The notes under the pieces: generated by a model
Told to the model about the DNA's origin: nothing
The model's database searches: none
What the model saw: only the letters and a program-made list of their open reading frames with translations
Assembly: GCA_009692065.1 (NCBI GenBank)
Contig: SHZY01000008.1
Coordinates: forward strand, 10,937-74,936
DNA: 64,000 nucleotides
Direction: 5' to 3'
Origin: Gemmataceae bacterium
Lineage (GTDB): Bacteria > Planctomycetota > Planctomycetia > Gemmatales > Gemmataceae
Shown: one piece after another, positions 1 to 64,000 of the stretch
Numbering within the stretch: the stretch's first letter is position 1
Layout of the letters: every line of letters begins with the position of its first letter
Made by a program: the position numbers and the translations under genes

Positions 1-249
1 GGCGCGAAAAAGTAGTTTTTCTCGGCATTGGCAGTCCGCCAGACCCGGCTCGCGGCCCGTTCGTCCCGGCAAGCTTCAATCCTAACGGATCGCTCAGTAA
101 TTCATAGATGGAATGGGAACGCAAGAGTAGCTATGTCACGGTGTGCTTTGGCGAAAACGGAACGGTCGTGTTTGTGTACACCATTAGAAGGCAGACGTTC
201 CTCGACGGCATTCGAAGATGGGTAATGGGCGACCCAATTATCGCTGATC

Positions 250-1722
250 ATGGTTCGGAAAACCTACGAGACGGATGTAATGACTGACCTGAATAACTTC
301 CGGCTACTTTTCTCGATTCTGGTAGGCGCCACGGTCGTATCCGCGGCCCGCGCCCAATCCCCCGACCCCTGGTCCACCTACCGCGGCAACGCCCAGCGCA
401 CCGCCAGCGACGGCCAAGCTGGCCCTGCATCGCCAAAGATTCTCTGGGCCCTCAAATCGAAGGACAACTACATCGCGTCGCCGCTGCCCTCGGGCAATCG
501 ACTCTACGTCTCCGGGCTCGGCGCGTTCAACACCGGCCAGTTTGCGTGCCTGTCCACGGAACCGAATGCCAAGACTCGCGTGCTCTGGGCGAAGACGACG
601 CCGTACCTCAAGCTGCCGACCGTTTCGAGTCCCGGCGTCTACAAAGATTACCTCATCTTCGGCGACGGCATGCACCAGACCAACGGGGCCCTGCTCTACT
701 GCCTCGATGCGGCGGCGGGCGCGCCTGTCTGGCGGCATTCGGTGCCTGGCACTCTCGTCCATCTGGAAGGCTCGCCAACAATCGTTGACGGCAAAGCCTA
801 CATCGGCGGCGGGGCGGGAGGCGTCCTCTGCATCGAGATCGACAAGGCGACCCTCAACCAGAAATCGCACGATCTCCCCTCCTTGCAAAAGATCATGGCC
901 CAAGCCATGAAGGACCTGCAAGCGAAGTACGAAATCGACAGGAAAATCGACAAGTTCGCGATTCCGCCCAACGAGGATAATTTGCCAAAGGCTGATCCCA
1001 AACGGCTCTGGCAGGAAGGCAAGGACAAATGGCACGTCGATGCGCCGGTCAGCGTCATCGGCGACAAGGTGCTGGCGTGCTCGGCCTATCTCGACAAGGA
1101 ACAAGTCGGCGATCGCGCCCTCTTTTGTATGGACACCAAGTCGGGCAAGGTCATCTGGCGTGCCGCCCTCAAGCTCAATCCCTGGGGCGGACCGTCGGTC
1201 CTCGGCGACACCGTCGTCGTCTCCGGCAGCTCCATCGGCTACGACTTCGGCGTCCTCAAGGGCGCCAAGGGTTTCATTGCCGCATATGATCTCAAGAAGG
1301 GCGAGCTCAAATGGCACAAAGACATCGCCGGCGGCGTGGTGGCGTGTGCGGCGCTGTCGGGCAACTCGGCCGTGGTTAGCGCGACCGACGGCAAGGTACG
1401 CGCGTTCGATCTGGCCACGGGCGAGCGCCAGTGGATCTACGACGCCAAAATGCCGCTCTTCGCTCCGGTCGCCATCGCCAAGGACACGGTTTATGTGGGC
1501 GACTTGCGCGGCGTCATTCACGCGATCGATTTGAAGTCCGGCACCGATCCGCGCACGGCTTCGTGGAAGGTGGACCTCGGCACGGCCAAGGAAACGCAAG
1601 CCCCGGGCATGATCTACGGCGGTCCGGTGGTTTCCGGCGGCCGGCTTTTCGTTGCAACCTGCAACCTGCAAGGACCGAACGCGGGCAAGGAGACGGTCGT
1701 GGTGTGTATCGGAGATAAATAG
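250..1722 (+). CDS. Secreted PQQ-like (BamB/YVTN-type) beta-propeller repeat protein
   Basis: 490-aa ORF with an N-terminal hydrophobic signal (LLFSILVGATVVSAARA). It has the WSTYRGN motif and repeated blade motifs such as VYVGDLRGVIHAIDLKSG. The start may instead be the Met at 280. Confidence 0.75.
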   Translation: MVRKTYETDVMTDLNNFRLLFSILVGATVVSAARAQSPDPWSTYRGNAQRTASDGQAGPASPKILWALKSKDNYIASPLPSGNRLYVSGLGAFNTGQFACLSTEPNAKTRVLWAKTTPYLKLPTVSSPGVYKDYLIFGDGMHQTNGALLYCLDAAAGAPVWRHSVPGTLVHLEGSPTIVDGKAYIGGGAGGVLCIEIDKATLNQKSHDLPSLQKIMAQAMKDLQAKYEIDRKIDKFAIPPNEDNLPKADPKRLWQEGKDKWHVDAPVSVIGDKVLACSAYLDKEQVGDRALFCMDTKSGKVIWRAALKLNPWGGPSVLGDTVVVSGSSIGYDFGVLKGAKGFIAAYDLKKGELKWHKDIAGGVVACAALSGNSAVVSATDGKVRAFDLATGERQWIYDAKMPLFAPVAIAKDTVYVGDLRGVIHAIDLKSGTDPRTASWKVDLGTAKETQAPGMIYGGPVVSGGRLFVATCNLQGPNAGKETVVVCIGDK

Positions 1723-1804
1723 GCTCACGCAAAGGCGCAAAGAATAGAATGGTCTTTTGCGGCGTGGCGTGAGAGTTGAATGTAGTGAAGAACGGAGCAA
1801 CCCC

Positions 1805-2488
1805 ATGAAACACTTTCGGATCGTTTTGATCATCGGCCTCTTCGTTGCACTCGGAGCGCAACTTCCCTCTGAGGAAAAAAAAGCGGGCACGCCCGGTGTC
1901 ACGGTCGATAATGACGCCAGGACAGTCACCATCGACGCGAAAGTAGCGCCGCGCAAGCTGCCGAACCTCGATAAGATCTACCCGCTCGAAGTCATCGCCT
2001 GCTGGCCCGCCCCCAAGGGCAAGAAAGCTCACGAGACCATCGTCATCATCGACGCCAGGCCGAGCGATGTCCACAAGGCGCTCGAATCGCTTGGGCTCAA
2101 GGCGGGCAAGCCGATCATGGGCCAAGGGGAGCCGAAGGGACCGGCGGTCAACGTGTTCTTTCTTATCCCGGATTCCACCGGCCTCGACCGCAGAGTGACC
2201 ATGGACAAGGCAATGGTCGATTCCCGCAACGGCAAGCCGTTCCCCAAGAACATCGAATGGCGTTTCACTGGCTCAACCATGACCTCGCCCGACGCCGCCA
2301 AAGACGAGAAGATTTACGGCGCCGACTATTCCGGCACCCTGATGGCGATCTTCCCGGTCACCAGCGAAACCGTGTTGCAAACCGAACTGACAATCAAGCA
2401 GGAAGGCATCATGAAGCTGGAAGTGAACACCAAGGTGCTGCCGAAGGAAGGCACGCCGGTCAAGCTGGTAATTGAAGTGAAGAAGTGA
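1805..2488 (+). CDS. Secreted hypothetical protein (possibly YdjY-like; family not certain)
   Basis: ATG at 1805 gives MKHFRIVLIIGLFVALGA, a signal peptide. The ORF-track start at 1757 adds an unlikely Arg-rich leader. I recognise no catalytic motif. Confidence 0.55.
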   Translation: MKHFRIVLIIGLFVALGAQLPSEEKKAGTPGVTVDNDARTVTIDAKVAPRKLPNLDKIYPLEVIACWPAPKGKKAHETIVIIDARPSDVHKALESLGLKAGKPIMGQGEPKGPAVNVFFLIPDSTGLDRRVTMDKAMVDSRNGKPFPKNIEWRFTGSTMTSPDAAKDEKIYGADYSGTLMAIFPVTSETVLQTELTIKQEGIMKLEVNTKVLPKEGTPVKLVIEVKK

Positions 2489-2623
2489 GAGTTTATCCGG
2501 CAAGCCCGTGAATGGGAGGGCGAGGCTCCTGCCGAGCCGCTGGGACGTTAAATCTTCCGCGGCTTCACGGCTCGGCAGGAGCCTCGCCCTCCAGAAAAAC
2601 GGCCATTCCGGATAGATTTTGAG
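2488..2623. repeat. 135-bp MITE-like element, copy 1. Terminal inverted repeats are TATCCGG/CCGGATA, around a long internal hairpin GGGAGGGCGAGGCTCCTGCCGAGCC...GGCTCGGCAGGAGCCTCGCCCTCC.
   Basis: Direct reading. The reverse complement of 8026..8162 aligns along the whole length. Confidence 0.8.
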
Positions 2624-2689
2624 TGGTGAGTGGTTTCAAGCCCAAGGGTGAGCGCAGCGAACCCTTGGGACCCGATTCGAGGTGATCCC

Positions 2690-3304
2690 ATGAAACGAAT
2701 GTTCGCAATAGTTTGTTTTTTGATGATAGCCCAGTCCGCCTTCGCCCAGCCTGCCGCCGAGAAAGCTGATAAGCGGCTGGCGGACCTGCTCGCGCCCGGC
2801 GGCACTGCCTCGGCAGCGACGTTTGCGGCCCGGCCGCTCGCGTGGAAGACGCCCCGGCTGCTCGAAGAAATCTACCTGCCGATTAAGCCCTATGCCGGGC
2901 TGCCGGTGCGTCTGGCGGCTCCGCCGCGGCGTGACGTGAAGCCTGGAGCTTTGCGTAAAGCGACGCCGCTCCTGGCCTTTCAGGACAGGACAGCCGCGCC
3001 GGCGCCAGTCGAGCTGCCGGCGACGCCGCTGCTCCGCTTGCCGTCGGTCGACATCCATGCCCCCTTGCCGATCCCAATCCTGGCCCAGCCGGCAAAGGAT
3101 CACGCCGCCCTGGGCGAGCCGGGGTTTGAGGCAAGCCTTGATGCAGCACTTAAAACCTGGACTCCGACGCGAGATCGGCCCGTGCCATTCCTCGCGTTGA
3201 ACCTGCCCGATCCGTTCGAGCACGTGCGCTACGGCCAATTGCGCAACGCCCCGGCAGAGAACGCGACGCCGCCGGTGATTCCGCTGCAGAAGCCGACCAA
3301 ATGA
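2690..3304 (+). CDS. Secreted Pro/Ala-rich hypothetical protein
   Basis: ATG at 2690 gives MKRMFAIVCFLMIAQSAFA, a signal peptide. The rest is Pro/Ala/Leu-rich with no recognisable domain. Confidence 0.45.
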   Translation: MKRMFAIVCFLMIAQSAFAQPAAEKADKRLADLLAPGGTASAATFAARPLAWKTPRLLEEIYLPIKPYAGLPVRLAAPPRRDVKPGALRKATPLLAFQDRTAAPAPVELPATPLLRLPSVDIHAPLPIPILAQPAKDHAALGEPGFEASLDAALKTWTPTRDRPVPFLALNLPDPFEHVRYGQLRNAPAENATPPVIPLQKPTK

Positions 3305-3314
3305 CCCGATCCCC

Positions 3315-3379
3315 GTTTAGCGTTCGCGCCGCGCTTGCAATTGTGTCATGTAAATGCCATCGCCATTTGAACGCTAAAC
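3315..3379. repeat. GTTTAGCGTTC...GAACGCTAAAC hairpin repeat (REP-like family, long-loop variant)
   Basis: Inverted arms at 3315..3325 and 3369..3379, between convergent stop codons (3304 and 3384). Confidence 0.7.
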
Positions 3380-3383
3380 GAAA

Positions 3384-4202
3384 TCATTTCCCCTTGAACA
3401 CGCTGTGGCACTGCGTGCAAGAATTTTCCAGCGCCGTGGCCGCCGTCAGGACTCCCGCGCCGTTTTTCTTGTGCGCAGCCTCCGCCAGCGCGGTCGACGC
3501 ATCGCGCATCTGGTTCGACAGCTCGCGCCACTGCCCTGCCCCCTTCGCCGGCGGGAATTCATGCGTGATCGAGCCGACGACGGCCAGGCGATAAGCCAGG
3601 TTCGGCAATTCCTTGGATACCTTGGCCAGATTGTCGTCACTCAGTTTTTTCTTGGCGAGCGCGCCGATGAACGCTTCGATGCCGTTCAGCTTCTTGAGTG
3701 GCGGACTGTATTGCAGTTCGGCGTGCAGCCCCTCGCCCCCCTTGGCCTTGCCCTTGAAGATTTCCATCACCCACGCCAACTCTTGCAAGTACGCCTTCCG
3801 CGGCATTCTCTCGATCGCGGCATTGGGCGCCGCCTCGATCATCTTGCCAAAGCCGGCCGGCTTTTTGAGATCGCCGCTGCGTGCCGCTTGCACCGCCTGG
3901 ATTGCTGCGCCGCGCACCTTGCCGACGGCTTCCTCGGTGGGGTTCTTGACGCTCAAGGTATAGCCCACCAGAATCGCTGCTTCGGCCTCGACTCTCTCGG
4001 CCGCGTCCTTGACGCCGGACTTCGCGGTCGCTTCGATGGCGGCGACCGAGCGTTTGGTCAACTCGCTGTAGGCGTCCGCGGGCAGGAGCGGCTTCCACGG
4101 CGACGGCCCATCGCCGCCGGCTTGGCCGGCGGCGTGCAGAAGCAGGATCGCCGAAAACAGACCGATCAAGACCAAGAGAAATCGCGTCATAAGAATCTCC
4201 AC
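3384..4202 (-). CDS. Putative c-type cytochrome, class II-like (single C-terminal CxxCH)
   Basis: Signal peptide MTRFLLVLIGLFSAILLLHA. The body looks Ala/Lys/Glu-rich and helical. A single heme motif, CTQCH, lies 7 residues from the C-terminus, as in cytochrome c-prime/c556. At 272 aa it is about twice the usual length. Confidence 0.5.
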   Translation of the reverse strand: MEILMTRFLLVLIGLFSAILLLHAAGQAGGDGPSPWKPLLPADAYSELTKRSVAAIEATAKSGVKDAAERVEAEAAILVGYTLSVKNPTEEAVGKVRGAAIQAVQAARSGDLKKPAGFGKMIEAAPNAAIERMPRKAYLQELAWVMEIFKGKAKGGEGLHAELQYSPPLKKLNGIEAFIGALAKKKLSDDNLAKVSKELPNLAYRLAVVGSITHEFPPAKGAGQWRELSNQMRDASTALAEAAHKKNGAGVLTAATALENSCTQCHSVFKGK

Positions 4203-4369
4203 GTGGGGATCATTTGATGTTGGTTCACCCCATCATAATGCCGGGTGGCCGCATTGCAAGCGCTCACGCGCTTTTTGCAAAAAAAACAGGGCGGCACTTG
4301 CTTTGCAGAATTTTTCGGATAGCTTCAGAGCATCTTGGAAAACGAAGTAGGCTCTCCGGGTGACTCTCC

Positions 4370-5407
4370 ATGTCCAATCGCATCCTTCTTGCGCTCATTA
4401 CGGCACTCGCTCTAACTTTGAATTTTACCGGCTGTCAGCGTGCCAGCGGCAAGCCGAAAGTGGCGTTTGTTTCGAACAACGCCCACGGATTCTGGACCTT
4501 CGCCCAGCGCGGCGCCGAGGCCGCGGCCAAGGAGTTTGATGTCGAACTGGAATTCCGCAAGCCGTCCGAAGACTCCGCCAAGGTGCAACGCGAGATTATC
4601 GAGGACCTGATGAACCGCCGCTGCAAGGGAGTCGCCGTCAGTCCGAACGATCCTGAAAACAACCTGAACTTCTTCAAGAACAACGTCGCCTCCAAGATCG
4701 CGCTCGTCATGGCCGACAACGATCTTCCCGATACGTCGGCACGGCGTTGCTATATCGGCACGCACAACTATCGCGCTGGCCGCGCGGCAGGGGAACTGGT
4801 CAAGCAAGCCATCCCTGACGGCGGCAAGATCGCGATCTTCGTCGGCAAGATGGACGCCTCCAACGCCCAGGAACGGCGTCAGGGAGTGCTCGATGTACTG
4901 GCCGGCATCGACTCCAAGGAGATGCCCGCCAAGATCACGCCGGCCGATGCCGTCAACCTTTCACTCGGCAAATACATCCTCATTGGCACGCGGACCGACG
5001 GCAGCAAGGAACCCGAATGCCTGGCCAAGGCGGAGGACCTCCTCAACAAGCACCCCGATGTCGCCTGCATGATCGGACTCTGGGAGTACAACCCGCCAGC
5101 GATCTTGCGGGCGGTGCGAGGCTCCGCCAACCCGAAGAAGCCCGCCATCGTCGCCTTCGACGAAAATCCGCAAACGCTTGACGGCATTCGCAAGGGCGAA
5201 ATCATCGGCACCATCGTGCAAAACCCCTATGAATTCGGTTACCAATCGATCAAGGTCCTCGCCCACTTCGCCAACGGCAAGGACGACATCCTCAAAACCT
5301 GGCCCGGTATTGAAGACGGCGGACGCATTTTTGTCCCGCACCGCGTCATCACGAAGGACAACGTCGATACGTTCGAGGCGGAAGTGAACAAGATCCTGGG
5401 GAAATAA
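4370..5407 (+). CDS. Sugar ABC transporter substrate-binding lipoprotein (RbsB/periplasmic-binding-protein type I)
   Basis: Lipobox LNFTGC. Sequence resembles ribose/galactose-type binding proteins (KVAFVSNN..., GLWEYNPPA). It is followed by the ABC ATPase and permease genes. Confidence 0.8.
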   Translation: MSNRILLALITALALTLNFTGCQRASGKPKVAFVSNNAHGFWTFAQRGAEAAAKEFDVELEFRKPSEDSAKVQREIIEDLMNRRCKGVAVSPNDPENNLNFFKNNVASKIALVMADNDLPDTSARRCYIGTHNYRAGRAAGELVKQAIPDGGKIAIFVGKMDASNAQERRQGVLDVLAGIDSKEMPAKITPADAVNLSLGKYILIGTRTDGSKEPECLAKAEDLLNKHPDVACMIGLWEYNPPAILRAVRGSANPKKPAIVAFDENPQTLDGIRKGEIIGTIVQNPYEFGYQSIKVLAHFANGKDDILKTWPGIEDGGRIFVPHRVITKDNVDTFEAEVNKILGK

Positions 5408-5434
5408 AGGCGGAGCGCGCCTCGCGCCATCCTC

Positions 5435-6942
<1,508 letters not shown>

Positions 6943-6946
<4 letters not shown>

Positions 6947-7929
6947 AAAAACTCACCGGTATCTTCGCGTTTCTCTGCCTGCTCTATGTCCTCATCCTGG
7001 CCTTTACGGATCAAGAGGCCTGGGGCAGCAACAACTTCAACCTCACCAAACGTATCGGCATCTATGGCATCTCGTGCCTCGGCGCCGGCTTGTTGATCGT
7101 GACGGGCGGCGTCGATCTGTCCATAGGCTCCGTCATCTGCTTCTGCGCCGCGATCTTCTCTTGGCTCGTTGTCGACCACCACGTGCCGATTCCTGCTGCC
7201 ATTGTCGTCGTCCTACTCTCTGGCGCCTTGATCGGGGCCGTCAACGGCTTCCTGGTAACCTACCTCGGCTTGCAGGCGTTCGTTGTGACCCTGTGTGGCC
7301 TGTTCGCTTTTCGCGGCGCTGCGCGCTGGATTCTCAACGACGAGATTCCCCGCATCGCCGCTCCCATCGCCGATTGGAGCGCCTTTTTCAACGGCTCGTT
7401 CCTGTCGATCTCGATCTTCTTGTGGCTGTTGCTCGGACTCTTTGTTGCCGGCAGCATCTTTCTGCACTTCACCATCCATGGCCGATACTTTTTCGCGATC
7501 GGCAGCAATGAAAGAGCAGCCCGCTACTCCGGCATCAACGTTGATTTCTACAAAATACTCGCCTACGTCCTGTGTTCGTTTTTTGCAGCAATTGCGGCCC
7601 TGATGGATGTGTTTTCGATCAGTTCGGTACAAGCGTCCTCGACGGGTAACTTCATGGAACTCTATGCAATCGCCGGCGCCGTCCTTGGCGGTTGCAGTTT
7701 GCGCGGCGGCGAAGGCATAACGGTCGGCATGTTGATAGGCACGGCCATCCTGTGCTTGCTGCGCAATCTGATCCAGATGGCTGAGATCAAGGACTCGCTC
7801 GAACCAGTCGTCATTGGTGTCGCCCTGCTCGTCTGCGCCATCATCGACGAATCACTGCGCCGCGGCCTTAGCTGGCGGGATTTGCTCAGCGCCCCGCAGC
7901 AACTTTGGGAACGCTGGACACGCGGCTAA
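6943..7929 (+). CDS. Sugar ABC transporter permease (RbsC/branched-chain type)
   Basis: The ATG at 6943 overlaps the ATPase stop (ATGA). The product MKKLTGIFAFLCLLYVLILAF... is polytopic and hydrophobic. The ORF-track start at 6241 is an out-of-frame read through the ATPase gene. Confidence 0.85.
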
Positions 7930-8025
7930 GTCAGTTGACGCGATCTGCTCCACGCGGCGTTGCCTTCGCCTGGTCCGTAGCAGATCATCTCACGCAAAGG
8001 CGCCAAGCCGCAAAGAAGGCAGAGT

Positions 8026-8162
8026 GAGAAGCTATCCGGAAAGGCCGTTTTTCGGGAGGGCTCGGCTCCCGCCGAGCCGTGAAGCCGCGGAAAATTCAAC
8101 GTCTCAGCGGCTCGGCAGGAGCCGAGCCCTCCCATCCACGGGCTTCCCGGATAGACTCTGAG
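8026..8162. repeat. 135-bp MITE-like element, copy 2 (inverted relative to copy 1)
   Basis: The reverse complement aligns with 2488..2623 including the TIRs. The stem differences are compensatory: CGAGG/CCTCG in copy 1 against CTCGG/CCGAG in copy 2. Confidence 0.8.
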
Positions 8163-8253
8163 AGAAAACAGCTTCAGCCGTTAAAGGAATCCTCGCAGGT
8201 TGGCCAGTTCCCGAACCTTTTCTTCGCCTTTGCGCCTCTGGGTGAGCCAATTC

Positions 8254-8284
8254 GGTGAGCCTCGTTGCGCTCGACCCACCCCAC
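8254..8284. repeat. Half-copy (right arm only) of the GTAGGGTGGGTCGAGCGCAGCGAG hairpin family
   Basis: GGTGAGCCTCGTTGCGCTCGACCCACCCCAC matches the right arm of the elements at 21946 and 23837. No left arm is present. Confidence 0.55.
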
Positions 8285-8340
8285 GATCCGCGTCAATTCC
8301 CATATCATGAACGAAAGCGCCCATTCCACGAGGACCAGCA

Positions 8341-9459
8341 ATGGCGGGATCCACGACTAAGCTTGCACTCGAAGACGGCGCCGTTTACACCGGCAGCAGC
8401 TTCGGCGCCCTCGGCGAAACCTCCGGTGAAGTCGTTTTCAATACCAGCATGACCGGATACCAGGAAGTTCTTACCGATCCTTCCTACACCGGTCAGATCG
8501 TGACGATGACCTACCCGCTCATCGGCAATTACGGCATCAACAGCGAAGACCGCGAGTCGGGATTGCCGCAAGTCGAAGGATTTGTAGTGCGTGAATGCAC
8601 CCGCATCCCCAGCAACTTCCGCTCACACCAATCGCTGCACGACTATTTGGCCGAGCATAAGATCATCGGCATGGAAGGAATCGACACGCGCTCCCTGGTG
8701 CGCAGAATACGCGTCCGCGGGGCCATGATGGGAGTCCTGTCCACTGTGGACCTCGACGATGCGTCGCTCGTGAAAAAAGCCAAATCGTGCCCCAGCATTG
8801 TCGGCCGCGATCTTGCCAGGACCGTCATGCCCGAGAAGTCATCCGCGTGGCGCGAAGGCTTCAACAGTCCGTTCAACACGCAGGAGTTGCACAAGAGCAA
8901 GAAGCCGCTCCGCGTGGTGGCCCTCGATTTCGGCATGAAGTGGAACATCCCGCGTTGCCTGGTGCAACTCGGCTGCGAAGTGACCGTAGTGCCGGGTTCG
9001 ATTTCCGCGAAGGACATACTGGCCCTCAACCCCGACGGCGTTTTCATCTCGAACGGACCCGGCGACCCGGAGCCGTTGACTTACGCCGTTGAAAACATCC
9101 GCCAGCTCCTCGGCAAGAAGCCGATCTTCGGCATCTGCCTGGGGCACCAGCTGCTTGGCCTGGCGTTCGGCGCGAAAACCTTCAAGCTAAAGTTCGGCCA
9201 TCGCGGCGCGAATCAGCCGGTGCTCAATCAGAAGACCGGGCAGGTGGAGATCACCACGCAAAACCATGGCTTCGCCGTCGATCCCACGACGCTTCCTGCC
9301 GACGTCGAGTCGACGCACATCAACCTCAACGACCAGACGCTCGAAGGCATGCGCCACATGCGCTACCCCGTCTTCAGCGTGCAGTACCACCCCGAGGCCT
9401 CCGCGGGGCCGCACGATAGCACCTATCTGTTTGAGGAATTTCGGAAATTGATGGATTGA
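8341..9459 (+). CDS. carA: Carbamoyl-phosphate synthase small (glutamine amidotransferase) subunit
   Basis: Class I GATase triad context GICLGHQLL, HGFAV, VQYHPEA. The N-terminal CPSase small-chain region (FNTSMTGYQEVLTDPSY) is present. Confidence 0.95.
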   Translation: MAGSTTKLALEDGAVYTGSSFGALGETSGEVVFNTSMTGYQEVLTDPSYTGQIVTMTYPLIGNYGINSEDRESGLPQVEGFVVRECTRIPSNFRSHQSLHDYLAEHKIIGMEGIDTRSLVRRIRVRGAMMGVLSTVDLDDASLVKKAKSCPSIVGRDLARTVMPEKSSAWREGFNSPFNTQELHKSKKPLRVVALDFGMKWNIPRCLVQLGCEVTVVPGSISAKDILALNPDGVFISNGPGDPEPLTYAVENIRQLLGKKPIFGICLGHQLLGLAFGAKTFKLKFGHRGANQPVLNQKTGQVEITTQNHGFAVDPTTLPADVESTHINLNDQTLEGMRHMRYPVFSVQYHPEASAGPHDSTYLFEEFRKLMD

Positions 9460-9460
9460 C

Positions 9461-9514
9461 CCGCTTGCCGTTTAGCGTTCGCGTTGCATTTCGGGTTTGC
9501 TACGCCGCAAGCGG
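9461..9514. repeat. REP-like hairpin (CCGCTTGC-GTTTAGCGTTCGC ... GCAAGCGG variant)
   Basis: Starts 2 nt after the carA stop, between convergent genes. Confidence 0.6.
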
Positions 9515-9529
9515 CAATTAGATCACGCA

Positions 9530-10426
9530 CTATTTCAGCGGATGCCGCCTGAAAAACTCCCACATCACCTCATTCGCGGAGATGTTCTTGGTCGACGCGC
9601 CCAGAAACGCCGGCAAAAGTGTGACACCAGGCCAGGTGTGGCCGCCGTTTTCCACGACGTAGAGGATCACCTCGGCGCCGTGCTTGCCTTTGCCGTAGTC
9701 CTTGCGGATCACCTTGAGTTTGTCGGCTCTCGCCTCGATCTCGGTCTCGGTTGGTTTCTGGTTGCAGCCATTGGCCTTGACGCAGGCCTGGATCGTGTCG
9801 TTCACAGACTTGAATTTCATCAACGCGAACGCATCTTTTTTCCTGTCGGGGCCGTTGAAAGGGACGAGCAGGTCCTTGGTGCCATGAAAATGGATGACGG
9901 GAACAGGCCGCTTCGGCGCATACTTGTCGAGTGCCAGAGTTCCCGCGACGGGGGCGATGGCGGCAATGCGCTCCGACATTTCCGATGCCAGCCGATACGA
10001 CATCATCGCGCCATTAGAAAGACCGGTGATGTAGATGCGTTTCTTGTCTACTTTGAAGGCGCTCTCGACGTCGTCGAGCACCTTGCCAAGATATTTCACG
10101 TCGTCGGTCTTGTTGTTCTTCTCGCCCGGGAACAGGCCGGCGTTCCAGGTAGCCATGGTGCCGCTGGGATAGACAGCGATGAAGTTGTGCTCATCCGCGG
10201 TTCTGCTCAGGCCCGAGAAGCCTTCCATCAGTTTGCCGTCCATGAGCGCGCCGTGCAGGACGAGGACAACGGCGCTGGGCTGTTTTGGATCGTACTTGGG
10301 CGGCACATGGACCCAGTACGGGCGTTTCAGTTCGTCCACGGTCAGCGGGCGTTTGTGATCGCCGGGACCGAGTGGTTCGGATTGGGAGATCGCCAGGATT
10401 GCAACAAGGGCAAGCGAAAATTGCAT
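9530..10426 (-). CDS. Secreted alpha/beta-hydrolase, PHB-depolymerase/esterase family
   Basis: The start at 10426 gives the signal peptide [15 protein letters not shown]. Nucleophile elbow GLSNG is present ([12 protein letters not shown]). Confidence 0.7.
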
Positions 10427-10613
10427 GATCAGAATCCTTCGTGCAGAGTTCAATCGTGCCTGGATACTACCGGTCAAATCGCGTCGTGTTTCACCGTTCA
10501 CAACCCCTGGACTGCCTTTGTACTATGGATCGCGATTTCGTATTTTAACCTATGCGTCTGCTTCCCAGCTAGCCGAACCTTCACACTCCCGCCTCGCCGC
10601 TGCGAGAATCCTT

Positions 10614-11636
10614 ATGGCATCCTCTGCGGAAGAATCGATGATCGCCGAGCTGCGTGACAGTTTTCGGGCACTCACCGAGCAGCTTGGCAAGGTCATTGTC
10701 GGCCAGAACAACGTTATCGAGCAACTGCTGATCGGCCTGTTCAGCCGCGGCCACTGTTTGTTGGTCGGCGTGCCGGGTTTGGCGAAGACACTGCTCGTCA
10801 GCACGCTGGCGAAGATTCTCGATCTCTCGTTCAAGCGGATTCAGTTCACGCCGGACCTGATGCCGGCCGACATCACCGGCACCGACATCTTGCAGGACGA
10901 TCCGGCCACGCACCAGCGCAAGTTCGTATTCTTGCCGGGGCCGCTCTTCGCCAACATGATTCTCGCGGACGAGATCAACCGCACGCCGCCGAAGGCGCAG
11001 GCCGCCCTCTTGGAGGCGATGCAGGAATATCACGTCACAGCGGGGGGCCATTCCTATGCGCTGCCGCGGCCATTCTTCGTGCTCGCTACCCAGAACCCGA
11101 TCGAGCAGGAAGGGACCTATCCGCTGCCGGAGGCGCAGCTCGACCGATTCATGTTTCAAATTGCCGTCACCTACCCGAGCCGGGCCGAGGAACTGGCAAT
11201 CATGAAGCAAACGACGGCCGGCAAACCGTCTCCGCTCGCGCATGTTCTGTCGGCCGAGAAGATCATGCAGTTGCAGGAGCTGGTCCGGCAGGTGATCGTG
11301 GCCGACCACGTGTTCCAGTACGCCGCCGACCTGGTGCGCGCGACGCGGCCCAAGGAGCCAGGCACGCCGACGTTCCTGCCGGAACTCGTCTCCTGGGGCG
11401 CCGGCCCGCGCGCCAGCCAGTACCTGATTCTCGCCGGCAAAGCACGCGCCCTGCTACACGGCAGGTTGCACGTGACCACGCAGGATATCCGTGAGATCGC
11501 CTATCCCGTGCTGCGGCATCGCCTGATCACGACCTTCCACGCCGACGCCGAGGGGATCACCACGGACCATATCATCGAGCGCTTGTTGAAAGAAATTCCG
11601 CTGCCGCAGGAAAAGGCGGCATCCACAGTGATATAA
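10614..11636 (+). CDS. MoxR-family AAA+ ATPase
   Basis: Walker A GVPGLAKT and Walker B ILADEINR. The ATG at 10614 ([15 protein letters not shown]) avoids overlap with the esterase gene. Confidence 0.9.
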
Positions 11637-11669
11637 CCTGCCATTCATGGCGGGTCCGGGAAACAATCG

Positions 11670-12569
11670 ATGCCCGCCGCAAAATCCCTCTTCGACCCGA
11701 CCACGCTCGCCAAGTATGGCCGGCTCAGCCTGATTGCGCGCAACGTCGTCACAGGCTTCCTGAGCGGCGTCCATAAAAGTCCCTACAAAGGCTTCAGCGT
11801 CGAGTTCGCCGAGCATCGCCAGTATTACCCCGGCGACGAGATTCGCCACATCGACTGGCGCGCCTACGGAAAAACCGACCGCTACTACATCAAGGAACAC
11901 GAGGAGGAGACGACCCTGCACGCTCACCTTCTCGTCGATGCGTCCGGCAGCATGGCGTACCGCGGCGCAAGCATCAGCAAGTTTAAGTACGCGCAATATT
12001 TGGCTGCATCGCTGGCGTATCTGATGTTGCACCAGCGTGATTCGGTTGGGCTGGTAGTCCACGATCACGTGGTGCGGACGATGTTGCCGCCGCGTTCCAC
12101 GTCCAAGCAGTTACTGCAAATTCTGCACGCCCTCGAAAAAACCACGCCGGGCGGCGAGACGCAACTCGCACCGATCTGGGACCGCCTTGCAGGGCAACTA
12201 CGTGCTCGCGGCATGGTGGTGATCTTCTCCGATTGCTTCGATCAGGTGAGTCACCTGGTCCACGCCCTGCGGCATCTGCGCCATCGCCGCCACGAAATTC
12301 TGCTTTTCCACATCCTCGCGCCGGAAGAGATGAATTTTCCGTTCAAGCGGCACACCCAGTTCCGCAATCTGGAGATCGCGAATCAACTGCGCATGGTCGA
12401 TCCGGGGGCGATTCGCTCCGGTTATCTGCAGAACTTCGAATCCTTCCGCCAATCGCTGCGCGTGCAAGCATCGAACCTGCAAATCGACTATCATCTAATG
12501 AGGACCGATGAGCCGGTGGACCGCGCCCTGGGCGTTTACCTGATGAAGCGGCTGGCGCGGCGGTTCTGA
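11670..12569 (+). CDS. DUF58 domain protein (MoxR partner)
   Basis: Typical DUF58 block YPGDEIRHIDWRAYGKTDRYYIKEHEEE, immediately downstream of moxR. Confidence 0.85.
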   Translation: MPAAKSLFDPTTLAKYGRLSLIARNVVTGFLSGVHKSPYKGFSVEFAEHRQYYPGDEIRHIDWRAYGKTDRYYIKEHEEETTLHAHLLVDASGSMAYRGASISKFKYAQYLAASLAYLMLHQRDSVGLVVHDHVVRTMLPPRSTSKQLLQILHALEKTTPGGETQLAPIWDRLAGQLRARGMVVIFSDCFDQVSHLVHALRHLRHRRHEILLFHILAPEEMNFPFKRHTQFRNLEIANQLRMVDPGAIRSGYLQNFESFRQSLRVQASNLQIDYHLMRTDEPVDRALGVYLMKRLARRF

Positions 12570-12571
12570 TT

Positions 12572-12631
12572 TACGCCGCTTGCGATCTAGCGCTCGCTCG
12601 GCGCCTTGCGAGCGCTAAGCCGCAAGCGGCC
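12572..12631. repeat. REP-like hairpin (CGCCGCTTGCG-CTAGCGCTCGC-GGCGCC-GCGAGCGCTAAG-CCGCAAGCGG)
   Basis: Starts 3 nt after the DUF58 stop, with a GGCGCC apex. Confidence 0.7.
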
Positions 12632-12649
12632 GGGACCAACGACACTCCA

Positions 12650-14842
12650 ATGAACTTCCGCCTCGAAAATCTGGCGATCCTTTTCGGCCTGTTCGCGCTG
12701 GCGGTGCCGATCCTCTTGCACCTTTTACAACGGCACCGCTTCGACGTCATGGACTGGGGCGCGATGCAGTTTCTGCCCGACAGTAGCGTCGCCCAGCGAC
12801 GGCGCTGGCTTGACGAAATCCTCCTCATGTTTATGCGCATGGCGATGATCGCGCTGATCGTCATCGCGCTGGCAACGCCGGTCTCGACCAGCCCCTGGCT
12901 CGCGCCGTTGCGTGATCGCTCCACGCGCGACATCGTTTTGATATTTGATGGCTCCTACAGCATGGGGGTCAGGCACGCTGGCCAACCAACGCCGTGGGAA
13001 GAGGGGGTGCGGACAGCCAAAGCACACCTGGAGCAAGCGACCTACGGCGACCGCTTCGCCATTGTCATCGGCCGGCAGCCGCCGCTAGTTTGGCAAGAAG
13101 ACTTCAGCAGCGACATGAGCGACTTGCGCGCCAAGCTCGACGCCCTGCCGGCGCCGCGTGGCAACCCGGATATGCCCGGCACACTTTCCGAAGCGTGGAA
13201 GCACCTGCAATCACGCAGCAAGGCGACGGCGCAGGAGATCATCGTCTTTACCGACCAGCAACTGCACGGCTGGGCCGACCTCGAAACGCTTTCTGCCCTG
13301 GAAAATCTCGGCAATCAATGGCAATCGGATGGGCAGCGCGCCAACACAAACGGCGACGCCGTTCCTTCACTCCGCGTCGTCAAGGTCGGCGCCGACCTCC
13401 CAAAGTCCATCCCGAATTTCTCGCTCGCGCCATTGACAGCCTCGCGTGGCGTTGTCAAGGCAGGCCAAAAGATCACGCTGCAAAGCGCATTGCACCTCGA
13501 CGGTTTCTCCAAGTACGTCCCGCCCCGCAAGTTGAGAGTCGCGATCGATGGACAGCCCGTCAAGGACCTCGCCCTACCGGACAAGATCGATCTGAAACAG
13601 GGACAGATTCCCTTGAGCTACCAGCACCGCTTCGAAATGGAGGGCCAGCACGTCGTATCGTTCCTTCTTGAGGCCGATCAAGCTGACGACGCGCTGACTA
13701 CCGACAACGCGCAGCACATCGTCATCGAGGTCGTCAAGGACCTGCCGATTCTGCTTGTAGACGGCGACAAGAAATTGTCGCCAGAGAGCAGTAGCTTTTT
13801 TCTGCAACGGGCGATGTCGGTCAAGCGAGCCACGCCGTATCTCTTGCTAAAGCCCACGGCAATTCTTCCCGAGGCCGCTGACACAGAGAGGCCGGCGGTG
13901 ATCGTGCTGGCTGATGTGCCTCGCCTTGATGCCGGCGCGATCGACGCGCTGGATCGCTTCCTGGCCGAGGGGGGTGGACTGCTGATCGTCGTCGGTGAGC
14001 GAGTCTCGCGTGAGAAAACATTTTACAACGATCAGCTCTACCGTCAGGGCCAGGGTTGGCTGCCGGCGCGGCTCGCCGAAGTCGCGTCGTCGCAGGACGG
14101 CATGCAGCCGGAGCCGCGCACGTTTCAGCATCCGGCCCTCGAGTTGTTCCGCACCGCGGCGGACGGCGTCATGAACCAGGTGCGCTTCGCCAAATGGTTG
14201 AAGGCGCAGATCGGCGCCAAGGATCGTGCCATGCCGGTCGCCCTTCTTGCGAACGGCGATCCATTCTTGATCGAGATACCGTACAAGAAGGGGCGCGTGA
14301 TGTTATGCACCACGCCGCTCGACCGGCGCTGGGGCTCGACGCTGCCGAATGTCGCGGAGTTTCCCGTGCTGGTCAACGAACTCGTTTACTACCTGGCAGG
14401 CGCCAAGCAGACGGCGAGCACGCTCCGCGATGGCGCCCCGATTCGACTCCCGGATCCAGGCGTCGGCATCTCCCGCTTGACGCTGCACAGCCCAGAAGCT
14501 GCGGCGAAAATCTTCGACGTCAAGAACTGGCCGTGGACGTACCCGAACACCGGCGCTGTCGGCCTCTATCAGGCGCGCGAGGCCAAGGGACGCGCGTGGT
14601 CGTTCGTCGTGCCGCCGGATTTGCGTGAATCCAATCTGACGCGTTGCACGGACCTCGACTGGCGCAAAGTTCGCGACCGCTTGCCGGTGGTCTGGAACGA
14701 CGACGGCCCGGCAGCGCCGTCAATCGGATCGTCGGATTCGCGCCGCGAGGAATTGTGGTGGCTGCTGCTGCTGGGCGTGCTGGGGCTGTTGTGTTCGGAA
14801 GTGTGGATGACGCGCCGCATGGCGCTGGCGCGGGGACTCTAG
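12650..14842 (+). CDS. BatA-N (aerotolerance N-terminal double-TM) domain membrane protein
   Basis: The N-terminus MNFRLENLAILFGLFALAVPILLHLLQRHR is the classic BatA_N motif. A C-terminal TM (LWWLLLLGVLGLLCSEVW) is present. Confidence 0.75.
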   Translation: MNFRLENLAILFGLFALAVPILLHLLQRHRFDVMDWGAMQFLPDSSVAQRRRWLDEILLMFMRMAMIALIVIALATPVSTSPWLAPLRDRSTRDIVLIFDGSYSMGVRHAGQPTPWEEGVRTAKAHLEQATYGDRFAIVIGRQPPLVWQEDFSSDMSDLRAKLDALPAPRGNPDMPGTLSEAWKHLQSRSKATAQEIIVFTDQQLHGWADLETLSALENLGNQWQSDGQRANTNGDAVPSLRVVKVGADLPKSIPNFSLAPLTASRGVVKAGQKITLQSALHLDGFSKYVPPRKLRVAIDGQPVKDLALPDKIDLKQGQIPLSYQHRFEMEGQHVVSFLLEADQADDALTTDNAQHIVIEVVKDLPILLVDGDKKLSPESSSFFLQRAMSVKRATPYLLLKPTAILPEAADTERPAVIVLADVPRLDAGAIDALDRFLAEGGGLLIVVGERVSREKTFYNDQLYRQGQGWLPARLAEVASSQDGMQPEPRTFQHPALELFRTAADGVMNQVRFAKWLKAQIGAKDRAMPVALLANGDPFLIEIPYKKGRVMLCTTPLDRRWGSTLPNVAEFPVLVNELVYYLAGAKQTASTLRDGAPIRLPDPGVGISRLTLHSPEAAAKIFDVKNWPWTYPNTGAVGLYQAREAKGRAWSFVVPPDLRESNLTRCTDLDWRKVRDRLPVVWNDDGPAAPSIGSSDSRREELWWLLLLGVLGLLCSEVWMTRRMALARGL

Positions 14843-14845
14843 CGA

Positions 14846-17266
14846 ATGTTCAAGGTGCCGCTCAATTCTGAAGACACCTTTCTCATCCTGGCGCCGCGCT
14901 GGGCCGATCTCGGTCCGACCTGGCAGATGGCGCTGCTTGCGCTCATTCTCGTGGCGCCCGTCGCCCTGGTCCTGTCGCTCTATCGGTACGAGCTGTGGCT
15001 GATCCAGCGCCGGCATGCGCTCGGTCTGTTGTCGCTGCGCATGCTTGTACTGTTCGTACTCTGGATCGTCGTCGGCTTGCAGCCGCACCTGGCGAACGAG
15101 CGCGTCGAGGAAACGCCCGGCCGCGTGCGTGTCGCCGTCGATCTGTCGGCCAGCATGGACGTCACGGATCGCCCGGGCTCGCTTTCGCGCAAGCAGGTCA
15201 TCGCGAACATTCTCGGTTCCGATGGCATGAACCTGATCCAACGGCTCGCGGAGCGGCACCAGGTCGAGATTATCGGCTTTCATCAGCAGACCGCGGAGTT
15301 GTCGGCGGCGCACCTCTTCGAGCACCTGGCGGACACCAAAAGCAAGCAGGAAACCTTCGGCACGGATTTGCATCAGCCGCTCCTGAAGCTCACGTCGAGC
15401 CGCGAACAGCCACTGCTCGGCATCCTGCTGTTCGGCGACGGGCAGCACAACGTCGGCGCTGCGCCGCTGAGCCGGGCCGACGAGTTGGGTAAGCAACGCC
15501 TTCCCATCTTTCCGGTCGTGATCGGCCCCAGGGAGCCGCCCAGTGATGTAATGATTCTCGATGTGCAGGCGCCAACCAAGGTCTTCAAGAACCTGACGCT
15601 CCCCGTGGAGATTCGCTGCAAGGTCACCAATATGTCCGCCCAGGACATGACCGTTGAGCTGCAATTCGAAGGCAAGCCGGTGTTGCCGGAACATCGGCAA
15701 ACAATCGCGCATAAGGGCAAGGACGATGTCTACAGCGTTCGTTTCCAGGCCAAGATGGAGCACGCCGGCACGCACGGGCTTACGGTGAAGGCCACCAGCA
15801 AGGGGAACCAGGAGATCACGCTGGCGAATAACACGGTGTCGCGCGTGGTCCGCGTCGCTGAAGACAAGGCGAAGGTACTGCTGGTGGATGGCGACGCACG
15901 CTGGGAGTACCACTATCTCGCCAACGCCCTCCTACGCGATCCGACCATCGCCCTGGAGCGTGTGGTCTTCTCCCAGCCGCGCATCGGGCTGCTCAAGGAC
16001 GATCAACTCGACAAGGCCGGCCTGCCAAAATCGAAGCTGCCGGAGCCGAAGGCGGAGAGTAAAGACGCCGATCCGCTGCTGGATTACGATTGCATTCTCC
16101 TGGGCGATGTCGCGCCGGAGCAGTTGCCGATCGGCGATCGCCGCCGGCTGGAGAGGTACGTATCGGAGCGCGGCGGCACGCTGATCTTGGTAGCGGGCAA
16201 TCGCCATCTGCCGCTGGCGTACATGAAGGCGGACAATGTGGAGGGCGATCCACTCGCGAAGATGCTGCCGATCACCGAACCGATGGAATGGCGCAAGGAT
16301 AACGGCTTCGCCTTGCGCGTCACCAGCGAGGGGAAGCTGCGGCCATTCCTGAATCTGAATGACGAGCCAGGCAGCGACGCGTGGGCCGAGTTGCCGAAGC
16401 ATTTTTGGGGCATCGTCGGCAAGCGCAAGCCGGCCGCGTCGGTGCTGCTGGCGCCGTCGCCGGGTCCCGCCGTGACCAACAAGGGCGAGGAAAACGATAC
16501 AGGTATTCTCGTCCAGCAAAACTATGGATTCGGGCGGGTGCTCTTCGTCGGCCTGGATAGCACCTGGCGCTGGCGGTTTCGCGTCGGCGACACGTATCAC
16601 CATCGCTTCTGGGGGCAACTCGCGCGCTGGTCGGCGGCGGAGAAACTGCTGCCCGCAGGCAATCGCCATCTCCGCTACGGCTCGCGCGAGCCGGTCTACA
16701 CGGACGGCCAGGAGGTCGATCTGGCGGTACGTTTGAGCGAGACCCTGCCGCCACTCAAAGGCCCCTCCCCGGCGCGGGCCAAGCTGCATCGCAAGAATGC
16801 CGACGGAACGGAGGAGTTGATCGCTGTCGTCCCGCTGCTGGCTCATCCACGGCAGCCGAATCTGCTCGAAGCGAAAGTGCGCGATCTTGCCCAGGGAACG
16901 TATCGCATGGAGCTGGATATCCCACAGTATCGCGAGCAAATCGCGGCGCCGAGCGACGACAAGGATGCCGCAGTCAAGGGACGCGACCTCTTCCGCATCC
17001 TGCCACGCGAGCAAAAAGAACTGCTCGATCTCTCGACTAACTGGAGCCTGATGCAAAGCCTGGCGGAACGCTCCGACGGCAAGCTGTACACGCCGGAAAC
17101 GGTCGAAGAAATCGTCGAACGGCTGGCGCGGCGGATTGAACGCAAGGAAACTCGCGACGAAACCAAGCCCTGGCAAAACGCGCCGATGGTCTGGTGGTTC
17201 TTCGGAATTCTGCTCGGCTTGCTCACGCTCGAATGGGTTTGGCGCAAGCTGGTGGAGTTGCCCTGA
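14846..17266 (+). CDS. Large membrane protein with a VWA-like MIDAS motif (Bat-operon member)
   Basis: N-terminal TMs, DxSxS motif VAVDLSASMD, and a C-terminal TM (MVWWFFGILLGLLTLEWVW). It starts 4 nt after the previous stop. Confidence 0.65.
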   Translation: MFKVPLNSEDTFLILAPRWADLGPTWQMALLALILVAPVALVLSLYRYELWLIQRRHALGLLSLRMLVLFVLWIVVGLQPHLANERVEETPGRVRVAVDLSASMDVTDRPGSLSRKQVIANILGSDGMNLIQRLAERHQVEIIGFHQQTAELSAAHLFEHLADTKSKQETFGTDLHQPLLKLTSSREQPLLGILLFGDGQHNVGAAPLSRADELGKQRLPIFPVVIGPREPPSDVMILDVQAPTKVFKNLTLPVEIRCKVTNMSAQDMTVELQFEGKPVLPEHRQTIAHKGKDDVYSVRFQAKMEHAGTHGLTVKATSKGNQEITLANNTVSRVVRVAEDKAKVLLVDGDARWEYHYLANALLRDPTIALERVVFSQPRIGLLKDDQLDKAGLPKSKLPEPKAESKDADPLLDYDCILLGDVAPEQLPIGDRRRLERYVSERGGTLILVAGNRHLPLAYMKADNVEGDPLAKMLPITEPMEWRKDNGFALRVTSEGKLRPFLNLNDEPGSDAWAELPKHFWGIVGKRKPAASVLLAPSPGPAVTNKGEENDTGILVQQNYGFGRVLFVGLDSTWRWRFRVGDTYHHRFWGQLARWSAAEKLLPAGNRHLRYGSREPVYTDGQEVDLAVRLSETLPPLKGPSPARAKLHRKNADGTEELIAVVPLLAHPRQPNLLEAKVRDLAQGTYRMELDIPQYREQIAAPSDDKDAAVKGRDLFRILPREQKELLDLSTNWSLMQSLAERSDGKLYTPETVEEIVERLARRIERKETRDETKPWQNAPMVWWFFGILLGLLTLEWVWRKLVELP

Positions 17267-17268
17267 TC

Positions 17269-17952
17269 ATGAACAGCTTCTGGTCGCTCAGCCTGATTCA
17301 CTTTCTCGACTTCTACTTTGCGCTGATGTTCTTTGCGGGTACGTTCCGCCGGCTCGCGCAGTATCAGAGCGTCGCCAAGCTGGTGCTGGCGGGACCCAAA
17401 CGTTGGCCGCACTTGCTCAAGCTCGTCAGCGAATATCGTACGATCTTCTGGACCTGGTCGATGTTTCTGCCGGCGCTCCTGGCTTTGGGGCTGTGGATCG
17501 CCCAGGTGCTGGCGTCGCGTTTCATCTTCCCGGCCGCCGGCAGCAGCGACGACGGCTTGACGGTCGAGCGCCTGCTCGAGTACTGGCCTGCCCTGTTTGC
17601 CGTCCTGCCGTTTGGCATCGCGATGGCGGGCTTCGATGCCTTCAGCCTTTATGTCGTCGGGCAGATCGATCGCGATGTACTTGAAAAATACTTCGACCAG
17701 GCGGAATACTGGTTGCGCTCGCGGACTGCTCACGTGGTGCGCGTCGTTTCGTTCGGCTACATCAACCCACGCCGCATGGTGGCGGAGGAAGTGGAGAAAG
17801 CCCTGGTCGAAGTCGGCGACATGCTCAACTTCACGCTCTGGTGGGTCATCGTCCAGATGGGTCTGCGATTTTCCTTCGGCCTGTCGCTGTGGCTAACCTG
17901 GGCCGTGGCGCATGCCGGATCGTCGGGTGCGGTGAAACTCGCCAGAGTGTAG
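17269..17952 (+). CDS. Integral membrane protein, last gene of the Bat-like operon
   Basis: The ATG at 17269 is 3 nt after the upstream stop. Several hydrophobic helices are present. Family not recognised. Confidence 0.5.
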   Translation: MNSFWSLSLIHFLDFYFALMFFAGTFRRLAQYQSVAKLVLAGPKRWPHLLKLVSEYRTIFWTWSMFLPALLALGLWIAQVLASRFIFPAAGSSDDGLTVERLLEYWPALFAVLPFGIAMAGFDAFSLYVVGQIDRDVLEKYFDQAEYWLRSRTAHVVRVVSFGYINPRRMVAEEVEKALVEVGDMLNFTLWWVIVQMGLRFSFGLSLWLTWAVAHAGSSGAVKLARV

Positions 17953-17977
17953 TCGTCACGCTGCGCGTGACGACTAC
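17949..17977 (+). other. Perfect 13-bp stem hairpin overlapping the stop codon (GTAGTCGTCACGC-TGC-GCGTGACGACTAC); no U-tract
   Basis: Direct reading. It could be an attenuating or terminating structure at the operon end. Confidence 0.35.
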
Positions 17978-18047
17978 ACTCACGGGGAGCCATATAATAG
18001 GGCCAACGATTGCGAATCGAACCGCTACCCGCGAGCGACCGAATTCC

Positions 18048-18716
18048 ATGAAGGACCAGCTCACGCCCGCCGTGCAGGATTACCTGAAGGCCATCCATAG
18101 CCTGGGAGGCGCGGAGCAGTTGGTGTCGCCCATTGACATCGCATCGCAGCTTGGGGTGAAGGCACCATCCGTCACCGGCATGCTCAAGCGTCTGGAGGCG
18201 GCGCGGCTGATCAGTTACGGCGTTGGCCAAGGGGCGCAGCTGACCGATGCGGGCATTGCTCAGGCGCGGCGCGTCATTCGCCGGCATCGGCTTGTCGAAC
18301 TCTTTCTCACGCGCGTGCTCGGATTGGACTGGAGCGAGGTGGACACCGAGGCCGACGCTCTCGAACACGCGATCTCGCCGCGGCTTGAAGCAGCCCTGGC
18401 CGCACACCTGGGCGAACCGCTCGAAGACCCGCATGGCCATCCGATCCCAACGGCGCGCGGCGACCTGCAAAAACGCGACCTCAAACCGCTGCACCATTTC
18501 CGCGCGGGCCAGCGCGTCGTCATCCGCGAAGCGCAGGACGACAATTCCGACCGCCTGCGCCATTGGCAAACCCTCGGCTTGATGCCCGGCGCCATCGTGC
18601 TTTTCATCAGCTATCAACCGCTCGACGACATGTTCAACGTTCAGGTCGGCGAGCGCACCATCCACGTCGGCAGCGAAGGATTAGCTGGCCTGCGCGGCGA
18701 AGTAACGATCGAATGA
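18048..18716 (+). CDS. DtxR/MntR/IdeR-family metal-dependent transcriptional repressor with a C-terminal FeoA/SH3-like domain
   Basis: The ATG at 18048 gives MKDQLTPAVQDYLKAIHSL. It has a winged-helix region, the RRHRLVELFL dimerisation/metal-site region, and a C-terminal FeoA-like tail. Confidence 0.85.
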   Translation: MKDQLTPAVQDYLKAIHSLGGAEQLVSPIDIASQLGVKAPSVTGMLKRLEAARLISYGVGQGAQLTDAGIAQARRVIRRHRLVELFLTRVLGLDWSEVDTEADALEHAISPRLEAALAAHLGEPLEDPHGHPIPTARGDLQKRDLKPLHHFRAGQRVVIREAQDDNSDRLRHWQTLGLMPGAIVLFISYQPLDDMFNVQVGERTIHVGSEGLAGLRGEVTIE

Positions 18717-18717
18717 T

Positions 18718-19284
18718 TCAGGTGCAGGGTGGGTTCGGGTCCAGCGTCAAGATACAGCCCAAGAGCAGCATGCGCAGGAACGGGTTCGGCGGCAGTTCCT
18801 CAGTAAACGTCAATTCGAGACGTGTGTCCTCCTTGACGGCAAAATTCGCCACGCAGCGATTGGATGGGCCCACCATGCGCCTCTCTTGCAGATCCAGGTA
18901 GCCGATCAGCTCGTTTTCACCCGTAACCACGACCTTCCCATTCAAACTTCCAACATGGCGTCCCTCGGCATCATGAACGTCCCAACCGCGAAAAATGCCC
19001 CAGGAACGCGTCAGCGTCATGAGATCGGAAGCGTCCTGCGCCTCATGGACCTCGACGCCAAGTTGGCGCAGCCAGGAGAACCAGGAACCGCGCGGGTCCC
19101 CCACGAATCGGCCGAACCCCAGCGGTTGGCCAGCGCTATCCGTGATGACTCGCGTCCAGGCGAGGCTGCCGTCAACCTGCGCGGCTCGCGCCCAGCCATG
19201 CACCAGCAGTGTGGGATATTCGAGCATTCGCGGCGAAGACCAGGAGACAAGGAGAACAGCAGACAAGGAGTTCAAACCCCTCAT
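18718..19284 (-). CDS. Hypothetical protein
   Basis: 188-aa ORF convergent with the DtxR-like gene; the stops are 1 nt apart. No motif recognised and the start is uncertain. Confidence 0.35.
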   Translation of the reverse strand: MRGLNSLSAVLLVSWSSPRMLEYPTLLVHGWARAAQVDGSLAWTRVITDSAGQPLGFGRFVGDPRGSWFSWLRQLGVEVHEAQDASDLMTLTRSWGIFRGWDVHDAEGRHVGSLNGKVVVTGENELIGYLDLQERRMVGPSNRCVANFAVKEDTRLELTFTEELPPNPFLRMLLLGCILTLDPNPPCT

Positions 19285-19694
19285 CCTCTTCTCCGTGTCT
19301 CCTTGTCTCCCAGTCTCCTTGTCTACTTCTTGTCTAGGGGCGTCGTTTTATTTTGCAAACGGACTTGCCGATTTGCTTGCCCGAACTCAGTGAGGTAGAG
19401 TTTGGCAAGGAACAGAAACAAGGCCTCCCGTCCTGGAGTTGAACGCTTATGGAGTTTTTCGTTTGCGCCGCGGCGGCATTGTCCGTGGCTCTTCTCTTTT
19501 ACTCGTGGCGATATTATCGGCATAAGACCGGCGAACGCCAAAAGCAACTGCGCGAGCGGGTGACCTATATGCTGTGAGTCATGGCGAATGGCGCGCCCGA
19601 GCAACCATGATCGGCGGGTGGGTTCACACGCACCCTACAAGGCCAGGCTCTGCGAGCGCACCGGGTTTGCAACTCCATAGCGGGTCAGTTTGCC

Positions 19695-19756
19695 GTAGGT
19701 CAGCCTTTCTAGCCTGACGTTTTGCTGGTCCCGTAAGCGTAGAAAGGCTGACCTAC
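19695..19756. repeat. Hairpin GTAGGTCAGCCTTTCT ... AGAAAGGCTGACCTAC
   Basis: 16-bp perfect arms in the 580-bp gap upstream of hisF. Confidence 0.6.
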
Positions 19757-19865
19757 AGGAAACTGATCCATCCCCTGGGGCCCCGTCCTTTTGCCCTTCC
19801 ATCCTTATCAACTATAATGACCTTACCCTTCGCGGCAGCCGTGGCGAAGGCGTGAGGAGTCACGC

Positions 19866-20636
19866 TTGCTCTCCAAACGTATTATTCCTTGCCTTGATGT
19901 GGATCGTGGACGAGTCGTCAAGGGCATCAATTTCCTCAACCTGCGCGATGCCGGCGATCCCGTCGAGGTGGCGCGGCGGTATGAAGAAGATGGCGCCGAT
20001 GAACTGGTTTTTCTCGACATCAGCGCCAGCCACGAAGGTCGCGACATCATGCTCGACGTGGTGCGCCGCGTGTCCGAAGAGATCTTCATGCCTTTCACCG
20101 TGGGCGGCGGCATCCGCACCCTGGAAGACGCCACACGCTTGATCCAGGCCGGCGCCGAAAAGGTCAGCATCAACTCCGCCGCAGTCCGCAATCAGGACCT
20201 GGTCGCGCAAGTTGCCGGAAGATTCGGCCGCTGTGCGACGGTGGTCAACATCGATCCACGTCGAGTCCAGAAAGACGGCCGTACGATCTGGGAAGTATAC
20301 GTCAACGGCGGCCGCATTCCGACCGGCCTGGAAGCGGTGGCCTGGGCGCGGCGCGTCGAGGAACTTGGCGCCGGTGAGATCGTCTTGACGTCAATGGATG
20401 CCGACGGGACCAAGGCTGGCTACGACCTGGAAATGACGAAGGCGGTTGCTCAGGCCGTGACGATTCCCGTGGTCGCCAGCGGCGGCGCGGGCTCCCCGGA
20501 GCACGTGCTCCAGGCGTTGACCGCGGGATTGGCCGACGCCGCCTTGGCTGCGAGTATTTTCCACTACAATGAATATGGCATTCGGGCCACCAAGGACTAC
20601 CTCGCCCAGTGCGGCGTGCCGGTGCGTTTGACATGA
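19866..20636 (+). CDS. hisF: Imidazole glycerol phosphate synthase cyclase subunit
   Basis: Motifs [16 protein letters not shown] and [15 protein letters not shown] start. Confidence 0.95.
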
Positions 20637-20738
20637 GGCTTTCCCTCTGAGATAATCAGCGCCGTCGGACCGTGCCACAAATCCTACCGAACTGGCCAGG
20701 ACTGACCGCAGACAAACCGGAAACTCAACCGTTGGAGT

Positions 20739-21938
20739 ATGCCCATGACCATCCGTGGAGTCGTTAAGACGAACGATGCCCCGATCAAAGTCCCGGATGA
20801 AGCAATTCCGCCGGAACTAAAAGTGCCACCGCAGGAAGTCAAGAAAGAACCCGAAGCCAACAAGCTCTTCCGCATGTGCATGAAGATGGAAGCTTCGGAC
20901 TTGCACTTGAAGGTCGGCCAACCACCGATGCTGCGTCTGCGCGGCGACATTCGCCGCATGGAAATGCGCCCCTTGACGCAGGCCGACATGGAACGGCTCA
21001 TGTACCCGACTCTGGCGCCCAAGCATCGCAAGATCCTCGAGGACGAAGGGGGCGTGGACTTTTCCTACGTCGTCGGGGCGGATGAGGGGCGGTTCCGCGT
21101 CAGCTTGTTCAAGCAGCGCGGCCGGTTGTCCCTGGTCGCGAGGCGCGTCAACAACGTCATCCCGGATTTCAGCAAACTTGGCCTGCCCCCCTCCATCGAA
21201 TCCTTGTGCAAGTACCCGGAGGGCCTGGTCATCTTGGCGGGCGTGACCGGCTCCGGCAAGAGTACGACGATCGCCTCCATGCTTGACTACATCAACGCCC
21301 GTGAACCGCTGCACATCCTGACCATCGAGGACCCCATCGAATTCGTTTTCACCGACCGGATGTCGTACATCAATCAGCGTGAGATCGGCCTCGATACACG
21401 CGACTTTCACAAAGCGCTGAAGGACGCCGTGCGGCAGGACCCTGACGTGATCCTCATCGGCGAGTTGCGCGATGTGGAAACCTTTGAAGCCGCCGTTCAC
21501 GCAGCTGAAACCGGCCATCTCGTGTTCGGCACGATCCACGCCGCCAGCGCCGGCACGACCATCAACCGCATCCTGGATTTGTTCCCACCGGAAAAGCATA
21601 CCGCCATTCGTCAGGCGCTGGCGAACAACCTGCGGGCTGTGGTCGCACAGAAGCTGATCAAGAGTATCAAACCGGGCAGTTCACGCCTGCCGACCAACGA
21701 GATCATGATCGTGAACCCGACCGTGCGCGATCTGATCCAGAAAGGCGAGGACAAGAAACTCCCCGATGCAATCCGCATAGGGTACCAGGAAGGCATGGTC
21801 GATTTCAACGAGAATCTGCGCCAGCTCTGCGAGCGCAACGACATCACCAAGGAGACGGCGCTGGAATTTTCGCCGAACCCGGATCAGCTGAAGATGATGC
21901 TCAAGGGTATCAAGGTATCGTCCCCCGGCATCTTGTAA
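20739..21938 (+). CDS. pilT: PilT-family type IV pilus retraction ATPase
   Basis: Walker A GVTGSGKSTT, Asp box DPDVILIGELRD, His box TGHLVFGTIHA. It carries an N-terminal extension of about 45 aa. Confidence 0.88.
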   Translation: MPMTIRGVVKTNDAPIKVPDEAIPPELKVPPQEVKKEPEANKLFRMCMKMEASDLHLKVGQPPMLRLRGDIRRMEMRPLTQADMERLMYPTLAPKHRKILEDEGGVDFSYVVGADEGRFRVSLFKQRGRLSLVARRVNNVIPDFSKLGLPPSIESLCKYPEGLVILAGVTGSGKSTTIASMLDYINAREPLHILTIEDPIEFVFTDRMSYINQREIGLDTRDFHKALKDAVRQDPDVILIGELRDVETFEAAVHAAETGHLVFGTIHAASAGTTINRILDLFPPEKHTAIRQALANNLRAVVAQKLIKSIKPGSSRLPTNEIMIVNPTVRDLIQKGEDKKLPDAIRIGYQEGMVDFNENLRQLCERNDITKETALEFSPNPDQLKMMLKGIKVSSPGIL

Positions 21939-21945
21939 AAGGCTC

Positions 21946-22025
21946 GTAGGGTGGGTCGAGCGCAGCGAGGCCCACCATGGCGTCGCGAACAAACGGTGGG
22001 CCTCGCTGCGCTCGACCCACCCTAC
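21946..22025. repeat. 80-nt hairpin element GTAGGGTGGGTCGAGCGCAGCGAGGCCCACC ... GGTGGGCCTCGCTGCGCTCGACCCACCCTAC
   Basis: Arms of about 31 bp, 8 nt after the pilT stop. Confidence 0.8.
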
Positions 22026-22044
22026 AACCATCGATATTCCGGCG

Positions 22045-23832
22045 TTGGCATTCCCCACCATGCACACCGATCTCATCCGCCGAAAGTTCGTGTGGTTCAT
22101 CGCGTTGGCGCTTCTGGTCGGCCTGATGGCGCCGGCGGCGCTGGACGCCGCGGCCGCCGCGTTCCCGCGCGGACCGGGATTCTACTTCGATCCCTTCAAG
22201 CTTGCCGGGCTGAGCGTCAGCTTCCTCTTGTGGGTGAAACTATGCGCCTGGGTCGATATCGATGCCCATCGCTGCAACATCGACAACATTTTCTGGAACA
22301 GCCTGGTCCTCGGCGGCGGCGTGCTCGGGCTCTTCATCCTCTGGGTCCTGGGCAACTTCTGGGTCTCGGCCTTTCTCGCCTGGCTGCTCGTCTGCAGCCC
22401 CGCCGGCTGGTACATAACGGTGCGCAATCGCAAGATGCCGGAGGAGGACCGCCTCTTCACCAAGGAATACTTCCAGAGGATTTACGAAAACTACCGTAGC
22501 AAGCGTTCCGTGCGCAGAGATGACGGCGAAACCAAGGACCTGGAAATCCCTGTCCGCTTCCTGACCCGCACCAACACCGGCGAGATTGAAGACAACGTCC
22601 GCGTCGCCCGCGTTCAGCAATCGAAGGGCTACAAGGCCGCCACCGAAATGGTCTGGAATGCCATCCAGAAAGGCGCCACCGATATTCACCTCGAGCCAAC
22701 GTCCAGCGAGATGTCCATCCGCTTCCGCATCGACGGCATGATGACCAGCGTCAAGCCGCTCAGCCGCAATACGGGAGACGGCATCGTCAACATCTTCAAG
22801 GTCATCTGCAACATGGACATCACGGAAAAGCGCAAGCCGCAGGACGGCAGCTTCACCGCCGAGGTTGAGGAGCGCATGGTCGAGTTCCGTGTCGCCACCG
22901 CCGGCAGCGTCGGCGGTGAAAAGATGGTGATGCGTATCCTTGACTCCTCCGCCCAGCTCGCCGATCTCAGCCGCGTTGGTTTGACCGACAACATGGTTAC
23001 CCAGCTCCGCGACGTCATCTCCAAGCCGCACGGGTTGATCCTCGTGTGCGGCCCGACCGGTTCCGGCAAGAGCACCACCCTGTACGCCTGCTTGCACGAG
23101 ATCGATCGCTTTCAGATGAACATCATCACCGTCGAGAACCCCGTCGAGTATCGGCTCGACGGCATTACCCAGATCGAAGTCAACCCGAAGGCGGGCAAGA
23201 CCTTCGCGGGCGAATTGCGCAGCATCTTGCGGCAAGATCCCGATGTCATCCTGATCGGCGAAATTCGCGATAAGGAGACCGCCGAGATCGCCTGCCAGGC
23301 CGCTCAGACCGGGCATCTTGTCTTTAGCACGGTGCACGCCAACGACTCGGTCACCGCCATCGCCCGCATGATCGACCTGGGCGTGCAGCCCTTCATGCTC
23401 TCCTCCGCCCTGATCGGCGTGCTAGGCCAACGCTTGGTGCGCCGGCTTTGCAAGAAGTGCCGCAAGCGATTCAAGCCTTCCGCTGAAACGCTGAAGAAAC
23501 TCAAGACCGACCTGGATGCCGTGCGTTTCCTGTATCGCGCCTACGATCCGGTCGAAGACGCGCCGAAGAAGGACGACGAGGACGGCGATGAACCGGTGGA
23601 GCTGAATATCTGCGAGACGTGCACCGGCACCGGCTATTCCAAGCGCACCGGCATCTTCGAACTCCTGGTCATCAACGACAAGATCCGCGAGTTGATTCGC
23701 GAGAATCCGAACGTCAACGAAATCCGCCGCGTCGCAAGCCTCGCCGGTCTGCGCACCCTGTTCGAGGACGGCAGCCGCCTGGTCGTGGACGGCGATACGT
23801 CGATCCAGGAGTTGTTGCGCGTTAGTAAATAG
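22045..23832 (+). CDS. GspE/PilB-family secretion ATPase with an N-terminal polytopic membrane domain
   Basis: Walker A GPTGSGKSTT, DPDVILIGEIRD, TGHLVFSTVHAND, and a tetracysteine motif CKKCRK...CETCTGTG. The first ~130 aa contain 3-4 hydrophobic helices (FVWFIALALLVGLMAPAAL; VLGGGVLGLFILWVLGNFWVSAFLAWLLV). Confidence 0.85.
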   Translation: MAFPTMHTDLIRRKFVWFIALALLVGLMAPAALDAAAAAFPRGPGFYFDPFKLAGLSVSFLLWVKLCAWVDIDAHRCNIDNIFWNSLVLGGGVLGLFILWVLGNFWVSAFLAWLLVCSPAGWYITVRNRKMPEEDRLFTKEYFQRIYENYRSKRSVRRDDGETKDLEIPVRFLTRTNTGEIEDNVRVARVQQSKGYKAATEMVWNAIQKGATDIHLEPTSSEMSIRFRIDGMMTSVKPLSRNTGDGIVNIFKVICNMDITEKRKPQDGSFTAEVEERMVEFRVATAGSVGGEKMVMRILDSSAQLADLSRVGLTDNMVTQLRDVISKPHGLILVCGPTGSGKSTTLYACLHEIDRFQMNIITVENPVEYRLDGITQIEVNPKAGKTFAGELRSILRQDPDVILIGEIRDKETAEIACQAAQTGHLVFSTVHANDSVTAIARMIDLGVQPFMLSSALIGVLGQRLVRRLCKKCRKRFKPSAETLKKLKTDLDAVRFLYRAYDPVEDAPKKDDEDGDEPVELNICETCTGTGYSKRTGIFELLVINDKIRELIRENPNVNEIRRVASLAGLRTLFEDGSRLVVDGDTSIQELLRVSK

Positions 23833-23836
23833 GTCC

Positions 23837-23916
23837 GTAGGGTGGGTCGAGCGCAGCGAGACCCACCGAGCAGGTGCAAAGAATTGGTGGGTCTCGCTGC
23901 GCTCGACCCACCCTAC
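23837..23916. repeat. 80-nt hairpin element, second copy (GAGACCC/GGGTCTC compensatory variant)
   Basis: Same arms as 21946..22025 with a compensated G>A / C>T pair. The loop sequence is unrelated. Confidence 0.8.
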
Positions 23917-23943
23917 AAGATTGCACGAAACTGGAAGTATTCC

Positions 23944-24621
23944 ATGATCCTGATGATCTTCACTCTCGTGCTGATGGTTGGCACCGGCGTTTCGCAGTAT
24001 CGCAATGGGCTGTTCAGTGCCGTTGCCATGCTGATCAAGGTGCTCATCGCCGGGCTGGTCGCCTTCGGGTTTTGGGAGCCCATTGCGGATTTTCTTGATC
24101 CGGTTTTTCAGAACAACACGCTGGCCGGCTCGGAAGACATGATCAGCATGGTCGTGCTGTTCAGCCTGACGCTCTTCGTCTTGCGCTTGCTGACGAATTA
24201 CCTCGCGCCGGACATGATCGACGCGCACGGGGTGCTTCAGTATTTTGGCGGCGGCGGCGTGGGCATCCTTACGGGCTACCTGGTCGCCGGGTTCTTGATC
24301 TGCGCCATGCAGACGTTGCCGCTTGACGACAAATTCCTGGGCTTCGAGCCGCGCTCCAACAATGAGCCGGCGTACCGGAGCGTCTATCCGCCCGATCGCG
24401 TCTGGCTGGTGATGATGCGCCACGCCGGCGCCGTGCCCTTTAGCTGGAAGGAAGAGGAGCAGCCGGCCGGCGATTCTCTGATGGAGCGCTATGTGACGTT
24501 TGACCGCGACGGGACCTTTGAGCTGCGCTATCGCCGCTACCGCCGCGGCATGGAAGGACGCCCGCCCGTGGTCTATTTCGGCGAGTTCGACAAGGAGCTC
24601 GGCAGACAACCGAATCGCTGA
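23944..24621 (+). CDS. CvpA-like integral membrane protein (tentative)
   Basis: The ATG at 23944 gives MILMIFTLVLMVGTGVSQY, followed by 4 TM helices and a soluble tail. The ORF-track start at 23842 translates the hairpin repeat. Confidence 0.45.
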   Translation: MILMIFTLVLMVGTGVSQYRNGLFSAVAMLIKVLIAGLVAFGFWEPIADFLDPVFQNNTLAGSEDMISMVVLFSLTLFVLRLLTNYLAPDMIDAHGVLQYFGGGGVGILTGYLVAGFLICAMQTLPLDDKFLGFEPRSNNEPAYRSVYPPDRVWLVMMRHAGAVPFSWKEEEQPAGDSLMERYVTFDRDGTFELRYRRYRRGMEGRPPVVYFGEFDKELGRQPNR

Positions 24622-24787
24622 CCTTCTCCCCTTTCCCAAAGAGAGAGGAGTGAAGAAGTCTTCTCGCCCCTGGCACCGTGGATGTGCAGAAAAACTTTGC
24701 ATTGAGCATCGGTTGTCCCTTATACTCATACTTAGCGTGGCATGCTATTGCCATGGTCCCGCCTGGCTCCCTTTCGCAGGACTCGAC

Positions 24788-27295
24788 ATGAAACCCTGGA
24801 TTGCCTGTATCGTCGCTGGCTTGATTCTCATGATCGTTCCACTGCCGGCACGCGCGCAACCGGCCTCCGGCAAAGTCCAGTACGCGCGTGACATCTTGCC
24901 GATCCTCTCTACGCATTGCTTTACCTGTCATGGCCCCGATACCAAGCTGCAAAAAGCCGGCTTGCGTCTCGACCTCGCCGCGGGCGCGTCCAAAAAGCTC
25001 AAGAGCGGCAGTCGCGCCATCGTGCCAGGCAACGTCAAAGATAGCGAACTGATCGCGCGCATCCATGCGGAGGATCCCGCCGAACGGATGCCCCCCAAGA
25101 GCACCATGAAAACCTTGAAGGACTCCGAGAAAGCCTTGCTCAAACGTTGGATCGCGGAAGGGGCGGAATACCAGAAACACTGGGCGTTCGTGGCTCCGCA
25201 AAGTCCGCCCTTGCCAAATGTGACGAAAACGTTGCTGCGCAACCCGCTCGACCAATTTCTGCTCGCGCGCATGGAACAGGAGGGTTTGAATCCGTCGCCT
25301 GAGGCCGATCGTTACACGCTGGCGCGCCGCCTCGCCATCGACCTAACCGGACTGCCGCCGACCCTCGACATGGTAGATCGCTTTGTCAACGACAAGAGCC
25401 TCGGCGCCTACGAGAAATACGTCGATCGCCTTCTCGATCTGCCCGCGTACGGCGAGCGCTGGTCGCATGTTTGGCTCGACCTCGCGCGCTACGCCGACTC
25501 CAACGGCTACGCCACCGACAGCGGCCGCACCATCTGGAAATATCGGGACTGGGTTATCGACGCCATCAACAAGAACATTCCCTATGACCGCTTCACCATC
25601 GAGCAGATTGCAGGCGACATGTTGCCGAACGCAACGCAGGACCAGATCCTCGCAACCGCCTTTCACCGCAACACGCTGACCAACGACGAAGGCGGGACCA
25701 GCGACGAGGAGTTCCGCGTCGTCGCCGTCGTCGATCGCGTCAATACGACGATGCAAGTCTGGATGGGCGTCACGATCTCCTGCGCCCAGTGCCACGATCA
25801 CAAATACGACCCGGTCAGCCAGGAAGAGTACTTCCGCCTGTACGCGATCTTCAACCAGACCGAGGACTCCGACAAGAGCGACAACACCCCGAACATGACC
25901 GTCATCACCGCGACGGAACTCAAGCAAAAAGCCGATTTGGAAGCAACGATCGCCAAGCTCGAAAAAAACCTGCTCGCCGCGAATCCGAAGATCGACGAAG
26001 CCCAGGCGAAGTGGCAAGCCGACAAGAAGGCAACCGATAAGGCGCCGGCCAATATCAAGAAGATCCTCGCCGTCGATGCCAAGAAACGTAGCGCAGCTCA
26101 ACAGCTCGAGGTGACCAAGTATTACCGTGCAACGCTGCCGGAATTCAAGGCCGTGGCGGACCAGACCGCGGCGACACGCAAACAGTATGACGGCGTCAAA
26201 GGCGTGCCGACGCCGATCATGAAGGAGCTTTCTGACAAGCAAAAACGCGTCACCAAGATTCACGTCCGCGGGAATTTTCTTGATCAAAGCAAGGAAGTGC
26301 AGCCCGGTGCTCCAGCCTTCTTGCATGCGTTGCCCAAGGACCAGCCGGCCAATCGGCTGACGCTGGCGAAATGGCTGGTGTCGGCGGACAATCCGCTCAC
26401 CGCGCGAGTTACCGTCAACCGTTACTGGGAGCAAATCTTCGGGCTGGGCCTGATGGAGTCGCCCGACGACTTCGGCATCCGCGGCAAATCGCCGACCCAT
26501 GCCGAGCTGCTCGATTGGCTCGCAGTTGAGTTTTCGACCAACCTGCAATGGGACGTCAAGAAGCTATTGAAGTTGATTGTAACCTCTATCGCGTATCGCC
26601 AGGTTTCGACCGTCACGCCGGCGCTGATCGAACGCGATCCTGATAACCGTTTTCTCGCGCGCGGTCCTCGCTTTCGCTCGTCGGCGGAGGCCATCCGCGA
26701 TCAATCGCTCTACGTCGCCGGCTTGCTCAGTCCCAAGATGTACGGCGCGCCGGTGCGGCCCCCGCGCCCGAAGCTTGGTCTGACCGCGGCGTTCGGCGGC
26801 AGCACCGACTGGGATACCAGCGCCGGCGACGACAAGTACCGCCGCGCCCTCTACACCCAATGGCGCCGCACCACGCCTTACCCCTCTATGACCACGTTCG
26901 ACGCGCCAAGCCGAACGGTTTGCACAATCACCCGGCCGCGCACCAACACGCCCTTGCAAGCGCTGGTCACCCTCAACGATCCGGTTTACGTGGAAGCCGC
27001 GCAGGCGCTCGGCCGACGCATGGTCAAGGATGGGGGCGCGACCCTGGAGTCGAAGCTGCAACACGGCTTCCGCCTGTGCCTGGCGCGGCCGGCGCGCGAG
27101 GTCGAGATGAAGCGGCTGGTCGAGTTGCACACGAAGGCGCAAGCGGAATACGCGAAGAATCCAAAGCTGGCCCAGCAGCTCGCGACCGACCCGATCGGCC
27201 CGTTGCCGGCCGGCTTGCAAGCCCCCGATATGGCGGCGTGGACCGTCGTCGGCAATGTGTTGATGAACCTGGATGAAATGTTTGCGAAACGTTGA
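24788..27295 (+). CDS. PSCyt1 + DUF1549 + DUF1553 (PSD1) planctomycete cytochrome-domain protein
   Basis: Signal peptide MKPWIACIVAGLILMIVPLPARA. Heme motif CFTCHGPD, then CAQCHDHKYDP, and the DUF1553-type block VNRYWEQIFG. Confidence 0.85.
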   Translation: MKPWIACIVAGLILMIVPLPARAQPASGKVQYARDILPILSTHCFTCHGPDTKLQKAGLRLDLAAGASKKLKSGSRAIVPGNVKDSELIARIHAEDPAERMPPKSTMKTLKDSEKALLKRWIAEGAEYQKHWAFVAPQSPPLPNVTKTLLRNPLDQFLLARMEQEGLNPSPEADRYTLARRLAIDLTGLPPTLDMVDRFVNDKSLGAYEKYVDRLLDLPAYGERWSHVWLDLARYADSNGYATDSGRTIWKYRDWVIDAINKNIPYDRFTIEQIAGDMLPNATQDQILATAFHRNTLTNDEGGTSDEEFRVVAVVDRVNTTMQVWMGVTISCAQCHDHKYDPVSQEEYFRLYAIFNQTEDSDKSDNTPNMTVITATELKQKADLEATIAKLEKNLLAANPKIDEAQAKWQADKKATDKAPANIKKILAVDAKKRSAAQQLEVTKYYRATLPEFKAVADQTAATRKQYDGVKGVPTPIMKELSDKQKRVTKIHVRGNFLDQSKEVQPGAPAFLHALPKDQPANRLTLAKWLVSADNPLTARVTVNRYWEQIFGLGLMESPDDFGIRGKSPTHAELLDWLAVEFSTNLQWDVKKLLKLIVTSIAYRQVSTVTPALIERDPDNRFLARGPRFRSSAEAIRDQSLYVAGLLSPKMYGAPVRPPRPKLGLTAAFGGSTDWDTSAGDDKYRRALYTQWRRTTPYPSMTTFDAPSRTVCTITRPRTNTPLQALVTLNDPVYVEAAQALGRRMVKDGGATLESKLQHGFRLCLARPAREVEMKRLVELHTKAQAEYAKNPKLAQQLATDPIGPLPAGLQAPDMAAWTVVGNVLMNLDEMFAKR

Positions 27296-27301
27296 CCTAT
27301 T

Positions 27302-27339
27302 CGTTTAGCGTTTGCCTGGCGCCATGCGAACGCTAAACG
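27302..27339. repeat. REP-like hairpin CGTTTAGCGTTTGC-CTGGCGCCAT-GCGAACGCTAAACG
   Basis: Lies 7 nt after the upstream stop, with a GGCGCC apex. Confidence 0.8.
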
Positions 27340-27353
27340 GCGAGACCGGACCG

Positions 27354-28808
27354 ATGAACCCCACCCTGCAACAAAAACTCCACCTCACGCGCCGGCACTT
27401 CCTGCGCGACTCGCAAATCGGTCTGGGCGGCCTCGCCCTGGCGACGCTGATGAACGGCGCCGCCGAGGCCACTCCGCCGGATGATCGCACCAATCCGCTG
27501 CGTCCGCGGCCGGCGCACTTTGCGGGCAAGGCGAAGAATGTCATCTACCTGCACATGGCCGGCTCGCCGCCGCACCTCGATCTCTTCGATTACAAGCCGG
27601 AGCTGGTGCGGCGCAACAACGAACTGTGTCCCGAGTCGTTTCTGCGCGGCCGGCGCTTCGCGTTCACCAGCGGTGTGCCACGCTTGCTTGGCACGCCACA
27701 GCGTTTCGCCCGGCACGGCAACTCCGGCGCCTGGATGTCCGAAGCGGTCCCGCATCTGCACACCGTTGCCGACGAATTGTGCTTCATCAAGTCGATGCAC
27801 ACCGAGCAATTCAATCATGCCCCCGCGGAACTCTTGCTCTTCACCGGCTCGCCGCAGTTCGGCCGGCCAGGCATGGGTTCCTGGGTCACCTATGGCCTCG
27901 GCTCGGAAAGTCAGGATCTGCCGGGCTACATCGTGCTCGTTTCCAGCGGCACCTTCCCGAGCGCCGGCAATAGCTGCTGGAACAACGGCTTCTTGCCGTC
28001 CGTCTATCAGGGCGTGCAATGCCGCAGCCAGGGAGATCCGGTTTTGTACGTTTCCAACCCGAATGGCATGGATCGCGACATGCGCCGTCTGAGCCTCGAC
28101 GCCCTGCGCGATCTCAACGAATTGCAAGCCGCCGAGCTGGGTAATCCCGAGACACGCACCCGCATCGCTCAGTACGAACTCGCCTTCCGCATGCAGACTG
28201 CGGTGCCCGAGGTAATGGACATCAATCGCGAGCCGCGCAATGTCATCGACATGTACGGCGCCCAACCCGGCGGGTCCAGTTTTGCGAACAATTGCCTCCT
28301 GGCGCGCCGGCTCGTCGAGCGCGGCGTTCGCTTTGTGCAGCTTCACGACTGGGGCTGGGACTTCCATGGCACGGGCAACGACCAGGAAATCAACAACGGC
28401 CTGCGCGTCAAATGCCGCACCATGGATCGCGCCGTCGCCGCGTTGATTCGCGACCTGAAGCATCGCGGGCTGCTCGATGAAACAATCATCATCTGGTCGG
28501 GAGAATTCGGCCGCTCGCCGTTCCGCGAGGGCCGCACTGCCAACAGCGCCAACCTGGGCCGCGATCATCACCCATTCTCGTTCACGCTCTTCGCGTGCGG
28601 CGGCGGCTTCAAGGGGGGCGTGACCTACGGCTCGTCCGACGAACTCGGCTTCGATGTCGGCGAAAACCCGGTCCATCCGCACGACCTGCAAGCGACTATC
28701 CTGCACCTGCTGGGCCTCGACCACACGCGGCTGACCCATCGCTACCAGGGCCGCGACTTCCGGCTGACCGATGTGCATGGCCATGTGATCAACGAAATTC
28801 TGGTGTAA
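27354..28808 (+). CDS. DUF1501 (sulfatase-fold) protein with a Tat signal
   Basis: The ATG at 27354 gives MNPTLQQKLHLTRRHFLRDSQIGLGGLALA, a twin-arginine signal. It is the conserved partner of the upstream PSCyt/DUF1553 gene. Confidence 0.85.
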   Translation: MNPTLQQKLHLTRRHFLRDSQIGLGGLALATLMNGAAEATPPDDRTNPLRPRPAHFAGKAKNVIYLHMAGSPPHLDLFDYKPELVRRNNELCPESFLRGRRFAFTSGVPRLLGTPQRFARHGNSGAWMSEAVPHLHTVADELCFIKSMHTEQFNHAPAELLLFTGSPQFGRPGMGSWVTYGLGSESQDLPGYIVLVSSGTFPSAGNSCWNNGFLPSVYQGVQCRSQGDPVLYVSNPNGMDRDMRRLSLDALRDLNELQAAELGNPETRTRIAQYELAFRMQTAVPEVMDINREPRNVIDMYGAQPGGSSFANNCLLARRLVERGVRFVQLHDWGWDFHGTGNDQEINNGLRVKCRTMDRAVAALIRDLKHRGLLDETIIIWSGEFGRSPFREGRTANSANLGRDHHPFSFTLFACGGGFKGGVTYGSSDELGFDVGENPVHPHDLQATILHLLGLDHTRLTHRYQGRDFRLTDVHGHVINEILV

Positions 28809-28822
28809 GAGAAAACTACCAC

Positions 28823-28886
28823 GGGGAGCACGGGGGGGCGGGGGAAAGATTCAATTGGATTTTTCCCCGTATCCCCCGTGCACCCC
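28823..28886. repeat. G/C-rich hairpin GGGGAGCACGGGGG..GGGGAAA ... TTTTCCCC..CCCCCGTGCACCCC
   Basis: Direct reading, one mismatch, downstream of the DUF1501 stop. Confidence 0.5.
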
Positions 28887-28927
28887 TGGTTCAATTTGTG
28901 TTCTTTTCTTAACAGGAGTCTGCATCC

Positions 28928-30043
28928 ATGAAGACCGTCTTTTTTTTGCTGGCGTTTCTGCTCTTACCGGGCGTTCTGGCCGCACAAACGCCCGAACGAT
29001 TCCGCGTCTATCTCGGCACGGGCAAGAACATCTACCACCTCGAGCTCGATGTCACGAACGGCAAGATGACCAAGGCCATGCTGGGCGCCGAGCTGGGCAA
29101 TCCATCGTTCGTGGCGATTCACCCGAATCAAAAGTTCCTTTATTCCGTCAGTGAAATGAACAAGGGGAGCATCGTCGCCTACGCCATCGACGCCAAGACC
29201 GGCAGCCTCGCGCTGCTCAACTCGCAATCCGCGGGGGGCAGTGGGCCGTGCCACCTCGTCGTCGATCGCGACGGCAAGACCGTCATGGCGGCGAACTACG
29301 GCAGCGGCAGTTGCACCTCCATCCCGATCAAGTCCGACGGCTCGCTCGACGAGCCCGCTTCCGTTCATCAGCACAAGGGCAAGAGCATACTCGGCAACCA
29401 GAAAGGCCCGCACGCCCACTCCATCAACATGGACAAGGGCAACAAGTTCGCGTTCTGCGCCGACCTCGGCCTCGACAAGGTGCTCGTCTATCGCCTCGAC
29501 TCCAAGACGGGCGCCTTGACCCCGAACGATCCCCCCGCCTTCGATACCCCTGCCGGCTTCGGGCCACGCCATTTCGCCTTCCATCCCGACGGCAAGACCG
29601 CCTACATCAACGGCGAGATGGCAATTTCCCTGATCGCCTGCGATTACGACGCCGACAAGGGCGTCCTCAAGCACAAGCAAGAGATTTCCACGCTGCCCAA
29701 GAACGTGGTCAAGAAGGGCGGCAGCACGGCCGAGGTCGTCGTCCATCCGTCCGGCAAATTTGTCTATGTATCGAATCGTGATCCCTACAATTCGATCGCG
29801 ATCTTCTCGATCGACCAGAAGACGGGCGAGCTGACAGCGGTCGGCCACGAATCGCGCGGCGTCAAGACGCCACGCAACTTCGCCATCGAGCCGACGGGGA
29901 AGTTCATGCTGATCGCCAATCAGAGCGGCAAAAGCGTGCTCTCGTTCGCCATCGACCAAGCGACCGGCTTGTTGACGCCGACCGGTTCGAGCGTTGAGGT
30001 TGCATCGCCGGTGTGTGTGCGCTTTGTGCCGATCACAAAGTAA
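28928..30043 (+). CDS. pgl: Lactonase-family 7-bladed propeller (6-phosphogluconolactonase type)
   Basis: Signal peptide, LYSVSE... and GSGPCHLVVD blocks typical of the Pgl/3-carboxymuconate-cyclase-like lactonase family. It is convergent with zwf. Confidence 0.75.
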   Translation: MKTVFFLLAFLLLPGVLAAQTPERFRVYLGTGKNIYHLELDVTNGKMTKAMLGAELGNPSFVAIHPNQKFLYSVSEMNKGSIVAYAIDAKTGSLALLNSQSAGGSGPCHLVVDRDGKTVMAANYGSGSCTSIPIKSDGSLDEPASVHQHKGKSILGNQKGPHAHSINMDKGNKFAFCADLGLDKVLVYRLDSKTGALTPNDPPAFDTPAGFGPRHFAFHPDGKTAYINGEMAISLIACDYDADKGVLKHKQEISTLPKNVVKKGGSTAEVVVHPSGKFVYVSNRDPYNSIAIFSIDQKTGELTAVGHESRGVKTPRNFAIEPTGKFMLIANQSGKSVLSFAIDQATGLLTPTGSSVEVASPVCVRFVPITK

Positions 30044-30066
30044 CGGATTCGTTTGGCCTTCTACGT

Positions 30067-30177
30067 TGTTGTGGAACGGTCTCCTGACCGTGCCACGCGG
30101 TTCGACCGCAGGTCTCACGGCGTTGCAGGAGACCTTCGGTCGGGTTCGTGGCACGGTCAGGAGACCGTGCCACAACG
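30067..30177. repeat. Long hairpin (arms GGTCTCCTGACCGTGCCACG / CGTGGCACGGTCAGGAGACC with outer GTTGTGG / CCACAAC)
   Basis: 20-bp perfect arms at 30078..30097 and 30148..30167, between pgl and zwf. Confidence 0.7.
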
Positions 30178-30182
30178 TGGTG

Positions 30183-30237
30183 TTTCGCTTTCGCCGTATG
30201 CCACGCGATCGCGTGGGATGCTGCGAACGCTAAACGA
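30183..30237. repeat. Degenerate REP-like element (GTTTCGCTTTCGC ... GCGAACGCTAAACG)
   Basis: The right arm is canonical and the left arm degenerate. It lies 12 nt downstream of the zwf stop on the minus strand. Confidence 0.5.
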
Positions 30238-30248
30238 GGATCGGCCCC

Positions 30249-31652
30249 TTATTCCGCGGGGGTATGCCAGTCACCGAAATCTTCCACCAGCACGTCGGCC
30301 TCGCGCGGGCCCCAGCTTCCCGGCTCATACTCGAACACAGGCGTTTGATTGCCCAGGACCGGTTGTACAATCTGCCAAGCGGCCTCGACGGCGTCTTCGC
30401 GCGTGAACAGAATGCCCTCGCCGTCCATCGCGTCGCCCAGCAGCCGCTCGTAGGGATCCATCTCGTCGGAATCTTGCGGTTTGACCGCGGTCAGCTCGGT
30501 CGTCTGGCCGTTCCAGGCCTCGCCGGGATGCTTGATGCGGGCGCCGATGCCGATCGTGACTTGCGGGTTAAGGCGAAACCGGAAGTAGTTGCCCTGGTTG
30601 GGAAAGAACTTTGCGATCGGCGGCCGCTTGAGCTCGACCATCACTTCCGTAACGGTTGAGTGCAAACATTTGCCCGCACGGATGAAGAAGGGCACCCCTT
30701 CCCAGCGCCAGGAATCGACGAACAGCCGCACCGCAGCGTAGGTTTCAACCTGCGAACTTGGGTGGACGTCCTTCTCCCGGCGGTAGCCCTTGAATTGGCC
30801 ACGCACCAGGTTGTCGGGGTTCAAGGGGCGAATCATGCGGAAGACCTTGACCTGCTCGTCGCGCAACGAGTCGGCGTAGGTGCTGGCCGGGGGCTCCATC
30901 GCCAGGAAGCCGACGATCTGCAGCAAGTGATTCTGGATCACGTCGCGTATCGTCCCCGTCTCCTCGTACAATTTGCCCCGGCCGGCAACGCCGAACTTCT
31001 CCGCCATGGTAATCTGCACGCTCTTCACGTAATGGCGGTTCCAGATCGGCTCCAGAAACGTGTTGCCGAAGCGAAAGAAGACCAGATTCTGCACCGCCTC
31101 CTTGCCAAGGTAATGGTCGATGCGAAAGATATCGGCTTCGTTGAAGACCGCGTGGATGATGCGGTTGAGCGAGCGCGACGACGCGAGATCGCGGCCGAAC
31201 GGCTTCTCGACGATGACGCGTGCATTCTGGGCACACTTCGATCTGCCCAGCCCCTCGATGACGGTCGGGAAGACGCTGGGCGGAATCGCGAGGTAATGGA
31301 TGGGCCGTTTCGCGGCGCCGAGCTCGCTGCGCAACTGGTCGAAGGTCTCGGCCTTCTGGTAATCGGCGTCAACGTAGCGGAGCAGTTTGGCGAGTTTGGC
31401 GAAATCTTCGTCGGTCGCGCTGGGATAAAAGCTCTTGACGCTTTCGCGGGCGCGGTTGAGCAATTGTTCCAGGGTCCAGTCCGAGCGCCCGACGCCGATG
31501 ATCGGGATATCGAGATTGCGGCGCAGCACCATGGCTTGCAAGGCGGGGAAGATCTTCTTGTACGCCAAGTCGCCCGTGGCGCCGAAGAAGACCAGGGCGT
31601 CGGACGGCGTGGCGAGGTCGTCGTCGCCAGGAATATGGGACAGTGCCGTCAT
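30249..31652 (-). CDS. zwf: Glucose-6-phosphate dehydrogenase
   Basis: NADP site [16 protein letters not shown] and active-site block RIDHYLGKE. The start at 31652 (MTALSHIPG) avoids translating the hairpin at 31664..31727. Confidence 0.92.
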
Positions 31653-31663
31653 CGCATGGATTC

Positions 31664-31727
31664 CCCATATAGCCCGCCGTTTACGGCGGGTCCACAAGCC
31701 TACCCGCCGTAATCGGCGGGCTATATG
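31664..31727. repeat. Nested hairpins CCATATAGC-[CCCGCCGTTTACGGCGGG]-...-[CCCGCCGTAATCGGCGGG]-GCTATATGG
   Basis: Direct reading, in the zwf 5-prime leader. A partial copy lies at 52925..52950. Confidence 0.65.
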
Positions 31728-31844
31728 GCGTGATTCGCCACGATTGGTATAGGGCGAAATGCGTCGCACGGCGATGAGGCAACACGTCCCATGAGATGTT
31801 ACGGGTGCGACGAGGGGTCCCGAGACCTCTGTATTCTCGATGAT

Positions 31845-33971
31845 TTAGTCGCGTGACGCGCGGAGTTCCCCTTCCACGCGACGAATGATGCGGAACCGGT
31901 CGTGCCAGATCTCGGCATCCCCGATATACGCTTGTTGTTGGCCATTCCAGTCCGTCAGGCTAGTAATCTCGACGTTGTCCCAGTAATCCCTTTCAAAAAC
32001 GGCCATGCGATCGTCGGTGGCAACTGCCCAGAGCTTGCATTTCGAGTAATCAAAATGTGAAAGAACTGCGTACCGGAAGGAAACCGGTGCAAAAAGCGAT
32101 TGCCCGAGCGTTTCGGGTTTCTTCTCGTGGCCCAATGCATCCGCGATGGTAGGCATGATGTCCGCGTGCGACGTAACAAACGTCACGTCGCCCGGCTCCA
32201 CCCCGGGAATATAGACGAGGCATGGCGTCATGGTTTGATGGATATTCAGCGATGAGCAATGCCCCAGGCGACCATGTTGGAAAAATTCCTCACCATGGTC
32301 GCCCGTGATGATCACGATCGTCTTGCTCAGGTCCACCTTTTGCAGGATGTCACGGTACCAATCATCCATGTTCAACAGAGTATTCTTGTAGCGATTGACG
32401 ATCTGTTCTTTCCACTCGAATAGTCCGGAGCGATTGTAGCTGAACTTATAGTCAACCTCGGGCAGGTATTTTTGGAATCGCGGTTCATCATCGTGATCGT
32501 AGGGATAATGGGTCGCGTGATAGAAGGAATAAACGAGGCGAAGGCCCGGCTTCGAAAGTTCCTCGTGAATCTCGGGGACGCACTTGAAATCGCCGGACGG
32601 TTCGCTGGTCGGCTCGGTCCATGGGTAAACGTAATGCCCCAGTTTGTGATGGCTCAGAATGCTACGTGAAATGAGCCGAGTCTTATAGCCTTTTTCGTGC
32701 AAATGAGTCTGGTAGGGGTTGTGTCGATAATATTCGCGCGGCCCCGTGAAGAAGGTCACGGGGCTGCCGTGCATCAATCCCATGATGCCGTAATGGGTGG
32801 CGTTGCCGCTGGCGAAATGGCGTTTCAGACGGAGGCACTTCTGGGAGAATTTGCTGAGGAAAGGCATATCGGGCAAGGTTTGGTAGAAGACCTCGGCATT
32901 CAAGGTTTCCGCTTGCAGAATCAGAATGTTGTCCGGCCTCGCGGGAACGTTGCGTTTCGGGACCGCGAGTAGGGGACCTTGGCTGCTTATCTCAAGCGAC
33001 TCGAGGCCGCGCAGAGCGGTGTTGGCAGCCGCGAGGTCCTGCGACTCCGGCGAGAAGCTGAAGACGACCCGATCCCAAGTGCGATCAAGGGATTGGAATC
33101 GCAATGGATTGGTGTCGGCGATCTGGCGCAAGACCGTACGTTCAGCTTGATTGTCCTGTTTTTCCTTGTCCATCGTCCAGATGACGACCGGATCGATCAT
33201 GACCAGCATGCCAATACACGCAAACGCGGCCTTGCTGTCGAGCCAACCCAAGACACGAAACACGGCGGCTTCGATCCAAAGCAAGACGATGGCGCGATAG
33301 AACCGTCGGCCAACGCGCCCGAAATGGGTCCGGCCGAGGGGACCGTTCCAGATCGCCCAAATACAGGAGCGAGGTTCGGGCCCGGCGCAGAAAGCGCAAA
33401 TCGCCAGGAAACCAAGGTGATACCCCAATTGCCAAGCCATTTCTTCGTAGTGCGAGGCGCTCAGGCCCAGATCGGCACTGGCATCGAAGTTGAAGAGCGC
33501 TCGGATTTCATTCCACGTTGCATGCTTTTGCGACATCTGAAACCATCGCATATTTCCTTCAAAGAAGACCAGGCCGAGAACAAGAACGATGAAGGCGATG
33601 CGACGATGGGTCAGGACACTGACTCGAGTGAGCATGAAAAAGAGGATGCCCGCCCACGCTGCCAAGGGGAGCAACGTCAGGAACCAGCGATAACCATACT
33701 CGTACCATGGCGGAGGATCGCCACCAAAATAATACCAATCACCGCGGAAGAGCGGATATTCCACCCAGTGCGTGATCAGATGATACCCGACGTAAACGGC
33801 GGCGAAGAGGAGGAAAATGAGCGTTCGGCGACGCCGAGCCTCGAACGTGCTCCACTCCGGCAGAGATTTGGCCTGAGCGTCAAGCAACTCGGCTGATGTG
33901 ACCTTGGGGGACTCGTCGATCGCAGAGGAAGATTGCATGACAGATAGCTCGCCAATTGGAAACCAACGCAA
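31845..33971 (-). CDS. Membrane-anchored sulfatase-like hydrolase/transferase (alkaline-phosphatase superfamily, LTA-synthase/PEA-transferase architecture)
   Basis: The N-terminal ~300 aa is polytopic. The C-terminal domain has ITGDHGEEF and HATHYPY blocks. The region looks AT-richer than its surroundings. Confidence 0.7.
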   Translation of the reverse strand: MRWFPIGELSVMQSSSAIDESPKVTSAELLDAQAKSLPEWSTFEARRRRTLIFLLFAAVYVGYHLITHWVEYPLFRGDWYYFGGDPPPWYEYGYRWFLTLLPLAAWAGILFFMLTRVSVLTHRRIAFIVLVLGLVFFEGNMRWFQMSQKHATWNEIRALFNFDASADLGLSASHYEEMAWQLGYHLGFLAICAFCAGPEPRSCIWAIWNGPLGRTHFGRVGRRFYRAIVLLWIEAAVFRVLGWLDSKAAFACIGMLVMIDPVVIWTMDKEKQDNQAERTVLRQIADTNPLRFQSLDRTWDRVVFSFSPESQDLAAANTALRGLESLEISSQGPLLAVPKRNVPARPDNILILQAETLNAEVFYQTLPDMPFLSKFSQKCLRLKRHFASGNATHYGIMGLMHGSPVTFFTGPREYYRHNPYQTHLHEKGYKTRLISRSILSHHKLGHYVYPWTEPTSEPSGDFKCVPEIHEELSKPGLRLVYSFYHATHYPYDHDDEPRFQKYLPEVDYKFSYNRSGLFEWKEQIVNRYKNTLLNMDDWYRDILQKVDLSKTIVIITGDHGEEFFQHGRLGHCSSLNIHQTMTPCLVYIPGVEPGDVTFVTSHADIMPTIADALGHEKKPETLGQSLFAPVSFRYAVLSHFDYSKCKLWAVATDDRMAVFERDYWDNVEITSLTDWNGQQQAYIGDAEIWHDRFRIIRRVEGELRASRD

Positions 33972-34018
33972 CGGCTAGTGCATTGTCAACCGTGAACGGA
34001 TGGATCTTGTGAGTTCGA

Positions 34019-34069
34019 GCCCGAGCGCCAAGCGAAGGGCAAACGGCACCCCTCGCTTGGCGCTCGGGC
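34019..34069. repeat. Hairpin GCCCGAGCGCCAAGCGA ... TCGCTTGGCGCTCGGGC
   Basis: 17-bp perfect arms. Confidence 0.6.
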
Positions 34070-34328
34070 CCGGACATCCATCAACACACGCGTGTCGAGG
34101 CGCTCGGCTCCCCAAGACTCTCAAATCCGTTCGCACGAAGTCTAAAAATAGGATAAGGGTTCCTTCTGCGCATCGTCAAGAATAATCCACGCAATCTTCA
34201 TCGAGCGGTTCGCACGGCTTTCGTAGCAAAGTCGGCGGTTCCCGAGGTCACGCACCGCTGATAATTGGCATTGATTGGAGTGTTGCCTACTCGAAGCTGG
34301 CACTCGGGTTGGTAAAAGTGGTGGCCGC

Positions 34329-34463
34329 CTACTTGTCCTTATCTTTTTTGGATGGGATGGGCTTATCGAGGTCCTTGTTGACCGGCTCATTGCCGCCGCT
34401 GCAGCCAAAGATCGGCAACAAGAGGAGCAAGCAAATCCAGCAGGATAGTCGGCCGAGGGGCAT
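34329..34463 (-). CDS. 44-aa lipoprotein (not in the ORF track)
   Basis: Hand translation gives MPLGRLSCWICLLLLLPIFGCSGGNEPVNKDLDKPIPSKKDKDK. It has a lipobox LPIFGC and a Lys/Asp/Pro-rich tail. The SD is weak. Confidence 0.4.
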   Translation of the reverse strand: MPLGRLSCWICLLLLLPIFGCSGGNEPVNKDLDKPIPSKKDKDK

Positions 34464-34494
34464 GAAAAAATCTCAGGATTGACGATTGAATCGG

Positions 34495-34530
34495 AAAAAA
34501 AAAGGGGCCGATTCGTTGGCGAATCGGCCC
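34495..34530 (-). terminator. Rho-independent terminator
   Basis: On the minus strand: GGGCCGATTCG-CCAA-CGAATCGGCCC followed by a run of 9 T, about 35 nt downstream of the 34564 stop. Confidence 0.65.
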
Positions 34531-34563
34531 TGGTTACCGTACTTCGTTCGCCGACGAAGATGA

Positions 34564-34737
34564 TTACGTCTTCGTCTTGGCTTCGGTCGTCGTCTTGGCT
34601 TCGGTCGCCGGCTTGTCGGTTATCGGCTTCGGGTCCGGTGCCGTCTTGACCGCGGGCTTGCCCGGGCAGCCGGTCAAGCCGATGCTCATACCGCTAACCA
34701 GAGCGAATGTGCAGACGATTGCGAGCAATTTCTTCAC
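34564..34737 (-). CDS. 57-aa lipoprotein with a Lys/Thr/Pro/Glu-rich tail
   Basis: The GTG at 34737 is preceded by AGGTAGGA. The product is (M)KKLLAIVCTFALVSGMSIGLTGCPGKPAVKTAPDPKPITDKPATEAKTTTEAKTKT, with lipobox LTGC. Confidence 0.5.
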   Translation of the reverse strand: MKKLLAIVCTFALVSGMSIGLTGCPGKPAVKTAPDPKPITDKPATEAKTTTEAKTKT

Positions 34738-34859
34738 AGAAATCCTACCTTTCGTGAAAAATAACAAACTGGTCTTCCTACACCAAAAACATTTGGACGA
34801 ACTAACCGCCCGTCGCTCAGCCCGTGATGAACTGGCCACGATGATTCAGGCGGACGTCT

Positions 34860-35294
34860 TCACGATGAATGAACAACGGCATTGCGGAGTTGAGCCACGA
34901 GCGGCAGCCCATTCAGGCTGTTGAGGCTGGTGGTTTTCTTTTCGTCAGTCTTGGTCTTTTCTTCGGTCTTGGTTTTACCTTCTGTCTTGGTTTTACCTTC
35001 TGTCTTGGTCTTTTCTTCGGTCTTGGTCTTTTCTTCGGTCTTGGTCTTTTCTTCGGTCTTGGTCTTTTCTTCGGTCTTGGTCTTTTCTTCGGTCTTGGTC
35101 TTTTCTTCGGTCGGGGTCTTGACTTCGGTCGGAGTCTTGATTCCGGTCGGAGTCTTGATTCCGGTCGGAGTCTTGATTCCGGTCGGCGTCTTGGCCGGCG
35201 TCCCCTGGACATTTTCCTTTGTGCACCCAGTGGTGCCCATCGACAGCACAACGGCCACGCACGCACAGATGAATAGCCCAATCAACTTCTTCAT
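34860..35294 (-). CDS. Lipoprotein with 15 tandem hexapeptide repeats (KTPTGI x3, KTPTE[VE], KTKTEE x6 ...)
   Basis: The ATG at 35294 gives MKKLIGLFICACVAVVLSMGTTGC, with a lipobox. The repeats cover aa 35-124. Confidence 0.6.
   Translation of the reverse strand: MKKLIGLFICACVAVVLSMGTTGCTKENVQGTPAKTPTGIKTPTGIKTPTGIKTPTEVKTPTEEKTKTEEKTKTEEKTKTEEKTKTEEKTKTEEKTKTEGKTKTEGKTKTEEKTKTDEKKTTSLNSLNGLPLVAQLRNAVVHSS
34923..35192. repeat. 18-bp tandem repeat array (coding)
   Basis: Five consecutive identical GGTCTTGGTCTTTTCTTC units at 35019..35108 and three identical GGTCGGAGTCTTGATTCC units at 35127..35180, plus diverged flanking units. Confidence 0.9.
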
Positions 35295-35495
35295 GGATGA
35301 ACCTCTCCTGTAGTGGAACAAACGAGGCAGACCAACTCACGTCGGTAAACGCTTCCGACCGGTCCACCCCGCAAATTACTGTTTAGTATGATGCACAAAT
35401 TCTAAGGATATTCCTGGAAAGTTTGCTTTCAAGAACTAAATGTGCAAATCATGCAATTTTTCTCGAATTGCAGCTGCAAGCGATCATGTCCGCTC

Positions 35496-35610
35496 GTTCC
35501 CAAGCTCTGCTCGGGAACGCAAGGCGGCAGGCTCCGCTTCCCCTTATCTTGATGCGTTCGGTTCCGTTGCGACCTCGCGCGCTAACAGCCAAGAAGCAGA
35601 GCTTGGGAAC
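35496..35610. repeat. Long-loop inverted repeat GTTCCCAAGCTCTGCT ... AGCAGAGCTTGGGAAC
   Basis: 16-bp perfect arms in the divergent lipoprotein/ECF-sigma intergenic region. Confidence 0.6.
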
Positions 35611-35671
35611 GAGGGGTAATGCGGAAATGCTCTGGCGTCGCAAGGGTGGCGGTTTATAATGGGCCAATTGA

Positions 35672-35714
35672 GGCTTGACGCTCGCGTGGCGCCTTGCGAG
35701 TGCCAAGCCGCAAG
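35672..35714. repeat. Degenerate REP-like element with a GGCGCC apex
   Basis: GGCTTGACGCTCGCGTGGCGCCTTGCGAGTGCCAAGCCGCAAGC. Confidence 0.45.
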
Positions 35715-35779
35715 CGATAAAGACGGCGGCGGGAATAAACCCCGCCCCCATGGCTCATATCTGCCAGGGAGTTCCACGC

Positions 35780-36316
35780 ATGCTAGGGTTCGGCCGCTCC
35801 AAACCCGCGATCGACTCGCTCGTGGAGGCCCACTATGCCGCCCTGTATCGTTACGCCTATCGCCTGTGCGGTTCCTCCCAGGACGCGGAAGACTTGACGC
35901 AGGAAACCTTTTGCCTGGCTCAGAAGAAGCTCTTCCAGCTGCGTGAGGATGCCCGGGCGAAGTCGTGGCTGTTCACCATCCTGCGAAACGCCTACCTGCA
36001 TCGGCTGCGTGCGAGCAAACAGGAAAAGCAGGTATCGCTGGAGGCCGTGGGCGAACTCTCGGAGCGCGGGCCGGAGCCGTTGCCCGCCGTGGATTCAGCC
36101 CATCTGCAAAAAGCGTTGAACGAGTTACCGGAGGCGTTCCGGACGCCGATCGTTCTTTTTTATTTCGAGGATTTCAGTTACAAGGACATCGTGGAACAGA
36201 TGAATGTGCCCTTGGGAACAGTGATGTCGCGGCTTGCCCGGGCCAAGGCGTTTCTGCGTCAGCGTCTGGCGGAGCCGGCGGAACTGATGGGAAAGACGAA
36301 CCAGGGGGAGGGTTAA
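35780..36316 (+). CDS. ECF-type RNA polymerase sigma-70 family factor
   Basis: Region 2 YRYAYRLCGSSQDAEDLTQETF and region 4 EDFSYKDIVEQMNVPLGTVMSRLARAK. The start could also be 35750. Confidence 0.85.
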   Translation: MLGFGRSKPAIDSLVEAHYAALYRYAYRLCGSSQDAEDLTQETFCLAQKKLFQLREDARAKSWLFTILRNAYLHRLRASKQEKQVSLEAVGELSERGPEPLPAVDSAHLQKALNELPEAFRTPIVLFYFEDFSYKDIVEQMNVPLGTVMSRLARAKAFLRQRLAEPAELMGKTNQGEG

Positions 36317-36318
36317 TC

Positions 36319-37008
36319 ATGGAATGCCAAGACGTCAAACAACTGCTGGCTTTCGCCGACCGCAAGTGTGCGGAGCTGGACGCTCCCGAGCTTGACTCGC
36401 TGAAGCAGCACCTGGAAACCTGCCCGACCTGCGCAGAGGCGGCACAGGCCGAACGCGCGTTGGATGATGCGGTGGGTCCGGTGCTGCGCGACGTGGCAGT
36501 GCCCGCGGATCTCAAAGCGAAGGTGCTGAAGCGGCTGGCGGCGGAACGAGGCGCCGTGCCGTGGAAGCGCGTCCTGGCCGCAGCGGCGGCGATCTTGATC
36601 GCGGTGACCGGAGGCGTCGTGTGGTTGAATAGCCCGGCGACCGCGGTTTCCGAGGACGAACTGCGCCAGTTTGTTTCCATGAATCAATGGACTCAAGAGA
36701 CGGCGAAACAGTTTTTGAAGGATCAGGGCCTCGTGGGCCTGCCGCCAGACAACTTCGAGTACGGACTCTTGCAACACGTCGATGTGATCCGCTTTCAGGG
36801 TCGGCTGGTCGGCAAGCTGACTTTTTCGCGCGGCGACGAGTGCACAGCGAGCGTACTGATCCTGCCGTGGAAGCAGTTCAGCACGAAACACCTAACAGAG
36901 AATCCGACTTCCCTTTCCATTCGGCATGACGATGTGAATGAGGTCACGTACCTGATCTTGTTCCGCGGCAATCTTGATGCCCTGCGACCGAAGCCACCCA
37001 TCACTTGA
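36319..37008 (+). CDS. Anti-sigma factor (zf-HC2, single TM)
   Basis: The ATG at 36319 is 3 nt after the sigma stop. It has H-x3-C-x2-C (HLETCPTC) and a TM (VLAAAAAILIAVTGGVVWL). Confidence 0.7.
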   Translation: MECQDVKQLLAFADRKCAELDAPELDSLKQHLETCPTCAEAAQAERALDDAVGPVLRDVAVPADLKAKVLKRLAAERGAVPWKRVLAAAAAILIAVTGGVVWLNSPATAVSEDELRQFVSMNQWTQETAKQFLKDQGLVGLPPDNFEYGLLQHVDVIRFQGRLVGKLTFSRGDECTASVLILPWKQFSTKHLTENPTSLSIRHDDVNEVTYLILFRGNLDALRPKPPIT

Positions 37009-37117
37009 GGCGAATGCCGCCCATTGATGGTTCACACCAGCCCCGCGCTCAAGCGTGGTCTTGCATTGCCAACGTCGAATCCCCCGCGCGGGTTTTGCAT
37101 TCGTTTTTTTGAGCACT

Positions 37118-37296
37118 GAAAGTGCGGCAACAAACCAGCCCAGGGCAACGCCCTGGGCTTTTCACTCGCCTCCGTGTATTCGCCCTGAAAGGGCACAACA
37201 AACACGGCAATGCAGCTTTTTTGGCCCTTACAGGGCAATGTTCATTGTTAACGTCGTTTCCCAGGGCGTTGCCCTGGGCTAATATGTTGCCGCACC
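37118..37296. repeat. ~180-bp structured element: outer arms GTGCGGCAACA/TGTTGCCGCAC enclosing two CCCAGGGC-NNNN-GCCCTGGG hairpins
   Basis: Hairpins at 37137..37159 and 37259..37280; outer arms at 37122..37132 and 37286..37296. Confidence 0.6.
37138..37163 (+). terminator. Candidate rho-independent terminator GCCCAGGG-CAAC-GCCCTGGGC + TTTT
   Basis: Direct reading, downstream of the anti-sigma gene. It forms part of a larger structured element. Confidence 0.45.
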
Positions 37297-37453
37297 TTCG
37301 GTGCTCCGGACAAACGCAACGCCAATTCATCCGAGCCCGCCTGATTCGCTGACTTCCATTGATTCGATTTTCCCCGTCCGGCGTCTATAGTGATAGCATT
37401 CCCCGGCGCCGCTCGGGGGCTATCCGCTCTTCCCCTCGCACCGGAGTGAACCC

Positions 37454-38812
37454 ATGCCGACACGTTGGCTTGCCGCCGCAATCGTTTTTGGCTTTGCATG
37501 CTGCAGCGCCGCCCACGCCGACGATTGGCCGCAGTGGCTCGGCCCCCAGCGAGACGGAGTCTGGCGTGAGGCCGGCATTGTCGCCAAGTTCCCGGAAGGA
37601 GGGCCGAAGGTTCGCTGGCGCACGCCGATTGCGGAGGGCTACTCCGGGCCGGCCGTCGCAAATGGCAAGGTCTACATCACCGATCGCGTTCGCGCCAAGG
37701 GGGTCAAGAATCCCGATAACGCCTTCGACCGCAAGACGCGCGTCGCCGGTGTCGAACGCGTCCTGTGCCTGAACGAGGCCGACGGTAAGATCGTCTGGGA
37801 GCAGGTATACCCGTGTGAATACCAGATCAGCTACGCTTCCGGCCCGCGCACGACACCCATTGTTGCAGGCGGCAAGGTCTACACCTATGGCGCCATGGGG
37901 CATCTCTACTGCTTCGACGCCGACACCGGCAAGATTCACTGGTCGAAGGAGATGCTCAAGGAATATAAGATGAACGTTCCCGTGTGGGGCTTTTCCGGCA
38001 ACCCACTCTTGGACGGCGACCGGCTCATCTGCCTCGTCGGCGGCGAAGGCTCCGTCGCTGTCGCATTCCACAAAGACACTGGCAAAGAAATCTGGAAATC
38101 CCTCTCGTCCGCCGAGCCGGGCTACGCACCGCCGGTGATTTTCGAGATCGGCGGCAAACGCCAGCTCATCCTCTGGCATCCCGAATCGATCAACTCGCTC
38201 GATCCGAAGTCGGGCAAAGTCTACTGGTCGCACCGCTACAACAAGAAAAAACAGCTCGGCGCCGGCATGTCGATCCCGACGCCGCGGCTCGACGGGGACA
38301 ATCTTTTTTTCACCAACTTCTATGACGGCTCGCTTATGCTCAAAACCAACGGAACCCAGCCGCCGACAATTACCTGGCAAAAAGCCGGCCGCAGTGTGAT
38401 GCCCGAGGACACCGATGGATTGCACAGCGTCATGGTCACCCCAGTCATCAAGAGCGGCCACATCTACGGGGTTGACTCCTATGGTGAAATGCGCTGTCTC
38501 GACGAGAAGACCGGCGAACGCATCTGGAGCACGCATCAACCCGTGACGGGCAAGTCGACACGCTGGGGCAATGCGTTCATCGTCGAGCAAGGCGGCCGAT
38601 TCATCCTCTTCAACGAGCTGGGCGATCTGATCATCTGCAAGATGACGCCGAAGGGTTACGAGGAAATCGATCGCGCCAACATCCTGACGCCGACGAATAC
38701 GATGGCGCCGCCGGGAGGCCGCCGGGTGATCTGGTCGCATCCGGCCTTCGCGAACCGTTCGGTGTACGCGCGGAACGACAAGGAAATCATCTGCGTGTCG
38801 ATGGCGCAGTGA
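37454..38812 (+). CDS. Secreted PQQ-like beta-propeller repeat protein
   Basis: Signal peptide followed by the DDWPQWLGPQRDGVW motif. Repeated blades, e.g. GKVYTYGAMGHLYCFDADTGK. Confidence 0.8.
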   Translation: MPTRWLAAAIVFGFACCSAAHADDWPQWLGPQRDGVWREAGIVAKFPEGGPKVRWRTPIAEGYSGPAVANGKVYITDRVRAKGVKNPDNAFDRKTRVAGVERVLCLNEADGKIVWEQVYPCEYQISYASGPRTTPIVAGGKVYTYGAMGHLYCFDADTGKIHWSKEMLKEYKMNVPVWGFSGNPLLDGDRLICLVGGEGSVAVAFHKDTGKEIWKSLSSAEPGYAPPVIFEIGGKRQLILWHPESINSLDPKSGKVYWSHRYNKKKQLGAGMSIPTPRLDGDNLFFTNFYDGSLMLKTNGTQPPTITWQKAGRSVMPEDTDGLHSVMVTPVIKSGHIYGVDSYGEMRCLDEKTGERIWSTHQPVTGKSTRWGNAFIVEQGGRFILFNELGDLIICKMTPKGYEEIDRANILTPTNTMAPPGGRRVIWSHPAFANRSVYARNDKEIICVSMAQ

Positions 38813-38825
38813 TGTCCATCTCCTT

Positions 38826-38861
38826 GTTTAGCGTTCGCGTGGCGCCACGCGAACGCTAAAC
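38826..38861. repeat. REP-like element, perfect 36-nt palindrome GTTTAGCGTTCGCGTGGCGCCACGCGAACGCTAAAC
   Basis: Direct reading, 14 nt after the upstream stop. Confidence 0.9.
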
Positions 38862-38890
38862 GTAAACTGTGCTTTCTTCTCAATTCCTGC

Positions 38891-38938
38891 TTGACACATC
38901 CCCGCTTGCCGATAGATAATATTGAGACTGAATCTCAA
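38891..38938 (+). promoter_or_regulatory. Candidate sigma-70 promoter (TTGACA-18 nt-GATAAT) with an overlapping/adjacent inverted repeat TTGAGA-N5-TCTCAA upstream of feoA
   Basis: TTGACA at 38891..38896, GATAAT at 38915..38920, inverted repeat at 38922..38927 and 38933..38938. The AT-rich GATAGATAATATTGAGA stretch is loosely Fur-box-like. Confidence 0.4.
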
Positions 38939-38962
38939 GTGCGTCTTGTACGGAGTTTGTCT

Positions 38963-39202
38963 GTGCCTACCGACTTGATTCCGCTCGAATATCTGCACAC
39001 CGGGCAGTGGGCCGACGTGGCCGACGTTGCTGGCGAGCCCGGCTGGATAACCCGGCTCGCAGAGATGGGCGTGCGCATCGGCAGTCGGCTGCGCGTGTTG
39101 CAGGGGGGCAGCCCGTGCCTCCTGCAGATTGGCGATTGCCGCCTCAGCCTGCGGGGCGACTTCACGGCACAGATTCTCGTTCGCCCGGTGATTGCCGAGT
39201 AG
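38963..39202 (+). CDS. feoA: FeoA-family protein
   Basis: GTG at 38963 with GGAG 7 nt upstream. FeoA/SH3-like sequence LHTGQWADVADVAGEPGWITRLAEMGVRIGSRLRV. The ORF-track TTG start at 38891 is the promoter -35 hexamer. Confidence 0.7.
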   Translation: MPTDLIPLEYLHTGQWADVADVAGEPGWITRLAEMGVRIGSRLRVLQGGSPCLLQIGDCRLSLRGDFTAQILVRPVIAE

Positions 39203-39215
39203 GGCCGCGTGATCC

Positions 39216-39443
39216 ATGACGCTCAACGAGATCAAACCCGGCCAGCGCGTTCGCATCGAAAGCCTGCTCGGTGATGACGTGGTCCTCCAGCGATTGATGG
39301 AAATGGGCCTTCTCGAAGACGAAGAACTCGAAGTCATCGGCTTCGCTCCGATGGGCGATCCCATGGAAATCCGCCTGCGTGACTACCGCCTGAGTCTGCG
39401 CCGCACCGAAGCTGCCCGTATTCGCGTCACCCTCCTGCCCTGA
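39216..39443 (+). CDS. feoA: FeoA-family protein (second copy)
   Basis: MTLNEIKPGQRVRIESLLGDDVVLQRLMEMGLLEDEELEV is a typical FeoA sequence. Confidence 0.8.
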   Translation: MTLNEIKPGQRVRIESLLGDDVVLQRLMEMGLLEDEELEVIGFAPMGDPMEIRLRDYRLSLRRTEAARIRVTLLP

Positions 39444-39451
39444 CTCCTGAC

Positions 39452-41692
39452 ATGGTTGCTCTTCGCACTCCCACCGTCGCGTTTGTCGGCAATCCCAACA
39501 CCGGCAAGACCACCTTGTTCAATGCCCTGGCTGGCATGAACCAGCGCGTCGGCAATTATGCCGGCGTCACCGTCGAGACCAAGAAGGGCAAACTCCGCGT
39601 CGGTGACCTCCCTTTCGACATCATCGACCTCCCCGGCACCTACAGCCTCGCCCCGCGCAGCCCCGACGAGATGCTGGCCGTCGATGTCATCCTTGGCCAC
39701 AACCCCACTGAACCGCGGCCGGATGTCGTCGTCACGATTGTCGATGCTTCAAACCTGGAGCGGAACCTTTACTTGATGACTCAGGTCGCCGAACTCGGCG
39801 TGCCGGTGGTGATTGCTCTCAACATGGTCGATGTAGCCACGGCGCAAGGGCTGAAGATCGATGTTGACAGGCTGTCTCAACAACTCGGCGTGCCGGTGGT
39901 GCCGTTGCAAGCGAATCGCGGTATTGGCCTGGAGGCGTTGAAAACCGCGATTGCCGCCGCGTTCGAGAGCCGCCCCTCCGCTCGTTCCCCTGCATTCCCG
40001 GAACGCTTCGATGAAGAAGTCGCCAAGCTGCAAGCGTTCACGGGCTCGGAAGAGCCGACCTACCTCTTGCGTCGCCTTGTGCTTGACGTGGATGGGTATG
40101 CCGAAAAGCGACTGGGCGACAAATACGGCCCCGATTTAATCGACAAGATGACCGCCGCCCGGCAGCGACTGGTCCAAGCGGGCTTCACGCTGGCGGGCAT
40201 CGAGGCACGCGTCCGCTACGGCTGGATCCACAAGGTGACCACAGATTGCATACAGCGCCCCGCCCAGCGGCCCGTCGCCTGGACCGATCGCATCGACAAG
40301 GTCCTGACCCACCGGGTGTGGGGCACTCTCATCTTCCTGGTCGTCATGTTCCTTGTCTTCGAGTCGATCTTCGTGGCGGCCGCGCCGTTCATGGACTGGA
40401 TCAAGGCCGGGGTCGCCTGGGTCAGCGAAAGTATCGGCGGGCTGCTGTCACCCGGGCCGCTGCGGAGCCTGCTCGTTGAGGGCATCATCAAGGGCGTCGG
40501 CGCGGTCATCGTCTTCTTGCCGCAGATCGTGTTCCTCTTTGCCATCATCGCTTTCCTGGAAGACTGCGGCTACATGGCCCGCGCCGCTTTTCTGATGGAT
40601 CGCTTGATGTCGCGTGCCGGGCTGAATGGCAAGTCGTTCATCCCGCTATTGTCGTCGATGGCGTGCGCGGTGCCGGGCATCATGTCGGCGCGAGTGATCG
40701 AGAATCGACGTGACCGACTGGCGACCATTCTCGTCGCCCCGTTGATGAGTTGCTCGGCCCGGCTACCCGTCTATAGCTTGCTGATCAGCGCGTTTCTTCC
40801 CATTGCCGTCTACGGCTGGTGGGTTCCGGGACTGGTGTTCTTCGGACTTTACATGCTCGGCATCATCGTGGCGCCGCTCATGGCATTTCTGCTCAAGCAG
40901 ACGCTCTTGCGCGGCGAGACGCCGGTGTTCGTCATGGAGATGCCGCTTTACAAGATGCCGTCGCTCGCCACGGTGCTGCGGCGTGCCTTCGACAGCGGCT
41001 GGATGTTCCTCAAACGCGCCGGCACGCTGATCCTGGCTACCATGATTCTCGTCTGGGCGGCGCTCTACTTCCCCAGCGGCAACTACGAAGAGGAAATCGC
41101 CCAACTTGAACAGCCGCTCGAACAGCCACGCGAACAACTGAAAACCTTGAAGTCCGAGTTGAAGGCCCTTCAGGATGCGGACGCCAAGGACGCGGCGGCC
41201 ATCGCGGCGAAACAAGCATTGGTTGACGAAGCCAAAGAGACGCTAGTGCCTCATGAGAAACAAATCAACGACCTGCGCAGCCAATGGAAAGCCCAGAGCG
41301 TTCTTGGCCGCATGGGTCAATGGATCGAGCCGGCTGTCAAGCCTCTCGGCTGGGACTGGCGCATCGGCATGGCTGCCATCGCAAGCTTCCCGGCGCGGGA
41401 GGTGATGGTGGGCACGCTCGGCATCATCTTCGGTGAGGGCGAGGGAGACGCAGGCGATGAGGAATACCGCGACAGCGTCGGCCAATCGCTGCGAAACTCG
41501 GGTGCCTTCACGGTTCCCGTAGCGATGTCCGTCCTGGTTTTCTTTGCCTTGTGCAGCCAGTGCGTCTCGACCTTGGTCATCATCAAACGCGAGACTGGCG
41601 CCTGGCGCTGGCCGATCTTCACGTTTGTGTATATGACGGCCCTTGCCTACATTGGGGCGTTTGTCACCTATCAGGTCGGCAGTTTGTTCTGA
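39452..41692 (+). CDS. feoB: Ferrous iron transporter B
   Basis: G1 motif GNPNTGKTTLFNALAG, G-domain followed by the polytopic permease domain. It has an unusual Glu/Lys-rich coiled insert (aa ~530-590). Confidence 0.95.
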   Translation: MVALRTPTVAFVGNPNTGKTTLFNALAGMNQRVGNYAGVTVETKKGKLRVGDLPFDIIDLPGTYSLAPRSPDEMLAVDVILGHNPTEPRPDVVVTIVDASNLERNLYLMTQVAELGVPVVIALNMVDVATAQGLKIDVDRLSQQLGVPVVPLQANRGIGLEALKTAIAAAFESRPSARSPAFPERFDEEVAKLQAFTGSEEPTYLLRRLVLDVDGYAEKRLGDKYGPDLIDKMTAARQRLVQAGFTLAGIEARVRYGWIHKVTTDCIQRPAQRPVAWTDRIDKVLTHRVWGTLIFLVVMFLVFESIFVAAAPFMDWIKAGVAWVSESIGGLLSPGPLRSLLVEGIIKGVGAVIVFLPQIVFLFAIIAFLEDCGYMARAAFLMDRLMSRAGLNGKSFIPLLSSMACAVPGIMSARVIENRRDRLATILVAPLMSCSARLPVYSLLISAFLPIAVYGWWVPGLVFFGLYMLGIIVAPLMAFLLKQTLLRGETPVFVMEMPLYKMPSLATVLRRAFDSGWMFLKRAGTLILATMILVWAALYFPSGNYEEEIAQLEQPLEQPREQLKTLKSELKALQDADAKDAAAIAAKQALVDEAKETLVPHEKQINDLRSQWKAQSVLGRMGQWIEPAVKPLGWDWRIGMAAIASFPAREVMVGTLGIIFGEGEGDAGDEEYRDSVGQSLRNSGAFTVPVAMSVLVFFALCSQCVSTLVIIKRETGAWRWPIFTFVYMTALAYIGAFVTYQVGSLF

Positions 41693-41708
41693 CATCGAGG
41701 AAGCCACG

Positions 41709-41924
41709 ATGGATTGGCAGGCCACGTTTGCCTGGATCGCGACCACCTGTGCCGGCGCGTACATCGCCTGGCGCATGGTTCGCACCTTGCGTCCAAACAA
41801 AACGGGCTGTGCCGGCAGCTGCGGCTGTGCCAAGGCAACGACAAATGAAATCCCGGGTCAGGCCGCGATTATCCCGCCCGAAAAACTCGTGCTGCGGCAG
41901 AAACCCTCATGCACGGCGGACTGA
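41709..41924 (+). CDS. FeoB-associated Cys-rich membrane protein
   Basis: MDWQATFAWIATTCAGAYIAWRMV forms a TM, followed by GCAGSCGCAK. It lies directly after feoB. Confidence 0.6.
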   Translation: MDWQATFAWIATTCAGAYIAWRMVRTLRPNKTGCAGSCGCAKATTNEIPGQAAIIPPEKLVLRQKPSCTAD

Positions 41925-41946
41925 CGTCGCCGCAGAGAGCTCTCCC

Positions 41947-42735
41947 ATGCTGCGACTCCTCGTGCTCTGCCTCGCCGCCGTGGTTCTGGCCCAGCCCGCC
42001 GGCGAAACGAAAACGAAGATCCTCCTAATCAGCCGCGACAACGACCATCCCCCTGCCACCCACGAATACATGTTCGATTGCGGCCTGCTCGCGAAATGCC
42101 TGAAACAGACTCCCGGCATCGAAGCGATTGTCTCCAACGGTTGGCCCAAGAACGCCGACGCATTGAAAGACGTCAAGGCCATCGTCTTCTACAAACGCAA
42201 CGGCGGCAATGTGCTCTTCGACCCGTTCAACAAGGCGCAAGCCGAGGCGCTCCTGAAGAACGGTGTCGGCCTGACGGCGATCCACTGGGGCACGAGCGCC
42301 GACAAGAAAGCGGGCGAACCCTGGCTTGACGCTCTGGGCGGCTGGTACAGCACCGATTTCTCGAAGTGCCTGGTACGCAGCACCAAGCTGATACAGGCCG
42401 ATCCGAAACATCCGATTTGCCGAGGGGGGAAAGAGTACGAGCTGCGCGACGAATACTACATCCAGCTCAGGTTCAAGGACGCGATCAAGCCGATCCTGAA
42501 AGTCGAGATCGACAAGAAGGAATACACGGTCGACTGGACTTACGAACGGCCCGAGTCCAAGGGCGGCCGCTCGTTTGGCTGTGTGCTGGGCCATTTCCAC
42601 TCGAACTTCGGCGAGAAGCAATTCCGCCAGGCGCTGGTGAACGGCATCCTGTGGACCGCCCATCGCGAAGTGCCGGAGGCGAGAGCGCCGGTGGCGATCA
42701 CCGCGAAGGATGTGGACTTGCCGGGCAAGAAGTGA
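41947..42735 (+). CDS. Secreted ThuA-domain protein
   Basis: The ATG at 41947 gives the signal peptide MLRLLVLCLAAVVLAQPA. ThuA-like blocks KILLISRDNDHPPATHEY and GLTAIHWG are present. Confidence 0.7.
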   Translation: MLRLLVLCLAAVVLAQPAGETKTKILLISRDNDHPPATHEYMFDCGLLAKCLKQTPGIEAIVSNGWPKNADALKDVKAIVFYKRNGGNVLFDPFNKAQAEALLKNGVGLTAIHWGTSADKKAGEPWLDALGGWYSTDFSKCLVRSTKLIQADPKHPICRGGKEYELRDEYYIQLRFKDAIKPILKVEIDKKEYTVDWTYERPESKGGRSFGCVLGHFHSNFGEKQFRQALVNGILWTAHREVPEARAPVAITAKDVDLPGKK

Positions 42736-42750
42736 CCGTTCGCGGCCATA

Positions 42751-42945
42751 TCATTTCTCAGGCGGCGGCGGAATATCCACGTCCTTGCATATCTTGCGGA
42801 CTGTATTTGGCTTGATTTCGGGGTGCCTCGGAATTGCCGTCTTCCGGGTGCCGTCGGCATTGATGTAGATGGTATGATTGCCGCCTTCGCGCTCGAACCT
42901 GCATCCATGCCGATGCAGATGCTTGAGAAGCTTGGTTCGCTTCAT
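42751..42945 (-). CDS. hicA: HicA-family mRNA interferase toxin
   Basis: MKRTKLLKHLHRHGCRFEREGGNHTIYINADGTRKTAIPRHPEIKPNTVRKICKDVDI is the canonical HicA/YcfA pattern. Confidence 0.85.
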   Translation of the reverse strand: MKRTKLLKHLHRHGCRFEREGGNHTIYINADGTRKTAIPRHPEIKPNTVRKICKDVDIPPPPEK

Positions 42946-43214
42946 GCAGGCACCGGTGCATGAACCAATATCTCCAGGCGGATCTTTTCGATACGCTTCG
43001 CTTCGGGGTCGGCTAATTTTGGGTTTGGCTTCGGAAGTGTTCGGCCTTCTTCGAGATAAGACTCGGCCATCAACTTGAGCGCATCTTTGACCATGAAACG
43101 TGCTTCACGCAAGGTTCGGCCTTGGGTGTTGACACCGGGAAAATCGAGAACGCTGACGACGTACCAGCCGTTATCCTCTTCGTACTTGTAAAAAGCCGCG
43201 TGGTAGATGAGCAT
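42942..43214 (-). CDS. hicB: HicB-family antitoxin (short form, no obvious C-terminal DNA-binding domain)
   Basis: YEEDNGWYVVSVLDFPGVNTQGRTLREARFMVKDALKLMAESYLEEG. There is a 4-nt overlap with hicA. Confidence 0.8.
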   Translation of the reverse strand: MLIYHAAFYKYEEDNGWYVVSVLDFPGVNTQGRTLREARFMVKDALKLMAESYLEEGRTLPKPNPKLADPEAKRIEKIRLEILVHAPVPA

Positions 43215-43252
43215 GGGGCATTTCCGGGTTGAGTTCCTGCAATCATGCTACG

Positions 43253-44344
43253 CTATCTCGGTTGGAATTCAAATCGCAGATTCTGCGGCGCAAGCTTCGG
43301 CGCCTTCAAGTCGAAATCGAACGCTCGCACCGGCGTGTTGCCGGCGACGTCTTCGAGCTGGCCGTCGATCTCGAGCCGGTATCCGCGGGCCTGCCAGGGC
43401 TGCATCGGCGTGAATTGCCATGCCTTCTCTTCTTTGCCGATGCTGACCTTGCCCTCAATCGGTCGCTTCTTGTCGTCCGTAACGGTCAGGAATCGTTGCA
43501 AGCTGCGGTGATCGATGCTCTTGGAGAGCGTCAATACCAGGGCCTCGCGTGATTCGACGTTCGGAGCTGTGAGCTTCCATTGGCTAAAGTCGATGCGGAC
43601 GCGATCCTCCGGCGTCGTGCGGAATTTCTTGACGACATCCTTGCCGATCTTGTTGCCGTCCAGGTCGGTCAATTCGCCGCGGATGACGAGAGAGTAGTTG
43701 CGTTTTTCGAAAAGCACGGGGCCCAGAAGTTCGCGCAGCTCGACACCCCACTTGATGCGGCCAGGATGGATATAGATGATCAGGCAGTTGTTCTCTTCGT
43801 CCCAGATTTCATCGATCAGCCACGGGTCTGATATCTCCTTGCCCTTGTCGTCGACGAGGACGATCTTGTTGAAGATGTCCTCACCGCCTCGCATCGGGCG
43901 GTCGAAGTAGATGTAGAACTTGAGGTGATTGGCCGGCAGTACGTCGGCGGTTGGATAAATCTTGACGACCCCGGGCGGCGACTTGGCGACGGCCTTCGGC
44001 ATGCGATAGTCGAGAGTAACTTCACGACCGTCGAGTTTGAGCGTCGCGCGATACGATTGACCGGCTTCGAGCGGAAAGCGAGGCGTGAAGGCGAGGTCGT
44101 TGCCGTTGCGCTCGTACTTGCCCAGTATGGCGGGGCCCGGCTTCTTGGTGTCGTCCGGCACGAGCGCGAGGCCGAGGATCGTTTCGCCGACTTCTTGCGT
44201 CAATCGGCCCGCGGGCAGCTTCGCGGCTTGCGCGGCGGGCAGCTTGGCGATGACCTGGCGCGTCTTCTGGGGCGTTTCCTGGAACCGTAGGGGCTCCGCC
44301 GGTTGCCCGCACAAGGTGAGCGTGAAGCAAAGAAAGGTGATCAT
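43253..44344 (-). CDS. Secreted protein, possibly with Ig-like (SbsA/Big_5-like) domains
   Basis: The ATG at 44344 overlaps the LRR gene stop (ATGA). Signal MITFLCFTLTLCGQPA. The blocks VVKIYPTADVLPANHLKFYIYFDRPM resemble Big_5-type domains. The assignment is tentative. Confidence 0.45.
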   Translation of the reverse strand: MITFLCFTLTLCGQPAEPLRFQETPQKTRQVIAKLPAAQAAKLPAGRLTQEVGETILGLALVPDDTKKPGPAILGKYERNGNDLAFTPRFPLEAGQSYRATLKLDGREVTLDYRMPKAVAKSPPGVVKIYPTADVLPANHLKFYIYFDRPMRGGEDIFNKIVLVDDKGKEISDPWLIDEIWDEENNCLIIYIHPGRIKWGVELRELLGPVLFEKRNYSLVIRGELTDLDGNKIGKDVVKKFRTTPEDRVRIDFSQWKLTAPNVESREALVLTLSKSIDHRSLQRFLTVTDDKKRPIEGKVSIGKEEKAWQFTPMQPWQARGYRLEIDGQLEDVAGNTPVRAFDFDLKAPKLAPQNLRFEFQPR

Positions 44345-45198
44345 TTCTGCTCTTCTTTCGGGCGTTGAATATCGCACTTCGGCAGGGCCTTGCGCAGATT
44401 CGCCACGCCCGCGTCGGTGACTTTCGTGTCCCTGAGTTCGAGGGTCTGCAAGTTCTTGAGCACGGTGAGTTCCTTCAGGCCCGCGTCCGTAACTCCTGGG
44501 CCGCCGAGGTTCAGAATCTTCAAATTCTTGAGCCCGGCGAGTTCCTTCAAACCCGCGTCTGTCACTTTTGTGCCATCGAGGTCAAGTCTTTGCAAGCTCT
44601 TGAAACTGGTTATTACCGTCAAACTTGCGTCGGTCACTTTTGTGCCAAAGAGGCCAAGGTCCTCCAGGCTCTTGAGGCCGGCTAACTTTTTCAGCCCCGT
44701 GTCTGTGACTTTCGTGCCGCCCAGGTCCAGACCCTGCAAGCTTTTGAAGCCTACAAGATCCTTCATTCCCGCATCTGTCACCGTCGTGTGTCCCAGGTCC
44801 AGGTACAGCAAGCCCTTGAGGCCCGCAAGTTCTTTCAGCCCCGCGTCGGTCACCTTCGTGGAGCTTATGCGTAGGAACAGCAAGCTCTTGAGACTTGCCA
44901 GTTCCTTCAACCCCGCATCCCCCACCTCCGTGAGAGGCAGATGAAGGTGGGTCAATCTTCTGAGGCCTGCCAGTTCCTTCAGCCCCGCGTCCGTTACCTG
45001 ACTCTCGTTGAAAAAAATCTCGACGATGGGCTTTCCCTTGGCCTTGTCGTCACGCTCGACGCGTCCTCCCAGCGCCTTGATCGCTTTCTCCGCCTTCGCA
45101 TTGTCCTCGCCTGCCGAGAAGCGGCCGGTGACAAGAAGTGCAACTGCAACCGCCAGGAGTGCGGCGATGGTAGCGACGACGCGGTTTTTCTTGTTCAT
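44341..45198 (-). CDS. Secreted/anchored leucine-rich repeat protein
   Basis: The start at 45198 gives MNKKNRVVATIAALLAVAVALLV. It has about 9 tandem 24-aa repeats, L-x-L-x-x-T-K-VTDAGLKELAGLK-x-L. Confidence 0.8.
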   Translation of the reverse strand: MNKKNRVVATIAALLAVAVALLVTGRFSAGEDNAKAEKAIKALGGRVERDDKAKGKPIVEIFFNESQVTDAGLKELAGLRRLTHLHLPLTEVGDAGLKELASLKSLLFLRISSTKVTDAGLKELAGLKGLLYLDLGHTTVTDAGMKDLVGFKSLQGLDLGGTKVTDTGLKKLAGLKSLEDLGLFGTKVTDASLTVITSFKSLQRLDLDGTKVTDAGLKELAGLKNLKILNLGGPGVTDAGLKELTVLKNLQTLELRDTKVTDAGVANLRKALPKCDIQRPKEEQK

Positions 45199-45240
45199 GA
45201 ATACCATTTCCTTGATCGAGCCCGACAAAAGGCTAATCCA

Positions 45241-45270
45241 CAAAAAGCCCAGGGACGGCCGTCCCTGGGC
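45241..45270 (-). terminator. Rho-independent terminator
   Basis: On the minus strand: GCCCAGGGAC-GGCC-GTCCCTGGGC followed by TTTTTG, about 25 nt downstream of the 45295 stop. Confidence 0.6.
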
Positions 45271-45294
45271 TTTCACTTGCATCATTCTTTCACG

Positions 45295-46377
45295 TTACGG
45301 CAACTGCAGCACGTTCAGGCTAACCTTCTTATCCAGGTCGCGGATAACGATGGCCCGGCTGCTGTCGAGCTGATCCATGTGCAGTGTGCCAAAGTATTCC
45401 TTGGCGACGAACACGCGATCGGTGAGAGTCGCAGAACCCTTGCCGACGCGCCACGGGGCGTCCTTGTCGACGTTGACGGTTTCCTTCAGCAAGTTGTGAT
45501 CGACCTTGGCGCACCAGTAGGCATTGGGCAAGCCGATCTTGGGAGCCGGCTGCTTATTATTACGGCCAGCGTTGACGAGGATAAACTTCTTGCCGTCCTT
45601 CTCATAGCCGAACATGCTGCGAGGCGTGTTGCCCTGGCCGAGTTCGACCACTGTGGTTCCCTTGACTTTGACATCGGGCTGGGCGTCATCCAGCGGATAC
45701 CTGACCAGCGGCGTGCAGGTGAAGGAGCCGACGATGCTGGCCTTGGAGTTTTCTTCGTAGGTCATGAGGCAACGAATCGGCGCCTTGGTTTCGACCGCAT
45801 TGTGGCCGGTGTGGAACGTTTCGGTGTAGAAGCTCGTCGAGCCCTTGCCGGGATAGATGGTGAAGACGCGCGAGGCAAAAGTATCCGTCGCCTGCGTGGC
45901 GGCGACAATGCGGCCACCCGCCCAGATAATGTCGGTGATCTTGGTGACGGCCTTTTCCTTCACCATCAGGGGATACGCGGTGTACTTGACGTTTTCCAGA
46001 GAGAACTCGTCGACCTTGCCTGCGCCGTCGACGGTCAGAATCACGTACTGATTCGACTTGAGCGAACGCACCACGGCGTACAGCTTCTTCGATGCCGGAT
46101 TAACGGAAATGCGCGTAATCTCAATATTCTCCGCCTTCAGGCCAAGCTTGCCAGCGAGCAATTGATCGACGTTTTCGATGACACTCTTGGTCCAGGCCCC
46201 TTCCTTGGTATCGCCGGTTTCGACGGTGACGACCTTCGCTCCGGCGCCGATCAGCAGCAAGCCCTTCGGCCCGAACCGAATGGCTTCGATCGTTTTCAAA
46301 CCGGGGTTGCCTTCGTCTGCCTGCACAAATGCGGCAAGAACCAGAAGTGCGAGAGTTGCGAATGCGAAACGATTCAT
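45295..46377 (-). CDS. Secreted hypothetical protein
   Basis: The start at 46377 gives MNRFAFATLALLVLAAFVQA, a signal peptide. The body looks beta-rich and no motif is recognised. Confidence 0.55.
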   Translation of the reverse strand: MNRFAFATLALLVLAAFVQADEGNPGLKTIEAIRFGPKGLLLIGAGAKVVTVETGDTKEGAWTKSVIENVDQLLAGKLGLKAENIEITRISVNPASKKLYAVVRSLKSNQYVILTVDGAGKVDEFSLENVKYTAYPLMVKEKAVTKITDIIWAGGRIVAATQATDTFASRVFTIYPGKGSTSFYTETFHTGHNAVETKAPIRCLMTYEENSKASIVGSFTCTPLVRYPLDDAQPDVKVKGTTVVELGQGNTPRSMFGYEKDGKKFILVNAGRNNKQPAPKIGLPNAYWCAKVDHNLLKETVNVDKDAPWRVGKGSATLTDRVFVAKEYFGTLHMDQLDSSRAIVIRDLDKKVSLNVLQLP

Positions 46378-46578
46378 GGTGCTGATCCTCTGGAAGAATA
46401 TTGGCGATTCAGTTGCGGGATATCGTACCACACCGGATTGGCGCGTCCAGCGCGAAGCGGGGAATTCATCGTTTTCTCACAGATTGAGCATTCCCACTGT
46501 CGCGTAAAATGTAAAGATATTGGCACACCAAGTCCTTTCGGGCCGTCGCAGCAGTCCATTGCATCGGGGGGACACAGG

Positions 46579-46830
46579 ATGATCGAGTCCTATCTGTGTA
46601 AGCGCCCCATGTGCGGCTGCCCCCATCGGCAAGCGGAAGACTTGGTGCACTCCGGCGTGGTTTGTCCCGCTTGCGCCGAACCATTTGTGCTGACGGAACA
46701 GTTAATCGTCGAGCCGAACCCCTCAAGGCAATTCGGCATCTCGTTCATTCTGATCGTTGTCTTGCTCTGCGGCATTGCTGCGTCCATAATGATCCCCTTG
46801 TTCTTCAGAGCGATGTTCGGTGGGCACTGA
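46579..46830 (+). CDS. Small zinc-ribbon protein with a C-terminal TM helix (tentative)
   Basis: MIESYLCKRPMCGCPH...VVCPACAEPF provides two Cys pairs, followed by ISFILIVVLLCGIAASIMIPLFF. It is the only plausible part of the 629-aa antisense ORF 44941..46830. Confidence 0.35.
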   Translation: MIESYLCKRPMCGCPHRQAEDLVHSGVVCPACAEPFVLTEQLIVEPNPSRQFGISFILIVVLLCGIAASIMIPLFFRAMFGGH

Positions 46831-47227
46831 TTTGCGATCCAACCACTCTTGATCGGTGAACGCTTGGCGTAGTAAAACCGAGAAAGGCGGTGGAAAGTCC
46901 TGATGGAGGAGTCTGCAATGAAAGTCGTCATTCGGTTCACGATCAAGCAAGAGGCCAAGCCTTTGCCGATAAGATCAAGTTTATCGAGATCAGCCGGAAC
47001 GCCTGATGCGAACCATCATCTGCCCCCACTGCAACGAAAGCCTGAGCGTGCCAGGCGACCTGACCAAGACCCACTCCATCGAAGCAGAAAAACGGCTGCC
47101 TCGCCCAGAGCCGGAAGCATAGGCGACGGATTCCTACAGCCCACCGCTCACGCTTCCGGCTCCGCCATCGATCGCTTTTGCTAAAATACCACCATCTCTC
47201 CCGCGTCCACCATCGAGGATCGCACTC

Positions 47228-47575
47228 ATGAAGCTCATCGTTGCCATCATTCAGCCGTCGAAGGTCGAAGCCGTCAAGGAAGCGCTCAACAAGGTGGAAG
47301 TATTTCGCCTGACGATGATCGATTGCCGCGGCTTCGGCCGGCAGAAGGGGCATTCGGAAGTCTATCGCGGCCACGAGCTTACCGTGACGTTGCTCAACAA
47401 GGTACAACTGCAAGTGGCCGTCAATGAGGACTTCGTCGAGCCGACCGTGAACGCGATCATGGAAGCGGGCCGCACCGGGTCGGAAGGGCGCATCGGTGAT
47501 GGCAAGATCTTCATCCTGCCGCTCGAAGACTGCATCCGCATCCGCACCGGCGAGCGCGGGCCCGAGGCGATCTAG
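47228..47575 (+). CDS. P-II family signal transduction protein (GlnB/GlnK-like)
   Basis: MKLIVAIIQPSK..., T-loop GFGRQKGHSEVYRGHELTV, B-loop GRIGDGKIFI, C-terminal IRIRTGERG. Confidence 0.9.
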   Translation: MKLIVAIIQPSKVEAVKEALNKVEVFRLTMIDCRGFGRQKGHSEVYRGHELTVTLLNKVQLQVAVNEDFVEPTVNAIMEAGRTGSEGRIGDGKIFILPLEDCIRIRTGERGPEAI

Positions 47576-47583
47576 TTGTTCAC

Positions 47584-47619
47584 GTTTAGCGCCCGCGAGG
47601 CGCCATGCGAACGCTAAAC
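47584..47619. repeat. REP-like hairpin GTTTAGCGCCCGC-GAGGCGCCAT-GCGAACGCTAAAC
   Basis: Lies 9 nt after the P-II stop. Confidence 0.75.
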
Positions 47620-47637
47620 GAAATCGGCAGAATCCCC

Positions 47638-48012
47638 ATGCAACACGGCCTCCTTTTATGCGACGACCTCATCTTCACCAGCCGCATCGTCGGTGAGGCG
47701 ACGGCGCAGGGTTTGACACTGCGTCCGGTGAAAACCCTGCGCGACTTAGTGCATTTTTTGGTACAATCGCCGCCGAGTTGTGTTATCGTGGATCTGAATT
47801 TGGACGGGGTGCTGGTGGCAGAAATCGTGCTGACTGCGGCAGGTTTGGAACCGAAGCCGAACCTCGTCGGCTATGGTTCGCACGTCGATGCGGCGACCTT
47901 GAAAAAAGCGAGGGACGCCGGTTTCGACGTCGTTTGGCCACGCAGCAAGTTCGTAGAGGAATTGGCCACCGCCCTGCCCCACTGGTTTCGACCCGCGGAG
48001 TCGGCATCATGA
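47638..48012 (+). CDS. Stand-alone CheY-like receiver-domain protein (tentative)
   Basis: The ATG at 47638 gives MQHGLLLCDDLIFTSRIV (acidic pair DD). CVIVDLNLDG is a candidate phospho-acceptor Asp; GYGSH and PRSKF lie at the T/K positions. The ORF-track start at 47605 translates the REP. Confidence 0.5.
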   Translation: MQHGLLLCDDLIFTSRIVGEATAQGLTLRPVKTLRDLVHFLVQSPPSCVIVDLNLDGVLVAEIVLTAAGLEPKPNLVGYGSHVDAATLKKARDAGFDVVWPRSKFVEELATALPHWFRPAESAS

Positions 48013-48419
48013 AGCGGACGTTCGCTATTTCGATCCTGTGCGGATTCGCGTTCGGCATCGCTGCCGCGGCGCACCCCGCTCGGCCGCTGTATGAGCCGCC
48101 CGACCCGCCAAAGGCCGCGCCGCCATTTACCATGGCGGGCACGTATTGGTTCGGCAAATGTTACGCGGACAACTTCTGGATGATCTTCGAGGAGCAAGGA
48201 ACCATCAACTGGGGCTACGGCCAGCTGGACGTCAAGAAGGCAGGTTCCACCGGCACGTGGAAGCTGGAGGGCAACCATCTCTATTTTGAATTTAACAAGA
48301 AGACCCTGGAATTCCGCGGCACCACCGACGGCCAGGTCATTGAAGGATCGACCTTCAACAACAGCGGATCGAACTACAAGACGTATTTGCGTCATACGGC
48401 TCGGCCGAAACAACCCTGA
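48009..48419 (+). CDS. Small secreted protein, paralogue 1 of 4 (unrecognised family)
   Basis: The ATG overlaps the receiver stop (ATGA), with GGAG 8 nt upstream. It has a signal peptide, AAHPARPLYEPPDPPK, and the core GTWKLEGNHLYFEFNKKTLEFRG. Confidence 0.7.
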   Translation: MKRTFAISILCGFAFGIAAAAHPARPLYEPPDPPKAAPPFTMAGTYWFGKCYADNFWMIFEEQGTINWGYGQLDVKKAGSTGTWKLEGNHLYFEFNKKTLEFRGTTDGQVIEGSTFNNSGSNYKTYLRHTARPKQP

Positions 48420-48442
48420 CGCGGCTTCATCGAGGCAGCACC

Positions 48443-48826
48443 ATGAAACGGCTGCTTACCTGTGTGCTGGCATGTTTCGTTTTAACGCTTGGCGCCGCGC
48501 ACGCCATCCCCGCCCGGCTTCCCTACGAGCCGCCGCCGACAGCCATTGATTTGCGCGGCACGACCTGGAGTGGATACAATGACGCCGTCAAAGCCAACTG
48601 GACCGTGCTCTTCGAACCGGACGGCACGTTCAACTACAGCTATGGCGGAGCGAGCTACCATATCGGCACGTGGCGGGCCGAAGGCAATTCGCTTTACTAC
48701 GAAACGAACAAGAAGTATGCTGAGTTTCAGGGCGTCATCCAGGGCAACACGATCCAGGGTCAGGGTTGGAACGTGGCCGGCCTGCGCTGGCAGATCCTGT
48801 TGAATCGCGTGCCATCGCCCCGATGA
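48443..48826 (+). CDS. Small secreted protein, paralogue 2 of 4
   Basis: Signal peptide, AIPARLPYEPPP, core GTWRAEGNSLYYETNKKYAEFQG, and tail WNVAGLRWQ. Confidence 0.7.
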   Translation: MKRLLTCVLACFVLTLGAAHAIPARLPYEPPPTAIDLRGTTWSGYNDAVKANWTVLFEPDGTFNYSYGGASYHIGTWRAEGNSLYYETNKKYAEFQGVIQGNTIQGQGWNVAGLRWQILLNRVPSPR

Positions 48827-48876
48827 TCGCGTAGTTTTCGCCTGGATTGAAGTCGAAAAGTAGTGGAGGCTGCTCC

Positions 48877-49308
48877 GTGAACCGGTTTTTCCTTTGCTCG
48901 CTATTCCTGTTCAGCCTCATGGTTGGCATCACTGTCGCGGCGCACCCTGCTCGGCCTCTCTATGAGCCGCCCGATCCGCCGAAGCCGCTGGCCCCTGTCG
49001 TCGTCAACCTCGCCGGCAGCGCCTGGCTCGGCAAGTACGCCGCCGCCAACCGCACCTACATCTTCGAAGCCGACGGCACGCTCAGTTACAAGACGGCCAC
49101 GGTGACGATTTTCAAGAACCGCGGCGCCTGGCGTCTTGAAGGGAATACGATCTACTTCGAGCACCACATCGGCATCAAGGCCAAGAAGACCCTGGAGTTC
49201 CGCGGCGTCCTCAAAGACCCGAACACCATCGTCGGCGAACAGACCATGGTTGTTACCGGAGCCAAGACCAACGTGACCATGCAACGAACTATGGTGGGCG
49301 TGAAATGA
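48877..49308 (+). CDS. Small secreted protein, paralogue 3 of 4
   Basis: GTG at 48877 with GGAGG about 8 nt upstream (the ORF-track TTG at 48847 is less likely). AAHPARPLYEPPDPPKP and core GAWRLEGNTIYFEHH...KKTLEFRG. Confidence 0.65.
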   Translation: MNRFFLCSLFLFSLMVGITVAAHPARPLYEPPDPPKPLAPVVVNLAGSAWLGKYAAANRTYIFEADGTLSYKTATVTIFKNRGAWRLEGNTIYFEHHIGIKAKKTLEFRGVLKDPNTIVGEQTMVVTGAKTNVTMQRTMVGVK

Positions 49309-49329
49309 CCGTGGGCCGGAGATCGCGAC

Positions 49330-49731
49330 ATGTTGCGCACCTTCGCTTACTCGTTCGCATGTCTCGCCGTGGCAATGGGCATCGCCCAGGCCATACCCGC
49401 CCGCCTGCCCTATGAACCGCCCGATCCGCCCAAGCCGCCACAGGCCTTCATCGAACTGCGCGACACAGCCTGGGCTGGCATCGAGCCCGCCGATCGCAAC
49501 ATCTTCTTTCATAGCAATGGCGGGCTTTCCTACGGCATTGCTCAAAAACCCTTCGGCACCTGGAAGCAGGAAGGCAACACCGTCTACTTCGAGTTCAACA
49601 AACGCTATCGCGAATTTCGCGGCACCATCGAAGGGAATACGATTCGAGGCGAATCGTGGAACACAGCCGGCAAGCGCTGGCAGACCAGGCTGCATCGCCC
49701 CAGTGTGCCGCCGTTAGGACCGCTGCCATGA
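49330..49731 (+). CDS. Small secreted protein, paralogue 4 of 4
   Basis: Signal peptide, AIPARLPYEPPDPPKP, core GTWKQEGNTVYFEFNKRYREFRG, and tail WNTAGKRWQ. Confidence 0.7.
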   Translation: MLRTFAYSFACLAVAMGIAQAIPARLPYEPPDPPKPPQAFIELRDTAWAGIEPADRNIFFHSNGGLSYGIAQKPFGTWKQEGNTVYFEFNKRYREFRGTIEGNTIRGESWNTAGKRWQTRLHRPSVPPLGPLP

Positions 49732-49732
49732 A

Positions 49733-49792
49733 TCGCCGCTTGCGGCGTAGCGTTCACTCGCCCACTTGCGAATGCTACGCCGCAAGCGGCGA
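49733..49792. repeat. REP-like hairpin (TCGCCGCTTGCGGCGTAGCGTTC ... GAATGCTACGCCGCAAGCGGCGA)
   Basis: Starts 2 nt after the paralogue-4 stop. Confidence 0.75.
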
Positions 49793-49919
49793 AATCGGGA
49801 AGCAACCCCGCCCCGCAAGCAAGCTCGCCGGCTAAACAAGATCGATACACCTCTCGTCATCACGCCTCGTGACCTTACAATAATCCGCGACCTTCATCCA
49901 ACCTCCGCAGGAGCATTCC

Positions 49920-51380
49920 ATGGCTACCGCTGCCGCGACGGCGACTTCCAAGAAAATGTACATCGATGGCCAATGGTGTGCCGCCCAGGACGGTAAGACC
50001 GTCGGCGTCATCAATCCGGCGACCGAGGACGTTATCGTCGAGATGGCGCTCGGCAGCCGGGCCGATGTCAAACGCGCCATCGAGGCCGCCGGCAAGGTCA
50101 TGCCCGCCTGGATGAAGCTGACGCCGTACGACCGGGCCAAGGTTTTGAAGAAAACCGCCGACCTGATGCGCGAACGAGCCGACGCCATCGCCAAGACGCT
50201 TACGATGGAACAGGGCAAACCCCTGGCCGAGGCGAAAGCCGAGATCCTGCACTCCGCCGACACCTTCGAATGGTTCGCGGAAGAAGGTAAGCGCGCCTAT
50301 GGCCAGCTCATTCCGAACTCCGCGCCGGGCAAACGGCATGTCACGCTCAAGCATCCGGTCGGCGTCGTCGGCGCGATCAGCCCGTGGAACTTTCCGATCA
50401 CGCTGCAATCTCGCAAGATCGCGCCGGCACTGGCCGCCGGCTGCACCATCGTGTGCAAGCCGGCGACGCAAACGCCGTTGAGCCTGGTGCAGGTCTTCGA
50501 ATGCATGATCGATGCTGGCTTGCCGGCCGGCGTCGCCAATCTCGTCATGGGCCCCGCCCAGGAAGTAGCTGACGAGTTCCTCGAAAACCCGATCGTGCGC
50601 AAGATCAGCTTCACCGGCTCCACCGAAGTCGGCAAGCAACTGATGCGTGGCGCTGCCGATCAGGTCAAACGCATCAGCCTGGAACTCGGCGGGCACGCCC
50701 CGTTCATCGTTTTTCCAGATGCTGACCCAGAAGTCGGCGCCAAGCTGGCTGTCATGGGCAAGTTTCGCAACAACGGCCAGGTGTGCATCGCCCCGAGCCG
50801 CTTCTATGTGCATCAGGACGTGCAGAAGAAATTCACCGAAGCGGCGGTCGAGTTCACCAAACAACTCAAGGTCGGCAATGGCCTTGACGCCGGCATCGAG
50901 ATCGGCCCGATGTTCGAGAAACACGCCATGGACGGCACCATCAGCCTGATCGAGGACGCCAAGAAGTGCGGCGCCAAACTTCTAACTGGCGGCAAACGCT
51001 CCGACAAATTCGCCAAGGGTTACTTCTTCGAACCGACGATCCTTTCGAACATGCCGATGAACGCCCGCATCATGACCGAGGAGCCGTTTGCGCCGGTGAT
51101 GCCGCTCTTGGACTTCAAGAACCTCGACGACGTCATCAAGGCCGCCAATAACACGAAGTATGGCCTGGCCGCGTATTGCTTCACGAACGATCTGACGATT
51201 GCCTGGAAGATGGCCGAGGGCCTCGAAGCCGGCATCATCGGCATCAACGATCCGGTCCCCGCCTCGCCGCAGTGCCCGTTCGGCGGCATGAAGGAATCGG
51301 GCTATGGCCGCGAGCTGGGGCACGAGGGGCTGGAGGCGTATCTGGAGACGAAGTACGTGAGCTTCAAGCTGAGGGATTGA
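49920..51380 (+). CDS. gabD: NAD(P)-dependent aldehyde dehydrogenase, succinate-semialdehyde dehydrogenase-like
   Basis: Catalytic Glu block SLELGGHAP and Cys block NNGQVCIAPSR. Overall GabD-like layout. Confidence 0.8.
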   Translation: MATAAATATSKKMYIDGQWCAAQDGKTVGVINPATEDVIVEMALGSRADVKRAIEAAGKVMPAWMKLTPYDRAKVLKKTADLMRERADAIAKTLTMEQGKPLAEAKAEILHSADTFEWFAEEGKRAYGQLIPNSAPGKRHVTLKHPVGVVGAISPWNFPITLQSRKIAPALAAGCTIVCKPATQTPLSLVQVFECMIDAGLPAGVANLVMGPAQEVADEFLENPIVRKISFTGSTEVGKQLMRGAADQVKRISLELGGHAPFIVFPDADPEVGAKLAVMGKFRNNGQVCIAPSRFYVHQDVQKKFTEAAVEFTKQLKVGNGLDAGIEIGPMFEKHAMDGTISLIEDAKKCGAKLLTGGKRSDKFAKGYFFEPTILSNMPMNARIMTEEPFAPVMPLLDFKNLDDVIKAANNTKYGLAAYCFTNDLTIAWKMAEGLEAGIIGINDPVPASPQCPFGGMKESGYGRELGHEGLEAYLETKYVSFKLRD

Positions 51381-51397
51381 GTATTGCACGCCCCAGG

Positions 51398-51449
51398 ATG
51401 AGCGCAGCGATTCCCGGGGGTCGGACCCCGCAGAATCGCTGCGCTCATC
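51398..51449. repeat. Hairpin GATGAGCGCAGCGATTC ... GAATCGCTGCGCTCATC
   Basis: 17-bp perfect arms downstream of the gabD-like stop. It shares the GAGCGCAGCGA core with the 80-nt hairpin family. Confidence 0.65.
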
Positions 51450-51480
51450 TGCGGGCTTGGGACATAAGGTAATATCCTCC

Positions 51481-52353
51481 ATGAAAGACATCACCTACGC
51501 CGCCCCGAAAACCATCGCCGACGCGGCCGCCCTCCTCAACGATAAGGGTGATCGCGCTCGCATTCTCGCGGGCGGCACCGATATAATCGTTCAGGTCCGC
51601 GAGGGCCGGCGCGACATTGACGCGCTCGTCGATATCAAGCACATCACTGAGGTCAACGAGTTGACGTGCGATCCCACCAAGGGCCTCGTCATCGGCGCCG
51701 CGGTGCCGTGCTGCTTGATCTACGAGAACAAGGCGATTGCCAAAGCGTACCCCGGGCTGATCGACGCCGTCAGTCTCATCGGCGGCATTCAGATCCAGAG
51801 CCGGGCGAGCCTGGGCGGCAATCTTTGCAACGGTTCGCCGGCGGCCGACGGCATCCCGGTGCTGATCGCCATGGAAGCCGTTTGTGACATTGCCGGTTCC
51901 AAGGGAACGCGAAGCGTGCCGGTCGAGCAGTTCTGCACCGCGCCGGGCAAGACGGTGCTGCAGCGCGGCGAATTCCTGATCCGCTTCCGAATCCAGGCCC
52001 CGAAGAAGCAATCGGGCGCGGCCTACTTGCGCTTCATCCCGCGCAACGAAATGGACATCGCGGTCGTCGGGGCCGGAGTATCAATACAGTTCGATGCGGC
52101 GAAGTCGAAATGCACCGCAGCGCGCATCGCGCTCGCGGCCGTCGCGCCGACGCCGCTGCTGGTGGCGGAAGCCGGCGCCGCCCTGGTCGGCACCTCGCTC
52201 GACGACGCCTCGATTGCCAAGGCCGCCGCGCTGGCACAAGCCGCCGCCAAGCCGATCAGCGACATGCGCGGCGACGCCGATTACCGCCGGCATCTAGTGG
52301 GCGTGCTGGTGAAGCGTGCGCTCGCCATCGCCATCGAACGCGCGAAATCTTGA
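51481..52353 (+). CDS. FAD-binding medium subunit of a xanthine dehydrogenase/aerobic CO dehydrogenase-family enzyme (CoxM/CutM-like)
   Basis: The ATG at 51481 gives MKDITYAAPKT, followed by ILAGGTDIIVQVREG and RASLGGNLCNGSPAAD. Confidence 0.85.
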   Translation: MKDITYAAPKTIADAAALLNDKGDRARILAGGTDIIVQVREGRRDIDALVDIKHITEVNELTCDPTKGLVIGAAVPCCLIYENKAIAKAYPGLIDAVSLIGGIQIQSRASLGGNLCNGSPAADGIPVLIAMEAVCDIAGSKGTRSVPVEQFCTAPGKTVLQRGEFLIRFRIQAPKKQSGAAYLRFIPRNEMDIAVVGAGVSIQFDAAKSKCTAARIALAAVAPTPLLVAEAGAALVGTSLDDASIAKAAALAQAAAKPISDMRGDADYRRHLVGVLVKRALAIAIERAKS

Positions 52354-52365
52354 TAATAACCGACT

Positions 52366-52409
52366 CTTCGTTTAGCACCGGCGTGGCGCCAAGCGGGCGC
52401 TAAACGAAG
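52366..52409. repeat. REP-like hairpin CTTCGTTTAGCACCGGC-GTGGCGCCAA-GCGGGCGCTAAACGAAG
   Basis: Lies 13 nt after the upstream stop. Confidence 0.75.
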
Positions 52410-52425
52410 AAGGAGAAAACCAACC

Positions 52426-52905
52426 GTGACCAAGAAACTCCACATCATCTGCTCCATCAACGGCCAATCCGCCGAGTTCCTGTGCGAGCCGCGCAATAGC
52501 TTGCTCGAAGCCCTGCGCGACGAGCTAAAGTTGACCGGCGCCAAGGAAGGCTGCAACAACGGCAACTGCGGCGCGTGCAACGTCCTTTTGGATGGCCGGC
52601 TCGTCAACAGTTGCCTGGTGATGGCCGCCGAGGTCGAGGGCAAGAGCGTCACCACCATCGAAGGCATCTCCAGCAAGAACGGCTTGCACCCGATTCAGCA
52701 GTGCTTCCTCGAAGGCGCCGCCCTCCAGTGCGGCATCTGCACCCCCGGCTTCATCGTCGCCGCCAAGGCGCTCTTGGACAAGAATCCGCACCCCACCGAG
52801 CACGAAGCCCGCCACTTTCTCGCCGGCAACCTGTGCCGCTGCACCGGGTATGACAAGATCATCCGCGCGGTGCTGGAGGCGGCGGAGTGCGGGGCGAAGA
52901 AATGA
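52426..52905 (+). CDS. [2Fe-2S] small subunit of a xanthine dehydrogenase/CO dehydrogenase-family enzyme (CoxS-like)
   Basis: GTG start. Cluster I motif GCNNGNCGACNV and cluster II motifs CGICTPGF and NLCRCTGY. Confidence 0.9.
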   Translation: MTKKLHIICSINGQSAEFLCEPRNSLLEALRDELKLTGAKEGCNNGNCGACNVLLDGRLVNSCLVMAAEVEGKSVTTIEGISSKNGLHPIQQCFLEGAALQCGICTPGFIVAAKALLDKNPHPTEHEARHFLAGNLCRCTGYDKIIRAVLEAAECGAKK

Positions 52906-52948
52906 TCTAGATCGCAAGGTGCGAACCCGCCGTAAACGGCGGGCTATA

Positions 52949-54874
52949 TCAAATCGAAAAATCCACGCCCACCTCCCGCACGCTCCCCTTCTGCGCAAGA
53001 TAGCGGACGATCCGGTCGGCCGCGGCTTCCACGGAATCCAGGGTCGTGTCGATCATGATCTCGGGATTCTCCGATGGCTCATATTCCGAATCGATGCCGG
53101 TGAAGTGCTTGATTTCGCCGGCGCGGGCCTTTTTGTACAAGCCCTTGGGATCGCGTGCCTCGGCCACGGCCAGCGGTGTGTTGACGAACACTTCGACGAA
53201 TTCTCCCTGCTCCACAAGTCCGCGCGCCATGCGGCGTTCGGTGCGGAACGGCGAGATGAACGAGACCAGCGTGATCAAGCCGGCTTCGACCATCAACTTC
53301 GCGACCTCGGCGACGCGGCGGATGTTCTCCACGCGGTCGGCATCGGTGAAGCCCAGATCGCGGTTGAGGCCGTGCCGCACGTTGTCGCCATCGAGCAGGA
53401 AGGTGTGATGGCCCAGCGAATAGAGGCGTTTCTCCACCAGGTTGGCGATGGTTGACTTGCCCGACCCGGACAATCCGGTGAACCACAGGATGCACGCCTT
53501 CTGGTTCTTGATCGCGGCATGGGCGCCCTTGTTGACTTCGATCGCCTGCCAATGAATGTTTTCGGCGCGGCGGAGCGCGAAATGAATCAGGCCCGCGCCG
53601 ACGGTGCCATTGGTCAAGCGATCGATCAAGATGAAACCGCCGGTGTCGCGGTTCTCAACGTAGGGATCAAAGGCAATTGGCTGGTCGAGGCTCAGGTTGC
53701 AGACGCCGATCTCGTTGAGCTCCAGCGTTTTCGCCGCCAGCTTTTCCAGGGTGTTGACGTTGATCTTGTGCTTGACGTCGGTGACGGTCGCCAGGGCGAG
53801 CTTCGTGCCGACCTTGACCCAGTATTGTCTGCCGGGCAACATCGCCTCCTCGGCCATCCAGATGATCGTCACCTTGAACTGGTCGGCCACGCTCGGCAGC
53901 GCATCGACGCGGGCCAGCACATTGCCGCGGCTGATGTCGATCTCGTCTTCCAGCACGATGGTGACGGACTGTTCCGCGACTGCCTCTTGCAGATCGCCAT
54001 CGATGGTCACAATGCGTGCAACCTTGCTCTCCTTGCCGGAGGGAAGCACCCGTAGGCGATCGCCTGGATGGACGGTCCCGCTCGCGATGACGCCGGAGAA
54101 GCCGCGGAAGCTTTGGTTCGGCCGATTGACCCACTGAACCGGCAGGCGAAACGGCGCGGCTTGACTGTGATCGTCGATCTGCACCGTTTCCAGATGACTC
54201 ATCAGCGTCGGGCCGGTGTACCACGGCGTTTTCGCGGACGGCTCGGTGATGTTCTCGCCGTTCAATGCCGAGATCGGAATGGCAACGATGGAGGTCAAGC
54301 CAATCTGCTCGGCGAATTCGCGGTAGTCTTGCAGGATGGTTTCGAAGATGTCACGGGAAAAGCCGACCATGTCCATCTTGTTGATGGCCAAGACGATATG
54401 CCGAATGCCAATCAGCGAGACGAGGTAACTGTGCCGGCGCGTCTGCGTCAACACCCCCTTGTTGGCGTCAATCAGGATGATGGCCAAGGATGCAGTCGAG
54501 GCGCCGGTCACCATGTTGCGCGTGTATTGCTCATGGCCCGGCGTGTCGGCGACGATGAATTTTCGCTTGTCAGTCGAAAAAAAGCGGTAGGCGACATCGA
54601 TGGTGATCCCCTGCTCGCGCTCGGCGGCAAGGCCATCCACCAGTAAGGCAAGATCGAGTTTGCCGCCCTGCGTGCCCATCTTCTTCGAGTCGGCTTCAAT
54701 CGCCGCCAACTGGTCTTCGAAGATCATCTTCGAATCGTAGAGCAGCCGGCCGATCAGCGTGCTTTTGCCGTCATCGACGCTGCCGCAGGTGATGAAGCGC
54801 AAGAGGGACTTGTGCTCGTGCGACTTGAGGTACTGGTCGATGTCGGTGGCGATGAGGTCGGAGATGTGTGCCAT
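52949..54874 (-). CDS. cysNC: Bifunctional sulfate adenylyltransferase subunit 1 / adenylylsulfate kinase
   Basis: GTPase motifs GSVDDGKST and DTPGHEQY. The C-terminal APS kinase carries the P-loop GLSGSGKST. Confidence 0.92.
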
Positions 54875-54877
54875 AAT

Positions 54878-55579
54878 TCAAATTCCTGGCCGTGATCGGG
54901 AGGGCGAGGCTCCTGCCGAGCCTTTGGGTGCGGCAAACTCGCATATTCTGAAATGATAGGTTGAGGGAAAATGGCCGTTCGTCTCGATCTCGACGGTGTC
55001 TACAGTGAAATCTAATTCCTTCTGGAGAATCTCAAGAAAACGATCGACGGGCTTCAGAAAATTGCGGTCCGTCTTGCAGGCGTGTGTTAGCCGATATTTT
55101 CTCAATGGTTTCCACCAGTTGACATATCTTTCGATATCACTGTCATCCAGCGCGGCTAGGTCTCGCGAACAGATGATCCAGACGAAGAGGTTAGGCTTTT
55201 TTTTCCAAACGTCCTTCCAGATCCTAGGCACGATGTCCCAACCACTTCCTTTTTCCATCAGCCGTCGAATGTTCTTGTCGGAAGTCCTTTCCAATTTTTC
55301 TAGTTCTTTCTTGAGCCTGGATTCTAACGTCTCATAGTTGAACTTGAATTCGAGGTTGATCTGTTTCTCCCTGGTTGAGTGCGATGGAGTCCAGATCGCC
55401 AGGTCGTGCTTGTTGATTCTGTCCAGTGCGTACAAGTGCTTCTGTCTCCAAAGGCATTTCGCCAACAAATGCACGATTGGGTCTTCCTGCATGATGCTTG
55501 CGAGGTAGGAGCTAATTTCTTCCAACCCTATTTTGAAACCCGAAGGCGTGAAAATCTCCGTCAAATCAGCCGCTGTCAT
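54878..55579 (-). CDS. Orphan hypothetical protein (233 aa) encoded by visibly AT-rich DNA
   Basis: The ATG at 55579 gives MTAADLTEIFTPSGF. The sequence is Lys/Trp-rich (WKDVWKKKPNLFVWIICSRD) with no motif recognised. The stop TGA is 3 nt before the cysNC ATG, and the last ~20 codons read through a repeat fragment. Confidence 0.5.
   Translation of the reverse strand: MTAADLTEIFTPSGFKIGLEEISSYLASIMQEDPIVHLLAKCLWRQKHLYALDRINKHDLAIWTPSHSTREKQINLEFKFNYETLESRLKKELEKLERTSDKNIRRLMEKGSGWDIVPRIWKDVWKKKPNLFVWIICSRDLAALDDSDIERYVNWWKPLRKYRLTHACKTDRNFLKPVDRFLEILQKELDFTVDTVEIETNGHFPSTYHFRICEFAAPKGSAGASPSRSRPGI
54898..54922. repeat. Truncated copy (one arm) of the 135-bp MITE-like element
   Basis: GGGAGGGCGAGGCTCCTGCCGAGCC is identical to 2514..2538. 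The complementary arm is absent. Confidence 0.7.
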
Positions 55580-55599
55580 TTGTGTTTTCCCTATTGGCC

Positions 55600-56301
55600 T
55601 CACCGCCGCCCATTCTTCCGCTCCGCCCCCGCCTTCTTCCCGACAACATCCGACTGCAGCCATTCCGTAAATTCCTCAAGCAAGCTGAGCTCGTCGGCAC
55701 TGCCGAGTTTCCTCACGTGGCGGACAAAGCCATCCATTGGCAACGACGGAAAGGCCATGCTCTTGGCTCGCTCCTTGTATTTGCCGTTGGCGCCGAGGAT
55801 GAGCACCTTGAGCGTTTCGCCATCGAAGCGCCAGACTTCGGGGACCTTGAGCGCCGCATAGATCCCCAGCCTGTTCAGCCAGCTGCTGCTGATATCAATC
55901 TCGATGGCGAGATCGGGCGGCGGATCGGTGAGCGCGTCCCATTTTTTCTTGCTGCGCATGCTTTTTTCATGCTTGATCCAGTAACACCGGTCTGGCTCAA
56001 GGCCTACCTTTTCCAGCGCCAATTTCAGGGTTGTCGAACCACCGCTGCACAGGCGAATCTTCATTGCGAACGAAAAAAAAGAGAGCAACTTGGCCATCCA
56101 CTCGCCGTAGTGCTCGTGCTCGAAAGGAATGGTCATGAATTCAAGATCTCCGTCTTGGTACGTAACTCGATGGTGCGTCTCTCCAATGTCGTCGAGGATG
56201 CGCTCGAATGCCGTCCATCTGATATTTCGGAGAACCATGTGTTCGGGGGGTCGTTCGATTACAGCAACCATGAGATTTCCTCGCAAAAAGGCCATGGGCA
56301 T
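55600..56301 (-). CDS. Uma2-family (DUF820) PD-(D/E)xK-like endonuclease
   Basis: Typical Uma2 blocks: EFMTIPFEHEHYGEWM, EPDRCYWI and PPDLAIEIDISSS. The start could be 56301, 56295 or 56271. The ORF-track start at 56490 would overlap cysD. Confidence 0.75.
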   Translation of the reverse strand: MPMAFLRGNLMVAVIERPPEHMVLRNIRWTAFERILDDIGETHHRVTYQDGDLEFMTIPFEHEHYGEWMAKLLSFFSFAMKIRLCSGGSTTLKLALEKVGLEPDRCYWIKHEKSMRSKKKWDALTDPPPDLAIEIDISSSWLNRLGIYAALKVPEVWRFDGETLKVLILGANGKYKERAKSMAFPSLPMDGFVRHVRKLGSADELSLLEEFTEWLQSDVVGKKAGAERKNGRR

Positions 56302-56330
56302 TCTATCCGAATCCGCGCCCCAAACGGCGA

Positions 56331-57242
56331 TCAGAAATACCCTTCCTGCTTCTTCTTCTCCATTGACGCCGCCGCATCGTGGTCGATGACGCGCCCTTGC
56401 CGTTCCGACGTCTTCGTCAGCAACATCTCCTGAATGATGGCAGGCAACGTGTCGGCTTCGCTTTCGATGGCGCCAGTCAAGGGATAGCAACCGAGCGTGC
56501 GGAAGCGGACTTTCTTCAGCATCGGCTTCTCGCCGGGGCGGAGCGGCATGCGCTCGTCATCGACCATGATCAGCGTGCCGTCGCGGTCCACCACGGGCCG
56601 TTCCTTGGCATAGTAGAGCGGCACAATCGGGATCTTTTGCAGGTGGATGTATTGCCAGGTGTCGAGTTCGGTCCAGTTCGACAGCGGGAAGACGCGCAAG
56701 CATTCGCCCTTGCGATGGCGCGTGTTATAGAGCCGCCACAATTCGGGCCGCTGCTGTTTCGGGTCCCAGCGGTGCTGTTCCGAGCGAAACGAAAAGATGC
56801 GCTCCTTGGCCCGGCTTTTCTCCTCGTCGCGGCGCGCGCCGCCGAAGGCTGCATCGAAGCGATATTTGTCAAGCGCTTGCCGCAGCGCCTGGGTCTTCAT
56901 GACATCGGTATGCACCGCCGACCCATGCGTGAACGGATTGATGCCGGCCGCAAGCCCCTCGGGGTTGGTGTAGGTCAAGAGTTCCAAGCCGAGCGAATTC
57001 ACCATCTTCGCGCGAAAGGCGTACATATCCTGGAATTTCCAGGTAGTATCGATGTGCATCAGCGGAAAGGGGGGCTTCGACGGGTAGAAAGCCTTCATGG
57101 CCAGATGCAGCATCACGGCGCTGTCCTTGCCGATCGAATACAGCATCACGGGATTTTCACATTCCGCGACCACCTCGCGCAGGATGTGGATGCTTTCGGC
57201 CTCCAGCCGATCGAGATGCGTCAACGTCGTCATGAGGTTCAT
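56331..57242 (-). CDS. cysD: Sulfate adenylyltransferase subunit 2
   Basis: PAPS-reductase-fold N-terminus [15 protein letters not shown]. CysD-typical blocks [15 protein letters not shown] and [13 protein letters not shown]. Confidence 0.95.
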
Positions 57243-57282
57243 TGTATCGGCTAGGATTCATGGGCAAGGCCGAACGATAGCC

Positions 57283-57310
57283 GCCCCTCTCCCCCGAAGG
57301 GGAGAGGGGC
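57283..57310. repeat. Hairpin GCCCCTCTCCCC-CGAA-GGGGAGAGGGGC
   Basis: Perfect 12-bp stem in the divergent cysD/redoxin intergenic region. Confidence 0.7.
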
Positions 57311-57388
57311 GAAGAATCCGCGAAACCGCGGCTCAGTTTTCCTGGTATAATTGCCGTAGATCTCCGCAACGTAATCGAGGACCGCTCC

Positions 57389-59107
57389 ATGCAACGTCTC
57401 GCGCTCATTGCCGCCCTGTTGATTCCGACAACGCTCCACGCCAGTCCGACGGTCGTCAAATTCAAGCTGAATGCAATCGACGGCAAGGCATGGTCGCTTG
57501 ACGACTGCAAGGACAAGAAAGCCGTCGTCGTCGTGTTCATCGGCACGCAATGTCCGGTGAACAACGCGTACATGCCTCGGCTCGTCGAGTTGGTGAAAGC
57601 GTACGGCGACAAAGGGGTGCAGTTCGTCGCCATCAATGCCAACGAGCACGACACATTGGACGCGATCAAGGCCCACGCGAAGAAATTCGGCCTGACGTTT
57701 CCGGTCCTGCGTGACGAAATGCAATTGGTCGCCAATCGCTTCGGAGCTGCCCGGCATCCGATCGCATTTCTGCTCGACGACAAGCATGCCATCCGTTACG
57801 AGGGGCGCATCGACGATCAGTACGGCATCGGCTACGACCGCGCCAAACCGACGCGGCGCGATCTGGCCGACGCACTCGACGAGGTGCTGGCAGGCAAGGA
57901 AGTGTCGAACAAAAAGACGGCGGCCGAGGGATGCTTCATCACCAAGCTGCCGACGGCAAAACCCACCAAGGCCGATGTCACTTACACGAAGGACATTTCG
58001 CGCATCCTGCAAAAAAACTGCCAGGAATGCCATCGCCCCGGCCAGATCGGGCCGATGCCGCTCTTGAGCTATGACGATGCGTCGGCCTGGTCGCAGATGA
58101 TCCACGAGGTCGTGTCGGATGGCCGCATGCCGCCCTGGCATGCCGATCCGAAGCATAGCAAGTTCAAGAACAATCGCCGGCTCTTGGATGACGAGCGGAA
58201 GAAACTGACAACGTGGATCGATGCCGGCTGTCCCGAGGGAAACGTCGCCGATTTGCCGCCGGCGAAGAAATTCTCCGATGGCTGGACCATCGGCAAGCCT
58301 GATGCCATCTTCACGTTCAAGGACGCAATCCATGTGCCCGCCAAGGCGACGCGCAACAGCATCCCCTACAAGTACGTTCTCGTGAAAACCAATTTCGACG
58401 AGGACAAGTGGATCCAGGCCGTCGAAGCTCGACCCGGAAATTACGCCGTAGTCCACCACATCATCGTGTACATGGCCAAGGGGACTCAACGTGAAAAAAG
58501 CCCCGGCGACGGCATCGGTAGCGGGCTCCTCGTTGCGTACGCGCCGGGCGACCTCGGCTCCGTCTTCGCCACCGGCGCCGCCAAGAAACTGCCCAAAGGC
58601 GCCACGCTCGCCTTCCAGATGCACTACACGCCGGTCGGCACCGAGCAGACCGACAAGTCTTCCCTCGGCCTCGTTTTTGCGAAGGAATCGCCCGCCGACG
58701 AAATCAAGACCCGCGCCATCGCCCAGCAATCCTTCTTGATCCCGGCCAACGCCGGCAATCACAAGGTCACGAGCAAGACGACTTTCGACAAGGACGTCAT
58801 CCTGTACAGCATGTTCCCGCACATGCACCTGCGCGGCAAGGACTTCCAGTTTGACGTCGTCTATCCCAATAACAAACGTGAAACGCTGCTCTCGGTGCCA
58901 CGCTACGATTTCGGTTGGCAGTCGAACTACCTCCTGGAGAAGCCATTGCGTCTGCCCGCGGGTACACGGATCGAGTGCACGGCTCACTTCGATAACTCGA
59001 CGAAGAACCCGAACAATCCGAATCCCAACACGTTCGTCTTCTGGGGTGAACAAACCTGGAACGAGATGATGATCGGGTTCGTTGATTATGCGCATGTAAA
59101 GAAGTAG
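57389..59107 (+). CDS. Secreted three-module fusion: thioredoxin-fold (AhpC/TSA-redoxin) + c-type heme motif + PHM/DBH-like copper monooxygenase-like domain
   Basis: Signal peptide. Redoxin block VVVFIGTQCPVNNAY and heme motif CQECHRPG. The His/Met ligand pattern is HHIIVY ... MHYTPVG ... FPHMHLRG ... NEMMIGF. Confidence 0.7.
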   Translation: MQRLALIAALLIPTTLHASPTVVKFKLNAIDGKAWSLDDCKDKKAVVVVFIGTQCPVNNAYMPRLVELVKAYGDKGVQFVAINANEHDTLDAIKAHAKKFGLTFPVLRDEMQLVANRFGAARHPIAFLLDDKHAIRYEGRIDDQYGIGYDRAKPTRRDLADALDEVLAGKEVSNKKTAAEGCFITKLPTAKPTKADVTYTKDISRILQKNCQECHRPGQIGPMPLLSYDDASAWSQMIHEVVSDGRMPPWHADPKHSKFKNNRRLLDDERKKLTTWIDAGCPEGNVADLPPAKKFSDGWTIGKPDAIFTFKDAIHVPAKATRNSIPYKYVLVKTNFDEDKWIQAVEARPGNYAVVHHIIVYMAKGTQREKSPGDGIGSGLLVAYAPGDLGSVFATGAAKKLPKGATLAFQMHYTPVGTEQTDKSSLGLVFAKESPADEIKTRAIAQQSFLIPANAGNHKVTSKTTFDKDVILYSMFPHMHLRGKDFQFDVVYPNNKRETLLSVPRYDFGWQSNYLLEKPLRLPAGTRIECTAHFDNSTKNPNNPNPNTFVFWGEQTWNEMMIGFVDYAHVKK

Positions 59108-59113
59108 TCCAAT

Positions 59114-59170
59114 CTTCGTTTAGGGCCCGCAATGAAGATTCCGCGGCTTCGCAGCGGGCGCTAAACGAAG
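59114..59170. repeat. REP-like hairpin CTTCGTTTAGGGCCCGC ... GCGGGCGCTAAACGAAG (long loop)
   Basis: Lies 7 nt after the upstream stop. Confidence 0.7.
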
Positions 59171-59249
59171 AGCGGCCCGTTCCATGTCCTCGGCGCCCAT
59201 CATATAATACTCAAATCGGATTGAACCCCTTCCCGGGCGGAACCCACGC

Positions 59250-60542
59250 ATGAAAGTCCTTGTCATCGGCAAAGGCGGCCGCGAGCACGCCCTGGTCTGG
59301 AAGCTGGCGCAGTCGCCGCGCGTCGAGCAGGTCTTCTGCGCCCCGGGCAACGCCGGCACCGCGCTCGACGGCGTCAACGTGCCGATCGACGTCAACGATT
59401 TCGTCTATCTTCTCCGCTTCGCCAAGAAGGAAAACATCGGCCTCACCGTCGTCGGCCCCGAGGACCCGCTTGCCAACGGCATCGTCGATGCCTTCCAAGC
59501 GGAGGGCCTGCGCATCTTCGGCCCGTCGAAAGCCGCGGCACAGATCGAGGCCAGCAAGGTCTACTCGAAAAAGCTGATGCGCCACGCCGACGTGCCGACG
59601 GCCGAGTTTCGTGTCTTCGATCACCCCGAACCCGCCCGCAAATACATCGAGACGCGCGAGTATCCCGTCGTCGTCAAGGCGGATGGCCTCGCCGCGGGTA
59701 AGGGCGTTATCGTTTGCACCACCACGGAGGAAGCCATCGCCGCCGTCAACACCATCATGGTGCGCGAGGAGTTCGGCCGAGCCGCGGGCAGACAGGTCGT
59801 CGTCGAGAAACGGGTTGAAGGCGAGGAGTTGAGCGTGATGGCCCTCGTCGCCGGCCGCACCATCATCTCGCTGGCTCCATCGCAAGATCACAAACGTGCC
59901 TTCGACGGCGACACCGGCCCCAACACCGGCGGCATGGGCGCGTACTCCCCTGCCCCCTTGGGCACGCATGAATTGATGAGCGAGATCGAGACCAACGCGC
60001 TGATCCCCACGGTCCACGCCATGAAGCGCGCACGCACGCCGTTCCGCGGCATCCTCTACGCCGGCGTCATCGTCACCAATCAGGGGACGCGCATCCTCGA
60101 ATACAACTGCCGACTCGGCGATCCGGAAACGCAGCCCGTCTTGATGCGCCTCAAGACCGACCTGTGCGAGTTGCTCGAAGCCGTCGTCGATGATCGGCTC
60201 GGCGACTTTTCAGAAGACCGCCTGGAGTGGGACCCTCGCCCCGCCGTCTGCGTCGTCATCGCCAGCGGCGGCTATCCCGGCCCCTTCACCACGGGCAAGA
60301 TGATTCAGGGCCTCGACGAAGCCGCCCTGGTCCCCGACGTCAAGGTTTTCCACGCTGGCACCAAGCTCGAACCAGGCGGCATGGTCGTCACCGACGGCGG
60401 CCGCGTGTTGGGCGTGACGGCACTGGGCGATACCCTGGCAATGGCGAAAGCTCGCGCGTATGAGGCCGTCGCCAAGATCAGCTTTCCGGGGGCGTTTTAT
60501 CGCAAGGATATTGCGGACAAGGCGCTGGGGAAGGGGATTTAG
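59250..60542 (+). CDS. purD: Phosphoribosylamine--glycine ligase
   Basis: MKVLVIGKGGREHALVWKL, ATP-grasp core VVVKADGLAAGKGV, and EYNCRLGDPETQ. Confidence 0.95.
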   Translation: MKVLVIGKGGREHALVWKLAQSPRVEQVFCAPGNAGTALDGVNVPIDVNDFVYLLRFAKKENIGLTVVGPEDPLANGIVDAFQAEGLRIFGPSKAAAQIEASKVYSKKLMRHADVPTAEFRVFDHPEPARKYIETREYPVVVKADGLAAGKGVIVCTTTEEAIAAVNTIMVREEFGRAAGRQVVVEKRVEGEELSVMALVAGRTIISLAPSQDHKRAFDGDTGPNTGGMGAYSPAPLGTHELMSEIETNALIPTVHAMKRARTPFRGILYAGVIVTNQGTRILEYNCRLGDPETQPVLMRLKTDLCELLEAVVDDRLGDFSEDRLEWDPRPAVCVVIASGGYPGPFTTGKMIQGLDEAALVPDVKVFHAGTKLEPGGMVVTDGGRVLGVTALGDTLAMAKARAYEAVAKISFPGAFYRKDIADKALGKGI

Positions 60543-60609
60543 AAACGCACGGAAAATAGCTTCCCGTGTAGCCGCTCGCCTTTGGCGAGTTGGTCCCCTG
60601 GCTGGTAAT

Positions 60610-61833
60610 TCACTCAATCGTCCACAACGTTAGCGAACCTCCCTTGTCCTTCACGTAGATCCGTTGGCCGGCGATGATGGGGACGCACCACGTTTCGGAT
60701 TCGGAGACGCGATATTTCGCCACTTCCTCGTAGGCCTTGGCGCTGGGCCGAAAGACGATCAGATCCTTGTCGGCGTTGAGCGAGAGGAGGACCGAGCCGG
60801 CGTTAAGGATCGAACCGCACTGGCCGTGGTTGACCTTGTCGGCCCAGAGTTGCTTGCCGGCCTTGGCGTCGAGGCAGAAAAAGCTCTTGCCGGCGCTTGA
60901 GACACCGTAGATGCGGCCATCGACAAGGATGGGGGTGTGATAACCGGCGGCGGGGTCGGCTTTCCAAATCTCTTTGGCGGTGAACGCATCCCCCTTCTTG
61001 GCGATCTCCAGGGCGATAAACCCGGAGGCGGCGCCGGCTCCGCCTTTGCCAAACTTGCCCGCGGGGGTGATGGAGTAGTACACCCTGTTGCCATCGACGA
61101 TCGGCGTGCTGTAGTTGTTCTGCCAGGCGGTGCCGATCTTGACATCCCAGAGCACCTTGCCGATCTTGACATCGACGCCGACGAGAGCGTCGGCACAGGG
61201 GGTGACGATCTGCTTGACGCCGTCGGCGGTCATGAAGACGGGAGAGCCGTAGCCGGCCTTGACGCTGCTGCTGGTCCACTTGGGTTTGCCGTCGGCGAGA
61301 TCGAATGCGGTGAGGGCGCCGGCGAGGACGAAGCATAGGCCGTCGGCGATGATCGGCGAGGTGGAGGTGTGGAACTGGGGGAAGCCCTTGTCTTGCCGCC
61401 AGAGTTCCTTGCCTTTTGCGGCGTCGCGGCAGATAACGAGGCCGTTGACGCCGAGCGTGCAGATCTTGCCGTCGCTGACAGCCGGAGTGCTGCGTGGCCC
61501 CGGGTAGCCGGCGTCGCCCCGCGCAGCAAACTTGGCGGCATCCTTTTCTTTCCAGACCTCCTTGCCGGTGGCGGCATCGAGGCACAGCGTGACCTCATCG
61601 GTCCCCTGCCGGCCAATGACGTAAAGCTTGTCGCCGACCAGGACTGGCGACGCCTCGCCGACTCCGACGATGACCTGCCACTTTTTCGTCAATGCCTTGG
61701 GCCAGGTCTTGGGCTCGCTGAAGCCGACGACCTTGTTGTCGCGGTTCGGGCCGCGCCATTGGGGCCAATCCTGGGCGCTGACATGGGCGGCACCGAACAG
61801 CAGTGTGTTGGTTACCAAATTCGTCAGTCTCAT
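60610..61833 (-). CDS. Secreted PQQ-like beta-propeller repeat protein
   Basis: Signal peptide followed by QDWPQWRGPNRDN. Repeated blades, e.g. DKLYVIGRQGTDEVTLCLDAATGK. Confidence 0.8.
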   Translation of the reverse strand: MRLTNLVTNTLLFGAAHVSAQDWPQWRGPNRDNKVVGFSEPKTWPKALTKKWQVIVGVGEASPVLVGDKLYVIGRQGTDEVTLCLDAATGKEVWKEKDAAKFAARGDAGYPGPRSTPAVSDGKICTLGVNGLVICRDAAKGKELWRQDKGFPQFHTSTSPIIADGLCFVLAGALTAFDLADGKPKWTSSSVKAGYGSPVFMTADGVKQIVTPCADALVGVDVKIGKVLWDVKIGTAWQNNYSTPIVDGNRVYYSITPAGKFGKGGAGAASGFIALEIAKKGDAFTAKEIWKADPAAGYHTPILVDGRIYGVSSAGKSFFCLDAKAGKQLWADKVNHGQCGSILNAGSVLLSLNADKDLIVFRPSAKAYEEVAKYRVSESETWCVPIIAGQRIYVKDKGGSLTLWTIE

Positions 61834-61851
61834 GGTTACTCCTTTATCGCA

Positions 61852-61900
61852 GCTTGCGGTTTAGCGTTCGCAAGGCGCCTCGCGAACGCTAAACGCAAGC
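61852..61900. repeat. REP-like hairpin, full form GCTTGCG-GTTTAGCGTTCGC-AAGGCGCCTC-GCGAACGCTAAAC-GCAAGC
   Basis: Lies 19 nt downstream of the 61919 stop on the minus strand. Confidence 0.85.
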
Positions 61901-61918
61901 GGCAAACAAAAACCCGCG

Positions 61919-63238
61919 CTACAATGTCCAGCCTTTGCGGTATTCGCGACGCAGATAGCGTTCCGCGTTCGCATTGCCGGTGACGCGTCCGGTGCGGCCA
62001 TCGTACGTCAGCTTGCCGCCGGCGCGGTAGGCGACGTTGCCGAGCAGCACCGTTTCGGCCAGCGCGCCCGAGTAGTCGAAGTTGCAAGTGGTCGCGCCGC
62101 CGGTGCGGATGGCTTGCAACCATTCACGGTGATGGCCAACGGAGCGGGCAATGGTTTGCTTGGGCCGTTCGAAGCCTTGAGGCTCTCGCAGGAATCGATG
62201 GGCTCCATAGTTGGCAAGCAGGCTGCCGTTCGCCCCCTCGAAGATGACGCCGGAGGAGTAGCCATCGTATGTCACCTTGCCCTCGATATCGGGGCCGTTG
62301 ACGCCGTGATACCACGTTAGATGGACCGGCGGTAGATTGCCGCGGGCGGGGTATTCGTAATCGACCTGCATCTTGTCAGGCATCTCGTTGTCGCCCTTGT
62401 AGGTGACTCTGCCGACCGCGGCCACTGTGGTCGGATGGCGCAGATTAAGAGCCCAGTGGGGCAGGTCCATGAAGTGGCACGCCATGTCGGCGAGGACGCC
62501 GCCGCCGAAGTCCCACCACCAGCGCCAATGAAAATGGACCGACGTGCTGTTGCCGGTGCGAAACGCCGGATAATTGCGTTCCGGCGCGGGCCCGAGCCAA
62601 AGTTCGTAGTTAAGCCCCTTCGGCACCGGCTCGCGTTCCTTGACGCGGAAGCCTGGCTGCACTTGGGTCGCACACCACACCTTGACGCGGCGGACGGCCC
62701 CGAGCGACCCGGCTTGAACGATCTCGACGACGCGGCGATAGTTGTCTCCGGCGTGAATCTGCGTTCCCATCTGCGTGACGACTTTCTCGCGCGCCGCCGT
62801 CTCCATCATCAGGCGGACTTCCTGAACTGAATGGGCGAGCGGCTTCTCGCAGTAAACGTGCTTGCGCGCCCGCATCGCTGCCAGGGCGGCGAAGGCATGA
62901 TGGTGGTCCGGCGTCGAGACCACGACTGCATGCAAATCCTTGTGCTCCACCAAGCGGCGATAGTCTTCGTAAAAGCGTGCATTCGGAAATCGCTGGCGCA
63001 CCGGCGCCGCCCGGCTGGCATCGACATCGCACAGGGCGACAACTTCGGCCAGATTCGTGTTGACGATCTCGCCGAGATTGCTGCCCCCCTTCCCCGACAC
63101 GCCGACGATGCCGATGCGGATGCGTTCGTTGGCGCCCGGCTGAATCTCCGCTGCGGCCGTCGGGTTAACGAAGAACGCGCCGGCGCCGACAGCAGCCGAC
63201 GCTTGCAGAAACTTCCGACGATGGATGCGGCGTGACAT
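61919..63238 (-). CDS. Tat-exported Gfo/Idh/MocA-family oxidoreductase
   Basis: MSRRIHRRKFLQASAAVGAGAFF is a twin-arginine signal. Rossmann motif IGIVGVSGKGGSN. Confidence 0.85.
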   Translation of the reverse strand: MSRRIHRRKFLQASAAVGAGAFFVNPTAAAEIQPGANERIRIGIVGVSGKGGSNLGEIVNTNLAEVVALCDVDASRAAPVRQRFPNARFYEDYRRLVEHKDLHAVVVSTPDHHHAFAALAAMRARKHVYCEKPLAHSVQEVRLMMETAAREKVVTQMGTQIHAGDNYRRVVEIVQAGSLGAVRRVKVWCATQVQPGFRVKEREPVPKGLNYELWLGPAPERNYPAFRTGNSTSVHFHWRWWWDFGGGVLADMACHFMDLPHWALNLRHPTTVAAVGRVTYKGDNEMPDKMQVDYEYPARGNLPPVHLTWYHGVNGPDIEGKVTYDGYSSGVIFEGANGSLLANYGAHRFLREPQGFERPKQTIARSVGHHREWLQAIRTGGATTCNFDYSGALAETVLLGNVAYRAGGKLTYDGRTGRVTGNANAERYLRREYRKGWTL

Positions 63239-63254
63239 GAAGTTCTCCTGTTAC

Positions 63255-63313
63255 CGTGGGATAGGATTCCAATCCTGTCTAGCAACGACAGGATTGGAAT
63301 CCTGTCCCACGGA
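63255..63313. repeat. Hairpin CCGTGGGATAGGATTCCAATCCTGTC ... GACAGGATTGGAATCCTGTCCCACGG
   Basis: Arms of about 25 bp (one bulge), just upstream of the oxidoreductase start. Confidence 0.7.
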
Positions 63314-63429
63314 ATGCGGGCATTATCGCAGAAACCCGCGGCAACGCAAGCAGATGTTCGGCTGAACCCAGGAACGCCAAAACGCGTCTTGTTCCTGACA
63401 CGCGATTTGACCAAAATGAAGTGAGACAT

Positions 63430-63468
63430 GCCCTCGTAGCTCAGATGGATAGAGCAGCGGATTTCTAA
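63430..63468 (+). pseudogene. 5-prime half of a tRNA-Arg(UCU) gene, ending inside the anticodon loop
   Basis: GCCCTCG-TA-GCTC-AGATGGATA-GAGC-A-GCGGA-TTTCTAA gives the acceptor 5-prime strand, a complete D-arm, the anticodon-stem 5-prime strand and a loop with TCT. The next bases are AAGAA instead of the required TCCGC. No T-arm or CGAGGGC acceptor strand occurs in the remaining 530 nt. Confidence 0.6.
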
Positions 63469-63484
63469 AAGAAAAAAAACCTAG

Positions 63485-63508
63485 AACCCTGAAAATCCAG
63501 GGTTTTTT
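63485..63508 (+). terminator. Rho-independent terminator AACCCTG-AAAATC-CAGGGTT + TTTT
   Basis: Direct reading, 17 nt after the tRNA fragment. Confidence 0.55.
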
Positions 63509-63674
63509 GCATTTCTGACACCCGATTCGCCCCTATCAAACCTTGCTTGCGGGTGTCAAACGGGTGTCAGCGTTACCGTCGAGGTGCTCGGCGTCGAGGT
63601 GCCTTCATGCCCGGATCATGCCGCGATGCCCTTGCCGTCGGCCTGGGGCTTCGCTGGGGGCGTTCGGCAGCTGT

Positions 63675-63974
63675 CTACTGGCCTTCGATGGCCTCCTCGC
63701 CTTCCGGTGTGAGCTTCACGTTGAACCACTTGGCACCCTCTTCGCGGCTCGTGACGACAAGTTCATCGCCGATCAGCGAATCCATGCAGCGAGTCCAGCG
63801 CATCCGCTCGGTGTCGTTGCCTTGGCAATCGAACCAGCGCGCGGCGGAGAATAGCGGGCCGTGCTCGATCTCGGCTTCCCATTCGGCCTGGGCCCAGTAG
63901 GAGGGGCTGATGTCGGCAAGCTCAAGGTGTCGCCGTTGGATTTCCACAAGTAACCGGCTCTTGTGCTCGCCCAT
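63675..63974 (-). CDS. Hypothetical protein (99 aa)
   Basis: Clean ORF with an acidic, Trp-rich sequence (YWAQAEWEAEIEHGPLFSAARWFDCQGND). No motif recognised. It lies beyond the broken tRNA. Confidence 0.4.
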   Translation of the reverse strand: MGEHKSRLLVEIQRRHLELADISPSYWAQAEWEAEIEHGPLFSAARWFDCQGNDTERMRWTRCMDSLIGDELVVTSREEGAKWFNVKLTPEGEEAIEGQ

Positions 63975-64000
63975 CGTCGCCGCGGTGCTCGGCAGCTTGC

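What the first reader, a model, noticed from the sequence alone, without database searches (positions are those of the whole stretch)
54875..56330. cysD and cysNC are split by a co-oriented two-gene cassette (Uma2-type nuclease + AT-rich orphan)
Seen: cysD (56331..57242) and cysNC (52949..54874) encode the two subunits of one enzyme, ATP sulfurylase. Here they are separated by about 1.45 kb carrying two extra genes on the same strand.
- The first is a Uma2/DUF820 PD-(D/E)xK-like protein (PPDLAIEIDISSS).
- The second is a 233-aa orphan whose DNA (about 54940..55580) is conspicuously AT-richer by eye than anything flanking it.
- Gaps are tight: cysD stop to Uma2 start is about 30 nt, Uma2 stop to orphan start is 20 nt, and the orphan stop is 3 nt before the cysNC ATG.

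Established: cysD and cysN are normally adjacent and often translationally coupled.

Inference: this is a horizontally acquired module inserted into the short cysD-cysN spacer. It now has to be transcribed through for cysNC expression. That makes it either a selfish or addiction-type module riding an important operon, or a candidate nuclease-plus-partner (defence-like) pair. I cannot name the orphan family.
Basis: partly seen in the sequence, partly recalled or inferred. Interest (0 to 1): 0.68.

Follow-up and report, generated by a model that had tools for sequence, protein, structure and literature searches.

The report
Variable passenger genes splitting cysD–cysNC
In one group of Gemmataceae bacteria, the two normally overlapping genes for ATP sulfurylase are separated by a fixed nuclease-like Uma2 gene and a second slot whose content differs between relatives; here that slot holds a conserved protein of unknown function with no structural match in the libraries searched, not an orphan.

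Summary
cysD, Uma2, a 233-aa gene (X) and cysNC lie on the minus strand with gaps of 29 (or 59), 20 and 3 nt. X sits in the lowest-GC 700-nt stretch of the window (47.9% against 60.0%).

- **X is not an orphan.** It has 113 homologues (185 clusters at 50% identity), with dN/dS 0.17 in the one unsaturated pair. Its AlphaFold model is confident (pLDDT 88) but matches nothing in PDB, BFVD or Pfam.
- **Low GC is a trait of the X family.** X is 8–17 points below its host locus in every context examined.
- **Uma2 and X are not a conserved pair.** X occurs without Uma2 in at least five other fetched contexts, once wedged between MoxR and DUF58.
- **The second slot varies.** Relatives carry cysD–Uma2–X–cysNC, cysD–Uma2–RAYT–X–cysNC or cysD–Uma2–HEAT-repeat gene–cysNC. 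More distant relatives and 51 of 79 proteobacterial loci keep the ancestral TGATG overlap.
- **Boundaries are sharp.** Nucleotide identity drops at the cysD stop and recovers at the cysNC ATG. Synonymous divergence in the cassette exceeds that of the flanks.

Best reading: an old, lineage-specific accessory-gene slot inside the operon, whose genes are probably read through and translationally coupled to cysNC. Their function is unknown.

The parts
56331..57242 (-). cysD, sulfate adenylyltransferase subunit 2; first gene of the unit
   Evidence: Pfam PAPS_reduct E 3.6e-56. It is 93–94% identical to cysD in L001, L100 and L103.
57243..57388 (.). 146-nt divergent intergenic region between cysD and the redoxin-like gene. 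It is the only non-coding space upstream of the four-gene unit, so it is the presumed promoter region (inferred).
   Evidence: ORF map. No sigma-70-like site was found anywhere in 52800–57500 by the consensus scan.
56272..56330 (-). cysD–Uma2 spacer. It is 29 nt to the first ATG at 56301 and 59 nt to the family-conserved start at 56271. It shares an ATAGAAT-containing stretch with L001 and L100.
   Evidence: Sequence; junction comparison.
55600..56301 (-). Uma2/DUF820-family gene with a restriction-endonuclease-like fold (slot 1, constant across the clade)
   Evidence: Pfam Uma2 56.5 bits. PADLOC PDC-S17 E 1.5e-36. AF2 model pLDDT 81 matches 1wdj, 3ot2, 9y1l and 6okh at probability 1.0. E92, P93, D120 and E124 are invariant, and E44 and D94 are conserved in at least 90% of sequences.
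55580..55599 (-). 20-nt Uma2–X spacer carrying a purine-rich AGGGAAAA before the X ATG
   Evidence: Sequence. Other family members have GGAG about 7–9 nt before the conserved MT(A/G/S) start.
54878..55579 (-). X: a 233-aa member of an uncharacterised, Pfam-less family of about 210 aa (slot 2, variable across the clade). The conserved domain is encoded by 55579–54935.
   Evidence: 113 homologues and 185 clusters at 50% identity. 19 invariant columns in the alignment. AF2 pLDDT 88.4, pTM 0.86. No PDB or BFVD fold match. dN/dS 0.17 for L100–L001.
54898..54922 (-). REP-like 25-mer GGCTCGGCAGGAGCCTCGCCCTCCC with a 5-bp stem and 5-nt loop. It lies inside the non-conserved 3' tail of the X ORF, just upstream of cysNC.
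   Evidence: 5 copies in the window against 0 expected, two of them as inverted doublets. The same element occupies the same position after X in L001 and L008.
54883..54887 (-). AGGAA, a Shine-Dalgarno-like motif 8 nt before the cysNC ATG. The X stop codon (54880–54878) lies between it and the ATG.
   Evidence: Junction comparison: AGGAA or GAGAA lies 3–10 nt upstream of the cysNC ATG in the five Gemmataceae-clade loci that carry the insert.
52949..54874 (-). cysNC, fused sulfate adenylyltransferase subunit 1 and APS kinase; last gene of the unit. It is followed by a convergent Fer2 gene.
   Evidence: Pfam GTP_EFTU E 5.8e-42 and APS_kinase E 6e-68. 89–91% identical in L001, L100 and L008.

Best explanation
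The cysD–cysNC junction of one Gemmataceae sub-clade has become a long-lived accessory-gene slot inside the operon.

History, supported by comparison:
- The ancestral state is cysD and cysNC overlapping by one base (TGATG).
- In this clade a Uma2-family gene, with a restriction-endonuclease-like fold, was inserted directly after cysD and has been kept.
- Between Uma2 and cysNC is a second slot whose content turns over by recombination or horizontal exchange. It holds X in the window and L100, a REP-associated tyrosine transposase (RAYT) plus X in L001 and L008, and a HEAT-repeat gene in L103.

Expression, inferred from geometry:
- The inserted genes have no detectable promoter or terminator of their own.
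- They are probably transcribed from the cysD promoter.
- Whichever ORF fills slot 2 usually runs up to the cysNC start. The stop overlaps the start as TAATG in three relatives and lies 3 nt away here.
- In X this is achieved by a non-conserved tail read through a REP element. It would re-create the translational coupling that cysD normally provides.

Function, largely unknown:
- X is a real protein under purifying selection. It belongs to a small family that is Gemmataceae wherever a source names the organism, and its predicted fold is unmatched.
- X is not tied to sulfate assimilation or to Uma2.
- My weak best guess is that both passengers are conflict-type or selfish accessory genes rather than cys factors.
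For: **Ancestral overlap**
- L105 and 51 of 79 proteobacterial loci have the TGATG overlap. L104 has a 71-nt spacer with no gene.

**Clade-wide insertion with a variable second slot**
- Seen in L001, L008, L100 and L103.
- Contig-length matching suggests that contigs carrying cysD at 94–95% and Uma2 at 83–92% identity hold no X hit. This is indirect.

**Common origin of slot 1**
- The cysD–Uma2 junction sequence is shared.

**Turnover in the cassette**
- Nucleotide identity is 85–93% in the flanks. It falls to about 45–60% at both edges of the cassette, exactly at the cysD stop and the cysNC ATG, and lies between about 36% and 84% inside it.
- dS is 0.53–0.87 in six flanking genes, 0.97–2.9 in Uma2, and saturated in X.
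- The exception is L100–L001, where X has dS 0.65 and dN/dS 0.17.
- Pairwise identities are incongruent between Uma2, X and cysNC.

**X is real**
- Supported by homologue counts, conserved columns and a confident model.

**X is independent of Uma2 and cys**
- Shown by its other genomic contexts.

**Low GC is a family trait**.

**Coupling geometry and Shine-Dalgarno-like motif**.

**No promoter or minus-strand terminator** in the consensus scan, no Rfam element, no tRNA, and no target-site duplication or terminal inverted repeats.

**REP and RAYT**
- Documented.

**Uma2 identity**.

**Precedent**
- A DUF820 gene and a toxin-antitoxin module lie inside the hoxEFUYH operon of Synechocystis (PMC4963859).
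Against: - There are no expression data. Co-transcription and coupling are inferred from geometry only, and planctomycete promoters may not fit the sigma-70 scan.
- In L100 the X ORF ends 84 nt before cysNC, so coupling is not universal.
- Only five insert-bearing loci could be read. The taxonomy of the two empty-site loci (L104, L105) is not established.
- Higher dS in the cassette could be partly inflated by its weaker codon bias, although the L100–L001 pair argues against a large effect.
- Absence of X from the closest relatives rests on matching contig lengths, not on sequence.
- No function is shown for Uma2 or X.
Confidence: 0.6

Rival explanations
1. Uma2 and X form a two-gene toxin–immunity or addiction module. 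Uma2 is a nuclease toxin and the slot-2 gene is its cognate inhibitor. The module stabilises, or free-rides on, the cys operon.
For: - The nuclease-like gene comes first and a small, fast-evolving, AT-rich gene second, with tight spacing.
- Both evolve much faster than their flanks.
- Slot 2 changes together with large Uma2 divergence.
- DUF820 proteins are described as toxin-antitoxin-associated and operon-embedded in Synechocystis (PMC4963859).
- Uma2 matches PADLOC candidate PDC-S17.
Against: - X occurs with no Uma2 within 5–6 kb in L002–L007 and L101–L102.
- Uma2 occurs with a HEAT-repeat gene instead of X.
- A RAYT gene and REPs separate Uma2 from X in L001 and L008.
- Uma2 and X identities are incongruent: L100–L001 gives X 80% but Uma2 67%, while window–L008 gives Uma2 69% but X 49%.
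- There is no match to any toxin or antitoxin family.
Confidence: 0.15
2. A single recent horizontal insertion of a ready-made Uma2+X cassette into the cysD–cysN spacer of this genome.
For: - Low GC and GC3 in both genes.
- Sharp identity breakpoints at the cysD stop and the cysNC ATG.
Against: - The same architecture is present in relatives whose flanking genes differ by dS of about 0.6.
- The cysD–Uma2 junction is shared.
- X is AT-rich in every host, so low GC does not date the event.
- There are no target-site duplications, terminal repeats, integrase or tRNA.
- Uma2 and X have different histories.
Confidence: 0.07
3. Uma2 and/or X have been co-opted as accessory or regulatory factors of sulfate activation. 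For example, they might tune CysD:CysNC stoichiometry or act on sulfur-related nucleic-acid modifications, and that is why they are retained inside the operon.
For: - Long retention of Uma2 at this exact site across the clade.
- Purifying selection: Uma2 dN/dS 0.08–0.27 and X 0.17.
- Reading frames are kept open up to the cysNC start.
Against: - X sits in unrelated contexts: MoxR–DUF58, after ilvD, after an NHL protein, and in a toxin-antitoxin-rich region.
- Slot 2 is replaceable by a HEAT-repeat gene.
- Most bacteria, and more distant relatives, need no such gene.
- There is no similarity to any known cys protein.
Confidence: 0.1
4. X is a non-functional or spurious ORF in AT-rich spacer DNA.
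For: No known domain and low GC.
Against: - 113 homologues with 19 invariant columns.
- 185 clusters at 50% identity, all about 200–240 aa.
- Confident AF2 model, pLDDT 88.
- dN/dS 0.17.
- Conserved start with a GGAG-like ribosome-binding site.
Confidence: 0.02

Closest known systems
DUF820/Uma2 gene sll1222 and the toxin-antitoxin module sll1225–ssl2420 embedded in the hoxEFUYH hydrogenase operon of Synechocystis sp. PCC 6803 (Kopfmann et al. 2016, PMC4963859)
   Same: A Uma2/DUF820 gene, together with another small accessory gene or genes, is wedged co-directionally between genes for subunits of one enzyme complex and is transcribed as part of the longer unit. The authors raise the same question of stabilisation or hitch-hiking.
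   Different: - Different phylum, operon and partner genes.
- Here the partner is not a recognisable toxin-antitoxin pair. It is a Pfam-less family with no fold match in PDB or BFVD, or a HEAT-repeat gene, or RAYT plus X.
- The slot content varies between close relatives.
- The last inserted ORF abuts the downstream start codon.
Uma2 family (PF05685, COG4636; structures TT1808 1wdj and Ava_3926 3ot2), a PD-(D/E)XK superfamily member of unknown function, expanded in Cyanobacteria and other phyla
   Same: The slot-1 gene is a bona fide member by HMM score, predicted fold and conserved acidic motif.
   Different: It adds nothing functional. The family has no demonstrated activity or role, and this copy lies inside a biosynthetic operon rather than in a mobile or defence context.
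REP/REPIN elements and REP-associated tyrosine transposases (RAYT; TnpA_REP, PDB 4er8)
   Same: A 25-nt hairpin-containing repeat occurs singly and as inverted doublets. In two relatives a RAYT-like gene flanked by these repeats sits in the slot.
   Different: RAYTs are known, to my knowledge, to spread non-coding REPINs and not protein-coding passengers. In the window only one REP copy is present and there is no RAYT. A role for REP or RAYT in exchanging slot-2 genes is conjecture.
Integration or variable hotspots flanked by conserved core genes, such as defence islands or hotspots and integron cassette arrays
   Same: Conserved flanks with sharp boundaries, variable AT-rich content, and promoterless co-oriented genes.
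   Different: - The flanks are two overlapping subunit genes of one enzyme.
- There is no integrase, attC-like site or known defence gene.
- Only one or two genes are involved.

Membership tests
Uma2 / DUF820 (PF05685) | Match to the family HMM above the curated threshold | tested here: met
   56.5 bits against a cut-off of 27, E 3.1e-15, profile positions 4–149 of 172.
Uma2 / DUF820 (PF05685) | Restriction-endonuclease-like fold resembling TT1808 (1wdj) and Ava_3926 (3ot2) | tested here: met
   AF2 model pLDDT 80.9. Foldseek hits 9y1l, 6okh, 1wdj, 3ot2 and 3ijm at probability 0.99–1.00, with target TM 0.54–0.65.
Uma2 / DUF820 (PF05685) | Conserved acidic motif (…E…, EPD, PDLxxE…S) | tested here: met
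   E92, P93, D120 and E124 are invariant, and E44 and D94 are conserved in at least 90% of the 27 close homologues. The window has PPDLAIEIDISSS.
Uma2 / DUF820 (PF05685) | Nuclease activity | not testable with these tools
   No biochemical data. As far as the papers found show, activity is not established for the family either.
PADLOC candidate defence system PDC-S17 | Match to the candidate's HMM | tested here: met
   E 1.5e-36, 123.7 bits, profile positions 13–196 of 199.
PADLOC candidate defence system PDC-S17 | Defence-island context and/or demonstrated anti-phage activity | tested here: not met
   The neighbours are cysD, cysNC, Fer2, FAD-binding, redoxin and purD genes. X has no PADLOC hit. 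No paper mentions PDC-S17. Activity cannot be tested here.
Type II toxin–antitoxin or toxin–immunity pair | The two genes co-occur as a unit across genomes | tested here: not met
   X occurs without Uma2 in L002–L007 and L101–L102. Uma2 occurs with a HEAT-repeat gene in L103. RAYT lies between them in L001 and L008.
Type II toxin–antitoxin or toxin–immunity pair | Either gene matches a known toxin, antitoxin or immunity family | tested here: not met
   Pfam, NCBIfam, PADLOC and PHROGs give nothing for X. Uma2 matches only Uma2 and PDC-S17/PDC-S03.
Type II toxin–antitoxin or toxin–immunity pair | Toxicity and specific neutralisation | not testable with these tools
   Requires expression experiments.
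PD-(D/E)XK nuclease superfamily (for X) | D…(D/E)xK signature on consecutive strands after a helix | tested here: inconclusive
   D59, E77 and K79 are invariant. In the model D59 immediately precedes strand E60–64, E77 and K79 lie within strand E72–82, and the order is H33–45, E49–51, E60–64, E72–82, helices, E131–139. This is compatible but not diagnostic.
PD-(D/E)XK nuclease superfamily (for X) | Fold or profile similarity to known members | tested here: not met
   Foldseek against PDB gives a best E of 0.058 with TM below 0.25. Against BFVD the best E is 0.03, with one PD-(D/E)XK hit at E 0.064 and TM 0.19. The PDB sequence profile finds nothing, and hhalign against Uma2 gives probability 0.4%. 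The same Foldseek search readily found the fold for Uma2.
Classical mobile element (IS, transposon, integron cassette or genomic island) for the window's insert | Transposase or integrase, terminal inverted repeats, target-site duplication, or a tRNA/att site | tested here: not met
   No meaningful direct or inverted repeats flank 54878–56330. There is no tRNA in the window, and no RAYT homologue in the window by tblastn.
REP / RAYT system | Multi-copy short palindromic repeat, partly as inverted doublets | tested here: met
   5 copies against 0 expected, with doublets at 2514–2593 and 8054–8133.
REP / RAYT system | RAYT gene flanked by the repeats | tested here: met
   Met in relatives only. 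The 159/160-aa genes in L001 and L008 match NF047646 at E 2e-19 (69.7 bits, below the 80-bit cut-off) and 4er8 at E 1e-7. They are flanked by the 25-mer. No such gene is present in the window.
Sulfate-assimilation accessory protein (for X) | Similarity to a known cys/sulfur protein, or exclusive linkage to cys genes | tested here: not met
   No family match. At least five other fetched contexts are unrelated to sulfur, and a sixth, known only from its gene table, is also non-cys.

The most novel reading that the evidence does not exclude
Slot 2 is a cassette site serviced by REP elements and RAYT. Protein-coding passengers (divergent X alleles, the HEAT-repeat gene) would be exchanged between conserved REP brackets, either by the RAYT HUH transposase or by REP-guided recombination. 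Selection would keep each passenger's reading frame open to the cysNC start to preserve translational coupling. X would then be the founding member of a family with a previously unseen fold, adapted to life as a promoterless passenger wedged between operon partners (cysD|cysNC here, MoxR|DUF58 in L006).

The evidence does not exclude this:
- In L001 and L008 identical 25-mers sit 27 nt before X and 29 nt after its conserved domain.
- The X coding sequences between those 25-mers are saturated at synonymous sites.
Probability: 0.12. Interest if true: 0.75.

Novelty: new variant of a known kind. Interest (0 to 1): 0.45.

Why it matters
It shows that even the one-base overlap between the genes for two subunits of an essential-pathway enzyme can be opened and then kept open as a stable landing place for accessory genes, apparently without losing the downstream gene's translational coupling. 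It adds a second, phylogenetically distant case to the cyanobacterial hox-operon precedent of Uma2 genes living inside operons. That strengthens the idea that this large, functionless-so-far nuclease-like family behaves as an operon passenger. It also defines a compact, well-modelled protein family (X) with no domain, no structural relative in the libraries searched and a persistent AT bias, which makes it a clean target for structural and functional work. The practical importance is modest unless the passengers turn out to have a defence, addiction or regulatory role.

Tried and rejected
**Searches for the identity of X, all negative**
- Pfam, NCBIfam, PADLOC and PHROGs gave nothing significant.
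- Seven distant family members also have no Pfam domain.
- A PDB sequence-profile search found nothing.
- Foldseek against PDB and BFVD gave no match.
- hhalign of X against Uma2 gave probability 0.4%.
- X was not found in IMG/VR viral contigs, PLSDB plasmids or GenBank phages.

**Database scans that gave less than hoped**
- The genome-contig scan with CysNC returned almost only Proteobacteria, because the protein is so conserved. It served as a control rather than as a Gemmataceae survey.
- The metagenome scan with the X profile returned only 11 loci, mostly short.

**Region scans, all negative**
- The promoter/terminator scan, Rfam, tRNA and repeat scans of the region found nothing relevant.

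**Readings I dropped or could not settle**
- A neighbour-joining tree suggested that X in L008 belongs to a different subfamily. BLAST shows its nearest relatives are still the L001-type X at about 51%. I therefore do not claim polyphyly, only very deep divergence.
- No recurring partner gene of X was found among the fetched loci.
- The organism names of L104 and L105 could not be obtained.
- The literature on Uma2 function is essentially empty, and PDC-S17 is not mentioned in any paper searched.
Full report
**1. The observation**

All four genes lie on the minus strand.
- cysD is at 57242–56331 (PAPS_reduct, E 3.6e-56).
- A Uma2-family ORF is at 56301–55600 (Pfam Uma2, 56.5 bits against a cut-off of 27; it contains PPDLAIEIDISSS).
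- A 233-aa ORF, which I call X, is at 55579–54878.
- cysNC is at 54874–52949 (GTP_EFTU plus APS_kinase).

The gaps are 29, 20 and 3 nt. Homologues of Uma2 begin at the MVAVIE start (56271), so the real first gap may be 59 nt. Public annotations over-extend both ORFs.

X is 48.3% GC (GC3 60%) and Uma2 is 55.4% (GC3 70%). The cys genes are 59–60% GC with GC3 of 80–82%. The 700-nt window starting at 54901 is the lowest-GC stretch in the 64 kb: 0.479 against a mean of 0.600 and sd of 0.030.

**2. The norm**

I scanned genomes with CysNC and obtained 79 proteobacterial loci that hold both genes.
- In 51 of them the cysD stop overlaps the cysNC start (TGATG; sequence shown).
- 24 have spacers of 5–205 nt.
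- Only four have spacers of 554–757 nt.
- One long spacer holds a Glyoxalase_4 gene and another a 201-aa unknown ORF.

Splitting of the pair is therefore rare, but it is not unique to this window.

**3. X is not an orphan**

- X has 113 homologues at E of 0.01 or better, 33–63% identical, all unnamed or labelled "hypothetical". Where an organism is named, it is Gemmataceae.
- An exhaustive profile search of 1.84 billion cluster representatives found 185 clusters. The full-length ones are about 200–240 aa with a single domain.
- A 42-sequence alignment has 19 invariant columns: Q31, E32, D59, E77, K79, D123, R139, D140, S206, Y208, H209 and others.
- The family start MT(A/G/S) is preceded by a GGAG-like motif in most loci.
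- The only pair of alleles not saturated at synonymous sites gives dN/dS of 0.17.

AlphaFold2 gives a confident model (pLDDT 88.4, pTM 0.86). Foldseek finds nothing against it in PDB (best E 0.058, TM below 0.25) or in BFVD. Pfam, NCBIfam, PADLOC, PHROGs and a PDB sequence profile are also empty.

D59 immediately precedes one strand and E77 and K79 lie within the next, in a helix–strand–strand–strand–helix–strand order. This resembles a PD-(D/E)XK core. It remains only a lead, because the same Foldseek procedure recovered the endonuclease fold for Uma2 at probability 1.0 and not for X. hhalign of X against Uma2 gives 0.4%. X was not found on viral contigs, plasmids or phages.

**4. Comparison of the junction in relatives**

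| Locus | cysD identity to window | Arrangement |
|---|---|---|
| L100 | 93% | cysD–Uma2–X–cysNC, syntenic with the window across purD, redoxin, Fer2 and the FAD-binding gene |
| L001 | 94% | cysD–Uma2–160-aa gene–X–cysNC |
| L008 | no cysD on the contig (cysNC 89%) | Uma2–159-aa gene–X–cysNC, with dcd upstream instead of cysD |
| L103 | 94% | cysD–Uma2–HEAT-repeat gene (194 aa)–cysNC |
| L104 | 89% | 71-nt spacer with a hairpin and no gene |
| L105 | 87% | Ancestral overlap |

The 159/160-aa gene is a relative of REP-associated tyrosine transposases. It matches NF047646 at E 2e-19 (69.7 bits, below the 80-bit cut-off) and PDB 4er8 at E 1e-7.

The sequence just after the cysD stop is recognisably similar in the window, L001 and L100, which suggests a single ancestral Uma2 insertion.

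Matching contig lengths across the three protein searches suggests that several further cysD+Uma2 contigs hold no X. These include the closest ones: Uma2 92% on a 12.4-kb contig and 83% on a 35.5-kb contig. This is indirect evidence, because I had no look-ups left to read those contigs.

**5. Uma2 and X are not a pair**

X occurs without any Uma2 within 5–6 kb in several other fetched contexts (tblastn check):
- after an NHL-repeat gene (L002–L004);
- in a toxin-antitoxin-rich region (L005);
- wedged between MoxR and DUF58 with gaps of 41 and 4 nt (L006 and L007);
- after ilvD (L101 and L102).

A further place, read only as a gene table without DNA, has X after DUF1501 and next to an unannotated 160-aa gene. 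No gene recurs next to X.

**6. Composition does not date the insertion**

X is 8–17 GC points below its host locus in every context. Examples are 51.7% against 68.2% in L101 and 43.6% against 59.8% in L005. The HEAT-repeat gene in L103 is also low in GC. AT-richness is a standing property of these passenger genes.

**7. Turnover in the cassette**

For the window against L100, amino-acid identities are:
- flanking genes: purD 88%, redoxin 77%, cysD 93%, cysNC 90%, Fer2 87%, FAD-binding 86%;
- cassette genes: Uma2 64%, X 57%.

Synonymous divergence is 0.53–0.86 in those six flanking genes, 1.26 in Uma2, and saturated in X.

Between L100 and L001, by contrast, X has dS of 0.65, equal to the flanks, while Uma2 has 0.97. 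Between L001 and L008, cysNC has dS of 0.54, RAYT 2.3, Uma2 1.8, and X is saturated. Pairwise identities are incongruent among Uma2, X and cysNC.

Sliding nucleotide identity is 85–93% up to the cysD stop. It drops there to about 45–60%, lies between about 36% and 84% inside the cassette, and returns to 85–92% at the cysNC ATG. In L100 against L001, X is as similar as the flanks and Uma2 is not.

This is the pattern of a slot whose segments have been exchanged independently, not of one block inherited or acquired once. A neighbour-joining tree placed the L008 allele in another subfamily. BLAST still makes the L001-type alleles its nearest relatives at 51%, so I claim only deep divergence.

**8. 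REP elements**

The 25-mer GGCTCGGCAGGAGCCTCGCCCTCCC occurs five times in the window against 0 expected. Two occurrences are inverted doublets 55 nt apart, and one lies at 54898–54922 inside the 3' tail of X.

In L001 and L008 identical copies flank the RAYT gene and bracket X. They sit 27 nt before the X start and 29 nt after its conserved domain. L100 has none.

The conserved X domain ends near residue 215. The tails of 18–35 residues in the window, L001 and L008 are translations of the REP and the spacer. They end at a stop that overlaps the cysNC ATG (TAATG in L001 and L008) or lies 3 nt before it (window). The HEAT-repeat ORF in L103 ends the same way. An AGGAA-type motif precedes the ATG in all five insert-bearing loci.

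**9. How it probably works**

- The four genes are bounded by a divergent gene upstream and a convergent gene downstream.
- The consensus scan finds no sigma-70-like promoter in 52800–57500 and no minus-strand terminator-like site.
- There is no Rfam element, no tRNA, and no flanking repeats.

The most economical reading is one transcript from the 146-nt region upstream of cysD, with cysNC translation re-coupled to the last passenger ORF. The geometry is shown directly. Co-transcription and coupling are inferred. L100, with an 84-nt gap, shows that coupling is not obligatory.

The functions of Uma2 and X are unknown. The only hints of a conflict role are the following:
- Uma2 is a canonical family member.
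- Uma2 matches PADLOC candidate PDC-S17, which no searched paper mentions.
- A DUF820 gene and a toxin-antitoxin module sit inside the Synechocystis hox operon (PMC4963859).
- The gene context of the family varies and is associated with mobility in some lineages (PMC3424549).

**10. Verdict**

This is an insertion of foreign-looking genes into a normally overlapping gene pair, and cysNC probably depends on read-through.

It is not an orphan, not a two-gene module, and not recent. It is an old, clade-specific passenger slot within the operon, with a fixed Uma2 gene and a variable second position.

This is a new variant of a known kind: Uma2 and toxin-antitoxin genes embedded in operons, and variable hotspots between conserved genes. 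Interest is moderate. It comes mainly from the variable slot between two subunit genes, the maintained stop/start abutment, and a well-modelled protein family with no structural match in the libraries searched.

Noticed in passing
window 2514-2593 and 8054-8133: Two REPIN-like inverted doublets of the 25-mer GGCTCGGCAGGAGCCTCGCCCTCCC, 55 nt start to start. No RAYT gene is present in the 64-kb window.
   Followed up: partly
L001 7395-7877; L008 2174-2653: A gene of 159/160 aa resembling a REP-associated tyrosine transposase (HUH motif MPDHIHFF), flanked by the same 25-mer, is inserted between Uma2 and X in two relatives. Another X homologue, from the same sample as the window and seen only as a gene table, is followed 4 nt later by an unannotated 160-aa gene.
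   Followed up: partly
window 52949-54874 and 56331-57242: CysNC and CysD are 69–77% and 72–84% identical to alpha- and gammaproteobacterial proteins, such as Steroidobacteraceae and Caulobacteraceae. The enzyme is either extremely conserved or has moved between phyla.
   Followed up: no
L006 4952-7957 (also L007): An X homologue is wedged co-directionally between a MoxR AAA+ ATPase gene and its usual DUF58/VWA partner, with gaps of 41 and 4 nt. This is a second case of X splitting a functionally coupled gene pair.
   Followed up: partly
L039 1094-1742; L018 5245-6000; L028 1575-2211; L030 5448-6000: Four proteobacterial genomes also carry extra DNA between cysD and cysNC: a Glyoxalase_4 gene, a 201-aa unknown ORF, a 47%-GC stretch, and a 553-nt spacer.
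   Followed up: partly
L104 6904-6974: The 71-nt cysD–cysN spacer of a more distant relative holds a perfect 22-bp hairpin (GAGCACGCAGCGCAAGCAAGTG…CACTTGCTTGCGCTGCGTGCTC) with no T-run.
   Followed up: no
window 34400-35400: The second-lowest GC patch of the window (about 50%). It holds two small lipoprotein-like ORFs on the minus strand, one with KTEEKT-type tandem repeats (34860–35321).
   Followed up: partly
L103 10603-11226; L009 2111-2731: A second, divergent Uma2 gene lies on the opposite strand just downstream of cysNC in two relatives. It is absent at that position in the window.
   Followed up: no
L103 8262-10239: cysNC is called as two ORFs (310 and 338 aa) in this long-read-derived contig. 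This is probably a frameshift or an assembly error.
   Followed up: no
window 54878-55663 and 55600-56490: Public annotations of this record extend both passenger ORFs upstream (261 aa and 296 aa). This makes them overlap the preceding gene. Family alignments support the shorter starts.
   Followed up: yes
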